IMG/VR virus record: IMGVR_UViG_3300020227_000030
Location: 1 to 39,384 of that record
DNA: 39,384 nucleotides
DNA from: a virus
Taxonomy: Duplodnaviria; Caudoviricetes
Strand: one strand, 5' to 3'
Made by a program: the position numbers and the translations under genes. Positions 1 through 39,384 of the stretch are shown here, in pieces. The notes under the pieces were generated by a model that did no database searches, had not been told where the DNA came from, and saw only the letters and a list, made by a program, of their open reading frames with translations. Each line of letters begins with the position of its first letter. The first letter of the stretch is position 1.

Positions 1-67
1 AGATTGGTTTTAAATAAGGTTCAGATTTTAATTTAAATAATGCTTTTTTATCTATTCCGTTACTCAC
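1..67 (-). CDS. 5' end of next tail gene, probable BppU-like baseplate protein (partial)
   Basis: AAGGAG RBS then GTG; MSNGIDKKALFKLKSEPYLKPI runs off the window; family from synteny and recollection only. Confidence 0.55.
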   Translation of the reverse strand, partial: MSNGIDKKALFKLKSEPYLKPI

Positions 68-78
68 ATAATCACTCC

Positions 79-2705
79 TTATTTTACTAATACGACAGCA
101 ACGCCGTAACCTTTGTCACTGTCATAAGGTGTTGTTACTTCTAGGACTCGATAGAAACCGTTGTTATTATCTTTTGTTCCTACACCTTTATTAGGCTTGA
201 TGTAGTCATTGACGGATACGGTTGAATCAATACGGGTATAGACTTGACCCATCAATCCTACGACGTTCCATTCTGGCCGTTGCGCTCGGTCAATATAATC
301 TTCTTTTTCAACAAAATCAGGATTAGGGATTGGAACCTCTACTTCTTCTGAATACCAATTACCTTCGTCATCACACCATGCTTTTGTTTGCCACTCTGTT
401 TGTGTCACACCAAATTCATCTTTTAAGAACTTATCTTTGTGATGGAACATTTGGTCACCCAATACAACACCGGCGGTCCCTGAGATAACACCAATAGGTG
501 TATCGTTTGTGTTCGCTTTACGGATATATCTGCCATCTAACGTAACCATATAGCCATTTTTTATTTCTCGACCACTTTGAGATTCGAAATACTCAGCATA
601 GTCACCAAAGTTTTGTCCAGATGACACGGTGCCTTTGGTCTTAATATTCCCACTAATTGTAGCCATATCAATCGTAGTATTTTCATACTTAGCACCATCT
701 GTACCATAACCCATTTGCCACGAATAATTCCCTCGTGATTTAACACCACGGCTATTAACAATCGTTTGGCAATAAGCGCCAGGTAACGTTTCAGACTCTA
801 AGGAGTTTGTAACTGAACTACGTGAGCCGTGAGCATGTGAACCTGCACCAACACCTGCTAGCCAAGAACGGTCACTATGAGCGTAAGAATTACCAGTAGT
901 AGCTATAACAGCTGAACGTTCAGCAATTGCTGCTGCACCTGTTGAACCACCACTGAACCCACCTTTAACTGCTGTTGGTACAAATCTATAAGCTTTATTA
1001 GTAATGTAAGCTGCATTGTTGTAATTCTCAGCATTTACTCCTATAACTTCAGCTGTGTTGTTGTATAGTTCTAATCCATTACCTGTTCCTTGTCCTTGTA
1101 GGTTGGCATTGATAATACGTAAATCATAAATACCTCCGCCACCTGCAATACCTCTATTTGCTGAAGAATTCCAAATGTTAACGTTACTGATGGTAATTTT
1201 CTTACCTCTGTTACCTCCACCGAATATTTTTATATCTGCTAGTGAGTTCTTAAATCCAGTAATATTTATGTTATTCAACATAATGTTGTTAGACATGAAC
1301 TGTACTGCTACAACTGGCATGTTAGCTGTATACGTTCCATCTCCAACTGCTGTATAACCATTAACTTGTACGTTTCTGTAACCACTAATAACTAATGCAC
1401 GTGGTGTCGTTCCTGGATATACTTTGTTGTCGTACGGTGTGATAGAAGAACAGTTATTCATTATGACACTGTGAGCTGTTTTAGATTTAGGGTCTCCTGC
1501 TCTGTGGTGGCCAATGTGTCTAATATTGTAAGAACGGCTATCTTTAATAGACATGTGATTAGAAATCATAACGTTATTAGGAGCTGATGCAGTAGCATGC
1601 GCTTTAACTTCCACACCACCATAGTTTTCTTCAGTCATATTATTATCTAACATGACATGTTGTGAACCATCATCGATTTCAATTCCATTATTGTTACCAC
1701 CGCCTGTAGCATGGTGTGAATAGTTATTTGTGATAACCAAATATCTTGAATGGTGAGTCGTAATACCATCATCACCAAAGCCACTTGCTTCACAGTTATC
1801 AATATGAATGTAACTACTTTCTAGCTCTTCATTAACTCTTACACCGTCGCCTTCATAGAAATAATCGTCACTAGCATACGTAATATCAATGCCATGTAGT
1901 AATGCATCTACTGATTTTATATTACTTGCAAATCCATGTTTAACACCTGCAAATCTAACATTAGAAGAACGTGAGCCACCTGCAGCTTTGAACTTTTTAT
2001 CTTGTCTCCACTTGTTACCATTAACTGTAAAATCTTTAATCCCAATGTTTTTGCGTTCCCTGTCATATCTTCATTGGTAATTACGATATTTTCGGCGGGT
2101 GTTTCATCTGCAAATTTAATTGTCGTAATATCTTTGCCTTCACCTGATAGTACAGTGTTATTTGGTAATCTGATGCCAGTTACTTTGTAAGTCCCAGCAG
2201 TCATATGAACGTGAACGTTTCCACCTTTTACAGCTTCTTTAAATGCATCCGTCGAGTCTTGTTCTCCTGTAGGGTCTGCCCCGTAATCAATAACATTTAC
2301 AATCCGTTCAACCTTTTTATTAAGATAATTAAAGTTTTCTCCCATCTTGTTTTTAATGATTTCAAAGTCGTATTTTAAACGTTTGGATAATATAGGTTGA
2401 TTAGTACCATCTAAAGCCGTTCTACTGTCCTTAAGTTCTTCGATACCATCGCCATTATGACCAATAATCAAGCCTTCAATGCGTCCATCTTGATTCTGTA
2501 ATTCATCATGAACAGTTGAAAGCTTATAGTCTATTTGTTTTGCATTATGTGCGTGTTTATCAGTGGTTTGATGGTCTTTAATAATATCTATGACTTGCCC
2601 ATAAAAATATTGCACATCTTTAAAATTCTCGACAACCATTTGTCTAAACTTTTGACCTAGATCAATCGGGAAATTGATTTTTAATTTCATTTTCTTTAAT
2701 TTCAT
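79..2705 (-). pseudogene. Tailspike/pre-neck appendage-like protein (beta-helix plus C-terminal peptidase G2 autocleaving chaperone), interrupted by a 1-nt frameshift
   Basis: VNVIDYGADPTG pectate-lyase-like start; DYAEYFES and RPEWNVVGLMGQV C-terminal motifs; adding one A at the A5 tract (2048-2052) joins ORFs 1917-2705 and 79-1740 into 875 aa with no stop. Confidence 0.8.
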
Positions 2706-2718
2706 CTTTTCACCCTTC

Positions 2719-3288
2719 CTATTCTAACCATGTGAATTCTTGATACACCCAATTCGTTTTGCTTTGGTCATCTGGGTGAACATAAGCCATCACCTTGCCA
2801 TTTTTTAAGCATTCAATTGTAATTGGGTGACGATAGCCATTTTGTCTTGCGATAAAGGATTGATTATCCGTGACAAAGCCTGTAGGTAGTTGTGCAATCT
2901 GCATAGATGCTCCTGTTATTTCGGATACATTCAGCCTGATAGAACGAACCACAAAATGTTTACCGATAAGTTCATTACCAGCTCTTACTTCACGAATGCC
3001 ACATTTAAAACCTGAATTAACAGCTTTATTTTTCATGTCTGGTGGTACTTGATACTCAATCCAACCGGTATCGCCTATCATGTCCGATATAGTCTCATTA
3101 AGTAGTTTTAAAACTTTATCTTGGTCTTGAATCAAATTTTTAAGTTCTACTATCTTATCGTCGAGTTCTGTTAAATTAGTATCTATGCCATCTTTATCTA
3201 TACCTTGAACCCCGTTTATATGCGTTGCAGCAAAATAAGGTTCGCCATTTTCATCTAATGGGTATTTTATTTCGGTTGGTTCAATCAT
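2719..3288 (-). CDS. Minor tail/baseplate protein with coiled coil
   Basis: 189-aa ORF overlapping the Tal stop; position in tail module. Confidence 0.7.
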   Translation of the reverse strand: MIEPTEIKYPLDENGEPYFAATHINGVQGIDKDGIDTNLTELDDKIVELKNLIQDQDKVLKLLNETISDMIGDTGWIEYQVPPDMKNKAVNSGFKCGIREVRAGNELIGKHFVVRSIRLNVSEITGASMQIAQLPTGFVTDNQSFIARQNGYRHPITIECLKNGKVMAYVHPDDQSKTNWVYQEFTWLE

Positions 3289-4870
3289 CCACTAACACAC
3301 TCCCTATTGAATCTGATGCCAATCGAGGCATAGAAAAAGACGACCCACCAAGTGACCCGCCTTTAACTAAATTATTCATTTTTTTAATATTCCTACTGAT
3401 ACCTTGTTGTATTTTTATAATATCTGCAGGAGAGTTACTAAAATCAACTTCTACCGGTTCATTAACTATAGGATGTGAGGCTGTTAATTTAACTACTTTC
3501 AAATCAATGTCATAGCCTAATGGTTGATGGATAAAATGAATCATATAGTTTTCTTTAATATCATTTTCACCTATATAATGTTTGTCTTCCACAGAACCTA
3601 AATAATTTGTAGAAACTTCGACGGTCGGTTCGTCCTGTAATTGACTTTTCACACTCTTTAACACTTCATCTTTGTTTAATGCCTTATCATCAAAAACTGT
3701 AGGTGCTTCAGCGTGACCAAACACATCATAATTAGGAGATTTATATTCAACATATGCGCTATACATATCAGAACCCTTAAGAACTGCTGTAAGGTTAAGC
3801 ACTGTCGATTTCTCTGTAGCAACATACATACAAGGTTCTGACTTTTTATAATCAACGCCTTTTTTAGCACCTTTAAATACTGCTTTAAATGTATGGTTGC
3901 CTCTAGACAATCCTTTTTTAATAACAATTTTTTCAGTCGTTGAGTTTTTGCTATAGCATTCGTAGGTGTCTACTTTTTCATCATCTAAATAAACATCAAG
4001 CACTCCACCTTTAGACATTTTCTTTAATGTCCATTCAAGTGTTTCATTACCATGTTTACACTCAAATGTCTTGCTATAACTCGCTCCCACTTTTTCAGTA
4101 CGCCAAGTACCGTCCTTGATAAACGAACCAGAATAATTTAAATCCTTAGGTTTGATAGGATTGTAATTTTTAGTTTCTGCTTTTGTTTTCTTTTTACCGT
4201 AACCTTTACCAATCGTTTTTAAGTCAGTTGTTGTTGTTGTGGCTTCTATCTCACTTGAATTGTATTGATAAATTAATGGTGTGTTGGACATTTCATAGAA
4301 AGTGTTGTTATCGTAAATATAAATTTTCTTATTATCTGCGAAATAAATATAATCGAATAATTCGGCACCCTCTGTTAAAAATTCCATACCATTTTTATTA
4401 CCTAATTCTTCTACGGGAACACGTTGGTCAAAATCACCTTTGATTTCATAACTAAAATTTAATTTATTGCCTTTAAAACCAAATTCAAGATATTGTTCTA
4501 AAGTCATTGTTGGAACACTATCATCGTCTTCTTCTTCATCGTTGTTCATTTCTTCATCTTCCAAATCTTTCTCAATATAATGATTTTGAAATTCCATAAA
4601 TATATGTTTTGCCGTCACTTCGTTCGTGATGTTTATACCATCATATTTAATAGATGTTGATTTAATAACATATTCTTGCCCCTTCCAAACTAATAGCATT
4701 TCATTCAATATGTTGTCGAAAACATGAGCGTTTTGTGATGTTTTGAAAATTGTAAAACTAATTGACCGCTCATTATTCTTTTCGTACTCATATTTAAACG
4801 AATCAAAATCAAAATCAGTAACAATTTCACCAAATGTATTGTTTCTATTTTTTAAAACTAATGCATCCAA
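3281..4870 (-). CDS. Tal-like baseplate hub (prophage endopeptidase tail family) with inserted beta-sandwich domain
   Basis: Follows Dit; YEKNNERSISFT and FADNKKIYIY family-like motifs. Confidence 0.8.
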   Translation of the reverse strand: MDALVLKNRNNTFGEIVTDFDFDSFKYEYEKNNERSISFTIFKTSQNAHVFDNILNEMLLVWKGQEYVIKSTSIKYDGINITNEVTAKHIFMEFQNHYIEKDLEDEEMNNDEEEDDDSVPTMTLEQYLEFGFKGNKLNFSYEIKGDFDQRVPVEELGNKNGMEFLTEGAELFDYIYFADNKKIYIYDNNTFYEMSNTPLIYQYNSSEIEATTTTTDLKTIGKGYGKKKTKAETKNYNPIKPKDLNYSGSFIKDGTWRTEKVGASYSKTFECKHGNETLEWTLKKMSKGGVLDVYLDDEKVDTYECYSKNSTTEKIVIKKGLSRGNHTFKAVFKGAKKGVDYKKSEPCMYVATEKSTVLNLTAVLKGSDMYSAYVEYKSPNYDVFGHAEAPTVFDDKALNKDEVLKSVKSQLQDEPTVEVSTNYLGSVEDKHYIGENDIKENYMIHFIHQPLGYDIDLKVVKLTASHPIVNEPVEVDFSNSPADIIKIQQGISRNIKKMNNLVKGGSLGGSSFSMPRLASDSIGSVLVDD

Positions 4871-4879
4871 TTAATTCAC

Positions 4880-5707
4880 CTACCTATATATAAAAGGGAA
4901 TATCCATTGCGTTTTAGCATCTCCAATATTCTCTCCTGTTATTTCAATATCATTAAATCCTTTTGCTAATGTGAGCCATTGCCAATTAGTATTAATGCCA
5001 ACTGGCTTATTACCTATAAAAGGATGCACACCAATAATGGTAAGTGTTTGGTTTTTCTTAATCGCTTTTTTATATTCGAAAGTTTTTCCTGTTGTTTTAT
5101 TTTTTAATTTAAAACCTTTTGGCGCGTCTATATTAATAATCAATTTGAATTTATGTCTAATGTGAGGGTCGATAGTATCCGTTGAACCGTTATAAATTCT
5201 AAAGCTTGTTGTATTATGAACATACTTAACTTCATCATTTGTTATTAATCCACTTTCAAACTGCCAATCACCACTCGACAAACTAAATTTATCTGTTTCT
5301 TTATAAGACTCTGAATAACCTTTCCAAACACTAAAAGATATTTCGAACTCACCGTATCTTGTGCCTATATCTTTAATTGAATTTTCCTCTGTATATACAG
5401 CATACTTTTTACCTGGCATATCTGAATGCCAAATATAAAAAGCATCCCTTCTAAAAAGGATGCTTCGGAGTTTTTGTTTAAGTAATTTATAGTCGTTAGT
5501 ATCAGTACCAGTATAAAAGAAACGTAACACTAATTTAAAAGGACCGAACGTCGCCGGTCCTAACAATACACCATCTGTTCCGTTGATTTCTTGAGTATTT
5601 GCGTTTACTTCAACACCTTCCTCATCGAAATCCAAAAACTTTAATCGTGGTATATCGGTCAATACTGTATTTAGATTATCATTAAAAATTTTAACTTCTT
5701 TCTCCAT
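4880..5707 (-). CDS. Distal tail protein (Dit)
   Basis: Directly after tape measure; INGTDG, IYNGST and LAKGFNDIEI motifs. Confidence 0.85.
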   Translation of the reverse strand: MEKEVKIFNDNLNTVLTDIPRLKFLDFDEEGVEVNANTQEINGTDGVLLGPATFGPFKLVLRFFYTGTDTNDYKLLKQKLRSILFRRDAFYIWHSDMPGKKYAVYTEENSIKDIGTRYGEFEISFSVWKGYSESYKETDKFSLSSGDWQFESGLITNDEVKYVHNTTSFRIYNGSTDTIDPHIRHKFKLIINIDAPKGFKLKNKTTGKTFEYKKAIKKNQTLTIIGVHPFIGNKPVGINTNWQWLTLAKGFNDIEITGENIGDAKTQWIFPFIYR

Positions 5708-8700
5708 TAAACAAATGCACCTCCCGAATTAAACGACTCCATTATCGCTTTTTTTCCTTGTTGTTTACTTATATTTCTCTCACTGGTACCTTTAGGTTGC
5801 TTTTCTATATTCATTACTGCAGATAGCATTTGTTTTAACACGTCAATTGTTTCATCCTGTCTTTCTATTTGCTGTGCCATCAATTCTATCTCTCTACTAT
5901 TACTAGTACTGCTAGATTTACCATATCTATTAGGCACTTGGTTAGGACGTTTGTTATTATCTTTACCTCTTAGATTTTCTTGAACATATCCCATGAGTTT
6001 CATAGTATCTGTAGCTCTTTTAGGGTCCATAGACATCATTACTTCTTCGTGGCCATCTTCAGCTAGATTATATAACCCATCAGTTCTAATAATTCCACCT
6101 GTAGCAAATTTACGCGCGCCAGTTGGTCCCCAACCGCCGTTAGGGTTGTAATCTGATTTCCAATTTTTATTATTGAAGAAAGCTAACAATTGATCGTAAC
6201 CAGATTTGATATTTGTATGGCCTTTTTTAGCATAATCTTTGAAAGTACTAGGTACATATTGAAGTAACCCTTGGGCTTCATTGCCACCGCTGTTAATATC
6301 TTGGATTTGTTGAGTAATTTTAGGGTCTCCACCTGATTCTGCGTTGATTAATGAAGCAATGCCGTTAACATCGCTCTTACTCACACTCACGCCCATTTCT
6401 TTAGCTGCTTTTCTAATATCAGACTTCCATTTAGAAGCCGATTTGTTTTGACTTCCTCCTTTAAGAGATTTTAACCATTTCATTGGGTCTACTGCTGTCT
6501 CATTGGAAGGATAGCCTTTCATACGTTGGATGTGCAGGTGAGGAGTAGTTGAGTTACCAGTACTACCTGATTTACCAATTTCATCGCCAGCTTCGACTTT
6601 CTGACCTTTCTTAGCTTTAACTCCACCGTTCATAAGGTGCATGTACCATTGATACCATTTGCCACCTGGTTCTTTAATGGTAATTTGGTTACCACCACCT
6701 CCAGCAACTGCACCAGCTTGTGTAACAGTACCATCGGTTAATGCTTTTATACTTGTGCCCGTAGGCATTCCAAAATCGACACCATAGTGTTTACCACCAT
6801 TGAACATTAAGCCACCTGTATAGTTACCAAATGTTTGGAGAATGTCGTGTTTCAACAACCAACCAGAATCTCCGTCTCCACCTTCAAGCTCATCAAACCA
6901 ACCTGCTATTAAATCTTTAACAGAGTTCTTGAGACCTTTGTAACCAAAGTCCATTGTTCCACTCATAGCTTCCCCTGTTACATTTGAGAAATCCACACCA
7001 AAGAATTTCATGGTTTTATCTACGAGTTTCATCGGATTCTTAACATACTCCATTACATCACCGATAGCTTTATCGAAAGCTTTCTTAGCTTTACCTGCTA
7101 AGTCTTTCCCGCCTTCAATTAAACTAGTACCTGCATCTTTAGCTTTATGAAAACCTTTAGAAGCTGTATCTTTAACTTTATTTGCTCCACCACTAATAGC
7201 TCCAAAGAGCTCATCTTTTATAGTACCTTTAGATAGGTGTGGCATTAATGATTTAGACCGCGCACCATTTATAACGCCGTCTCCACGTTTAAGGCTTACC
7301 TTCTTATTATTACCTCTAGGCTGTTCAATCTTGCCACTTCTACGGTAAATAAGTTCTTTGTGACCGTTTGGACCTTTGCCATTACCAATACCTTTATCAT
7401 TAACAATAGCTTTAGTTCCTTTAGTCAATCTACCTTGAGAATCAGTTTTAACACCTGGGTTAGCATCTGTGCCAGTTGAGAGTTTAGGAATGCTCTTCTT
7501 GATAAGTTTTTTCTTCATTATTTTTTTAGACAGACTATTTATCCCATCAATCATTGCATTTAATCCTGATATAGCTCCATTTGCCACGCCTTTACCAAGA
7601 CTTGTAGCTACTTTCTTGAATCCATCTTTAGCTTTTTTAATGAAGTTTTTAAGTTTATTTAACCACTCAACGCCTTTGTCATACATGGCTTTAAAACCTT
7701 TAACCACACCGTCTTTAGCTCCAGAAGCTAAATTAACAACAGATTTTTTAAGAGATTTCCACTTATCAACTACAGAGTTTTTAATGTTTTGTGTAATATT
7801 CTTAGCTGTTTTGAATAAAGAATTAAATATACCTTTAATTCCTGACCACAAGCTTTTAGCAACATTAACAACTGTTTTCTTCAAAATTTGCCATAATTTC
7901 ACAACTGCATTTTTTAATGACGTTGTAATGTTTTGCAAATTCTTTTTCATGCCTGAGAAATTTCCTCGTAATGCATTACTTAACGCCTTAGCGATATTTA
8001 CCACTACAGTTTTCAAAGTTTTGAATATAACAGACACTGCTTTTTGTAATCCGGAGAAAATAGATTTAACTATTTTAGACATCATTCTAAATGTTTGAGG
8101 TACAATTTTTTGAATTAATTTAACCGGATTTGTTACTGCTAATTTGATATTCGACCATATAGCTTTGGTGAATTTCCAGATACCGTTAAAAATAGCTTTT
8201 GTAAAATTAGATACAGAAGTAAATATTTTTTTCACTATTCCCCAAATAGCATTTAGTACTGTTGAAAATGTGCCTTTAACGCCATTTAACGAGCCAGAAA
8301 CCACGCCTTTAATAAGGGTTAGTCCAGCTTTAAATAATCCGAATATTTTTCCGACGAACCAAAGTTGTACTAGGTTCCAAACGAATTTCAAAGCACCGAA
8401 GAATATTTGCTTTATACCTTCCCACATTTTCGAGAAATCACCAGTAAATAATCCAATGAATACTTTAACGACACCCATAATCATATCTAAGGCTCCGGTA
8501 ATTACACCTTTAATGGCTTCCCAAGTTGAAGTAATTATATATTTTACTATCGCCCAACCAGATTTAAAAATTCCTTGAATTGCTGGCATCATAAATTGTA
8601 TAAATGATAAAATGCCACCAAAGATACCTTTAAATAATGAACCAATCCCAGATAACAATGGCTTTATGAATGTCCACATGGCCATAAAACCAGTTTTAAT

Positions 8701-10470
8701 ATTATTCAAAGCCTCCATAAACTGTGGGCCATTTTCTTGCCAAAATTGACCTAGACTTTTACTAATTTCACGACCGAAAGAAGCAAAAGCATTAATAATC
8801 GGATCTAAAACAACTTTTATACCAGCCCATAACGCCTTAGCTCCATTTACAACACCTTCGAATGCACCGTTAACTATATTTCTAAATGTTTCAGATTTTT
8901 TATATGCAATTACTAGCGCTGTTCCTAGACCTACTATCGCTGCAACAGTTAGACCTACTGGACCAGTGAGCGCTCCTAATACAGCACCTAGTTTAGGAGC
9001 TATGTTAGTAATACCACCAAGTAATGAACCAGCTGTTTTTGCTTCGGGTCCAACCTTCCCTAAGAATCCTAAGAACTTACCAAAAGGACCAAAGATACCG
9101 CCTACAGCTTTACCTAGCATACTAAATACTTTAAGCAAAGGACCCACAGCAACTAACGTTATACCAGCATATTTTGCTAAACTCCCTAACGTTTGTTGTG
9201 TAGAACCATCTAAACTTTTCCACCACCCAATAACGCTTTTGATACCGTTAGCAATAGTTGTAAATGCATTTGCTAATTTTATACCTGTTTCGTCTGCCCA
9301 TTTTTGAATAGAATCAGATTGCATTATATCTTCAAATTCTCTTAATGAGCCTTTAGCTTGTTGAAAGGTTCCACTTAGTAAACCTTCGCCTATTTGACCT
9401 ATATATGCCTTAGTATTCGAAACTAATCCTTGCCATGATTTAGCATATTCTTTCGACATTTTGCCAGCGAATGTATCCATAGTAGACATGAATTGTTCAG
9501 AGGAAACCTCTCCAGCTGACACTTTTTCTCTGAACTCCTCTAAAGATACTCCCATATCTTTTGCCATAGCTTGAGAAAATCCTGACATACCATCTTCAAC
9601 GCTGTTTAACTCTTCGGTCATCAATTTACCTTGACCTTGTACACGATTGAATATAGTAGCCATGTCACCAACATCTCTACCAGAACCCACTGCTGCAGAA
9701 CCTACTAATTGAATATATTTCTCTAAATCTTTACCTTCTTTAACACCAGCCGCCAAACCACCGGCTGCAATATCTACACCTTCACCTAACTTTATAGTAG
9801 TACCTTTGACTGCCTCAGTCACTTGGTCAGTAATTGTGCCTACTTCTTTGGCAGAATAACCCAAACCTTTTAACTTGGCTTGAGCTGTATCTAAACTAAC
9901 TAGCCTATCAAAACCAAGTTTACCGACCATTGCTCCTAAAGCACCACCAGCAATCACTGCAGGTTTAGTAATCTTGTTAGTTAAAGAGGTACCAACTTCA
10001 CCCATTTTCTGTGATATGCTTGTGATATCATTACCTATATTTTGAAAGCTTTTACCTATTTTAGTAAAACTAGAATTATCAATCGCTTGATTCTTTTTAA
10101 ATTGTTCTAGTCCTTTGTTTGCAGAATCTAACTCTCTTTTAAGAAATCCAAGCTCTTTTTCTTGTTCTGATATACTCTTTTGTAAACCTAAAGCTTCATT
10201 ACTAGCGTACCCTTGTGCATCTCCAACTTTATGATATTCTCTTGTCATTTCTTTCAAGTTTTTCTCTGACGCTTCTTGGGCTTGTTCTAGTTGGCTTATA
10301 TGTTTTTTATAAGAGTCTATACTTTTTTCGCCATAAGTAAATTCTTTATTAGATGAGTTAATTTCTGACTTCAGTGTGTTAAATGATTTTTTAATATTGG
10401 CAACTGTTCGTTCGATGCCCATATCTTTCATAGACATCTCTATACGCATACTTCTAATGTCTTCTGCCAA
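5707..10470 (-). CDS. Tape measure protein with M23 peptidase and lytic transglycosylase domains
   Basis: About 1590 aa with aromatic periodic repeats; HYGVDFG and HLH (M23); AESGGDP and AQGLLQY (SLT); TTG start at 10470 chosen from upstream AGGTGA RBS. Confidence 0.95.
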   Translation of the reverse strand: MAEDIRSMRIEMSMKDMGIERTVANIKKSFNTLKSEINSSNKEFTYGEKSIDSYKKHISQLEQAQEASEKNLKEMTREYHKVGDAQGYASNEALGLQKSISEQEKELGFLKRELDSANKGLEQFKKNQAIDNSSFTKIGKSFQNIGNDITSISQKMGEVGTSLTNKITKPAVIAGGALGAMVGKLGFDRLVSLDTAQAKLKGLGYSAKEVGTITDQVTEAVKGTTIKLGEGVDIAAGGLAAGVKEGKDLEKYIQLVGSAAVGSGRDVGDMATIFNRVQGQGKLMTEELNSVEDGMSGFSQAMAKDMGVSLEEFREKVSAGEVSSEQFMSTMDTFAGKMSKEYAKSWQGLVSNTKAYIGQIGEGLLSGTFQQAKGSLREFEDIMQSDSIQKWADETGIKLANAFTTIANGIKSVIGWWKSLDGSTQQTLGSLAKYAGITLVAVGPLLKVFSMLGKAVGGIFGPFGKFLGFLGKVGPEAKTAGSLLGGITNIAPKLGAVLGALTGPVGLTVAAIVGLGTALVIAYKKSETFRNIVNGAFEGVVNGAKALWAGIKVVLDPIINAFASFGREISKSLGQFWQENGPQFMEALNNIKTGFMAMWTFIKPLLSGIGSLFKGIFGGILSFIQFMMPAIQGIFKSGWAIVKYIITSTWEAIKGVITGALDMIMGVVKVFIGLFTGDFSKMWEGIKQIFFGALKFVWNLVQLWFVGKIFGLFKAGLTLIKGVVSGSLNGVKGTFSTVLNAIWGIVKKIFTSVSNFTKAIFNGIWKFTKAIWSNIKLAVTNPVKLIQKIVPQTFRMMSKIVKSIFSGLQKAVSVIFKTLKTVVVNIAKALSNALRGNFSGMKKNLQNITTSLKNAVVKLWQILKKTVVNVAKSLWSGIKGIFNSLFKTAKNITQNIKNSVVDKWKSLKKSVVNLASGAKDGVVKGFKAMYDKGVEWLNKLKNFIKKAKDGFKKVATSLGKGVANGAISGLNAMIDGINSLSKKIMKKKLIKKSIPKLSTGTDANPGVKTDSQGRLTKGTKAIVNDKGIGNGKGPNGHKELIYRRSGKIEQPRGNNKKVSLKRGDGVINGARSKSLMPHLSKGTIKDELFGAISGGANKVKDTASKGFHKAKDAGTSLIEGGKDLAGKAKKAFDKAIGDVMEYVKNPMKLVDKTMKFFGVDFSNVTGEAMSGTMDFGYKGLKNSVKDLIAGWFDELEGGDGDSGWLLKHDILQTFGNYTGGLMFNGGKHYGVDFGMPTGTSIKALTDGTVTQAGAVAGGGGNQITIKEPGGKWYQWYMHLMNGGVKAKKGQKVEAGDEIGKSGSTGNSTTPHLHIQRMKGYPSNETAVDPMKWLKSLKGGSQNKSASKWKSDIRKAAKEMGVSVSKSDVNGIASLINAESGGDPKITQQIQDINSGGNEAQGLLQYVPSTFKDYAKKGHTNIKSGYDQLLAFFNNKNWKSDYNPNGGWGPTGARKFATGGIIRTDGLYNLAEDGHEEVMMSMDPKRATDTMKLMGYVQENLRGKDNNKRPNQVPNRYGKSSSTSNSREIELMAQQIERQDETIDVLKQMLSAVMNIEKQPKGTSERNISKQQGKKAIMESFNSGGAFV

Positions 10471-10512
10471 TGCTTTCACCTGCCTTTAATGTTTTGTTTA
10501 TTTGCTAGAAAA

Positions 10513-10605
10513 TTAAATAAGAAATGCATCTAGCATTGATTTACATTTGTAATTAGTAGGAGCAGTTAAGAAAGCATGGATCATACTATTACTTTCATTA
10601 CTCAT
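10513..10605 (-). CDS. 30-aa micro-ORF MSNESNSMIHAFLTAPTNYKCKSMLDAFLI
   Basis: Strong AGGAAGGGGTGA RBS; fills the chaperone-TMP gap; repeats the SMxxAF motif of the upstream gene. Confidence 0.6.
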   Translation of the reverse strand: MSNESNSMIHAFLTAPTNYKCKSMLDAFLI

Positions 10606-10627
10606 GAATATCACCCCTTCCTAATCA

Positions 10628-11149
10628 CTAAGACATACCGAAAGCATCAAACATGGAATCCACATGTTGTGTCTTCTTGGTTTCTCCATTCAACTCATCG
10701 AAGACAAAATAAAAAGGCATATCAAGTACAGTGTTAACTGATTGATTGCCGTCTTTTGTCATATCTCTGATTTGCGCTTTAAGGTTGTTTTTGTGGTCTT
10801 CCCAACTATTAACTTTAGTTGCTTTAACATCATTACTAACCTTTTCGTCTATATGTCGACCTTTAGCAACAAATGTGATTTGTTCTATGAGTTCTCGCAT
10901 CGCATTATGACTTGATAAACCATGAATGAGTTGATTTTTAGTGAATTGTTCATCGTAAATCCTAACGACTAAATCTAGCATTTGATGCAGTTGGTCGTTA
11001 TTCATTTTTGAATTTGTAGAGGCTAGGAATGAGGCACATTCATATACTAGAGAGAATTTGATTGTTGGACGTGTAACGAAAGTTTCTTTACGTATAGAGT
11101 TGCCTATTTTGTCAAACTCGGTAACTAGCACAATTTTATTGCTTTTCAT
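10628..11149 (-). CDS. Tail assembly chaperone, GT-like (G domain plus in-frame T extension)
   Basis: N-terminal part paralogous to 11164-11523; C-terminal VLDMPFYFV and SMFDAF; lies before TMP. Confidence 0.75.
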   Translation of the reverse strand: MKSNKIVLVTEFDKIGNSIRKETFVTRPTIKFSLVYECASFLASTNSKMNNDQLHQMLDLVVRIYDEQFTKNQLIHGLSSHNAMRELIEQITFVAKGRHIDEKVSNDVKATKVNSWEDHKNNLKAQIRDMTKDGNQSVNTVLDMPFYFVFDELNGETKKTQHVDSMFDAFGMS

Positions 11150-11163
11150 TCCTTACACACTCC

Positions 11164-11523
11164 TTATTTTGTAAATTCTTTTAAATTTTCTTTTTGTTCT
11201 TGTTTATTAGCTTCTTCTGAGAAAGCGCTAGTTAAGAATGACATTTGTTTTTCAACAACTTCGCCTATTTCTCTAATGTCTACGCCGTCCATAAATTCTT
11301 TAGAAGAAAATTGTTTGTTATATAAATCGCTAACCAAATCAGCCATTAATTTCATTGCTTCAAACTCTGATTTTTCTCCAATACCGTTAAATTCTTCTGT
11401 TGCATCAACTAATTTTGAAAATGGAATAAAGTTTGGCATTGTATATGTTTTTGTTTCTACTTCACCGTCTTTTTTTATTTTTGTTACTAGCTCGATAGTC
11501 ATTTGTTCTTTTTGTTCAGTCAT
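11164..11523 (-). CDS. Tail assembly chaperone G
   Basis: Between major tail and TMP genes; MADLVSDLYNKQF motif; start 11523 follows GGAG. Confidence 0.8.
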   Translation of the reverse strand: MTEQKEQMTIELVTKIKKDGEVETKTYTMPNFIPFSKLVDATEEFNGIGEKSEFEAMKLMADLVSDLYNKQFSSKEFMDGVDIREIGEVVEKQMSFLTSAFSEEANKQEQKENLKEFTK

Positions 11524-11561
11524 TATTAATTGCTCCATTTCTTTTATTAGATTTAAGTATT

Positions 11562-11592
11562 AAAAAGAGAACGAAAATATTCGCTCTCTTTT
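11562..11592 (-). terminator. Intrinsic terminator after major tail gene
   Basis: AAAAGAGAGCGAA-TATT-TTCGTTCTCTTTTT on minus strand. Confidence 0.75.
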
Positions 11593-11608
11593 GTGTTGCT
11601 TATAGCCC

Positions 11609-11674
11609 CTATTCAGCTGAAATGATTGCTGATTTACTTCTAGCGTTTATTTCAACATTTCGGGGGTTATTAGG
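11609..11674 (-). other. +1 frameshift extension of major tail protein (PNNPRNVEINARSKSAIISAE)
   Basis: ACA CCC TAA shifty-stop site; 22-codon +1 frame; homologous to capsid extension. Confidence 0.8.
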
Positions 11675-12296
11675 GTGTTTCTGTTTCTGAATCGCCATTA
11701 CCATTTGAGCCATCACTATCAGGGTGTGATTGACCAAATAGTTTGTTCCAAATCGCATCGCGTTTGTCAGTTTTTCCGTCTTCGTCTGCACCTAAGAAGA
11801 ATGATTTTTTCTCTTCGAATCCTTCAACTTCTTCAGGCATAAACGTTCCTGTTACAGAGTCTTGAGAGAATTCAACACCATCTTCTTTTGTTTGTGCTTC
11901 TGTATCGCCCATAGATAAAATACCTTTAGGTAAAGCAACGTATTCAACGCCACCTTGTTCAGTTGTTTTAGCAAACAAAATACTTACATAAGGTGCATTT
12001 GCTTGTCCTACACCAACTAAGCCATCTTCTGATTCTTCTAAACCAAATAACTTAATACGGTCTTCTAATGGTAGTTTATGGAATGATGCCTCAACTTCTA
12101 CTGGTGATGATGCTTGTGCTACTTCTGCTACTTCGTTATCTCCGTATGCAGATTCAAGTGACGTTTCATTACTTACTGATATTTCTTGTAAGTATTTAAT
12201 ACGTTCGGCTTCAGTTCCTCCGTTAACTTTATTTTCGCCATGAATCATATAATAAAATCCTGTTAAACCTGTGAATGATTTATAATTTTTAGCCAT
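11670..12296 (-). CDS. Major tail (tube) protein, phi13-like family
   Basis: SFTGLTGFYY, AYGDNEVAE and TKEDGVEFSQD motifs; synteny. Confidence 0.92.
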   Translation of the reverse strand: MAKNYKSFTGLTGFYYMIHGENKVNGGTEAERIKYLQEISVSNETSLESAYGDNEVAEVAQASSPVEVEASFHKLPLEDRIKLFGLEESEDGLVGVGQANAPYVSILFAKTTEQGGVEYVALPKGILSMGDTEAQTKEDGVEFSQDSVTGTFMPEEVEGFEEKKSFFLGADEDGKTDKRDAIWNKLFGQSHPDSDGSNGNGDSETETP

Positions 12297-12299
12297 ATA

Positions 12300-12716
12300 T
12301 TATTGCTCCATTTCTTCTATATATTTTCGTCCTTTAAATTGCTTTGATTGTCTGTATAAATTGAAATCTTCAATGAATTCAGGTTTCATTGAGTTAAATT
12401 CTGCAAAATCAAATGTTTGCCACATGATTTTGGAGATACGCAAAATAAGCTCCCTAGAAACTAAGGAGCCATTCACGTTATTGCTATTTTGTTTAATGAA
12501 TATATCGATTTGAAAAACATACTCGTAAGTTAACGGGTTATTATCAGCAAAATTATTTGTAGTAGGTGAAATAATTTCATCTATAACAATGAGTGCGTTT
12601 TTTATGTCTTTTGCATTAGGATATGTGTAAAATTTAATATCGTTTTGTTTAATATATTTTGAAATAACAGGGTCATTAACAAATTTTCCGTACATCTCCA
12701 TCATTAAATCCCTCAT
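12300..12716 (-). CDS. Tail terminator/completion protein
   Basis: FADNNPL and FQIDIF motifs; position before tail tube gene. Confidence 0.7.
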   Translation of the reverse strand: MRDLMMEMYGKFVNDPVISKYIKQNDIKFYTYPNAKDIKNALIVIDEIISPTTNNFADNNPLTYEYVFQIDIFIKQNSNNVNGSLVSRELILRISKIMWQTFDFAEFNSMKPEFIEDFNLYRQSKQFKGRKYIEEMEQ

Positions 12717-13108
12717 TTTTTATCAAGTTCTCCTTTAAGAATCTTGAAATACAAATCAGCATTTAATTTGAGTTGCGTATTAACTACGCCTGTACCTTTA
12801 GGCTTATGAAACGACCCATCTTTAAGATAATGACCATGTTCATTAATATAAGCTAATGATTGATGATCACCACGCCAATATAAATTAGCTATCATTTCAT
12901 TACCTACTTTTTGAGGGTCTCTTAAATCAGTCCCTAATGATAATAAACCTGTATCTCTAACACCGTATAAAGATGATGCTACTTTATTTCTTATCATATT
13001 ACCGCCAGCTTTTATCGCTCTTTTTTCAGCTTTATCTATAGCTTTACGGCTGTATTTTGAATAAATTTCTTTTTCTATGAGGTCTAAACCATCAACTTTT
13101 ACGCCCAT
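12713..13108 (-). CDS. HK97 gp10-like neck protein
   Basis: RDTG and YINEHGH motifs; synteny. Confidence 0.75.
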   Translation of the reverse strand: MGVKVDGLDLIEKEIYSKYSRKAIDKAEKRAIKAGGNMIRNKVASSLYGVRDTGLLSLGTDLRDPQKVGNEMIANLYWRGDHQSLAYINEHGHYLKDGSFHKPKGTGVVNTQLKLNADLYFKILKGELDKK

Positions 13109-13443
13109 ATTTTAGACCCCACAATCTTTAAGGTGTTTTCTTCTTTAGGTGCAATATTTTTAATATTAAATTCAGTATCCTTGTACATGCCTGTTTTAAT
13201 TTCGAATGTATTACCCACATCAGGCAAGAATTCAGGATAAGCATTCCTAATAATAACCGTCACGTTAACTGTAGATGTTTCTAAGTTGCCTAAGCTGATG
13301 TCTTTAGAAGAAGGCTCATAAACCTCACACCAAGATTCAAACAAATCATCGTTGCCACCCATACCAGGATATGGGCCATCTTCGGCAACCTTATTAAACA
13401 CAACGTAATCTTTCATTTGGTTAACTCTCATAAGGATATGCAC
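13099..13443 (-). CDS. Head closure/head-tail adaptor
   Basis: WCEVY and VTVIIR motifs; synteny; true start may be 13431. Confidence 0.7.
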   Translation of the reverse strand: MHILMRVNQMKDYVVFNKVAEDGPYPGMGGNDDLFESWCEVYEPSSKDISLGNLETSTVNVTVIIRNAYPEFLPDVGNTFEIKTGMYKDTEFNIKNIAPKEENTLKIVGSKIWA

Positions 13444-13720
13444 CCCTTAACTTTTGAATTGCACCAGTTACGCCATTGGGCATAGCAACATATTGAACGT
13501 CAGAGTAGCCAATTCTACTTTCAAAATAGAATGATGCTAATAAGAAGACGCCTCTTTCATAATGCATATTACCTTCAAAGAAAGACTCATCACGCTTATT
13601 ATTATCAGGATAAACAGCATCTTTAATATCTGCTTCTGCCCATGCTAGATAGCGTTTTATCTCTTTATCTTCCATATTGTGGGTAACATGTAGATGGCGT
13701 TTAAGTTCTTCTACATCCAT
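13421..13720 (-). CDS. Head-tail connector (HK97 gp6-like)
   Basis: ELKRHLHVTHNMED and YFESR motifs. Confidence 0.85.
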   Translation of the reverse strand: MDVEELKRHLHVTHNMEDKEIKRYLAWAEADIKDAVYPDNNKRDESFFEGNMHYERGVFLLASFYFESRIGYSDVQYVAMPNGVTGAIQKLRGAYPYES

Positions 13721-13735
13721 TTAGCTCACCCTTTC

Positions 13736-14266
13736 TTATTCAGCGTTAACATCTGCTGATTCTTCGTCAGGGTCAACTTCTACGTTGTCCGGTTCATCTG
13801 GTGTAGGTTCTTCTTCAGTCTCAACTGTGACTGCACATGTCGCTTTTTTATTACCATCGTTTGTAATTACTTCAATATTAGCTGTACCGTCTGCAACTGC
13901 AGTAATTGTGCCATCTTCATCTACTGTAGCTACATCTCTATTTGATGATGCATAAGATACAGATTTATCTGATGCAGTAGAAGGTGCTATTGTCGCTTTA
14001 ACTGTCTCTGTATCTCCGACATTTAACGTTAAGCTTTCTTTATCAAGTGAAACTCCTGTTACTTTGATTGGATTTGTTTTAAATCCTGGTACATCGGTTT
14101 TGTCTGATTCACCATTTTCGTTTTCCCAAGCAACTTTATAATCACCTGTTGAATATTCAGTATCTGCGTCTAAACCGTCAATAGTAACTGTTGCTTTTCC
14201 GTCTTCTCCACGTTCAGCACTTGCTACTACTTTATCACCTTTATAAACTTTTAAATTATCTGCCAT
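13736..14266 (-). CDS. Ig-like virion accessory protein: partial FN3 domain, Big_2 domain, C-terminal tag
   Basis: VTIDGLDADTEY and WENENGES (FN3 strands E-G); VTGVSLDKESLTLNVG and VATVDEDGTITAV (Big_2). Confidence 0.85.
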   Translation of the reverse strand: MADNLKVYKGDKVVASAERGEDGKATVTIDGLDADTEYSTGDYKVAWENENGESDKTDVPGFKTNPIKVTGVSLDKESLTLNVGDTETVKATIAPSTASDKSVSYASSNRDVATVDEDGTITAVADGTANIEVITNDGNKKATCAVTVETEEEPTPDEPDNVEVDPDEESADVNAE

Positions 14267-14301
14267 TATAAATACCTCCTAAATTTGTAATTAAAAAACC
14301 C

Positions 14302-14367
14302 CTATTCTGCAGTAATAGACGCCGATTTACTTCGAACGTCTACTGCTACATTTTGGGGATTATGAGG
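14302..14367 (-). other. +1 frameshift extension of major capsid protein (PHNPQNVAVDVRSKSASITAE)
   Basis: ACA CCC TCA TAA; 22-codon +1 frame, 12/20 identical to the tail-tube extension. Confidence 0.72.
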
Positions 14368-15589
14368 GTGTATCTTCGTCTTCGCTTTCGCCGTCACCGT
14401 CTAAGTCAACAATTACTGCTGCTTTATGGTCTAATAAACGACAATCTTGACGTAGTGCAACCATTAAACATTCACCATAATGTTTATAGTCTGTCCAATC
14501 AGCTTCATATTGAGAACGTTGGAACAGTGTAATAGCGTCTTTGAGATTACCAAAGATTAATGTATTAGCACCTTTATCACCTAACATTTCGTCAGGTAAT
14601 ACAACCACTTTTGCACCTAATAAACGTTTTTGAGATGACTCTTTAATATCTGGTTGGATTAAATAGCGGTCTTCTTTATCTGCCATTTTATCCAACGTAT
14701 TAAAACCAGTTTGAGAGACGATTGCTACATTATTTTCATAGTTAGGAATAATATGTTTGTTAATAACGTCTTTCAGACCATTAACCTGCTCTTTTGAAGT
14801 ACTTCCTGATACTGTTTCATGAGGTATTTTAGTTTCTTCACCATCTTCACCAGGGCCGCCGTTTTTTAACACTTTGATAATTGCTTGGTTACGAGTTGCT
14901 GCAATTGTACGTGCCATCCATTGTTTTAATTCACCTAACACATCAACTTTTGCGTTTTCGATAGCTTCACGAGAGATACGGAAATAACCACGATGTGTTT
15001 TGATATCATAAGCAAGTTGGAAGAATGGTTTTACTGCTAATTCTGGGTTTTCGTCTAATTCATCAACCTCAGGTAATGCCGATACTTCAGATTGACGTAC
15101 AACTGGATATCTTCCCATTCCATTATCAACTTGTTTAACCGTTACATATTGATCTAAATTAAATTCTACTTCCTTTAATTTAAGAATGTCGTTAACAACT
15201 TCTTCTGGGATTACTACAAATCCTGAATTGGTTTTTAATGAACCTCCCGGTATATCCGCACGTGTTTCAATATATTCTTTGAACTCTCTTACTTCTTGTG
15301 AATCTTCTTCAGTACGATTTTCAAAATTCACGCCCGGTTGAAATGCTGCATTTCCCATATTTCTATTTTCTCCTTCTGTGCCTTGGTTATTTTCATTACT
15401 TTCTTTATTGCTTTCGCCTTCATCTTTTACCTTGTCTTCAACTTCTTTTAGTCGTTCATCAATTTCATTGATTTTATCTACAAGTTCCAAAGCTTCTTCA
15501 GGCTTTTCTTGATTCACTGCTTCATCTGCTCTTTTTTCTAATTGTGCGCGTTCAGCACGTAATTTAATTAATTCTGATTTTGCATTCAT
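14360..15589 (-). CDS. Major capsid protein, HK97 fold with N-terminal delta domain
   Basis: Coiled-coil N-terminus; GFVVIPEE, LPEVDELDENPEL and IFGNLKDA motifs. Confidence 0.95.
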   Translation of the reverse strand: MNAKSELIKLRAERAQLEKRADEAVNQEKPEEALELVDKINEIDERLKEVEDKVKDEGESNKESNENNQGTEGENRNMGNAAFQPGVNFENRTEEDSQEVREFKEYIETRADIPGGSLKTNSGFVVIPEEVVNDILKLKEVEFNLDQYVTVKQVDNGMGRYPVVRQSEVSALPEVDELDENPELAVKPFFQLAYDIKTHRGYFRISREAIENAKVDVLGELKQWMARTIAATRNQAIIKVLKNGGPGEDGEETKIPHETVSGSTSKEQVNGLKDVINKHIIPNYENNVAIVSQTGFNTLDKMADKEDRYLIQPDIKESSQKRLLGAKVVVLPDEMLGDKGANTLIFGNLKDAITLFQRSQYEADWTDYKHYGECLMVALRQDCRLLDHKAAVIVDLDGDGESEDEDTPS

Positions 15590-15680
15590 ATTTATTCTCT
15601 CCTTTTAGGCATAAAAAATAAGCATCGTCCTAAGACATGCTTTATGGATGTAGATTTATGGCGTTCATCTTCGCCAATTA

Positions 15681-16292
15681 TTATTTTTTTGCTCTCATAA
15701 CTGCTAATTTAGCTTTCGCTTGTTTCATTTGCTTACTATGTTCAATTTGTTTTTCTTCTTCCTCTTGAATTGACTCAATACTTCTTAAAGCTGGCGCTAC
15801 ATCTGTATCTTTGTATGCCGGATAAGTCACAACGCTAACATCTCTGATTGCTTTGATTTTGTTAACAGTACGTTTAAATAATCCATCGCTACGCTTTTCA
15901 AATGTGTCTCCGTCTTTATCAACAGCAAAGCCGAATGAACACTGATTCACATTACCTAACTTTACATTTTCGTATAGATCACGTGCGTATGTTGTATTAG
16001 GTAATTGGCAACGGAAATGTAACCCTTCTTTATCGACATTTAAATCTAATGTGTTCGCTGTAGTTCGACCTAACACATAACTTGAATTATGGTCGATTAA
16101 ACAACGTACATCTGATAAATCAGCATTTTTTAACGATCCTGGTGTAACAGTTTCGATAAATTTTTGTTTTTGTCCTAATGGATTACTTTCTGTATTAAAG
16201 CGTAATGCATAGCCTTCGATAATCATTTTCTCATCATCTTTTGCGACTATCTTATCCGCTGTTCTAAATTCCATATCATTCATTATTCTCAC
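15681..16292 (-). CDS. HK97-type prohead protease
   Basis: IEGYALRFN, LIDH, CSFGF and DVSVVTYPAY motifs. Confidence 0.95.
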   Translation of the reverse strand: MRIMNDMEFRTADKIVAKDDEKMIIEGYALRFNTESNPLGQKQKFIETVTPGSLKNADLSDVRCLIDHNSSYVLGRTTANTLDLNVDKEGLHFRCQLPNTTYARDLYENVKLGNVNQCSFGFAVDKDGDTFEKRSDGLFKRTVNKIKAIRDVSVVTYPAYKDTDVAPALRSIESIQEEEEKQIEHSKQMKQAKAKLAVMRAKK

Positions 16293-17550
16293 CCCTTTCT
16301 AGTGTTCGAGGGTTAGGTGCCTGATTATTTGTTGATGTTTCTTTTAACTGGTAATCATCAGCTACTGTAGCTGATATATGATTAAGGTCAAATCTAGGCG
16401 TTTGGCCTATACCATTAGGATATGGTTGACGTCCAGTTGCTTCACGATATTCATCAAAAGTAATTGCGCCTTTTTCAAGTTCAGAACGAAGATTCTCTGT
16501 ATAAGCTTCCCAATCGATTTTACGGAAACTACTTGTATCAAAAGAAAACTCTTTATTGTATTGGTCTTTACCATTAATCAATTTGAAATCTAGTTCAGCT
16601 TCCCAAGTCTTCATATATCCATGTAAACAACTATTTAAATAATCGTTATTTGTGTCTTTAATAGATGTATTGGGTTGTTCTACCCCAAATTTACTTAATG
16701 GGATATTGAGCGCCTTAGCAATAGCTTTTGTAGGCGTCTGATTTTTGTTTATAACATCTAACAGAGAACTATCAATCTCTAATTGCTCATAGTCTAAAGA
16801 TTCATCTAAAACTAAAACTTTACCAGCGTTATTTTCGCCTGAGTTTTCTTTTGTAAATTCCTCGCGTAATTTATTTCTAGCTTGAGGGCTTAATGTTGAA
16901 TCTTTAGCCTTTAATAAGCCCGAATGTTGTCCACCATTAGCGAAAAACTTACTATAAAAGTTCTTAGTAAATCTTTGTGTGTTTAAATCTTCTTCAAGCG
17001 CATCTAAGACCTTCAACGAGTTAACACCGTCTAATGTGAAAGGTTTAATATCAATAACATCTTCAAATGGCACTTGAATATACTTATCATCGTTAGTATT
17101 GATATCGTAAACATAATCACCATTCTGAGTTGTTCTTAAATGGACGCTTGATGTCTTCATGTGGTAGAGTTCATAAACTTGTCCGATTGGATTACGTTCA
17201 ATCTTGATATAACCATGACCCGTTAATAATGCATTCATCATCACAGCGTATTTCATCATATAAGCGTTCATATAAGGATTTGGTTTTTTGTTTAAAAGAA
17301 ATTCTAAACGATCACTCGCTTTATAAACGCCATTCTCTTTAACTTTAATATCAAGTTTTGAAATATCGCGGGATAATAAGTTTACGGCTGTCCATAAATC
17401 ACTATTTCTTAAAGCTTTATGTTCGTCATAACTTAGTGTGCTTAATGGTATAGTGTTGAATGAAAAGGTTGTAAGCAAATCATCATTATTCGGCTCTGTA
17501 ACCCAATTACTGTTTCCTTTATTGCTTCGAGTTTCATAAAAGATACCCAT
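16276..17550 (-). CDS. Portal protein (HK97 family)
   Basis: LNKKPNPYM, FFANGG and IAKALNIP motifs. Confidence 0.95.
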   Translation of the reverse strand: MGIFYETRSNKGNSNWVTEPNNDDLLTTFSFNTIPLSTLSYDEHKALRNSDLWTAVNLLSRDISKLDIKVKENGVYKASDRLEFLLNKKPNPYMNAYMMKYAVMMNALLTGHGYIKIERNPIGQVYELYHMKTSSVHLRTTQNGDYVYDINTNDDKYIQVPFEDVIDIKPFTLDGVNSLKVLDALEEDLNTQRFTKNFYSKFFANGGQHSGLLKAKDSTLSPQARNKLREEFTKENSGENNAGKVLVLDESLDYEQLEIDSSLLDVINKNQTPTKAIAKALNIPLSKFGVEQPNTSIKDTNNDYLNSCLHGYMKTWEAELDFKLINGKDQYNKEFSFDTSSFRKIDWEAYTENLRSELEKGAITFDEYREATGRQPYPNGIGQTPRFDLNHISATVADDYQLKETSTNNQAPNPRTLERGENNE

Positions 17551-17571
17551 TGTCTTTTATCACCCCTTTCA

Positions 17572-17778
17572 TTACTTTTTGGTTGGCTCTTTAGCCGAAT
17601 TCTGTTCAATCACTAAAATGATTGCGACCAGAATCGACGTAATACCGGTTGTTGCTAAACCAACCACAACGCCAAAACCTATATAGCTAGTGACGTTGAT
17701 TAAAATTAAGCCTAATAAAAAAAGGATAGGTACAAAATAGCTGGATAATACCAATCCTACAAGTTTTAATGTATTCAT
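17572..17778 (-). CDS. Small two-TM membrane protein
   Basis: Hydrophobic 68 aa, AGGAGG RBS, usual position before the portal. Confidence 0.8.
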   Translation of the reverse strand: MNTLKLVGLVLSSYFVPILFLLGLILINVTSYIGFGVVVGLATTGITSILVAIILVIEQNSAKEPTKK

Positions 17779-17789
17779 TTGTTTTCCTC

Positions 17790-17948
17790 CTAAAATATTG
17801 CAATAGATTCTGTATTACCAAAGACCAACGCCTTATATGGTGTTGATTTTGTTATTTTTTCTTCTAAATATGTTTCTACTTCTCCAGTTAAATGGTCTTG
17901 CGTTATCACAAACATGATATTTTCATCTTTATCAATATAAATTTTCAT
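17790..17948 (-). CDS. 52-aa hypothetical protein (MKIYIDKDENIMF...)
   Basis: AGGAGG RBS; fills the gap after terL; not in ORF track. Confidence 0.75.
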   Translation of the reverse strand: MKIYIDKDENIMFVITQDHLTGEVETYLEEKITKSTPYKALVFGNTESIAIF

Positions 17949-17959
17949 ATATAATCCTC

Positions 17960-19660
17960 CTAGAACCCGAAGTCATCGGATAAAATCCAATCTTCTAAGT
18001 CTTTTTTAAATTCATGATTCATAGCTACAGAGTAACCACTTGTTAATGCAACTAATGCATCAATCTTATTTCTATTCGTTTGTTTATCTAAAATTATATT
18101 GCCGTTGTTATCTGTTTTAGTAATGGCGTTATTTATCGCAAGACTTAAGTTAGGGTTGCCATTATGTTGTATTTTCTTCTCAAATACATCTAACTTAAAT
18201 TGTTTCAATGCCGGTGATAAGTTTCTAAAGTTTTGTGCTACTTCAATCAATGGATAGTTTGTATCTTTTTCTAACTTCGCTATTACTGCCTGTGCGTTCC
18301 ATGGGTCATACATGATTCCTTTAACATTTAACTCGTTAGACTCAATGTAATCTATCAACCACTCGCATACTTGTTCATAGTTAATAATGCCTGATTGTGT
18401 ATTTGTTAAAGTAGCCATATCCGTTTGTGCTAAACTCATATAATTTATTTTATCTCGCTTAGACTTTTCTTCTATTGAGTTTTTAGTACCAATAAATACA
18501 TGTGAATCTACATAGAACTTCTTATCTTCTAATGGGAATATCATACCAACAGCTGTTAAATCATCTGAACGGCTTAAATCTAATGTTAGATATACAGCAC
18601 GTCCTTTTATATTTAATTTTTCGTCTATATAACATTTCTCCCAATCCTGTAGAGCGATATAAGTTTCTTTGCTTGATTGTCTCCACAAATTAAAGTTTTT
18701 AACTAATGTTCCGTTAATATCTTGTTTTTGTATCGCTTCATTCAAATCACTTTTTAAGTTTTTCATTAACGTTGGTCTAATTTTTTCATTAGCTAATAAA
18801 GGATTTGATTTTTCCCATGTTGTTTCATCGTAGATTTCTTTTTCACTATCTTGTTCAGCAATGAAAGTAAAATAAGTATCGTTTTCTTCTTTACCTTTCA
18901 ACACTTTACTTAAATAGTCATATTCAGTCTTCATAGGTCCGTTTAAGTTAAATCCTGCTGTACTAATGATAATGTTCATTGGGTTATCTAAAAGCACCTG
19001 TGAACTCTTAACAACGTCATACACTTTAGTGTCTGATGATGCGTGAAACTCATCTAATAATGAGAAACTAATTTGATAACCATCTAAGTTATTAGCCTCT
19101 TTTGATAATGGTTTAATTTTACTTCTGTCTTTTAAGTTAATAATTTCATTCTTACTTGGTATAATCTTTATTCTTTCTTTAATCTTGTCTGATTTTCGCA
19201 TGATAGCTTCAAGCTGCGTTTTCATCATGTTCCATGTGATAGAACTTTGTTCTCTACTTTGAGCACTGCTTGTAATCAAACGCTCATTCTTAGGATTAGT
19301 ACCGTATAAGAAGTCATATAAACCTAAACCACTAATAACAAGTGATTTACCGTTCTTACGGCTCATTGATACGTACGCTTTTGTGAAACGTCGGTTACCT
19401 TCTTTCGTTTTCCAACCCATAATAGAACCAACAATAAATCTTTGGAAATCTTCAAGTTCCATTGTTTCTCCTGTAGTTGGATTAGGTAACATTTCTAAGA
19501 ATTTGATAACTCTATTCGATTCTTGAACATCGAAATAATAATCTTCTCTGTCATTAAGAAACCTTAAGTGTCGCTCACATTCTTTTTTCACTTTTTGGCT
19601 TGCTATAATATCTCCTTTATAAACTGATCTAGCATAATCAGTTACTGGGTCTTTAATCAT
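17960..19660 (-). CDS. terL: Terminase large subunit
   Basis: Walker A SRKNGKS, Walker B LLDEFH, nuclease LDLS..DDLTA and KIDALVA. Confidence 0.97.
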   Translation of the reverse strand: MIKDPVTDYARSVYKGDIIASQKVKKECERHLRFLNDREDYYFDVQESNRVIKFLEMLPNPTTGETMELEDFQRFIVGSIMGWKTKEGNRRFTKAYVSMSRKNGKSLVISGLGLYDFLYGTNPKNERLITSSAQSREQSSITWNMMKTQLEAIMRKSDKIKERIKIIPSKNEIINLKDRSKIKPLSKEANNLDGYQISFSLLDEFHASSDTKVYDVVKSSQVLLDNPMNIIISTAGFNLNGPMKTEYDYLSKVLKGKEENDTYFTFIAEQDSEKEIYDETTWEKSNPLLANEKIRPTLMKNLKSDLNEAIQKQDINGTLVKNFNLWRQSSKETYIALQDWEKCYIDEKLNIKGRAVYLTLDLSRSDDLTAVGMIFPLEDKKFYVDSHVFIGTKNSIEEKSKRDKINYMSLAQTDMATLTNTQSGIINYEQVCEWLIDYIESNELNVKGIMYDPWNAQAVIAKLEKDTNYPLIEVAQNFRNLSPALKQFKLDVFEKKIQHNGNPNLSLAINNAITKTDNNGNIILDKQTNRNKIDALVALTSGYSVAMNHEFKKDLEDWILSDDFGF

Positions 19661-20117
19661 TCAACATCTCTCCAAATTCATCTTCTGGTTTTTCTTCTTT
19701 TTTAGGTGGAAGAATTTTTAATCGTCCATCTATCGTTAATCCTAATTTAGGTGCTATAGAATTCATGATATTGAACGAATCTCGTTTGACTGTGTGCCAT
19801 GGACTTAACTTAGAACCTCTTTCGGTGTATTCGACCGTGTCAGTTTTAGATAACATACGGTTTGCTTCTTGATAATCAGCGTATGCTTGGCAATATGTCG
19901 ATACCATTGCTAAATCTAAACTTTTAATAGGTAATTCTTGTAACAATGGATATATACGGTTATATTCTGCCTTTGCTGTTTTGCTTAACCAATTAGGAGG
20001 AGTCTTTTGAATAGGTTGTAAATCTTCCATAGCGTTTTCAACATCTTGTTTTTTCTCTTTTTCCTCATTGGTGTAATGTTTTTTCGATTGTGATAATAAC
20101 TTTGGTGATTTAGCCAA
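19653..20117 (-). CDS. terS: Terminase small subunit (P27 family)
   Basis: PPNWLSKTAKAEY, YCQAY and LGLTIDGR motifs. Confidence 0.93.
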   Translation of the reverse strand: MAKSPKLLSQSKKHYTNEEKEKKQDVENAMEDLQPIQKTPPNWLSKTAKAEYNRIYPLLQELPIKSLDLAMVSTYCQAYADYQEANRMLSKTDTVEYTERGSKLSPWHTVKRDSFNIMNSIAPKLGLTIDGRLKILPPKKEEKPEDEFGEMLND

Positions 20118-20224
20118 TTCATTTTGCTCCTTTCTCTAATATCGGTTATACTTAGGTAAGTAGATTTTCTCGTATTTCTTTATATATCAAGGATTGTGCA
20201 ACGTTTTTGTACGCAATTTCACAA

Positions 20225-20315
20225 TCTTAAAGGGAAATTATCTCGAAGAAACCTTTCGGGTCGGTATTCGTCCCTCATAAAGATTACCCGTTTAAAATTT
20301 GTCCCCCCTTTTTTA
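20225..20315. other. Candidate cos region
   Basis: GC-rich patch (CCGACCCGAA on minus strand, 20255-20264) in the AT-rich gap between HNH and terS, the usual cos position. Confidence 0.4.
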
Positions 20316-20416
20316 TTTTCGAAAAATTATTTTTAAATTTCTTTCTCAAAATTTTCAACTCAAAATAATTCACCCAATAAAAAAAGACCCCAACAATTTT
20401 TGGAGCCGTACACTTT

Positions 20417-20815
20417 CTAATTTGATTTTTCTTTTCGTTTGTTTTTCTCTCGAATGGTTTTAACATTGTGACATGCATTACATAATGGTTGTAAATTGCT
20501 TTGATCTAATCTCTTATCCCAATCGTCTCTTAATTCTACAATGTGGTCGACTACATCTGCTTCAGTGTATAACCCATTGCGTAAGCACTCTTGGCATAAC
20601 CAGTCATGACGTAACATGCTCGAACGTCTTGCATGCTTCCATTCCTTCTTGTTATAAAATCCTCTATACTTTGAATCTCTTTCATATCTTAATGAATCAT
20701 AATTAACTTTAGATTCTCTTTGTAATTCTTCATGTTCATCACAATAAGTTTCTCTGAAATCAATTAACTTATTACAATTAATCTTCGAACAAACTTTCAT
20801 TGGAATTGTAATCAC
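20417..20815 (-). CDS. Packaging-associated HNH endonuclease
   Basis: CQEC, VDHI and NLQPLCNACHNVKT motifs. Confidence 0.93.
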   Translation of the reverse strand: MITIPMKVCSKINCNKLIDFRETYCDEHEELQRESKVNYDSLRYERDSKYRGFYNKKEWKHARRSSMLRHDWLCQECLRNGLYTEADVVDHIVELRDDWDKRLDQSNLQPLCNACHNVKTIREKNKRKEKSN

Positions 20816-20829
20816 ATTCTTTCTAACAT

Positions 20830-21063
20830 CTAATCATCTATCATTAATTGTTTATCATCATAAGTAATAATAACTTTCTCTTCATTGATTGTTCTTATAT
20901 CAAATATCTGATTAAATATATCTTTACTTAGTATATCTTTTAATACTGCATTTATCTGTTCTTCTAATGTTCCATGTGATTTCCTATCATACTTAACTAT
21001 CTTCACTTGTATCACGCTGCTATCACTCCTGTGTATGTAGTGATGTATAGTGCTATGCCTCAA
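20830..21063 (-). CDS. Hypothetical protein
   Basis: ORF in late operon orientation; start uncertain. Confidence 0.55.
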   Translation of the reverse strand: MRHSTIHHYIHRSDSSVIQVKIVKYDRKSHGTLEEQINAVLKDILSKDIFNQIFDIRTINEEKVIITYDDKQLMIDD

Positions 21064-21156
21064 CCCTCACGCCTATATAGTTAGTGTGTAATTGGTAGCC
21101 TTAATGTACCCGTGTATGTTTAGTGTTAGCATATGAGGGCTAGGGCATTAGACCAT

Positions 21157-21190
21157 ACAAAAAGACACACCACCCAAATGTGATGTGCCT
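21157..21190 (-). terminator. Terminator-like hairpin in late leader
   Basis: AGGCACATCAC-ATTTGG-GTGGTGTGTCT followed by TTTT. Confidence 0.6.
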
Positions 21191-21272
21191 GTATAATATA
21201 GTATCGATAACCAAGGCGTAAATTTATTAAAAGCCCGTCTATCTATTTGGTATAGCTTTTATATATTTTGCT

Positions 21273-21325
21273 ATAGTACCATAATAATGGATTTACAAGC
21301 GCACATCCACAACCTTGAGTGTGCG
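21273..21325 (-). promoter_or_regulatory. Putative RinA-activated late promoter
   Basis: CGCACA-N14-TGTGCG inverted repeat (21300-21325) just after rinA, upstream of extended -10 TGGTACTAT. Confidence 0.55.
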
Positions 21326-21332
21326 GTTAACA

Positions 21333-21776
21333 TTAGAAAGATACCCATCCAATTTTTTTAGCTGTCTCAAGTAATATCTTTGTACGCATTCGTTTAGCAG
21401 AATGACTACTTACTATAGTATCTCCGTCTTTCTTCTTAGTTATTTCATGTGCTATGTCATCCCATGTAGTAACTGTTAAATCCTTATCCCAATATCGATA
21501 CTCTATAATATCTTTTTGATCATCATTAGCCTTTCTATATACATCTTCTATAGCTTGGATGATAGCTTGTAAGTTACGGTACTTGTTATCTTTATGTAAC
21601 TTAATAACTTCATTCTCTACCGGATTACTTGGAAGATTAGATTTCCCTCCGCCAACATTTGTATCTTGTGGTTGATAAAGCAATTCATATCTTCTATATG
21701 CTAACTGCCCTTTAAGTTCTTCATAATTCTTCCAATACTGTTCTAATTTTGGAATATCTTCTTGAGTTAACTTCAT
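21333..21776 (-). CDS. rinA: Late transcriptional activator, RinA/ArpU family
   Basis: DIPKLEQY, RRYELL, DTNVGGGKSNLPSNPVE and YRYW motifs; precedes packaging genes. Confidence 0.9.
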   Translation of the reverse strand: MKLTQEDIPKLEQYWKNYEELKGQLAYRRYELLYQPQDTNVGGGKSNLPSNPVENEVIKLHKDNKYRNLQAIIQAIEDVYRKANDDQKDIIEYRYWDKDLTVTTWDDIAHEITKKKDGDTIVSSHSAKRMRTKILLETAKKIGWVSF

Positions 21777-21789
21777 CTAATGCCCCCAA

Positions 21790-22026
21790 CTAATCTTTAT
21801 ATTCTATCTCAATACTTGTTAACTGATTTAAATCTAAGTATTCGATTTTGTTATCAGGCTTATTTATTTCAACCACTGGCTTATGTCCAGTAGCATTAAA
21901 TACTAATCTTATATCTTTGGCTACTGTTGATATATTAACCACTTCATCCTCTGTATAAGAATCGCACCAAAACATAAACCACACTTTCACTTTCTTAACT
22001 GTTTCGTCACCCTTATAATTCAGCAT
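21790..22026 (-). CDS. Hypothetical protein
   Basis: Operon-coupled ORF with GGAGG RBS. Confidence 0.75.
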   Translation of the reverse strand: MLNYKGDETVKKVKVWFMFWCDSYTEDEVVNISTVAKDIRLVFNATGHKPVVEINKPDNKIEYLDLNQLTSIEIEYKD

Positions 22027-22027
22027 A

Positions 22028-22267
22028 TTAAAATAATCCTCCTTGGTTATATCCCATCATGCTCGCTCTCTTACTTTGCGCTTTGTTTATATCAACAGAA
22101 TCTAATTGCTTTCTATTCTTCAATACCTGTTCAATCTCGTACTGTAGTAATATGTTTCGTCTACATAATTTAAATATCTTCTCGTTCTTTTTATCATTCA
22201 ACACAATTAAGCTAATAATCAATGCTATGATTGCTATGCTAAATACAAAAGTTAAAATTACCCACAT
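22028..22267 (-). CDS. Membrane-anchored small protein (DUF1514-like)
   Basis: MW start plus N-terminal TM segment; AGGAGG RBS. Confidence 0.7.
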   Translation of the reverse strand: MWVILTFVFSIAIIALIISLIVLNDKKNEKIFKLCRRNILLQYEIEQVLKNRKQLDSVDINKAQSKRASMMGYNQGGLF

Positions 22268-22279
22268 GTTATTTACCTC

Positions 22280-22426
22280 CTATAATTTCTTCCATAAATC
22301 TATTTCATCGTAACTAGGTAGCTCTACCATATCGTTAGCTTGTTTCTTAACAATAATTTCATATGTGATCTCTTTGCTTAGTTCATATAGTACTATGGTT
22401 AATAATATTTTAAGTATGCGTTTCAT
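22280..22426 (-). CDS. rinB: RinB-like protein (48 aa)
   Basis: MKRILKILLTIVLYELSKEITYEII...ANDMVE; AGGAGG RBS; not in ORF track. Confidence 0.8.
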   Translation of the reverse strand: MKRILKILLTIVLYELSKEITYEIIVKKQANDMVELPSYDEIDLWKKL

Positions 22427-22437
22427 TTGTCATCCTC

Positions 22438-22611
22438 CTACAGAAATAATATTTTCATTTGCATGTACAATTGAGCCATAACGCCTATTATTATCATTGT
22501 GTATCCCAATACTTTGGTTTCTTTTCTAAGTCTGTTACCTAATAAATCATTTACGATTAACCAAGCTATAAAAATCGCCATTAATAATATGCTATTGATT
22601 AAAATATTCAC
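22438..22611 (-). CDS. 57-aa two-TM protein
   Basis: GTG overlaps upstream stop; MNILINSILLMAIFIAWLIV... Confidence 0.7.
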   Translation of the reverse strand: MNILINSILLMAIFIAWLIVNDLLGNRLRKETKVLGYTMIIIGVMAQLYMQMKILFL

Positions 22612-22844
22612 TCACTATCCTTTTTATATTTATTAGTTTTTGATAACGCACGACCAACTGGTCCACTATTAAAACTAGATGGCACATAATCAGTCAATCC
22701 TCTAGGTTTCTTCACTTTCTCCTTTGCTTCTTCTGCACTCTCTGCATCCACCACAATAAACGTTTCATTCTCCTTGGCTTTAGTTACATCCAGGAATACT
22801 TCGTCTGTTGTGTGGTGTATTTTGCGTACTAAATATTCGGGCAT
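22608..22844 (-). CDS. DUF1381-like protein
   Basis: YLVR and KAKENETFIVVDAESAEEAKEK motifs. Confidence 0.8.
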   Translation of the reverse strand: MPEYLVRKIHHTTDEVFLDVTKAKENETFIVVDAESAEEAKEKVKKPRGLTDYVPSSFNSGPVGRALSKTNKYKKDSE

Positions 22845-22848
22845 GTGA

Positions 22849-23166
22849 TCACTCCTTGAAATGTTTGTCTAATTCACTTTCAACATGATTTTCTAACTTG
22901 CCATTCTCAAATTGACGTTTACGACGTTCCTCGTACTCTCTTTGCTTATTACGAGTTCTTTTAGCTGCCTTGTTATACTTCTTCATTACTTCTCTTTCTA
23001 ATCTTTTATTTCTTGTAGATATCAATATAATTACAACAATGTAAAAAATAATGTATATACTCAGTGCTATTAGTTCAGGTAGTAATACCAACCACCACGA
23101 CCAATCAATTACATTTGTTAATCTCAATATAATAAAAACCAATGTTAATATTTCTGCAAATCCCAT
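22849..23166 (-). CDS. Membrane protein with IDWSWWLVLLP motif
   Basis: Hydrophobic N-terminal half, basic coiled C-terminal half. Confidence 0.8.
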   Translation of the reverse strand: MGFAEILTLVFIILRLTNVIDWSWWLVLLPELIALSIYIIFYIVVIILISTRNKRLEREVMKKYNKAAKRTRNKQREYEERRKRQFENGKLENHVESELDKHFKE

Positions 23167-23172
23167 CTGTAT

Positions 23173-23262
23173 TCACTCCTTATTAAGTATCTCTTTAACT
23201 TTCTTTAGAATGTCTTTAGATTCCTGTACTTCCGAACCCTTTTTCTCCTCTTGCTGTTTCAC
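23173..23262 (-). CDS. 29-aa ORF overlapping the dut 3' end
   Basis: AAGGAG-N7-GTG; MKQQEEKKGSEVQESKDILKKVKEILNKE. Confidence 0.5.
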   Translation of the reverse strand: MKQQEEKKGSEVQESKDILKKVKEILNKE

Positions 23263-23737
23263 TTGAAAACTCCTTAACTGGTACTAACTCTGGTGTCCAT
23301 ATTGGTACGATAACTAACTGTGCTAGTCGGTCGCCTTTGTTGATTTGGTATGTTCGAAGTTTGTATTTCTTATCACTCTTTAAATCTAGAACTCCTTTAC
23401 CTTCAGCGTTAAAATACGCCTCAGTTTTCTTTCTTTTTTTAATCGGTACATGGTCATTCTTAACATTAATCTTCATATGACCTTGAAACCCTGCGTCAAT
23501 CTTCCCTGTTTCAATCACAAGATGTGTCTTACTACTCACACCACTTCTGCTTGTCAGTAATCCCACATAGCCTTTAGGTATATTAACTGCTAGATCAGTA
23601 GCAATTAACGCTTTCTCTTGTGGTTCAAGTATCATTGTTTCTGCTGCGTATATGTCGTAACCAGCCGATTCATCATCTGCTCGTTTAGGTTTAGTTGCGT
23701 TGTCGCTTAGTAGTTTGATTTGTAATGTGTTAGTCAT
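23216..23737 (-). CDS. dut: Trimeric dUTPase with phage-specific insert
   Basis: AGYDI, SRSG, GKIDAGFQG, GDRLAQLV and RGEKGFGSTG motifs. Confidence 0.97.
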   Translation of the reverse strand: MTNTLQIKLLSDNATKPKRADDESAGYDIYAAETMILEPQEKALIATDLAVNIPKGYVGLLTSRSGVSSKTHLVIETGKIDAGFQGHMKINVKNDHVPIKKRKKTEAYFNAEGKGVLDLKSDKKYKLRTYQINKGDRLAQLVIVPIWTPELVPVKEFSSETARGEKGFGSTGI

Positions 23738-24008
23738 TACTGTCAGCCTCCATATTCATTATTGTTCTCTTAATAGCGTCATACTTATTTGCTTTAATAT
23801 ATATTTCTTCATATTTTTCTTGTTCGAATAATTCACCTATAGACATTTCCAATACTTCTGCTATTTTGTATAAATTTTCGAATTTTATTCCTTCTGAATG
23901 TCCAAGAGATAGTAATGATATAGAATTCCTAGAAATACCAGTCAGTTCACTTAATTCAGATTTACTAATCTTTCTATCTTCTAGAATTTCCCCTAATCTA
24001 AACCTCAT
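23730..24008 (-). CDS. XRE/YozG-like HTH regulator
   Basis: SELSELTGISRNSISLL, GIKFENL and IGELF motifs. Confidence 0.85.
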   Translation of the reverse strand: MRFRLGEILEDRKISKSELSELTGISRNSISLLSLGHSEGIKFENLYKIAEVLEMSIGELFEQEKYEEIYIKANKYDAIKRTIMNMEADSND

Positions 24009-24260
24009 CTACTCGTCCTCCAAATCGCTTAGTAAGTTGCTAAATTCGTTTGTGCTGTCTAGTTTGTCCATTTTCAATAACGTTTGTCTTGTAACATTTA
24101 ATGCCACTCTTTGATTTTCAAGTTGATGCGCCATATAAGCATCATGTAATAAAATGAAGTATTGAGTTTTTTCTTCTTTTAACTCTTGCCATGCCTTTTG
24201 ATAATTAATAGGCTCTTTACTCTCAAATTGTTCTAATAGCTCGTCAAATTTATTCGCCAT
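24009..24260 (-). CDS. Hypothetical protein
   Basis: Translationally coupled ORF. Confidence 0.75.
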   Translation of the reverse strand: MANKFDELLEQFESKEPINYQKAWQELKEEKTQYFILLHDAYMAHQLENQRVALNVTRQTLLKMDKLDSTNEFSNLLSDLEDE

Positions 24261-24527
24261 CTACTTAACCCCCAATTTATTTAGCTCACTTCGGTAATAC
24301 ATATACACATCGCTGCCAGGATGAATAACTAGTTTATAGTTAATGAGATTGTTAAATTCTTTAAGTAATTTTATATACTTCTCATTCTCTCGTTCCAACC
24401 TTTCATTATTGGCACGCAACACTGCTATATCATCGATTAGTGTATCGCGTTGTTTTTTGTAGTCGTCACGTTCACTTTCTAGTTTATGAATAATGTGTTT
24501 GTGCATATTAGTGTCCATTATTTCCAC
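24261..24527 (-). CDS. Coiled-coil hypothetical protein
   Basis: YKKQRDTLIDDIAVLRA, typical of staphylococcal phage early genes. Confidence 0.75.
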   Translation of the reverse strand: MEIMDTNMHKHIIHKLESERDDYKKQRDTLIDDIAVLRANNERLERENEKYIKLLKEFNNLINYKLVIHPGSDVYMYYRSELNKLGVK

Positions 24528-24609
24528 TCGCCATTACTCCTTTAGTCATAACCATAAAGCATATAATGAATATGATGATCACGGTTCCACTTGATACTAT
24601 GTCTATCAT
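24508..24609 (-). CDS. 33-aa single-TM peptide
   Basis: TAAATG coupling; MIDIVSSGTVIIIFIICFMVMTKG... Confidence 0.45.
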   Translation of the reverse strand: MIDIVSSGTVIIIFIICFMVMTKGVMASGNNGH

Positions 24610-25023
24610 TTACTTCACCAGCTTTCCATCACGCCAGATTAAAGTGTGTGTGCCATCGTCATTAACAAGGTGTAGTGTTTCTACTGGTTCACTATGGGAT
24701 TCTGCTTTATTCAACATAAGTTTGATTGAATAGTTTTCATCAATTCTTACTCGTTGATAACCAATACCATTCTTTAAGCAAATCTTTTTAAACGTTGTCA
24801 TTAATTTAGGTATCACTGTATCTTCCGTAATTTCTTCCTCGACTTCTACAGTGAAAGTTTCAGTTAAAGAAACGTGGTCGCATAGCATATCTTCGTTTTC
24901 ATCAAAATGTACTGCATCGCCATATCTATCACCGCAGAATGATCTTTCATGCATATCATTTTTCATCGCCCACTCAATCAACTGTGGTAAATTTTTCTCT
25001 ACTTTACGTTTAATCTTTACCAT
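24610..25023 (-). CDS. Hypothetical phage protein
   Basis: LPQLIEW, FTVEVEEEITEDT and TLIWRDG motifs. Confidence 0.8.
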   Translation of the reverse strand: MVKIKRKVEKNLPQLIEWAMKNDMHERSFCGDRYGDAVHFDENEDMLCDHVSLTETFTVEVEEEITEDTVIPKLMTTFKKICLKNGIGYQRVRIDENYSIKLMLNKAESHSEPVETLHLVNDDGTHTLIWRDGKLVK

Positions 25024-25217
25024 CTACTCAACCCCTCCATCGCTTTCCTATTATGTTCCTTATCTTCTGGCAACACTGCCATGACAATGCTGTATGTATT
25101 AACGGATATTAAAAATCCTTTAACTCCACAATCTTTTAGCAGCTTTGCCATTTCGACAGTATTTCTGCCTTTAGTATCTAGTTTGTATCTAGTTTTTATA
25201 GTGTCAGATAGGATCAT
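25017..25217 (-). CDS. Hypothetical protein
   Basis: Coupled ORF in early operon. Confidence 0.75.
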   Translation of the reverse strand: MILSDTIKTRYKLDTKGRNTVEMAKLLKDCGVKGFLISVNTYSIVMAVLPEDKEHNRKAMEGLSRW

Positions 25218-25432
25218 AGCGACAACTCTGCTTCTATTTCTGCAATACTTACTTTTTCACCGTAATACCAATTTTCCTTTGCATGCTTTTTGTAGCTGTC
25301 TGATGAAATCTTAGTTATAGTTTCAGGACTTACCCCTAATTTTTCTGCACATTCAGTTCTAGTGCCACCACAGACAACTTCATCACCACGATATATAACG
25401 TATTCATATTTAGGTTTCGGCATAGTGTTCAC
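25214..25432 (-). CDS. Small HTH-like DNA-binding protein
   Basis: YVIYRGD and GTRTECAEKLGVSPETI motifs. Confidence 0.75.
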   Translation of the reverse strand: MNTMPKPKYEYVIYRGDEVVCGGTRTECAEKLGVSPETITKISSDSYKKHAKENWYYGEKVSIAEIEAELSL

Positions 25433-25448
25433 CTCTGCTTATCTTCAT

Positions 25449-25799
25449 CTAACGCACCGCCTTAGGAAAGATACTTGTGTTCATTAAATACTCGCACCAC
25501 TTACCTCTATCATGGTTTTGTGGTGTGCCATCATACAACCAAGGACGTTCCTCTCTATGCTTTTCATCTCTATAATTAGATGTTGCTTCTGTATTGTCTC
25601 CTAAATATTGTTTTGCATAGTTGATGTACACTAAGTCTTCACGTCTCATTCCTTTAGGTACTTGGCAAGCTTCTGCTAACGTCCAATTTTTCAGTAATCT
25701 ATCTCGAATTAACTGGTTTGTAAGACTGAGTTTTTCCATCATTTCATAGTTATCGCCTTTAATTTCATACATTGCATAGTGTATTCTAATTATTTTCAT
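25449..25799 (-). CDS. PVL orf50-like phage protein
   Basis: RPWLYDGTPQNHDRGKWCEYLMNTSIFPK. Confidence 0.8.
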   Translation of the reverse strand: MKIIRIHYAMYEIKGDNYEMMEKLSLTNQLIRDRLLKNWTLAEACQVPKGMRREDLVYINYAKQYLGDNTEATSNYRDEKHREERPWLYDGTPQNHDRGKWCEYLMNTSIFPKAVR

Positions 25800-25800
25800 C

Positions 25801-25989
25801 TCAATAACCCCTATCTATAATTTTTACATCTTCAAACTCTAAAGGTTCTGCGTCCATGTATTCGTCTTTTAATGTCCACATTTCATTGTGTAATTTATCA
25901 GCAGCAGTATTATCATCATCTTTATGATCCACATACACTTTCTTCTCAACATAGACTTTGTAGCGAATCGTCGCTGATTCTTCATTCAT
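25801..25989 (-). CDS. Hypothetical protein
   Basis: Tightly packed ORF. Confidence 0.7.
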   Translation of the reverse strand: MNEESATIRYKVYVEKKVYVDHKDDDNTAADKLHNEMWTLKDEYMDAEPLEFEDVKIIDRGY

Positions 25990-25994
25990 TTAGA

Positions 25995-26405
25995 TCACTT
26001 CGCTTTCTTGCGTTTTCTTCTGACCTTTTGTAATTCTTCATACGTTATCCATTGCTTACCAGTGTACTTAGGAGCCTTACATATCCATGTTAGCTTCACG
26101 TCTTGGTATTTATATTTAAATATCTTTGCTTTCAATTTAGCAGTATCTGTGGCCATTCCTTTAACATCAATAACTTCAACTAAATGATTTTCATTCCACA
26201 ATGCAAAGTCTGCGATATATTCTGCTTTGCGTTGCTTACCAAACTTAGGAATTAACTCGTATCTAGGTTGCAACTCAATGTAATCAAATCCGTCTATATG
26301 CAACCTACTTTCTAAAAATTGGTAATATTCACATTCAACTTTGCTATCGAACACATTACCTTTGTATTCAACTTTTCTAGCGTTGTACTTACTCACGTCA
26401 TTCAC
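25995..26405 (-). CDS. DUF1064 PD-(D/E)XK-type nuclease
   Basis: SKYNARK, FDSKVEC, LQPRYEL, YIADF and DVKG motifs. Confidence 0.9.
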   Translation of the reverse strand: MNDVSKYNARKVEYKGNVFDSKVECEYYQFLESRLHIDGFDYIELQPRYELIPKFGKQRKAEYIADFALWNENHLVEVIDVKGMATDTAKLKAKIFKYKYQDVKLTWICKAPKYTGKQWITYEELQKVRRKRKKAK

Positions 26406-26407
26406 TC

Positions 26408-26656
26408 CTACAGATCAAATATGTTCATTTGGCTACCAAGTTCTTGCTCGTACAATAGATTGTGCACTGATTTAAAATGCATAAGTTCATCATCAGTCAT
26501 ATTCTTTTCTGTACCTTCAAAGTAAGCACCGGTTAGATTGCCTACATTGTTTACATTTGTTCCTAATGGAAGAATAGAGATTACTTTTTCGTCATTATCT
26601 CGGTATAAGTAATACTTACTTTTATATCCTTCAACTAATCCCATCTGTCCGACCAC
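26408..26656 (-). CDS. DUF3269-like protein
   Basis: KYYLYR and HNLLYEQELGSQMNIFD motifs. Confidence 0.75.
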   Translation of the reverse strand: MVGQMGLVEGYKSKYYLYRDNDEKVISILPLGTNVNNVGNLTGAYFEGTEKNMTDDELMHFKSVHNLLYEQELGSQMNIFDL

Positions 26657-26841
26657 TCCATTTCCTTGTAGATAATATCCTTCTTATTGTCATACTCATC
26701 AAATGGCGTTATACGCCCACTCACAAGCAATCTTTCAGTTGCCCAACCTAATTCAAGTAAATTAGCTTGAATGAGCGTGTCGCCCTTGTATGTGTTTCTG
26801 TAAAGGTGTCCTAGTAGTTGTTGAAATTCTTCTATAATCAT
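26635..26841 (-). CDS. Hypothetical protein
   Basis: ATGA overlap with helicase stop. Confidence 0.75.
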   Translation of the reverse strand: MIIEEFQQLLGHLYRNTYKGDTLIQANLLELGWATERLLVSGRITPFDEYDNKKDIIYKEMEWSDRWD

Positions 26842-28094
26842 CCGTAAAACCTCTGTGATTTTTTATAAAATTCCAGTTCTGCAGTACCAGTTTCTCCATC
26901 TTTATTTTTAGCAATAATAAATTCGATGTCCGATTTGCCTGAATCACTTTTTTGCAGCTCTTTATCGTAATAGTCTTCTCTATATAAAAAGAAAATCATG
27001 TTTGCATCTTGCTCTATGCCACCGGCTTCTCTTAAATCACTCATCATTGGCCTTTTATCATTACGTGATTCAACCCCACGGCTTAACTGAGACAATGCTA
27101 TAATTACGCAACCTGTTTCCTTAGCTATAATTTTCAAGTCACGTGATATTTTTTCCACTTCTAATCGTCTATCTCGTTGTGGAACATCTGATTCCATCAA
27201 TGTTAAATAATCTATGAAGATGACATGTGGCTTTTCTGATGGTTTCATTGCAATTTCTCTAACGTGTTGTGGTGTCATTTGTGCTTGATCCTCAATGCGT
27301 AAGTTGTTATGTTGTTTAATCTTATTGATTGCACCCATAATCAGTGAGGTTTCTTCATCACTCATACCATCAGCTTGTTTAATTTTGTGTAATGGTATGT
27401 TAGTTATGCTTGATACCAATCGTTCAACAATATTGTTGCCACCTGTTTCTAAACTAAAGAAAGTTGTTGGATAATCTTCTAAAGTAATATTCCATAGCAT
27501 ATTTAAAGCAAGTGCAGTTTTTCCTAAGCTAGGTCTTGCACCTAAGACATTCAGTTGGCCACTTTCAAATCCCATAATTTTATTGTCTATTGTGGAGAAA
27601 CCCGTTTTAATGAATTCTTTTGGTTTATCTGAAAGAATGTGGTCCATAACTTCCATCAAATAGTTATCAGTTGGATTTTCTTTATCAATAGTCATGTTGT
27701 CTAATTGTTGAAGTTGTTCTATTAGATGTTTAAAGTTAGTGCGATTCGGCATTGATTGATATTCTGATGACTCTTTAGCAGCTTGTTTAATAATGTATGA
27801 ATCTAATAAGTTCATCTGGTCCTGCATAAAAAACATCTTATCCGTGCCTTTTGAGTTATAAATTTCACCTAGCCTTTTAGTAGATATGAAATCTTTATCT
27901 TCACGACTTTTGTAATATATTTGGTTAACATCTACTTTTCCTACATCTATAATGTATTGAATAAACCCTTGTATTTTATCATCGCTAAACATTTGTGGTT
28001 TGAGTTTTAATTTAGCTATCAAGTCTGGATTACGCATTAGATTAGATACGATGGCTTCTTCTGTTGAAAGTACATTTATATTAGTCATCTTCAC
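26838..28094 (-). CDS. dnaB: DnaB-like replicative helicase
   Basis: GARPSLGKT, FIDYL, LSQLSR, SDLREAGGIEQDA and AKNKDG motifs. Confidence 0.95.
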   Translation of the reverse strand: MKMTNINVLSTEEAIVSNLMRNPDLIAKLKLKPQMFSDDKIQGFIQYIIDVGKVDVNQIYYKSREDKDFISTKRLGEIYNSKGTDKMFFMQDQMNLLDSYIIKQAAKESSEYQSMPNRTNFKHLIEQLQQLDNMTIDKENPTDNYLMEVMDHILSDKPKEFIKTGFSTIDNKIMGFESGQLNVLGARPSLGKTALALNMLWNITLEDYPTTFFSLETGGNNIVERLVSSITNIPLHKIKQADGMSDEETSLIMGAINKIKQHNNLRIEDQAQMTPQHVREIAMKPSEKPHVIFIDYLTLMESDVPQRDRRLEVEKISRDLKIIAKETGCVIIALSQLSRGVESRNDKRPMMSDLREAGGIEQDANMIFFLYREDYYDKELQKSDSGKSDIEFIIAKNKDGETGTAELEFYKKSQRFYG

Positions 28095-28437
28095 TCATCC
28101 ATTCTTGTTTCATTTGCTCCCATTGTTGCTTTAGCTTTTCACGATTCTTAACATACTCAGGATCATGCTTCATTCTATATTTGTGTGTTTCTTCAATAGG
28201 TATGGTGATGTCACTTGTTTGTTTAGGTTTACTATCCATTATTTCAGCGATTGCAGGTTTAAATTTGTTTTCACGGATGTACTTCTTGGTTTTATATAAC
28301 GACTTTTCATAGTCTGCATATTGGGTTAGTTGCTCCACCCACAATTTCGTCTTTAAATCATCGTTAGAGAAGTTCATATTGAATGCAGAATCAACTAGGT
28401 TAATTATCGTGACTGCTTCCTTTTTAGTCATACTCAT
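28081..28437 (-). CDS. Helicase loader/inhibitor (G39P-like)
   Basis: Lies between initiator and helicase; YIRENKFKPAIAEI motif. Confidence 0.75.
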   Translation of the reverse strand: MSMTKKEAVTIINLVDSAFNMNFSNDDLKTKLWVEQLTQYADYEKSLYKTKKYIRENKFKPAIAEIMDSKPKQTSDITIPIEETHKYRMKHDPEYVKNREKLKQQWEQMKQEWMSEDD

Positions 28438-28441
28438 TCAT

Positions 28442-29221
28442 CTACTCCTCCCCGTTCATTAATCTATCTAAATAACTATCACCTTTTTTGTTAGTTACGA
28501 CTGTTTTATTTAGGTAACTTTCAAACTTAGTACCAAATAATGTTTCTGGCCTTAAGTACATTTCCATTTTTTCGCTGCCTTTCCATTCTGTAACCATGTT
28601 GTCTATTACTTTTAAGAAGTCATCTTCAGTAAAACCTTCATTAAATCTCGCTTTGATAAGTGATTGTGTTTTATTAGTAGTGTGCTTGTATTTTTTACTT
28701 GCTTGTTCATTTAAATGATTAATAATATTTTTGTAAGGAAGAGAAGGAGGTCTTTCTTCTTCTCTTTCTTCTTCTTCTTCTAATTCTTCTTCTGTTGCGT
28801 GACTGTCACGTGACTTCACGTGATTATTTTCTAATAATTTCTGTTTTTCTCTTTGTTTCTGTTTACGTAGTCTATTTTGCTCTCTGATTTTCTCAAGTCC
28901 TTCGATGTTTTGGTGCTTTTCCCAGTTAGCAACTTTAAGAATTCCATCATCATATTCAATCATGCCTAACATAGTGAAAGTTTGAAGTGCTAACCTTACT
29001 GTGTTAAGTGATCTGTTGAATTCGTTAGCCAACATTTCTTCGTTATACGGAAGGTTTTCTGACAACATGATGTAGCCTTGCTCATTGCGTTTACCAGCTA
29101 AAGTTAACAACTTAACCCAAATCGTTATGATTGTATCTCTTTCAGGTAAACCCTCTATATATTTGATTTTGCTATCATCGAACATACCGACCTTTAACTT
29201 TATCCATGATACTTCGCTCAC
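28442..29221 (-). CDS. Replication initiator (replisome organizer)
   Basis: WIKLKVGMFDDSKIK N-terminal domain; YLRPETLFGTKFESYLN C-terminal domain. Confidence 0.93.
   Translation of the reverse strand: MSEVSWIKLKVGMFDDSKIKYIEGLPERDTIITIWVKLLTLAGKRNEQGYIMLSENLPYNEEMLANEFNRSLNTVRLALQTFTMLGMIEYDDGILKVANWEKHQNIEGLEKIREQNRLRKQKQREKQKLLENNHVKSRDSHATEEELEEEEEREEERPPSLPYKNIINHLNEQASKKYKHTTNKTQSLIKARFNEGFTEDDFLKVIDNMVTEWKGSEKMEMYLRPETLFGTKFESYLNKTVVTNKKGDSYLDRLMNGEE
28795..28824. repeat. Iteron-like CGTGA repeats, probable phage origin inside the rep gene
   Basis: GCGTGACT-G-TCACGTGACT-TCACGTGATT next to a GAA-rich tract. Confidence 0.6.
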
Positions 29222-29553
29222 TAGTAATCACTTCCAATGAACCAATCAATAAAAACTGTAACCACTCTGTCTCCTTTATGATTGGCAGTTATGACGTATA
29301 CTGGAGAATTATCTTCAAGTAGTGCTTCAGACCAACCAATTTCTACAACAAAATGATTTGCTCTTATCCCACAAAATCTACTGTCGTTGCGTTCTACCAT
29401 AAAGACATCTTGTGCATGAAAAGTATTTAGAATATCAAGATCAATTCCGTGTAAATTTTTCAAGTTATCTATTTCATGGTTATCTATAATGACGAAATCT
29501 TTATTATCATAAAGTTTTTGCAAGTAATTTTCTGATTTTTGACGAATATCCAA
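29221..29553 (-). CDS. Hypothetical protein
   Basis: GAGGAGG RBS, TTG start. Confidence 0.75.
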   Translation of the reverse strand: MDIRQKSENYLQKLYDNKDFVIIDNHEIDNLKNLHGIDLDILNTFHAQDVFMVERNDSRFCGIRANHFVVEIGWSEALLEDNSPVYVITANHKGDRVVTVFIDWFIGSDY

Positions 29554-29576
29554 CTGTATTCCTCCTCTTTATTATT

Positions 29577-29960
29577 TTAAAATGGCAAATCGTCTCCCTT
29601 AATGTCGGCTGTACCATTTTCGAATGCGTTTTGCTGTTTGTTTTGGTTATTTGATGATTTAGTATCTAAGAATTCAACTCTGTTAGCATTGAATATTACT
29701 CGTTCGCGATTATTACCTTCTTTATCAGTAAACGTGTTTTGTTTAGCTGAACCTTCAATCAAAACTTTTGAACCTTTGCCACAGTATTCTGCTAGTAAGT
29801 CTGCTGTTTTGTTCCATGCTTCAATATGAAAGAAACTTGTATCTTCACGTTTGAATGGATTATCTACTGCTAATGAGAAGTGTGTAACCTTATTCTGTCC
29901 TACTTCTTTAATTTCTAAATCTTTTGTAATACGACCTGTAAATATGATTGAGTTTGTCAT
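29577..29960 (-). CDS. ssb: Single-stranded DNA-binding protein
   Basis: GRITKD, FSLAV, KGSKVLIEG motifs and DDLPF tail. Confidence 0.96.
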   Translation of the reverse strand: MTNSIIFTGRITKDLEIKEVGQNKVTHFSLAVDNPFKREDTSFFHIEAWNKTADLLAEYCGKGSKVLIEGSAKQNTFTDKEGNNRERVIFNANRVEFLDTKSSNNQNKQQNAFENGTADIKGDDLPF

Positions 29961-30577
29961 TATTTATCATCCTTTTTGTTATAATATTTAATTCCGTTAC
30001 CTAATCTAACTAGAGCCTCTTCAGCGTCTTGAGCAGAAATTTTATCTGGTATTTGCATTTTCTTTTTTAATTGCGATTCACTTATATTCATCAGTGGTGC
30101 AAGTTGTTTTACTTTGTCGTTGATTGATTTAATTTCATCATCTGATGCAGATTCAAACGGCATTTCTGGTTCATCTTCACCGTGATATAGGTAAAGTCCG
30201 ATTCCTAACAACGCTGCACACTTAACAAATGCACGTTTATAAGTTTTATTAATTTGGAACATGTCAGCTTGCTTATAAGGTACTGACTTATTTTTAAAAT
30301 CTAATACCGGCAACGTTTCAGTCTTAGTTAAACCTTTTAAGGTTATTGATACCGTTACACTATATCCCTCTGGACTCGCTAAGTACGGTACGAAATACTG
30401 TTCGTTAGCTACTTCAGGATGCGGATATTCATGTATCTTCATTTCATAGTTAGGGTCAATTTTCATAAGCTCTTGATGCGCATATGACCAAGCTAGGTAA
30501 GATAATCCTTGTTTTTTTTCAACATGATCATTCACGTTCATTGAATTAAGTTGTTGAAATAATGTTTGTTCAGTCAT
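29960..30577 (-). CDS. Sak-type single-strand annealing protein (DUF1071)
   Basis: VEKKQGLSYLAWSYA and KRAFVKCAALLGIGLYLY motifs; upstream of ssb. Confidence 0.88.
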   Translation of the reverse strand: MTEQTLFQQLNSMNVNDHVEKKQGLSYLAWSYAHQELMKIDPNYEMKIHEYPHPEVANEQYFVPYLASPEGYSVTVSITLKGLTKTETLPVLDFKNKSVPYKQADMFQINKTYKRAFVKCAALLGIGLYLYHGEDEPEMPFESASDDEIKSINDKVKQLAPLMNISESQLKKKMQIPDKISAQDAEEALVRLGNGIKYYNKKDDK

Positions 30578-30815
30578 TGTCTTCCTCCGTATCTACAAAA
30601 TATGATGCTGGATATACTTTCTTTATCGCTTTATGTCTTGTCATGTCTATTGAAGATTTCTCTGTTCCATCAAACTCACGTGCATCGCCGATATAATTTG
30701 AATATTTAATAGTTGATTTTTTATCAATTGGTTTATTGCTTATATATAAGTCGTCAAAGCCTGTTCGTGCTTTAATAACGTAAGTTATAATATCCTTCGC
30801 CATTTGACGAAACAC
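30570..30815 (-). CDS. DUF2483-like protein
   Basis: LYISNKP, DAREF and IDMTRHKAIKK motifs. Confidence 0.75.
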   Translation of the reverse strand: MFRQMAKDIITYVIKARTGFDDLYISNKPIDKKSTIKYSNYIGDAREFDGTEKSSIDMTRHKAIKKVYPASYFVDTEEDND

Positions 30816-30839
30816 CTCTTTCCCGTGTATATTTAAGTT

Positions 30840-30895
30840 GTATATTTTTAAAAGTGTTTGACTGTTAGCAATTGCTGTTGCTTTCAGTCTTTTTT
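30840..30895 (+). ncRNA. Putative short antisense RNA, copy 1
   Basis: TTGACG-N18-TATATT (30804-30833), then hairpin GACTG...CAGTC and T tract. Confidence 0.45.
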
Positions 30896-31041
30896 ATTGT
30901 GTTAAGGAACCAGTCCCAACACATGTATGATAAGAAACTTAGTAATACTGATAATGTAATGCCAAGGAAAAACTCTTGTACTGTCAAAGCTACAATTAAT
31001 GTAATGACTGGCATTGTTATTATTGTTAAAAACATCCTCAT
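30865..31041 (-). CDS. 58-aa two-TM peptide (DUF1270-like), copy 1
   Basis: GAGGG RBS; MRMFLTIITMPVITLIVAL...SYMCWDWFLNTIKKTESNSNC. Confidence 0.75.
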   Translation of the reverse strand: MRMFLTIITMPVITLIVALTVQEFFLGITLSVLLSFLSYMCWDWFLNTIKKTESNSNC

Positions 31042-31042
31042 G

Positions 31043-31261
31043 CTATCCCTCCTTTAATCTTTTAAAATTATCAATCAAATACTGTTGCATATGTGGACCA
31101 ACAAATCTGTATTCATCATTGTTGTGTTTTGGCTTGTGTGAGAATTCTTCTATTTCCTGCCACACTTTTTTATTTTTAATCATGTTAGCCATAATCCACG
31201 GGCGACTTTCATTTGATTCATTCATCAAATCTTCCATGTTCCACCATGTTTTAGTAGTCAT
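31043..31261 (-). CDS. DUF771-like (Xis/MerR-type) protein
   Basis: WWNMEDL and EIEEFSHKP...YRF motifs; AAAGGA RBS. Confidence 0.7.
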   Translation of the reverse strand: MTTKTWWNMEDLMNESNESRPWIMANMIKNKKVWQEIEEFSHKPKHNNDEYRFVGPHMQQYLIDNFKRLKEG

Positions 31262-31320
31262 TTCGAATCATCCTTTCTGGTATAATTGATTTATCTGTGT
31301 GTAAAGGTGGTGAGAATAAT

Positions 31321-31617
31321 ATGGATAAAATTTTTAATACAGTTAAATTTCCTTTTGAATATCTTGTTGAACCAACATTAGATAATCCGGAAATTGAAAT
31401 GGAAATTGAAATACCTTGGTGGGATGAGGAAAAAGGGCCATTAGAACAAATGCAGCGCGATGTTATTTTTGAAGATGAAAACATCAAAGTGTTTGACCAA
31501 TTATATGAAAATGGATTTCACGCCTTTTTTATTCAAACTCCTACCAAAGGAATCATTAAAACTAATTGGGAATTAGATGAAATGAAAAATGGTGTTTACT
31601 TGCCTAGAATTCAGTAA
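31321..31617 (+). CDS. Counter-oriented moron, 98-aa acidic protein
   Basis: TGGTATAAT extended -10 and AAAGGTGGTGA RBS. Confidence 0.8.
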   Translation: MDKIFNTVKFPFEYLVEPTLDNPEIEMEIEIPWWDEEKGPLEQMQRDVIFEDENIKVFDQLYENGFHAFFIQTPTKGIIKTNWELDEMKNGVYLPRIQ

Positions 31618-31756
31618 TGCCGTTTTCATTTATGAATGTTTTACCGTTTTTAAAACCAATTTTAATAGAATGGGTTTTAGTTTTCTTAACACTCTTAATC
31701 TCTTCCGCCAAGATGACGATTAGGAGTGTTATTTTTAATGCTTGTTTTAAGTTCAT
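31604..31756 (-). CDS. 50-aa protein (MNLKQALKITLLIVILAEEIK...)
   Basis: GAGGAGG RBS; not in ORF track. Confidence 0.75.
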   Translation of the reverse strand: MNLKQALKITLLIVILAEEIKSVKKTKTHSIKIGFKNGKTFINENGITEF

Positions 31757-31832
31757 ATATTAATCCTCCTCTATCTTTTATTATTTTAGTTTCGTACAAT
31801 AGTGTTATCTCCTAATGAAAGGAGGTGTTATT

Positions 31833-31970
31833 ATGGCTAAACTTGAATATGTTATGAACATACCACCTTCGTTTTGTCCTGCATGTGGACGTGAATTTAA
31901 CTTTGATTCTTCTAAATCCACTAATAAATGCAGCAAACAAAGCTGTGGTACTAAAGTAAAAGTCAAATAA
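31833..31970 (+). CDS. 45-aa zinc-ribbon protein (moron)
   Basis: AAAGGAGGTG RBS; CPACG and CSKQSCG motifs; TACAAT -10 upstream, terminator downstream. Confidence 0.8.
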   Translation: MAKLEYVMNIPPSFCPACGREFNFDSSKSTNKCSKQSCGTKVKVK

Positions 31971-31978
31971 CTTTTCTT

Positions 31979-32013
31979 CCTAGTGGTTGTTACAGCAACT
32001 GCTAGGTTTATTT
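31979..32013. terminator. Terminator between convergent genes
   Basis: CCTAGTGGTTG-TTACAG-CAACTGCTAGG followed by TTTATTT. Confidence 0.75.
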
Positions 32014-32136
32014 AATTTCAAGAATAGTCTGGATAGATCTAGTTAAATCTAAAATTGTGTCTGCTTCGTTAGCTTGCTGTACCTTTTCGAGTAATACGAT
32101 TATTGTTTCTTCTTTTGCTTTTTTTAGTTCTTTCAT
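32008..32136 (-). CDS. 42-aa helical protein (MKELKKAKEETIIVLL...)
   Basis: AGGAGG RBS. Confidence 0.7.
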   Translation of the reverse strand: MKELKKAKEETIIVLLEKVQQANEADTILDLTRSIQTILEIK

Positions 32137-32147
32137 TCCGTTTCCTC

Positions 32148-32282
32148 CTAAATTTCAATCACTGATGGTCTAACATCTTTAATAAATTGAATTGCTAAGT
32201 CTACATCTTTACGTTTGATGTGGTTGTTAGGTGAGTTGCCTTTCATACCTAAATGTTTTTTAGTTAAGACGAGTAATTTACT
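32148..32282 (-). pseudogene. C-terminal remnant of an antirepressor
   Basis: Frame SKLLVLTKKHLGMKGNSPNNHIKRKDVDLAIQFIKDVRPSVIEI with no upstream start; resembles recalled staphylococcal BRO antirepressor C-termini. Confidence 0.6.
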
Positions 32283-32392
32283 TGCCCTTCTATATTTGAA
32301 TAAGCTAGTTTTATCGTTAAATCTGTGCTTATATTAATTAATCTTTGTAGATTCATTTGACTACCTCCTATGTTTTAGGGCATAATCTATAT

Positions 32393-32459
32393 AGATTTCT
32401 TTATTCATAAGATTATGCCCAGACTGTTTGCTAATTGCTCTTAGCATTCGGTCTTTTTT
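32393..32459 (+). ncRNA. Putative short antisense RNA, copy 2
   Basis: TTGACT-N18-CATAAT (32357-32386), then hairpin GACTG...CGGTC and T6. Confidence 0.45.
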
Positions 32460-32614
32460 GTTGTCTTTAAATAATTAATCCATGCGTCCCACGCCATATA
32501 GCTAAAGCATGCTGTCACCCAATAAATCAGTAACAAGTAGATAAAGTCTTTCGTGAATATCAATGCAATGAAGAATGCTAATACTGCTGTAGCTAGTGCT
32601 AATGTACCTTTCAT
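32441..32614 (-). CDS. 57-aa two-TM peptide, copy 2
   Basis: GGAGG RBS, ATGA overlap; ...SYMAWDAWINYLKTTKKTEC. Confidence 0.78.
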   Translation of the reverse strand: MKGTLALATAVLAFFIALIFTKDFIYLLLIYWVTACFSYMAWDAWINYLKTTKKTEC

Positions 32615-32823
32615 GTCGTAACCTCCAATTCTTTTATTGTTTCGTCATCTATTGAATAAGGAAATTTTTCTTTCGCTAATCCAATTGGCAATTTACCTCT
32701 AATTGCGACAAAGCCCTCTTTTTCCATTTCTTCATTTAATTCTCTAATAATATTGGTTGCTTTACTTTTTGAAACTCCAGTTATTTTCATTAAATCTTTT
32801 GCGTCTATATAATTTTTTCGCAT
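32611..32823 (-). CDS. Excisionase-like HTH protein (ICEBs1 Xis-like)
   Basis: KDLMKITGVSKSKATNIIRELNEEMEKEGF and GKLP motifs. Confidence 0.75.
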   Translation of the reverse strand: MRKNYIDAKDLMKITGVSKSKATNIIRELNEEMEKEGFVAIRGKLPIGLAKEKFPYSIDDETIKELEVTT

Positions 32824-32913
32824 TGTCTATCTCTCCTTTTAAAATTTACTATTCGGTCGTGCAATAATGTTTGATACAATTAAGTCATCCGTGTGCAAAG
32901 GGGGTGTACTAAT

Positions 32914-33240
32914 ATGTCTGTTAATAATTCAGGAAAAGTTTTACTTTATTTATATCGTGATTATTTAAAGCGTTCAGAAAACAATCACGACGAAGATTCA
33001 GCGCGCCATTTCAATGAAGAATATAAGGTTTTAAAAGAACTGAACTTAAATTTAAACCCTATTCAATTTCATGTTGCTTTGAAAAATCTTTCTGAGGAAG
33101 GTTTTTTACATACTCCTAAAGATACTTCGGATGGTTTCCCTGAGTTCTCATTGACTGATCATGCTATTGACAGTTTGAATCAAAAATTTAATGGCGGTTT
33201 CGACGATATTGATACTATTGTTAATTCATTGAACGAATAA
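32914..33240 (+). CDS. Counter-oriented moron, winged-helix-like protein
   Basis: TGATACAAT extended -10; AAAGGGGGTG RBS; ALKNLSEEGFL and LTDHAI motifs. Confidence 0.8.
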   Translation: MSVNNSGKVLLYLYRDYLKRSENNHDEDSARHFNEEYKVLKELNLNLNPIQFHVALKNLSEEGFLHTPKDTSDGFPEFSLTDHAIDSLNQKFNGGFDDIDTIVNSLNE

Positions 33241-33484
33241 CATCGTCGAGAGATGATGGATTTAAACCTACAACTTCCCAATCATCTGCTATTAAGTCCT
33301 CTGCATTTGGTATCCACCCTTTGTAGAGGACTAAATTTTTCGGCTTTACAACCACATAACCGTAAATATTTGTAGGTATAATTTCTAAATTTTCTCCTGT
33401 GTCCCTTGTTTTATCAAACTCACTTGTGCGATGAATCGTTCTGCCTTTTTCCATTGCTAACTTAGTTGCTTTTTGTATGTTCAT
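33221..33484 (-). CDS. DUF2829/Tad2-like protein
   Basis: MNIQKATK N-terminus and WIPNAEDLIADDWEVV signature. Confidence 0.75.
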   Translation of the reverse strand: MNIQKATKLAMEKGRTIHRTSEFDKTRDTGENLEIIPTNIYGYVVVKPKNLVLYKGWIPNAEDLIADDWEVVGLNPSSLDDVIRSMN

Positions 33485-33517
33485 TCCGTTTCCTCCTATA
33501 TTTCTATTTGTAGTGTT

Positions 33518-33865
33518 TTATAAAAATCTTTCTGCATACAAACCAATCATGTATTCTTTGTTAGAATCATTCATATTATTAACGCTTTTAGATAACAGGG
33601 TTAAGTTAGCATCCCGAGAAATCCAAAAATTAACTCCATACTTATCGTAAAAATTATCAGGATTCATATTGAATGAATCTTTAATGAAGTACTCTAACGA
33701 ATCTGTGTCGATTGTTTTATATTCAACACCAGCGTGTTTTAAAAGTAAGTCGTATCTATCGTCGTCATAAGGATTTGCATAATCTAATAAAAACGCTAGA
33801 CCGTCCTTGCCTTCTTTTATTTTTGTTTCTATCATTTCATTTTCAAGCTTTAATAAAGCGTCCAT
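33518..33865 (-). CDS. Hypothetical protein
   Basis: AGGAGG RBS. Confidence 0.8.
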   Translation of the reverse strand: MDALLKLENEMIETKIKEGKDGLAFLLDYANPYDDDRYDLLLKHAGVEYKTIDTDSLEYFIKDSFNMNPDNFYDKYGVNFWISRDANLTLLSKSVNNMNDSNKEYMIGLYAERFL

Positions 33866-33892
33866 TATTTCTCCTCCTATATTTGTGATAAA

Positions 33893-34411
33893 TTAGCTTG
33901 ATTTTCTATTATTGGTTGAAAATAACGTGATCACTTTATCTTGGTTTTTCTCAGCTACTTCTTTTTGTTTATCAGTTAATTTAAGATAATTTAATGGCAA
34001 ATCTAAAAGTTCAATTTCGTTGATATATTGCATTGCTTTATCGTAATCAATATGACGTATCGTTGTATAAGTGATAGCGTCGAAATACTCATTCAAAGCT
34101 TTGTAAATGCCAATTAATAAATGGATACGTTTCTTGTGGAATAGTTCATCTGATATGTTTGTTGTAAAGAAATGGTGTGTTAAAGTATAAGCTCGCTCAG
34201 ATACTTTTGATTTAATTTTCTTAGCCTCACCATGTTGTAATGTTTTAGTGTTTTCTAAATCTTCGAGTCTCTCATTTGCTCTTTGTTCAATTTGCTTTAT
34301 TTCATCTCTAGTTTCTTTGACTTCATCAACAATTTTTAGAAGATACTCTCCTTGCTTATTTACTTGTTGAATTTGACCTTTGATTAATTCTAGTTCGTTA
34401 GTTTTAGACAT
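33893..34411 (-). CDS. ORF6C-like antirepressor-associated protein
   Basis: IYKALNEYFDAITYTTIRHIDYDKAMQYI. Confidence 0.7.
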   Translation of the reverse strand: MSKTNELELIKGQIQQVNKQGEYLLKIVDEVKETRDEIKQIEQRANERLEDLENTKTLQHGEAKKIKSKVSERAYTLTHHFFTTNISDELFHKKRIHLLIGIYKALNEYFDAITYTTIRHIDYDKAMQYINEIELLDLPLNYLKLTDKQKEVAEKNQDKVITLFSTNNRKSS

Positions 34412-35330
34412 CTATAACATCTCCTTGGTTAATTTGTTTTTTTAATCTACTTACCATGTCGGTTAAATCTTTAATAATTTTTTCAATTGGTTCCCTTGCG
34501 TAATCGTTGTCGACAATATCTTTTGAAAACGCTAGATAACATAACGGCGCAACTTCTCGAATAACTTTCTCGCTGCCTTTTACCAGGTCATATATTTCTT
34601 TCTGCGCTTTTAACCTTTGCTGTCCCTCATTAAGTTTAGTATTCATACTGTTAATTGCTTTATTTAGCTCGTCGTATTTTGCCGACTTTTCATCTGTTTC
34701 GGAACGTTCATGTTTTAAATTTTCAATATCTGAATTAAGCTTCTTGTTATGATTTGATACTTCATTAAGATAATTTTGAAGTTGTTTATTACTTTCTTTT
34801 AAGTCTTGATAATCTTCAGGTTCCATATAACGCTCAATTACTTCTGGCTCCTTATTTTGTTCATTCTCTAGTTGCTTTTGTGCAATTGACTCTGAACGTT
34901 TAGATTGTTCAAGTTGAGACTCGAGTTGAGATTTTTCTTCTTCACGTTTTTTGAGTAGTTGTTTTAAATCGCGAATTTCTTTAGATGACATTTCTTCCGG
35001 TTTTTTAGTCTCGCCATTTAAAGTTGTGTGTTCCTTATTACGTTCTTCCAAAGGTAATGTAGATATTTCATAAAGTATTGTCATTGGAATTTGCGTTGAC
35101 GCAATTTTGTTACCGTGTTCTTCAATAATTTTTATAAATCTACTAGCTTGTGACTTATCCATGTCAATTCGTTCAAGCCATCTTCCAAACTCGCCATGTG
35201 CTAAATCATTCTCTTTAACATGTTTTAATCTTCGACCAATTTCAAATATCGATTGACCTGCAATGTTTTGGTAGCTTTTAATTTCAGTTTCAATAGTTGT
35301 TAGGTCATCGCTTAGTTGAACATCATTCAT
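34404..35330 (-). CDS. DUF3102 coiled-coil protein
   Basis: FEIGRRLKHVKENDLAHGEFGRWL. Confidence 0.85.
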   Translation of the reverse strand: MNDVQLSDDLTTIETEIKSYQNIAGQSIFEIGRRLKHVKENDLAHGEFGRWLERIDMDKSQASRFIKIIEEHGNKIASTQIPMTILYEISTLPLEERNKEHTTLNGETKKPEEMSSKEIRDLKQLLKKREEEKSQLESQLEQSKRSESIAQKQLENEQNKEPEVIERYMEPEDYQDLKESNKQLQNYLNEVSNHNKKLNSDIENLKHERSETDEKSAKYDELNKAINSMNTKLNEGQQRLKAQKEIYDLVKGSEKVIREVAPLCYLAFSKDIVDNDYAREPIEKIIKDLTDMVSRLKKQINQGDVIDV

Positions 35331-35524
35331 TAGCTATTCACCTCTTCTTTAATTTCTAAAATTTGTGCAATACGTTTCTTTTGTTGTTCTGCATCTCTAC
35401 GTCCACGTAATATGTCTGAAAGATATGCAGAAGATATACCAAGTAAATCAGCTAATTGTTTATTTTTCATATTTCTTTTGAGCAATTCTGTACGCACTTT
35501 TAAACCAAATTCAGTTGTTGCCAT
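35330..35524 (-). CDS. Cro-like HTH protein
   Basis: QLADLLGISSAYLSDILRGRR; first lytic gene, divergent from the repressor. Confidence 0.88.
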   Translation of the reverse strand: MATTEFGLKVRTELLKRNMKNKQLADLLGISSAYLSDILRGRRDAEQQKKRIAQILEIKEEVNS

Positions 35525-35557
35525 ATATAATCACCTCCATTAAATAGTATTTTTCCA

Positions 35558-35779
35558 TACTTTTTAAATCTAACTATTGATTTAAAATAGATTTTAAGCT
35601 AAAATATAAGCATAGCTAAATAAACCAATAACAAAACATATTTGTCCCGTTATTACGGTCTTTATAATTCGTTCCCCAACGTAATTATTTTGTATTGTTT
35701 TATTGGCTAAATCAATAGCGTAACCAAAGTATATTAGCTTTAAATCTATTTGTCAATGCTTTTTTAATTTTAAATCTAA
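35558..35779. promoter_or_regulatory. Lysis/lysogeny switch: two face-to-face promoters and four operator-like sites
   Basis: Plus strand TTGATT-N17-TAAAAT (35577-35605); minus strand TTGACA-N17-TATACT (35756-35728); 16-bp near-palindromes. Confidence 0.75.
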
Positions 35780-35809
35780 CTTTGGTTAAAGAATAGGAGA
35801 AATACTATT

Positions 35810-36160
35810 ATGAATACGTTTCAAAAGATACGTACTTTAGCAAGTAAAGAAGGGCTTTCAATCGCAGAATTAGAAAGAAAATTAAACCTGTCTAATGGTT
35901 CTATATCTAGATGGAAAAATGCAGCTCCTAGCTCTAAAGGTTTAATAGCAGTGGCTGACTATTTCGATGTATCAGTGGATTACCTATTGGGAAGAGATAA
36001 AGAGGAATATAAAGGTGAAGAAAAACCAAGAGATATAAGAATTATGCAAAGAGCTGCCGAAAACATGACAGAGGATGATAGAAAGAAAGCTTTAGCATTT
36101 TTTGAAAATTTTATGGATAATTGGGAAGAATATATCAAGGATGAAAATAACGACGACTAA
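35810..36160 (+). CDS. Immunity repressor (XRE HTH, ImmR-like)
   Basis: ELERKLNLSNGSISRW and VADYFDVSVDYLLGR motifs; no S24 autopeptidase domain. Confidence 0.92.
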   Translation: MNTFQKIRTLASKEGLSIAELERKLNLSNGSISRWKNAAPSSKGLIAVADYFDVSVDYLLGRDKEEYKGEEKPRDIRIMQRAAENMTEDDRKKALAFFENFMDNWEEYIKDENNDD

Positions 36161-36178
36161 TATTAAGGGGTAGATTTT

Positions 36179-36943
36179 TTGCAACTACAATACGAACAAT
36201 CTTTTTTACGAGCTGCTAAAAAAGTGCAACAATTAACAAACGAAAAAGATATAGAGAATTTCCCATTACCGATAAAACAAGTAATAAAAGAGGATAAAAG
36301 TGTACATTTACTGACTTACAAACAAGCTGCTGAGATAAACAAATGTGAAATTAAAGACATAGCGCAATTTGGAAAATCTAATGAAGCTTTTCATATACAA
36401 ATAAACGAGATTAGTTTCATTATATATAATGATGAAATGTATTATAAAAGGTTACGCTTCACTCTAGCACATGAATATGGACACCTTAAATTAAATCATG
36501 GCGGCACTACTTTAAATCGTAATAAAACATTTCGCGATAAAACAAGGGTAAAATTAGAAGAGTATGAAGCAAATACTTTTGCTTCTTGCCTTCTATTCCC
36601 TTTAAATTTGAGATATAAATATAGAGAATATATGTCCATTCCAGAAATTGCAGATTTATTTCAAATTAGCGAAAGCTCAGCGAGTATTGCTATGAAAATA
36701 TTAGATAATCACTTGGATAATGGTTTGGAAGAAGTTATTTCTGTATATGAACACAAGCAATTTTCTACATATATATCTTATTTGGATGAATTATTACAAG
36801 ATCGAATTGAATATTTGCAATCAATTAACCAAGAATACGCAAATTGGTTTCATGAAGAATATGAAATTTATACAAAAGAAGAACAAAATCGTATGTATAA
36901 AGAAGTTATGGATTTTAATTTAATACATTTTACTGGGTACTAA
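36179..36943 (+). CDS. ImmA/IrrE-family metallopeptidase
   Basis: RLRFTLAHEYGH and EYEANTFASCLLFP motifs. Confidence 0.92.
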   Translation: MQLQYEQSFLRAAKKVQQLTNEKDIENFPLPIKQVIKEDKSVHLLTYKQAAEINKCEIKDIAQFGKSNEAFHIQINEISFIIYNDEMYYKRLRFTLAHEYGHLKLNHGGTTLNRNKTFRDKTRVKLEEYEANTFASCLLFPLNLRYKYREYMSIPEIADLFQISESSASIAMKILDNHLDNGLEEVISVYEHKQFSTYISYLDELLQDRIEYLQSINQEYANWFHEEYEIYTKEEQNRMYKEVMDFNLIHFTGY

Positions 36944-37127
36944 ATTATTACATATTAAAATTCTGATTGAATTATTAAACTACAATTTTAAATATGTGTA
37001 TTTTATTCTGAATATTGTGTAAAAAGTTAAAAAATATTTTGCTATGCCTACTACAAATTATAATATGTTTTATGTACACTTATATTAATGTGTTTTTATA
37101 ACATAAATGTATGGGAGGAATTTTATT

Positions 37128-37778
37128 ATGAAAAAAGTCTTATTTTTAATATTAGCAAGTTTTTTAGTCTTGGGAGCATGTGGGCAAGAAGAAAGCAAGT
37201 CAGAGGATAAGAAAGATACGAAGTCATCTGATAAAAATACCGACAAGGATAAAGATAATAAGAGAGATAATAACCAAAAATCTGAAGATGATGATAAAGA
37301 GAAATCAGATATAAAGAGTAACGAAGAAAACGATAATGAAGAAAAACAAAATCAACAAGACTCACAAACTCAAGAACAACAGGATAGTCAACAGCAAGTT
37401 AACCAAGAACAACAAAATAATAATGACAACGGAATGCATTATGACCCAGAATATGACAAATATGGTTATACAGGTATGGTTGACGAAGATGGTATGCCAG
37501 AATTAGATCCAAATGAAAATTTTGACCCTCACGGTGGTGCTACGCCAGGTGAAAATTATGTTCCAGAAGATGAACCTAAGGAAGATAATTCAGACTCTGA
37601 ATCTGATAATCCTTATATGAATATGCCTAACCAAGAGTGGAGAGCCAATACTGGTGATGGTTTATCATCAGGCGAAAAACAAACTAAGCAACAAATACTT
37701 GACGGTACATTTGAAGGTGATGATGGCGATGAAATATTGGAAGCGCTAGACTATTACCAATCAAAATACGGAAATTAA
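37128..37778 (+). CDS. Lipoprotein, low complexity and acidic
   Basis: GGGAGG RBS; MKKVLFLILASFLVLGAC lipobox. Confidence 0.9.
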   Translation: MKKVLFLILASFLVLGACGQEESKSEDKKDTKSSDKNTDKDKDNKRDNNQKSEDDDKEKSDIKSNEENDNEEKQNQQDSQTQEQQDSQQQVNQEQQNNNDNGMHYDPEYDKYGYTGMVDEDGMPELDPNENFDPHGGATPGENYVPEDEPKEDNSDSESDNPYMNMPNQEWRANTGDGLSSGEKQTKQQILDGTFEGDDGDEILEALDYYQSKYGN

Positions 37779-37783
37779 TTTCA

Positions 37784-37813
37784 AGGGCACTTCCACGTGC
37801 CCTATATATTTTT
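37784..37813 (+). terminator. Hairpin upstream of integrase
   Basis: AGGGCAC-TTCCAC-GTGCCCT followed by an AT/T tract. Confidence 0.5.
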
Positions 37814-37836
37814 ATCTTTGTTAGGAGGAATGCACT

Positions 37837-38901
37837 ATGACAGTTAAAAAATATGCTAATGGTAAGTGGGGATACTATTTTGGACACGAAGGTAAACGTT
37901 ATCGTAAGCAAGGTTTCAAGACTAAACGAGAAGCTAGCGAATCAGAAACACAAGCTAAAAACCAACTAATGCAAGGTATCGTTATAAATAACAAAAGTTC
38001 ATTTATCGAATATTATAATCAATGGATTGATGTGAATAAAAAAGGTGTTATAACTGATCGTGCATATCAAACATTTGTAAATGCGATTAACCAATTTAAA
38101 ACATTTTTAGAAATTGAAAATATCAATGATATACGAATCGATAACTTTAACACCACTTTATACCGTAAGTTTATTAAATGGTACGGAGAGAATCACGCTA
38201 CTGAATCAGTAAGGAAAGTCCATAACTGTATTAAAGCGTCAATCGAAGATGCTATACAAGAAGGATTAATGATTAAAGACCCTACCTATAAAACAGTTGT
38301 AAAAGGCACTAGGCTGACACAAAGAGAAGAAGATAAGTTTATGAGTATAAAAGCATTTAATGGCTTAAAAGATTACGTACGTGGCACATACAAGCAATCA
38401 TACTTATTCATCTATTTACTTATTATAACTGGCGGCAGATTTGGAGAAGTGCAACGATTAAATAAAACAGATTTCAACTTTGTTAAAAACACAATTCACC
38501 TTCCTGGTACAAAAACAGAAACTTCAGATAGAACGATAGACATTCCTAAAATGGATATGAAATATATTGAAAATGCCCTATCGAATATGCCAACTAATAT
38601 GAGTGGACAAGTATTTAACACAGGCACATCATTAATTACAAATAATGCAGTAACTAAAGTTTTACAAAAATACTGTTTAGAAAATAAGTTAGGTAAATAC
38701 ACATTGCACTCTATCAGACACACACATTGTTCTTATCTACTTCATAATGGTGTATCAATATATTACATTTCAAAACGATTAGGTCATCGTAATATAAAAA
38801 CGACAATGGACGTATACTCTCACCTATTAGATGAAACGGCAGAAATCGAGAAAGATAAGGCTATAACTGCATTAGAAGCAATGCCAACATCGTTGGCGTA
38901 A
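37837..38901 (+). CDS. int: Tyrosine integrase
   Basis: Arm-binding N-terminus (GFKTKREA); TGGRFGE, HSIRHTH and RLGH...VYSH motifs. Confidence 0.97.
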   Translation: MTVKKYANGKWGYYFGHEGKRYRKQGFKTKREASESETQAKNQLMQGIVINNKSSFIEYYNQWIDVNKKGVITDRAYQTFVNAINQFKTFLEIENINDIRIDNFNTTLYRKFIKWYGENHATESVRKVHNCIKASIEDAIQEGLMIKDPTYKTVVKGTRLTQREEDKFMSIKAFNGLKDYVRGTYKQSYLFIYLLIITGGRFGEVQRLNKTDFNFVKNTIHLPGTKTETSDRTIDIPKMDMKYIENALSNMPTNMSGQVFNTGTSLITNNAVTKVLQKYCLENKLGKYTLHSIRHTHCSYLLHNGVSIYYISKRLGHRNIKTTMDVYSHLLDETAEIEKDKAITALEAMPTSLA

Positions 38902-38941
38902 CTATAAATATTCAACGCCAATATTGGCGTTTGATTGGCGT
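38882..38941. repeat. TTGGCGT repeats, probable integrase arm-type sites
   Basis: Four exact copies and one variant, including the palindrome AACGCCAATATTGGCGTT (38914-38931). Confidence 0.65.
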
Positions 38942-38982
38942 AAAATCTTATTCACGATATATAACGAAGAACATCAATGTAT

Positions 38983-39030
38983 AATAAAACCCCGTTATAT
39001 CAACGTTTAGATTAACGAAGTATAACGAGG
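38983..39030 (-). terminator. Terminator-like hairpin after tRNA-Ser
   Basis: CCTCGTTATA...TATAACGGGG followed by TTTTATT. Confidence 0.55.
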
Positions 39031-39043
39031 AATATCGAATTAA

Positions 39044-39132
39044 CGGAGAGTGAGGGATTCGAACCCTCGAGACGCTTGTGGCGCCTACACACTTTCCAGG
39101 CGTGCTCCTTCGGCCAACTCGGACAACTCTCC
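39044..39132 (-). tRNA. tRNA-Ser(GGA), probable attachment site; CCA not encoded
   Basis: GGAGAG acceptor stem, CT-GGA-AA anticodon loop, long variable arm, GGTTCGAATCC. Confidence 0.96.
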
Positions 39133-39171
39133 ATATAAAAAAACAGAAGCGATATTTCACTTCTGTTTGTA

Positions 39172-39243
39172 TGACCCCGACGGGACTCGAACCCGTGTTA
39201 CCGCCGTGAAAGGGCGGTGTCTTAACCGCTTGACCACGGGGCC
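39172..39243 (-). tRNA. tRNA-Glu(TTC)
   Basis: GGCCCCG...CTTTCAC...GGTTCGAGTCC...CGGGGTCA. Confidence 0.96.
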
Positions 39244-39244
39244 A

Positions 39245-39319
39245 TGGCTCCACAGGTAGGACTCGAACCTACGACCGATCGGTTAACAGCCGATAGCTCT
39301 ACCACTGAGCTACTGTGGA
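39245..39319 (-). tRNA. tRNA-Asn(GTT)
   Basis: TCCACAG...CTGTTAA...CTGTGGAGCCA. Confidence 0.97.
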
Positions 39320-39329
39320 ATAATTATAA

Positions 39330-39384
39330 TGGAGCGGGTGATGGGAATCGAACCCACAACATCAGCTTGGAAGGCTGAGGTTTT
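39330..39384 (-). tRNA. tRNA-Gly(TCC), 3' part
   Basis: CTTCCAA anticodon loop, GGTTCGATTCC, ...CCCGCTCCA. Confidence 0.93.

What the first reader, a model, noticed from the sequence alone, without database searches (positions are those of the whole stretch)
11609..14367. Candidate split-FN3 plug-and-socket virion decoration system
Seen: three colinear 20-aa C-terminal tags, each following Thr-Pro: capsid +1 frame HNPQNVAVDVRSKSASITAE, tail tube +1 frame NNPRNVEINARSKSAIISAE, and the Ig protein's in-frame DEPDNVEVDPDEESADVNAE (pairwise identity 12/20, 9/20, 8/20). Established: FN3 domains begin P..P.NL.V....S.T.SW (strands A-B) and continue Y.VY...TITGL.P.T.Y...V.A.N..GES (C-G); SPP1 gp17.1* adds a whole FN3 by frameshift. 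Here the tag resembles only A-B, while residues ~1-64 of the 13736-14266 protein (LKVYKG, VTIDGLDADTEY, YKVAWENENGES) resemble only C-G. The usual strand-B Trp is Ala in all three tags, and the usual strand-F Ala is Trp in the partner, which looks like a compensatory swap. Inference: frameshifted subunits display a plug that completes the fold of a free Big_2-bearing adaptor, so one gene decorates both head and tail at a density set by frameshift rate. I know of no description of this mechanism but cannot check the literature.
Basis: partly seen in the sequence, partly recalled or inferred. Interest (0 to 1): 0.92.

Follow-up and report, generated by a model that had tools for sequence, protein, structure and literature searches.

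The report
Frameshift tags plug split FN3 adaptor
In this staphylococcal phage the capsid and tail-tube genes each end in a rare CCC codon where a ribosome slip likely adds a 20-residue tag, predicted to be the two missing strands of a half-domain that starts a separate Ig-like protein, so that one surface protein would clip onto both head and tail, and possibly onto itself in chains.

Summary
Observation confirmed; interpretation well supported, but binding is untested. The three tags are there (12, 9 and 8 of 20 identical). CCC is the rarest Pro codon and ends only these two long genes. Tags vary like coding sequence. The partner's residues 1-66 model as FN3 strands C-G without A-B. Tag and partner co-occur (7 both, 28 neither, 0 discordant among 35 tail-tube-selected loci, which are related to each other). 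Natural single-chain fusions and Trp-tag/Ala-socket relatives support the compensatory swap; the partner residue is usually Phe, not Trp. Not found in my ten literature searches: frameshift-made tags on head and tail, a shared cargo adaptor across Bacillota phages, chainable socket-plus-tag units, and phage K's set (tagged Ig-like protein, internal sheath tag, TmpH-type extender, socket-only cap). The predicted phi12 long capsid form (32.3 kDa) may explain its unexplained 32.6 kDa band. No complex prediction was available. This scan noted the system before on other phage DNA.

The parts
14360..15589 (-). Major capsid protein gene (409 aa); predicted long form 428 aa
   Evidence: Pfam Phage_capsid, PHROG 10; lengths
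14366..14368 (-). CCC codon 408 of 409, putative +1 slip site (context CCC-UCA-UAA)
   Evidence: slippage is inferred
14302..14364 (-). Capsid +1-frame tag, 20 codons plus TAG; FN3 strands A-B-like plug
14275..14280 (-). AGGAGG ribosome-binding site of the Ig-protein gene; the gap from tag stop to ATG is 35 nt (out of frame)
   Evidence: sequence
14069..14266 (-). Socket: residues 1-66, FN3 strands C-G lacking A-B
   Evidence: PHROG 341 N-terminus
13829..14062 (-). Big_2 Ig-like cargo domain, residues 69-146
   Evidence: Pfam PF02368, E 1.6e-21
13736..13798 (-). In-frame C-terminal tag of the Ig protein (acidic version), undocked in the monomer model
11670..12296 (-). Tail tube protein gene (208 aa); predicted long form 228 aa
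   Evidence: Pfam Phage_TTP_1, PHROG 88
11673..11675 (-). Terminal CCC codon before UAA, the SPP1 gene 17.1-type +1 slip site
   Evidence: PMC6316719 passage
11609..11671 (-). Tail-tube +1-frame tag, 20 codons plus TAG
11562..11592 (-). Hairpin plus T-run after the tube tag, terminator-like by eye only
   Evidence: sequence; not called by the scan

Best explanation
The capsid and tail-tube genes each end in a rare CCC codon followed by a conserved 20-codon +1 frame, so a fraction of ribosomes likely slip and add a tag that is predicted to form strands A-B of a fibronectin type III domain and would complete the A-B-less half-domain at the start of the separately encoded Ig-like protein, likely docking it on both head and tail. 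Shown: the sequences, their conservation and co-occurrence, and the FN3 C-G likeness of the socket model. Inferred: slippage in this phage, tag-socket binding by beta-strand complementation as in Tuc2009 BppU/BppA, and display of the Big_2 domain as a weak accessory adhesin (function taken from established Ig-on-phage knowledge, not tested). Because the Ig protein ends in its own tag, a bound copy would offer a new plug, so short non-covalent chains are plausible (about even odds).
For: Recoding. All 159 of 159 +1-frame tags follow a CCC in the last or second-last codon, on unrelated capsid and tube proteins; 14 more use a -1 shift at an A-run and 22 are in frame (many loci are near-identical S. 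aureus copies). Among 48 unique +1 tag DNAs, codon position 3 entropy is 1.2 against 0.55/0.56, and the synonymous fraction is 0.60 against 0.17 and 0.13 in the other frames; 15 of 48 have no start codon of their own. SPP1 uses CCCUAA the same way (PMC6316719). Fold. The AF2 socket model leaves residues 19-36 unpaired and aligns to residues ~30-90 of single FN3 domains (7jgu 31-91, 3teu 28-92, 3pe9 31-89; Z 4.8-5.4). The top hit is Tuc2009 BppA 227-284 (Z 7.1, rmsd 2.3, 58 aligned), whose sheet is completed by the 25-residue BppU hairpin (PMC4742702). A relative (L188 socket) hits Pfam fn3 positions 32-82 of 84 (E 3e-6) and aligns to the family (probability 91.6). 107 of 121 near-full-domain representatives have the socket at the very N-terminus. 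Natural fusions put tag then socket in one chain (P0272 residues 91-112 and 120-176). Covariation in 22 hand-picked loci: small tag residue goes with aromatic (10) or Arg (2); Trp/Leu tag goes with Ala (9) or Arg (1). Co-occurrence: 7 both, 28 neither, 0 discordant of 35 counted. Virion data: phi12 gp38, the homolog, is a major band in procapsid/tail preparations, and the capsid protein runs as 29.5 and 32.6 kDa bands (PMC8569155); the predicted +1 form is 32,310 Da against 30,375. Kayvirus TmpH is on the tail by immunogold (PMC8236893), where the sheath has an internal tag at 275-293.
Against: No binding measurement or complex model exists. AF2 gives the socket alone a confident model (pLDDT 91), which does not show that it needs a partner. 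Fold scores are middling: no Foldseek hit at E<=0.001, VIA Z below 8, and the window's own socket has no Pfam fn3 hit. The co-occurrence and covariation sets are phylogenetically clumped (most of the 28 negatives look like one lineage; the swap spans about three lineages); 34 of 69 loci were dropped as partial or duplicate, one of them (L185) with a tag and no visible socket on a broken contig. The phi12 paper lists one tail-tube band only, assigns no 32.3 kDa ESI peak, and explains the second capsid band as a second cleavage site; the apparent gap is 3.1 kDa against 1.9 predicted. The passages read in two phage 812 cryo-EM papers mention no such decoration of the sheath. The capsid site here is CCC-UCA-UAA, not CCC-stop. 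Only 41 of 120 close homologs keep their own C-terminal tag.
Confidence: 0.84

Rival explanations
1. The tags are made and useful but do not complete the socket. They act alone (surface charge, host-surface contact, tag-tag pairing), and the socket folds alone or as a homodimer and binds the virion another way.
For: Confident model of the socket alone; binding untested; capsid and tube tags are basic while the Ig protein's tag is acidic.
Against: Does not explain the strict co-occurrence, the natural tag-socket fusions, the reciprocal small/aromatic swap or the BppU/BppA precedent.
Confidence: 0.08
2. The Ig protein's own tag closes its own socket (a circularly permuted, self-complete FN3). 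Virion tags dock only by displacing it, so no chains form and the self-tag is a stabiliser or gate. This replaces the chain part of the best explanation, not the docking part.
For: 41 of 120 homologs carry a self-tag; a jack-knife bend between socket and Big_2 cannot be excluded.
Against: AF2 leaves the self-tag undocked (pLDDT 63/50). In 7 socket+tag-only proteins the tag starts 8-10 residues after the strand-G Phe, like the junction between consecutive domains in tandem proteins (clear cases 7-12), which suits head-to-tail binding.
Confidence: 0.25
3. The tags are vestiges of a whole FN3 once added by frameshift (SPP1 gp17.1* type), broken by a stop, with no present function.
For: The unsplit state exists in relatives: Bacillus phage 268TH008 adds a whole FN3 by +1 shift. 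The tag often lies directly upstream of the socket gene.
Against: Codon-like purifying selection; fixed length; duplicated onto head and tail; reached by +1, -1 and in-frame routes; absent where the socket is absent.
Confidence: 0.04
4. A second recoding event (read-through or hop) joins tag and socket covalently into one long capsid protein.
For: The capsid tag ends 35 nt before the socket ATG.
Against: The gap is out of frame and holds a strong RBS; the tube tag lies about 2.4 kb downstream of the socket's start; phi12 gp38 is seen as a separate 16 kDa protein.
Confidence: 0.03

Closest known systems
Lactococcus phage Tuc2009 BppU C-terminal hairpin / BppA domain 2 (PDB 5E7T; PMC4742702)
   Same: A C-terminal ~25-residue beta-hairpin of a structural protein completes the sheet of a ~57-residue domain of an accessory protein, giving a composite titin-like FN3; top structural hit of the socket and a weak sequence hit (E 0.027).
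   Different: There it is in frame, at the baseplate, the socket is C-terminal and the cargo is a CBM. Here the tags are behind frameshift sites on capsid and tube, the socket is N-terminal, and the adaptor carries its own tag.
Bacillus phage SPP1 gp17.1/gp17.1* (PMC6316719, PMC8718954)
   Same: +1 shift at CCCUAA at the end of the tail-tube gene adds FN3 sequence to a fraction of subunits (3:1 in SPP1).
   Different: SPP1 adds a whole 87-aa FN3 in cis. Here only strands A-B are added and the rest is a separate gene; the capsid is also tagged.
Listeria phage PSA cps/tsh paired +1 frameshifts (NC_003291 annotation)
   Same: Slippage is annotated at CCC in both capsid and tail genes, including a CCC followed by sense codons in the capsid.
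   Different: The extensions are not tags, and no socket was found in the first 14 kb of PSA or A118.
Kayvirus TmpH region (phage K gp116/gp115/gp114) and Triavirus gp38/orf151, PHROG 341
   Same: Same socket family and same tags.
   Different: Annotated as major or minor tail proteins; known as virion proteins, but no attachment mechanism was given in the passages read.
Donor-strand complementation in chaperone-usher pili; anastellin (recalled; 1q38 appears as a weak row)
   Same: An incomplete Ig-like sandwich completed by a partner's strand(s), allowing head-to-tail chains.
   Different: FN3 rather than pilin fold, two C-terminal strands rather than one N-terminal strand, no chaperone or usher; resemblance only.

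Membership tests
FN3 (PF00041) fold | Seven-strand A-B-E / C-C'-F-G sandwich in one chain | tested here: not met
   The socket covers only residues ~30-90 of FN3 domains; A-B lie in other proteins. Intact versions exist in natural fusions.
FN3 (PF00041) fold | Sequence or structure likeness of strands C-G | tested here: met
   VIA rows Z 4.8-7.1; relative L188 Pfam fn3 E 3e-6 linked by hhalign; the window's socket itself has no Pfam hit.
FN3 (PF00041) fold | Strand-B Trp packing in the core | tested here: not met
   Ala in all three window tags, offset by an aromatic in strand F; Trp is kept in 8 of 22 tabulated loci.
SPP1-type programmed +1 frameshift | Rare CCC codon at the gene end overlapping a +1 Pro codon, with a conserved +1 frame | tested here: met
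SPP1-type programmed +1 frameshift | Long product detected in virions | not testable with these tools
   Indirect only: the unexplained second phi12 capsid band.
SPP1-type programmed +1 frameshift | Extension is a complete Ig/FN3 domain | tested here: not met
   The extension is 20 aa.
BppU/BppA-type split-FN3 attachment | Accessory protein with an FN3 lacking the first hairpin, and a structural protein ending in a matching hairpin-length peptide | tested here: met
BppU/BppA-type split-FN3 attachment | Physical completion of the sheet in a complex | not tested
BppU/BppA-type split-FN3 attachment | Baseplate location and CBM cargo | tested here: not met
   Tags are on capsid and tube and the cargo is Big_2; a baseplate version exists in L199.
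Donor-strand polymer (pilus-like) | Subunit carries both an incomplete fold and a donor segment placed for the next subunit | tested here: inconclusive
   Socket+tag proteins with tandem-like junction length; self-closure not excluded.
Donor-strand polymer (pilus-like) | Observed filaments | not testable with these tools
   None seen in the papers read.

The most novel reading that the evidence does not exclude
Bacillota phages, including therapeutic Kayviruses, build non-covalent FN3 fibres on head and tail by two-strand donor complementation. Frameshift-made or in-frame tags are the anchors, socket+cargo+tag proteins are extenders, and socket-only proteins are caps. Any cargo (Big_2, G5, HeH/LEM, GDSL esterase, collagen) can be plugged in, and the system moves between unrelated capsid and tube genes as a 20-codon cassette.
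Probability: 0.45. Interest if true: 0.88.

Novelty: new variant of a known kind. Interest (0 to 1): 0.78.

Why it matters
It would explain how a large family of mis-annotated 'major tail proteins' (611 phage records match the socket: Triavirus gp38, Kayvirus TmpH, enterococcal and lactobacillus phages) attach to virions. It would give a function to hidden 20-codon frames that annotation misses, and it predicts the identity of an unexplained capsid band in phi12. It links two known devices, SPP1-type recoding and Tuc2009-type fold completion, into one modular display system. It is cheap to test with a peptide and a 7 kDa domain, and it offers a natural tag-and-catcher pair.

Tried and rejected
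PDB sequence search with the socket: only a chance hit; with a profile, only weak FN3/BppA rows. Foldseek of the socket: none at E<=0.001; the full-length model was dominated by Big_2. Search for longer fused homologs: none of 168 candidates scored; fusions were found later among representatives. A genome-collection scan with the capsid gave 1 locus. The Atlas on a natural fusion gave only leads below 0.9 and no structure search. The promoter/terminator scan showed nothing above chance. PSA and A118 (accessions recalled) were checked as possible validated cases: no tag or socket. Independent translation of the tags was rejected as a general route, since 15 of 48 lack a start codon. The zero stop codons in the tag frame is circular and was not counted as evidence. 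An apparent socket-without-tag case (Sextaecvirus PG-2021_46) was resolved: a tag lies about 16.6 kb upstream. Of 21 Enterococcus loci missed by the profile, 4 were inspected and had divergent Leu-type tags; 17 were not inspected. Ten literature searches listed no paper that describes frameshift tags completing a separate FN3. The library lacks most subscription papers; Fraser 2006, Auzat 2008, Zimmer 2003, the Bxb1 paper and the paper for 9ROX/9ROZ were not seen.

Full report
Context. The window is a 39.4-kb virus record with a siphovirus structural module on the minus strand. The Ig protein's 90% cluster is named from Staphylococcus shinii and S. pseudoxylosus, so the host is likely a xylosus-group staphylococcus.

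Observation. The three tags, their coordinates and their identities are as reported. The capsid/tube pair (12 of 20) is the best pair among 981 stop-terminated 20-mers of the window. CCC is 7 of 242 Pro codons, and only capsid and tube of 34 long ORFs have it in their last two codons.

The hidden frames are coding. In 120 socket-selected loci (window included; many are near-identical S. aureus prophages) a tag profile found 195 tags in 96 loci: 159 in +1 after CCC, 14 in -1 after an A-run, 22 in frame. The host proteins are unrelated capsids (about 280-450 aa) and tubes. The profile's best opposite-strand score was -0.5 of 31,409. Of the 24 loci without a hit, 6 inspected by eye had divergent tags, 1 had a tag 16.6 kb away, and 17 were not inspected. 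Across 48 unique +1 tags, variation falls on third positions and is mostly synonymous. SPP1 shifts +1 at CCCUAA (PMC6316719, passages). PSA's record annotates slippage in both cps and tsh, the former with CCC followed by sense codons as here.

The partner is an FN3 without strands A-B. AF2 models residues 1-66 confidently but leaves 19-36 unpaired, and leaves the protein's own tag undocked. The model aligns to residues ~30-90 of single FN3 domains (Z about 5, middling). Foldseek gave nothing at E<=0.001. A relative found by chance, L188, has a +1 capsid tag with the canonical Trp and a next gene that starts at strand C and hits Pfam fn3 32-82. The same canonical type sits on head and tail in L189-L191, L194, L195, Enterococcus VD13 (-1 shifts) and Carnobacterium cd3, and at the baseplate of a Latilactobacillus phage; L192, a short contig, shows it on the head. 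Bacillus 268TH008 shows the unsplit state. Among the 150 best representatives (368 at E<=0.001), 121 have a near-full domain: 107 at the N-terminus and 14 internal. Several internal ones are preceded directly by a tag (P0272, P0213, P0172). In 22 hand-picked loci a small tag residue always pairs with an aromatic or Arg in strand F, and Trp/Leu pairs with Ala or Arg; these represent about three lineages.

Co-occurrence without selecting for it. Of 69 loci fetched by tube or capsid homology, 35 were complete enough and non-duplicate: 7 had both parts, 28 neither, none only one. The 34 dropped include two with both parts, one truncated before the socket position, one with a tag on a broken contig and no visible socket (L185), and L188. 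Most negatives appear to be one lineage, so this is supportive, not a significance test.

Precedent. The top structural hit is Tuc2009 BppA 227-284. The paper states that BppU's 25-residue C-terminal hairpin completes one sheet of this domain and that the composite resembles a titin domain (PMC4742702, passages). Fold completion by a split FN3 is therefore known in a phage baseplate.

Virion evidence from relatives. phi12 has both tags and the homolog gp38. In PMC8569155 (section 8 read whole, plus passages; supplement text searched without hits, figures not held) gp38 is a major band, and the capsid protein runs at 29.5 and 32.6 kDa, both lacking the N-terminus, ascribed to a second cleavage site. 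The +1 product would be 32,310 Da. This is my reinterpretation: the apparent gap is larger than predicted, no such ESI peak was assigned, and only one tube band is listed. Phage K has gp116 (210 aa, in-frame tag), gp115 (socket, Big_2, tag) and gp114 (socket only) in one unit, and an internal tag in the sheath at 275-293. Residues 2-175 of gp116 match a PDB chain of 9ROX/9ROZ whose listed sequence stops before the tag. A 210-aa protein and a 73-aa TmpH are in virion MS of fRuSau02 (PMC5618024, passages), and TmpH was localised to the tail (PMC8236893, passages). The name TmpH is used for different-length paralogs, and I did not check which was localised. Passages of two phage 812 structure papers mention no such sheath decoration (PMC13433997, PMC12886913). 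Passages of PMC8718954, PMC13370021, PMC6669499, PMC12917162 and PMC9230969 describe only whole Ig or CBM extensions or nothing relevant.

Chains. 41 of 120 close homologs keep a C-terminal tag. Seven representatives consist of only socket plus tag, with a junction of 8-10 residues like that between tandem domains. Socket-only proteins exist. This reads as anchor, extender, cap, but self-closure is not excluded.

Verdict. The feature is real and conserved. Docking by strand complementation is likely (0.84) but was not modelled or measured. The chain model is about even odds. It is a new variant that combines two known devices. It was not found in ten literature searches of an open-access library, and this scan has noted it before on other phages, which I treated as leads, not support.

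Noticed in passing
L120:6719-10496 (Salinicoccus prophage): Capsid and tube both end CCC-stop but with a different +1 tag (Ile-Gly repeats); the next gene is a collagen-like protein with a small N-domain and no socket. Similar Ile/Val-Gly endings occur on some socket proteins (P0203, P0242, P0253, P0254). Possibly a second, unrelated plug system.
   Followed up: partly
L207:679-2442 (phage K tail sheath, residues 275-293): A tag-like segment inside the sheath protein, also in the L087 genome; an internal rather than terminal plug.
   Followed up: partly
window 79-2705 (- strand): The pre-neck appendage gene (PHROG 4775) is in two ORFs with a frame change near 1917-1975, whereas several relatives have a single annotated gene across this stretch; mutation or assembly error not resolved.
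   Followed up: partly
L117:4763-8273: One phage uses a -1 shift to add a whole Ig-like domain to the capsid and another -1 shift to add a tag to the tube, followed by a 92-aa socket+tag gene.
   Followed up: partly
L199:3127-4960 (Latilactobacillus phage TMW 1.1381 P1): Baseplate protein with a -1 tag, then socket+tag, then another socket protein: a BppU/BppA-like chain made through a frameshift.
   Followed up: partly
PDB 9d93 chain Sa residues 4-71: The second structural hit is the N-terminal domain of a mycobacteriophage Bxb1 tail-tip protein; it may be another partner-completed FN3.
   Followed up: no
P0240, P0164, P0223, P0237, L006:6001-6567: The socket carries varied cargo: GDSL esterase (Kayvirus), CotH-like, G5, HeH/LEM, and collagen-like repeats by eye.
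   Followed up: partly
window 10628-11538 (- strand): Two consecutive Phage_TAC_19 tail-chaperone paralogs rather than one frameshifted pair.
   Followed up: no
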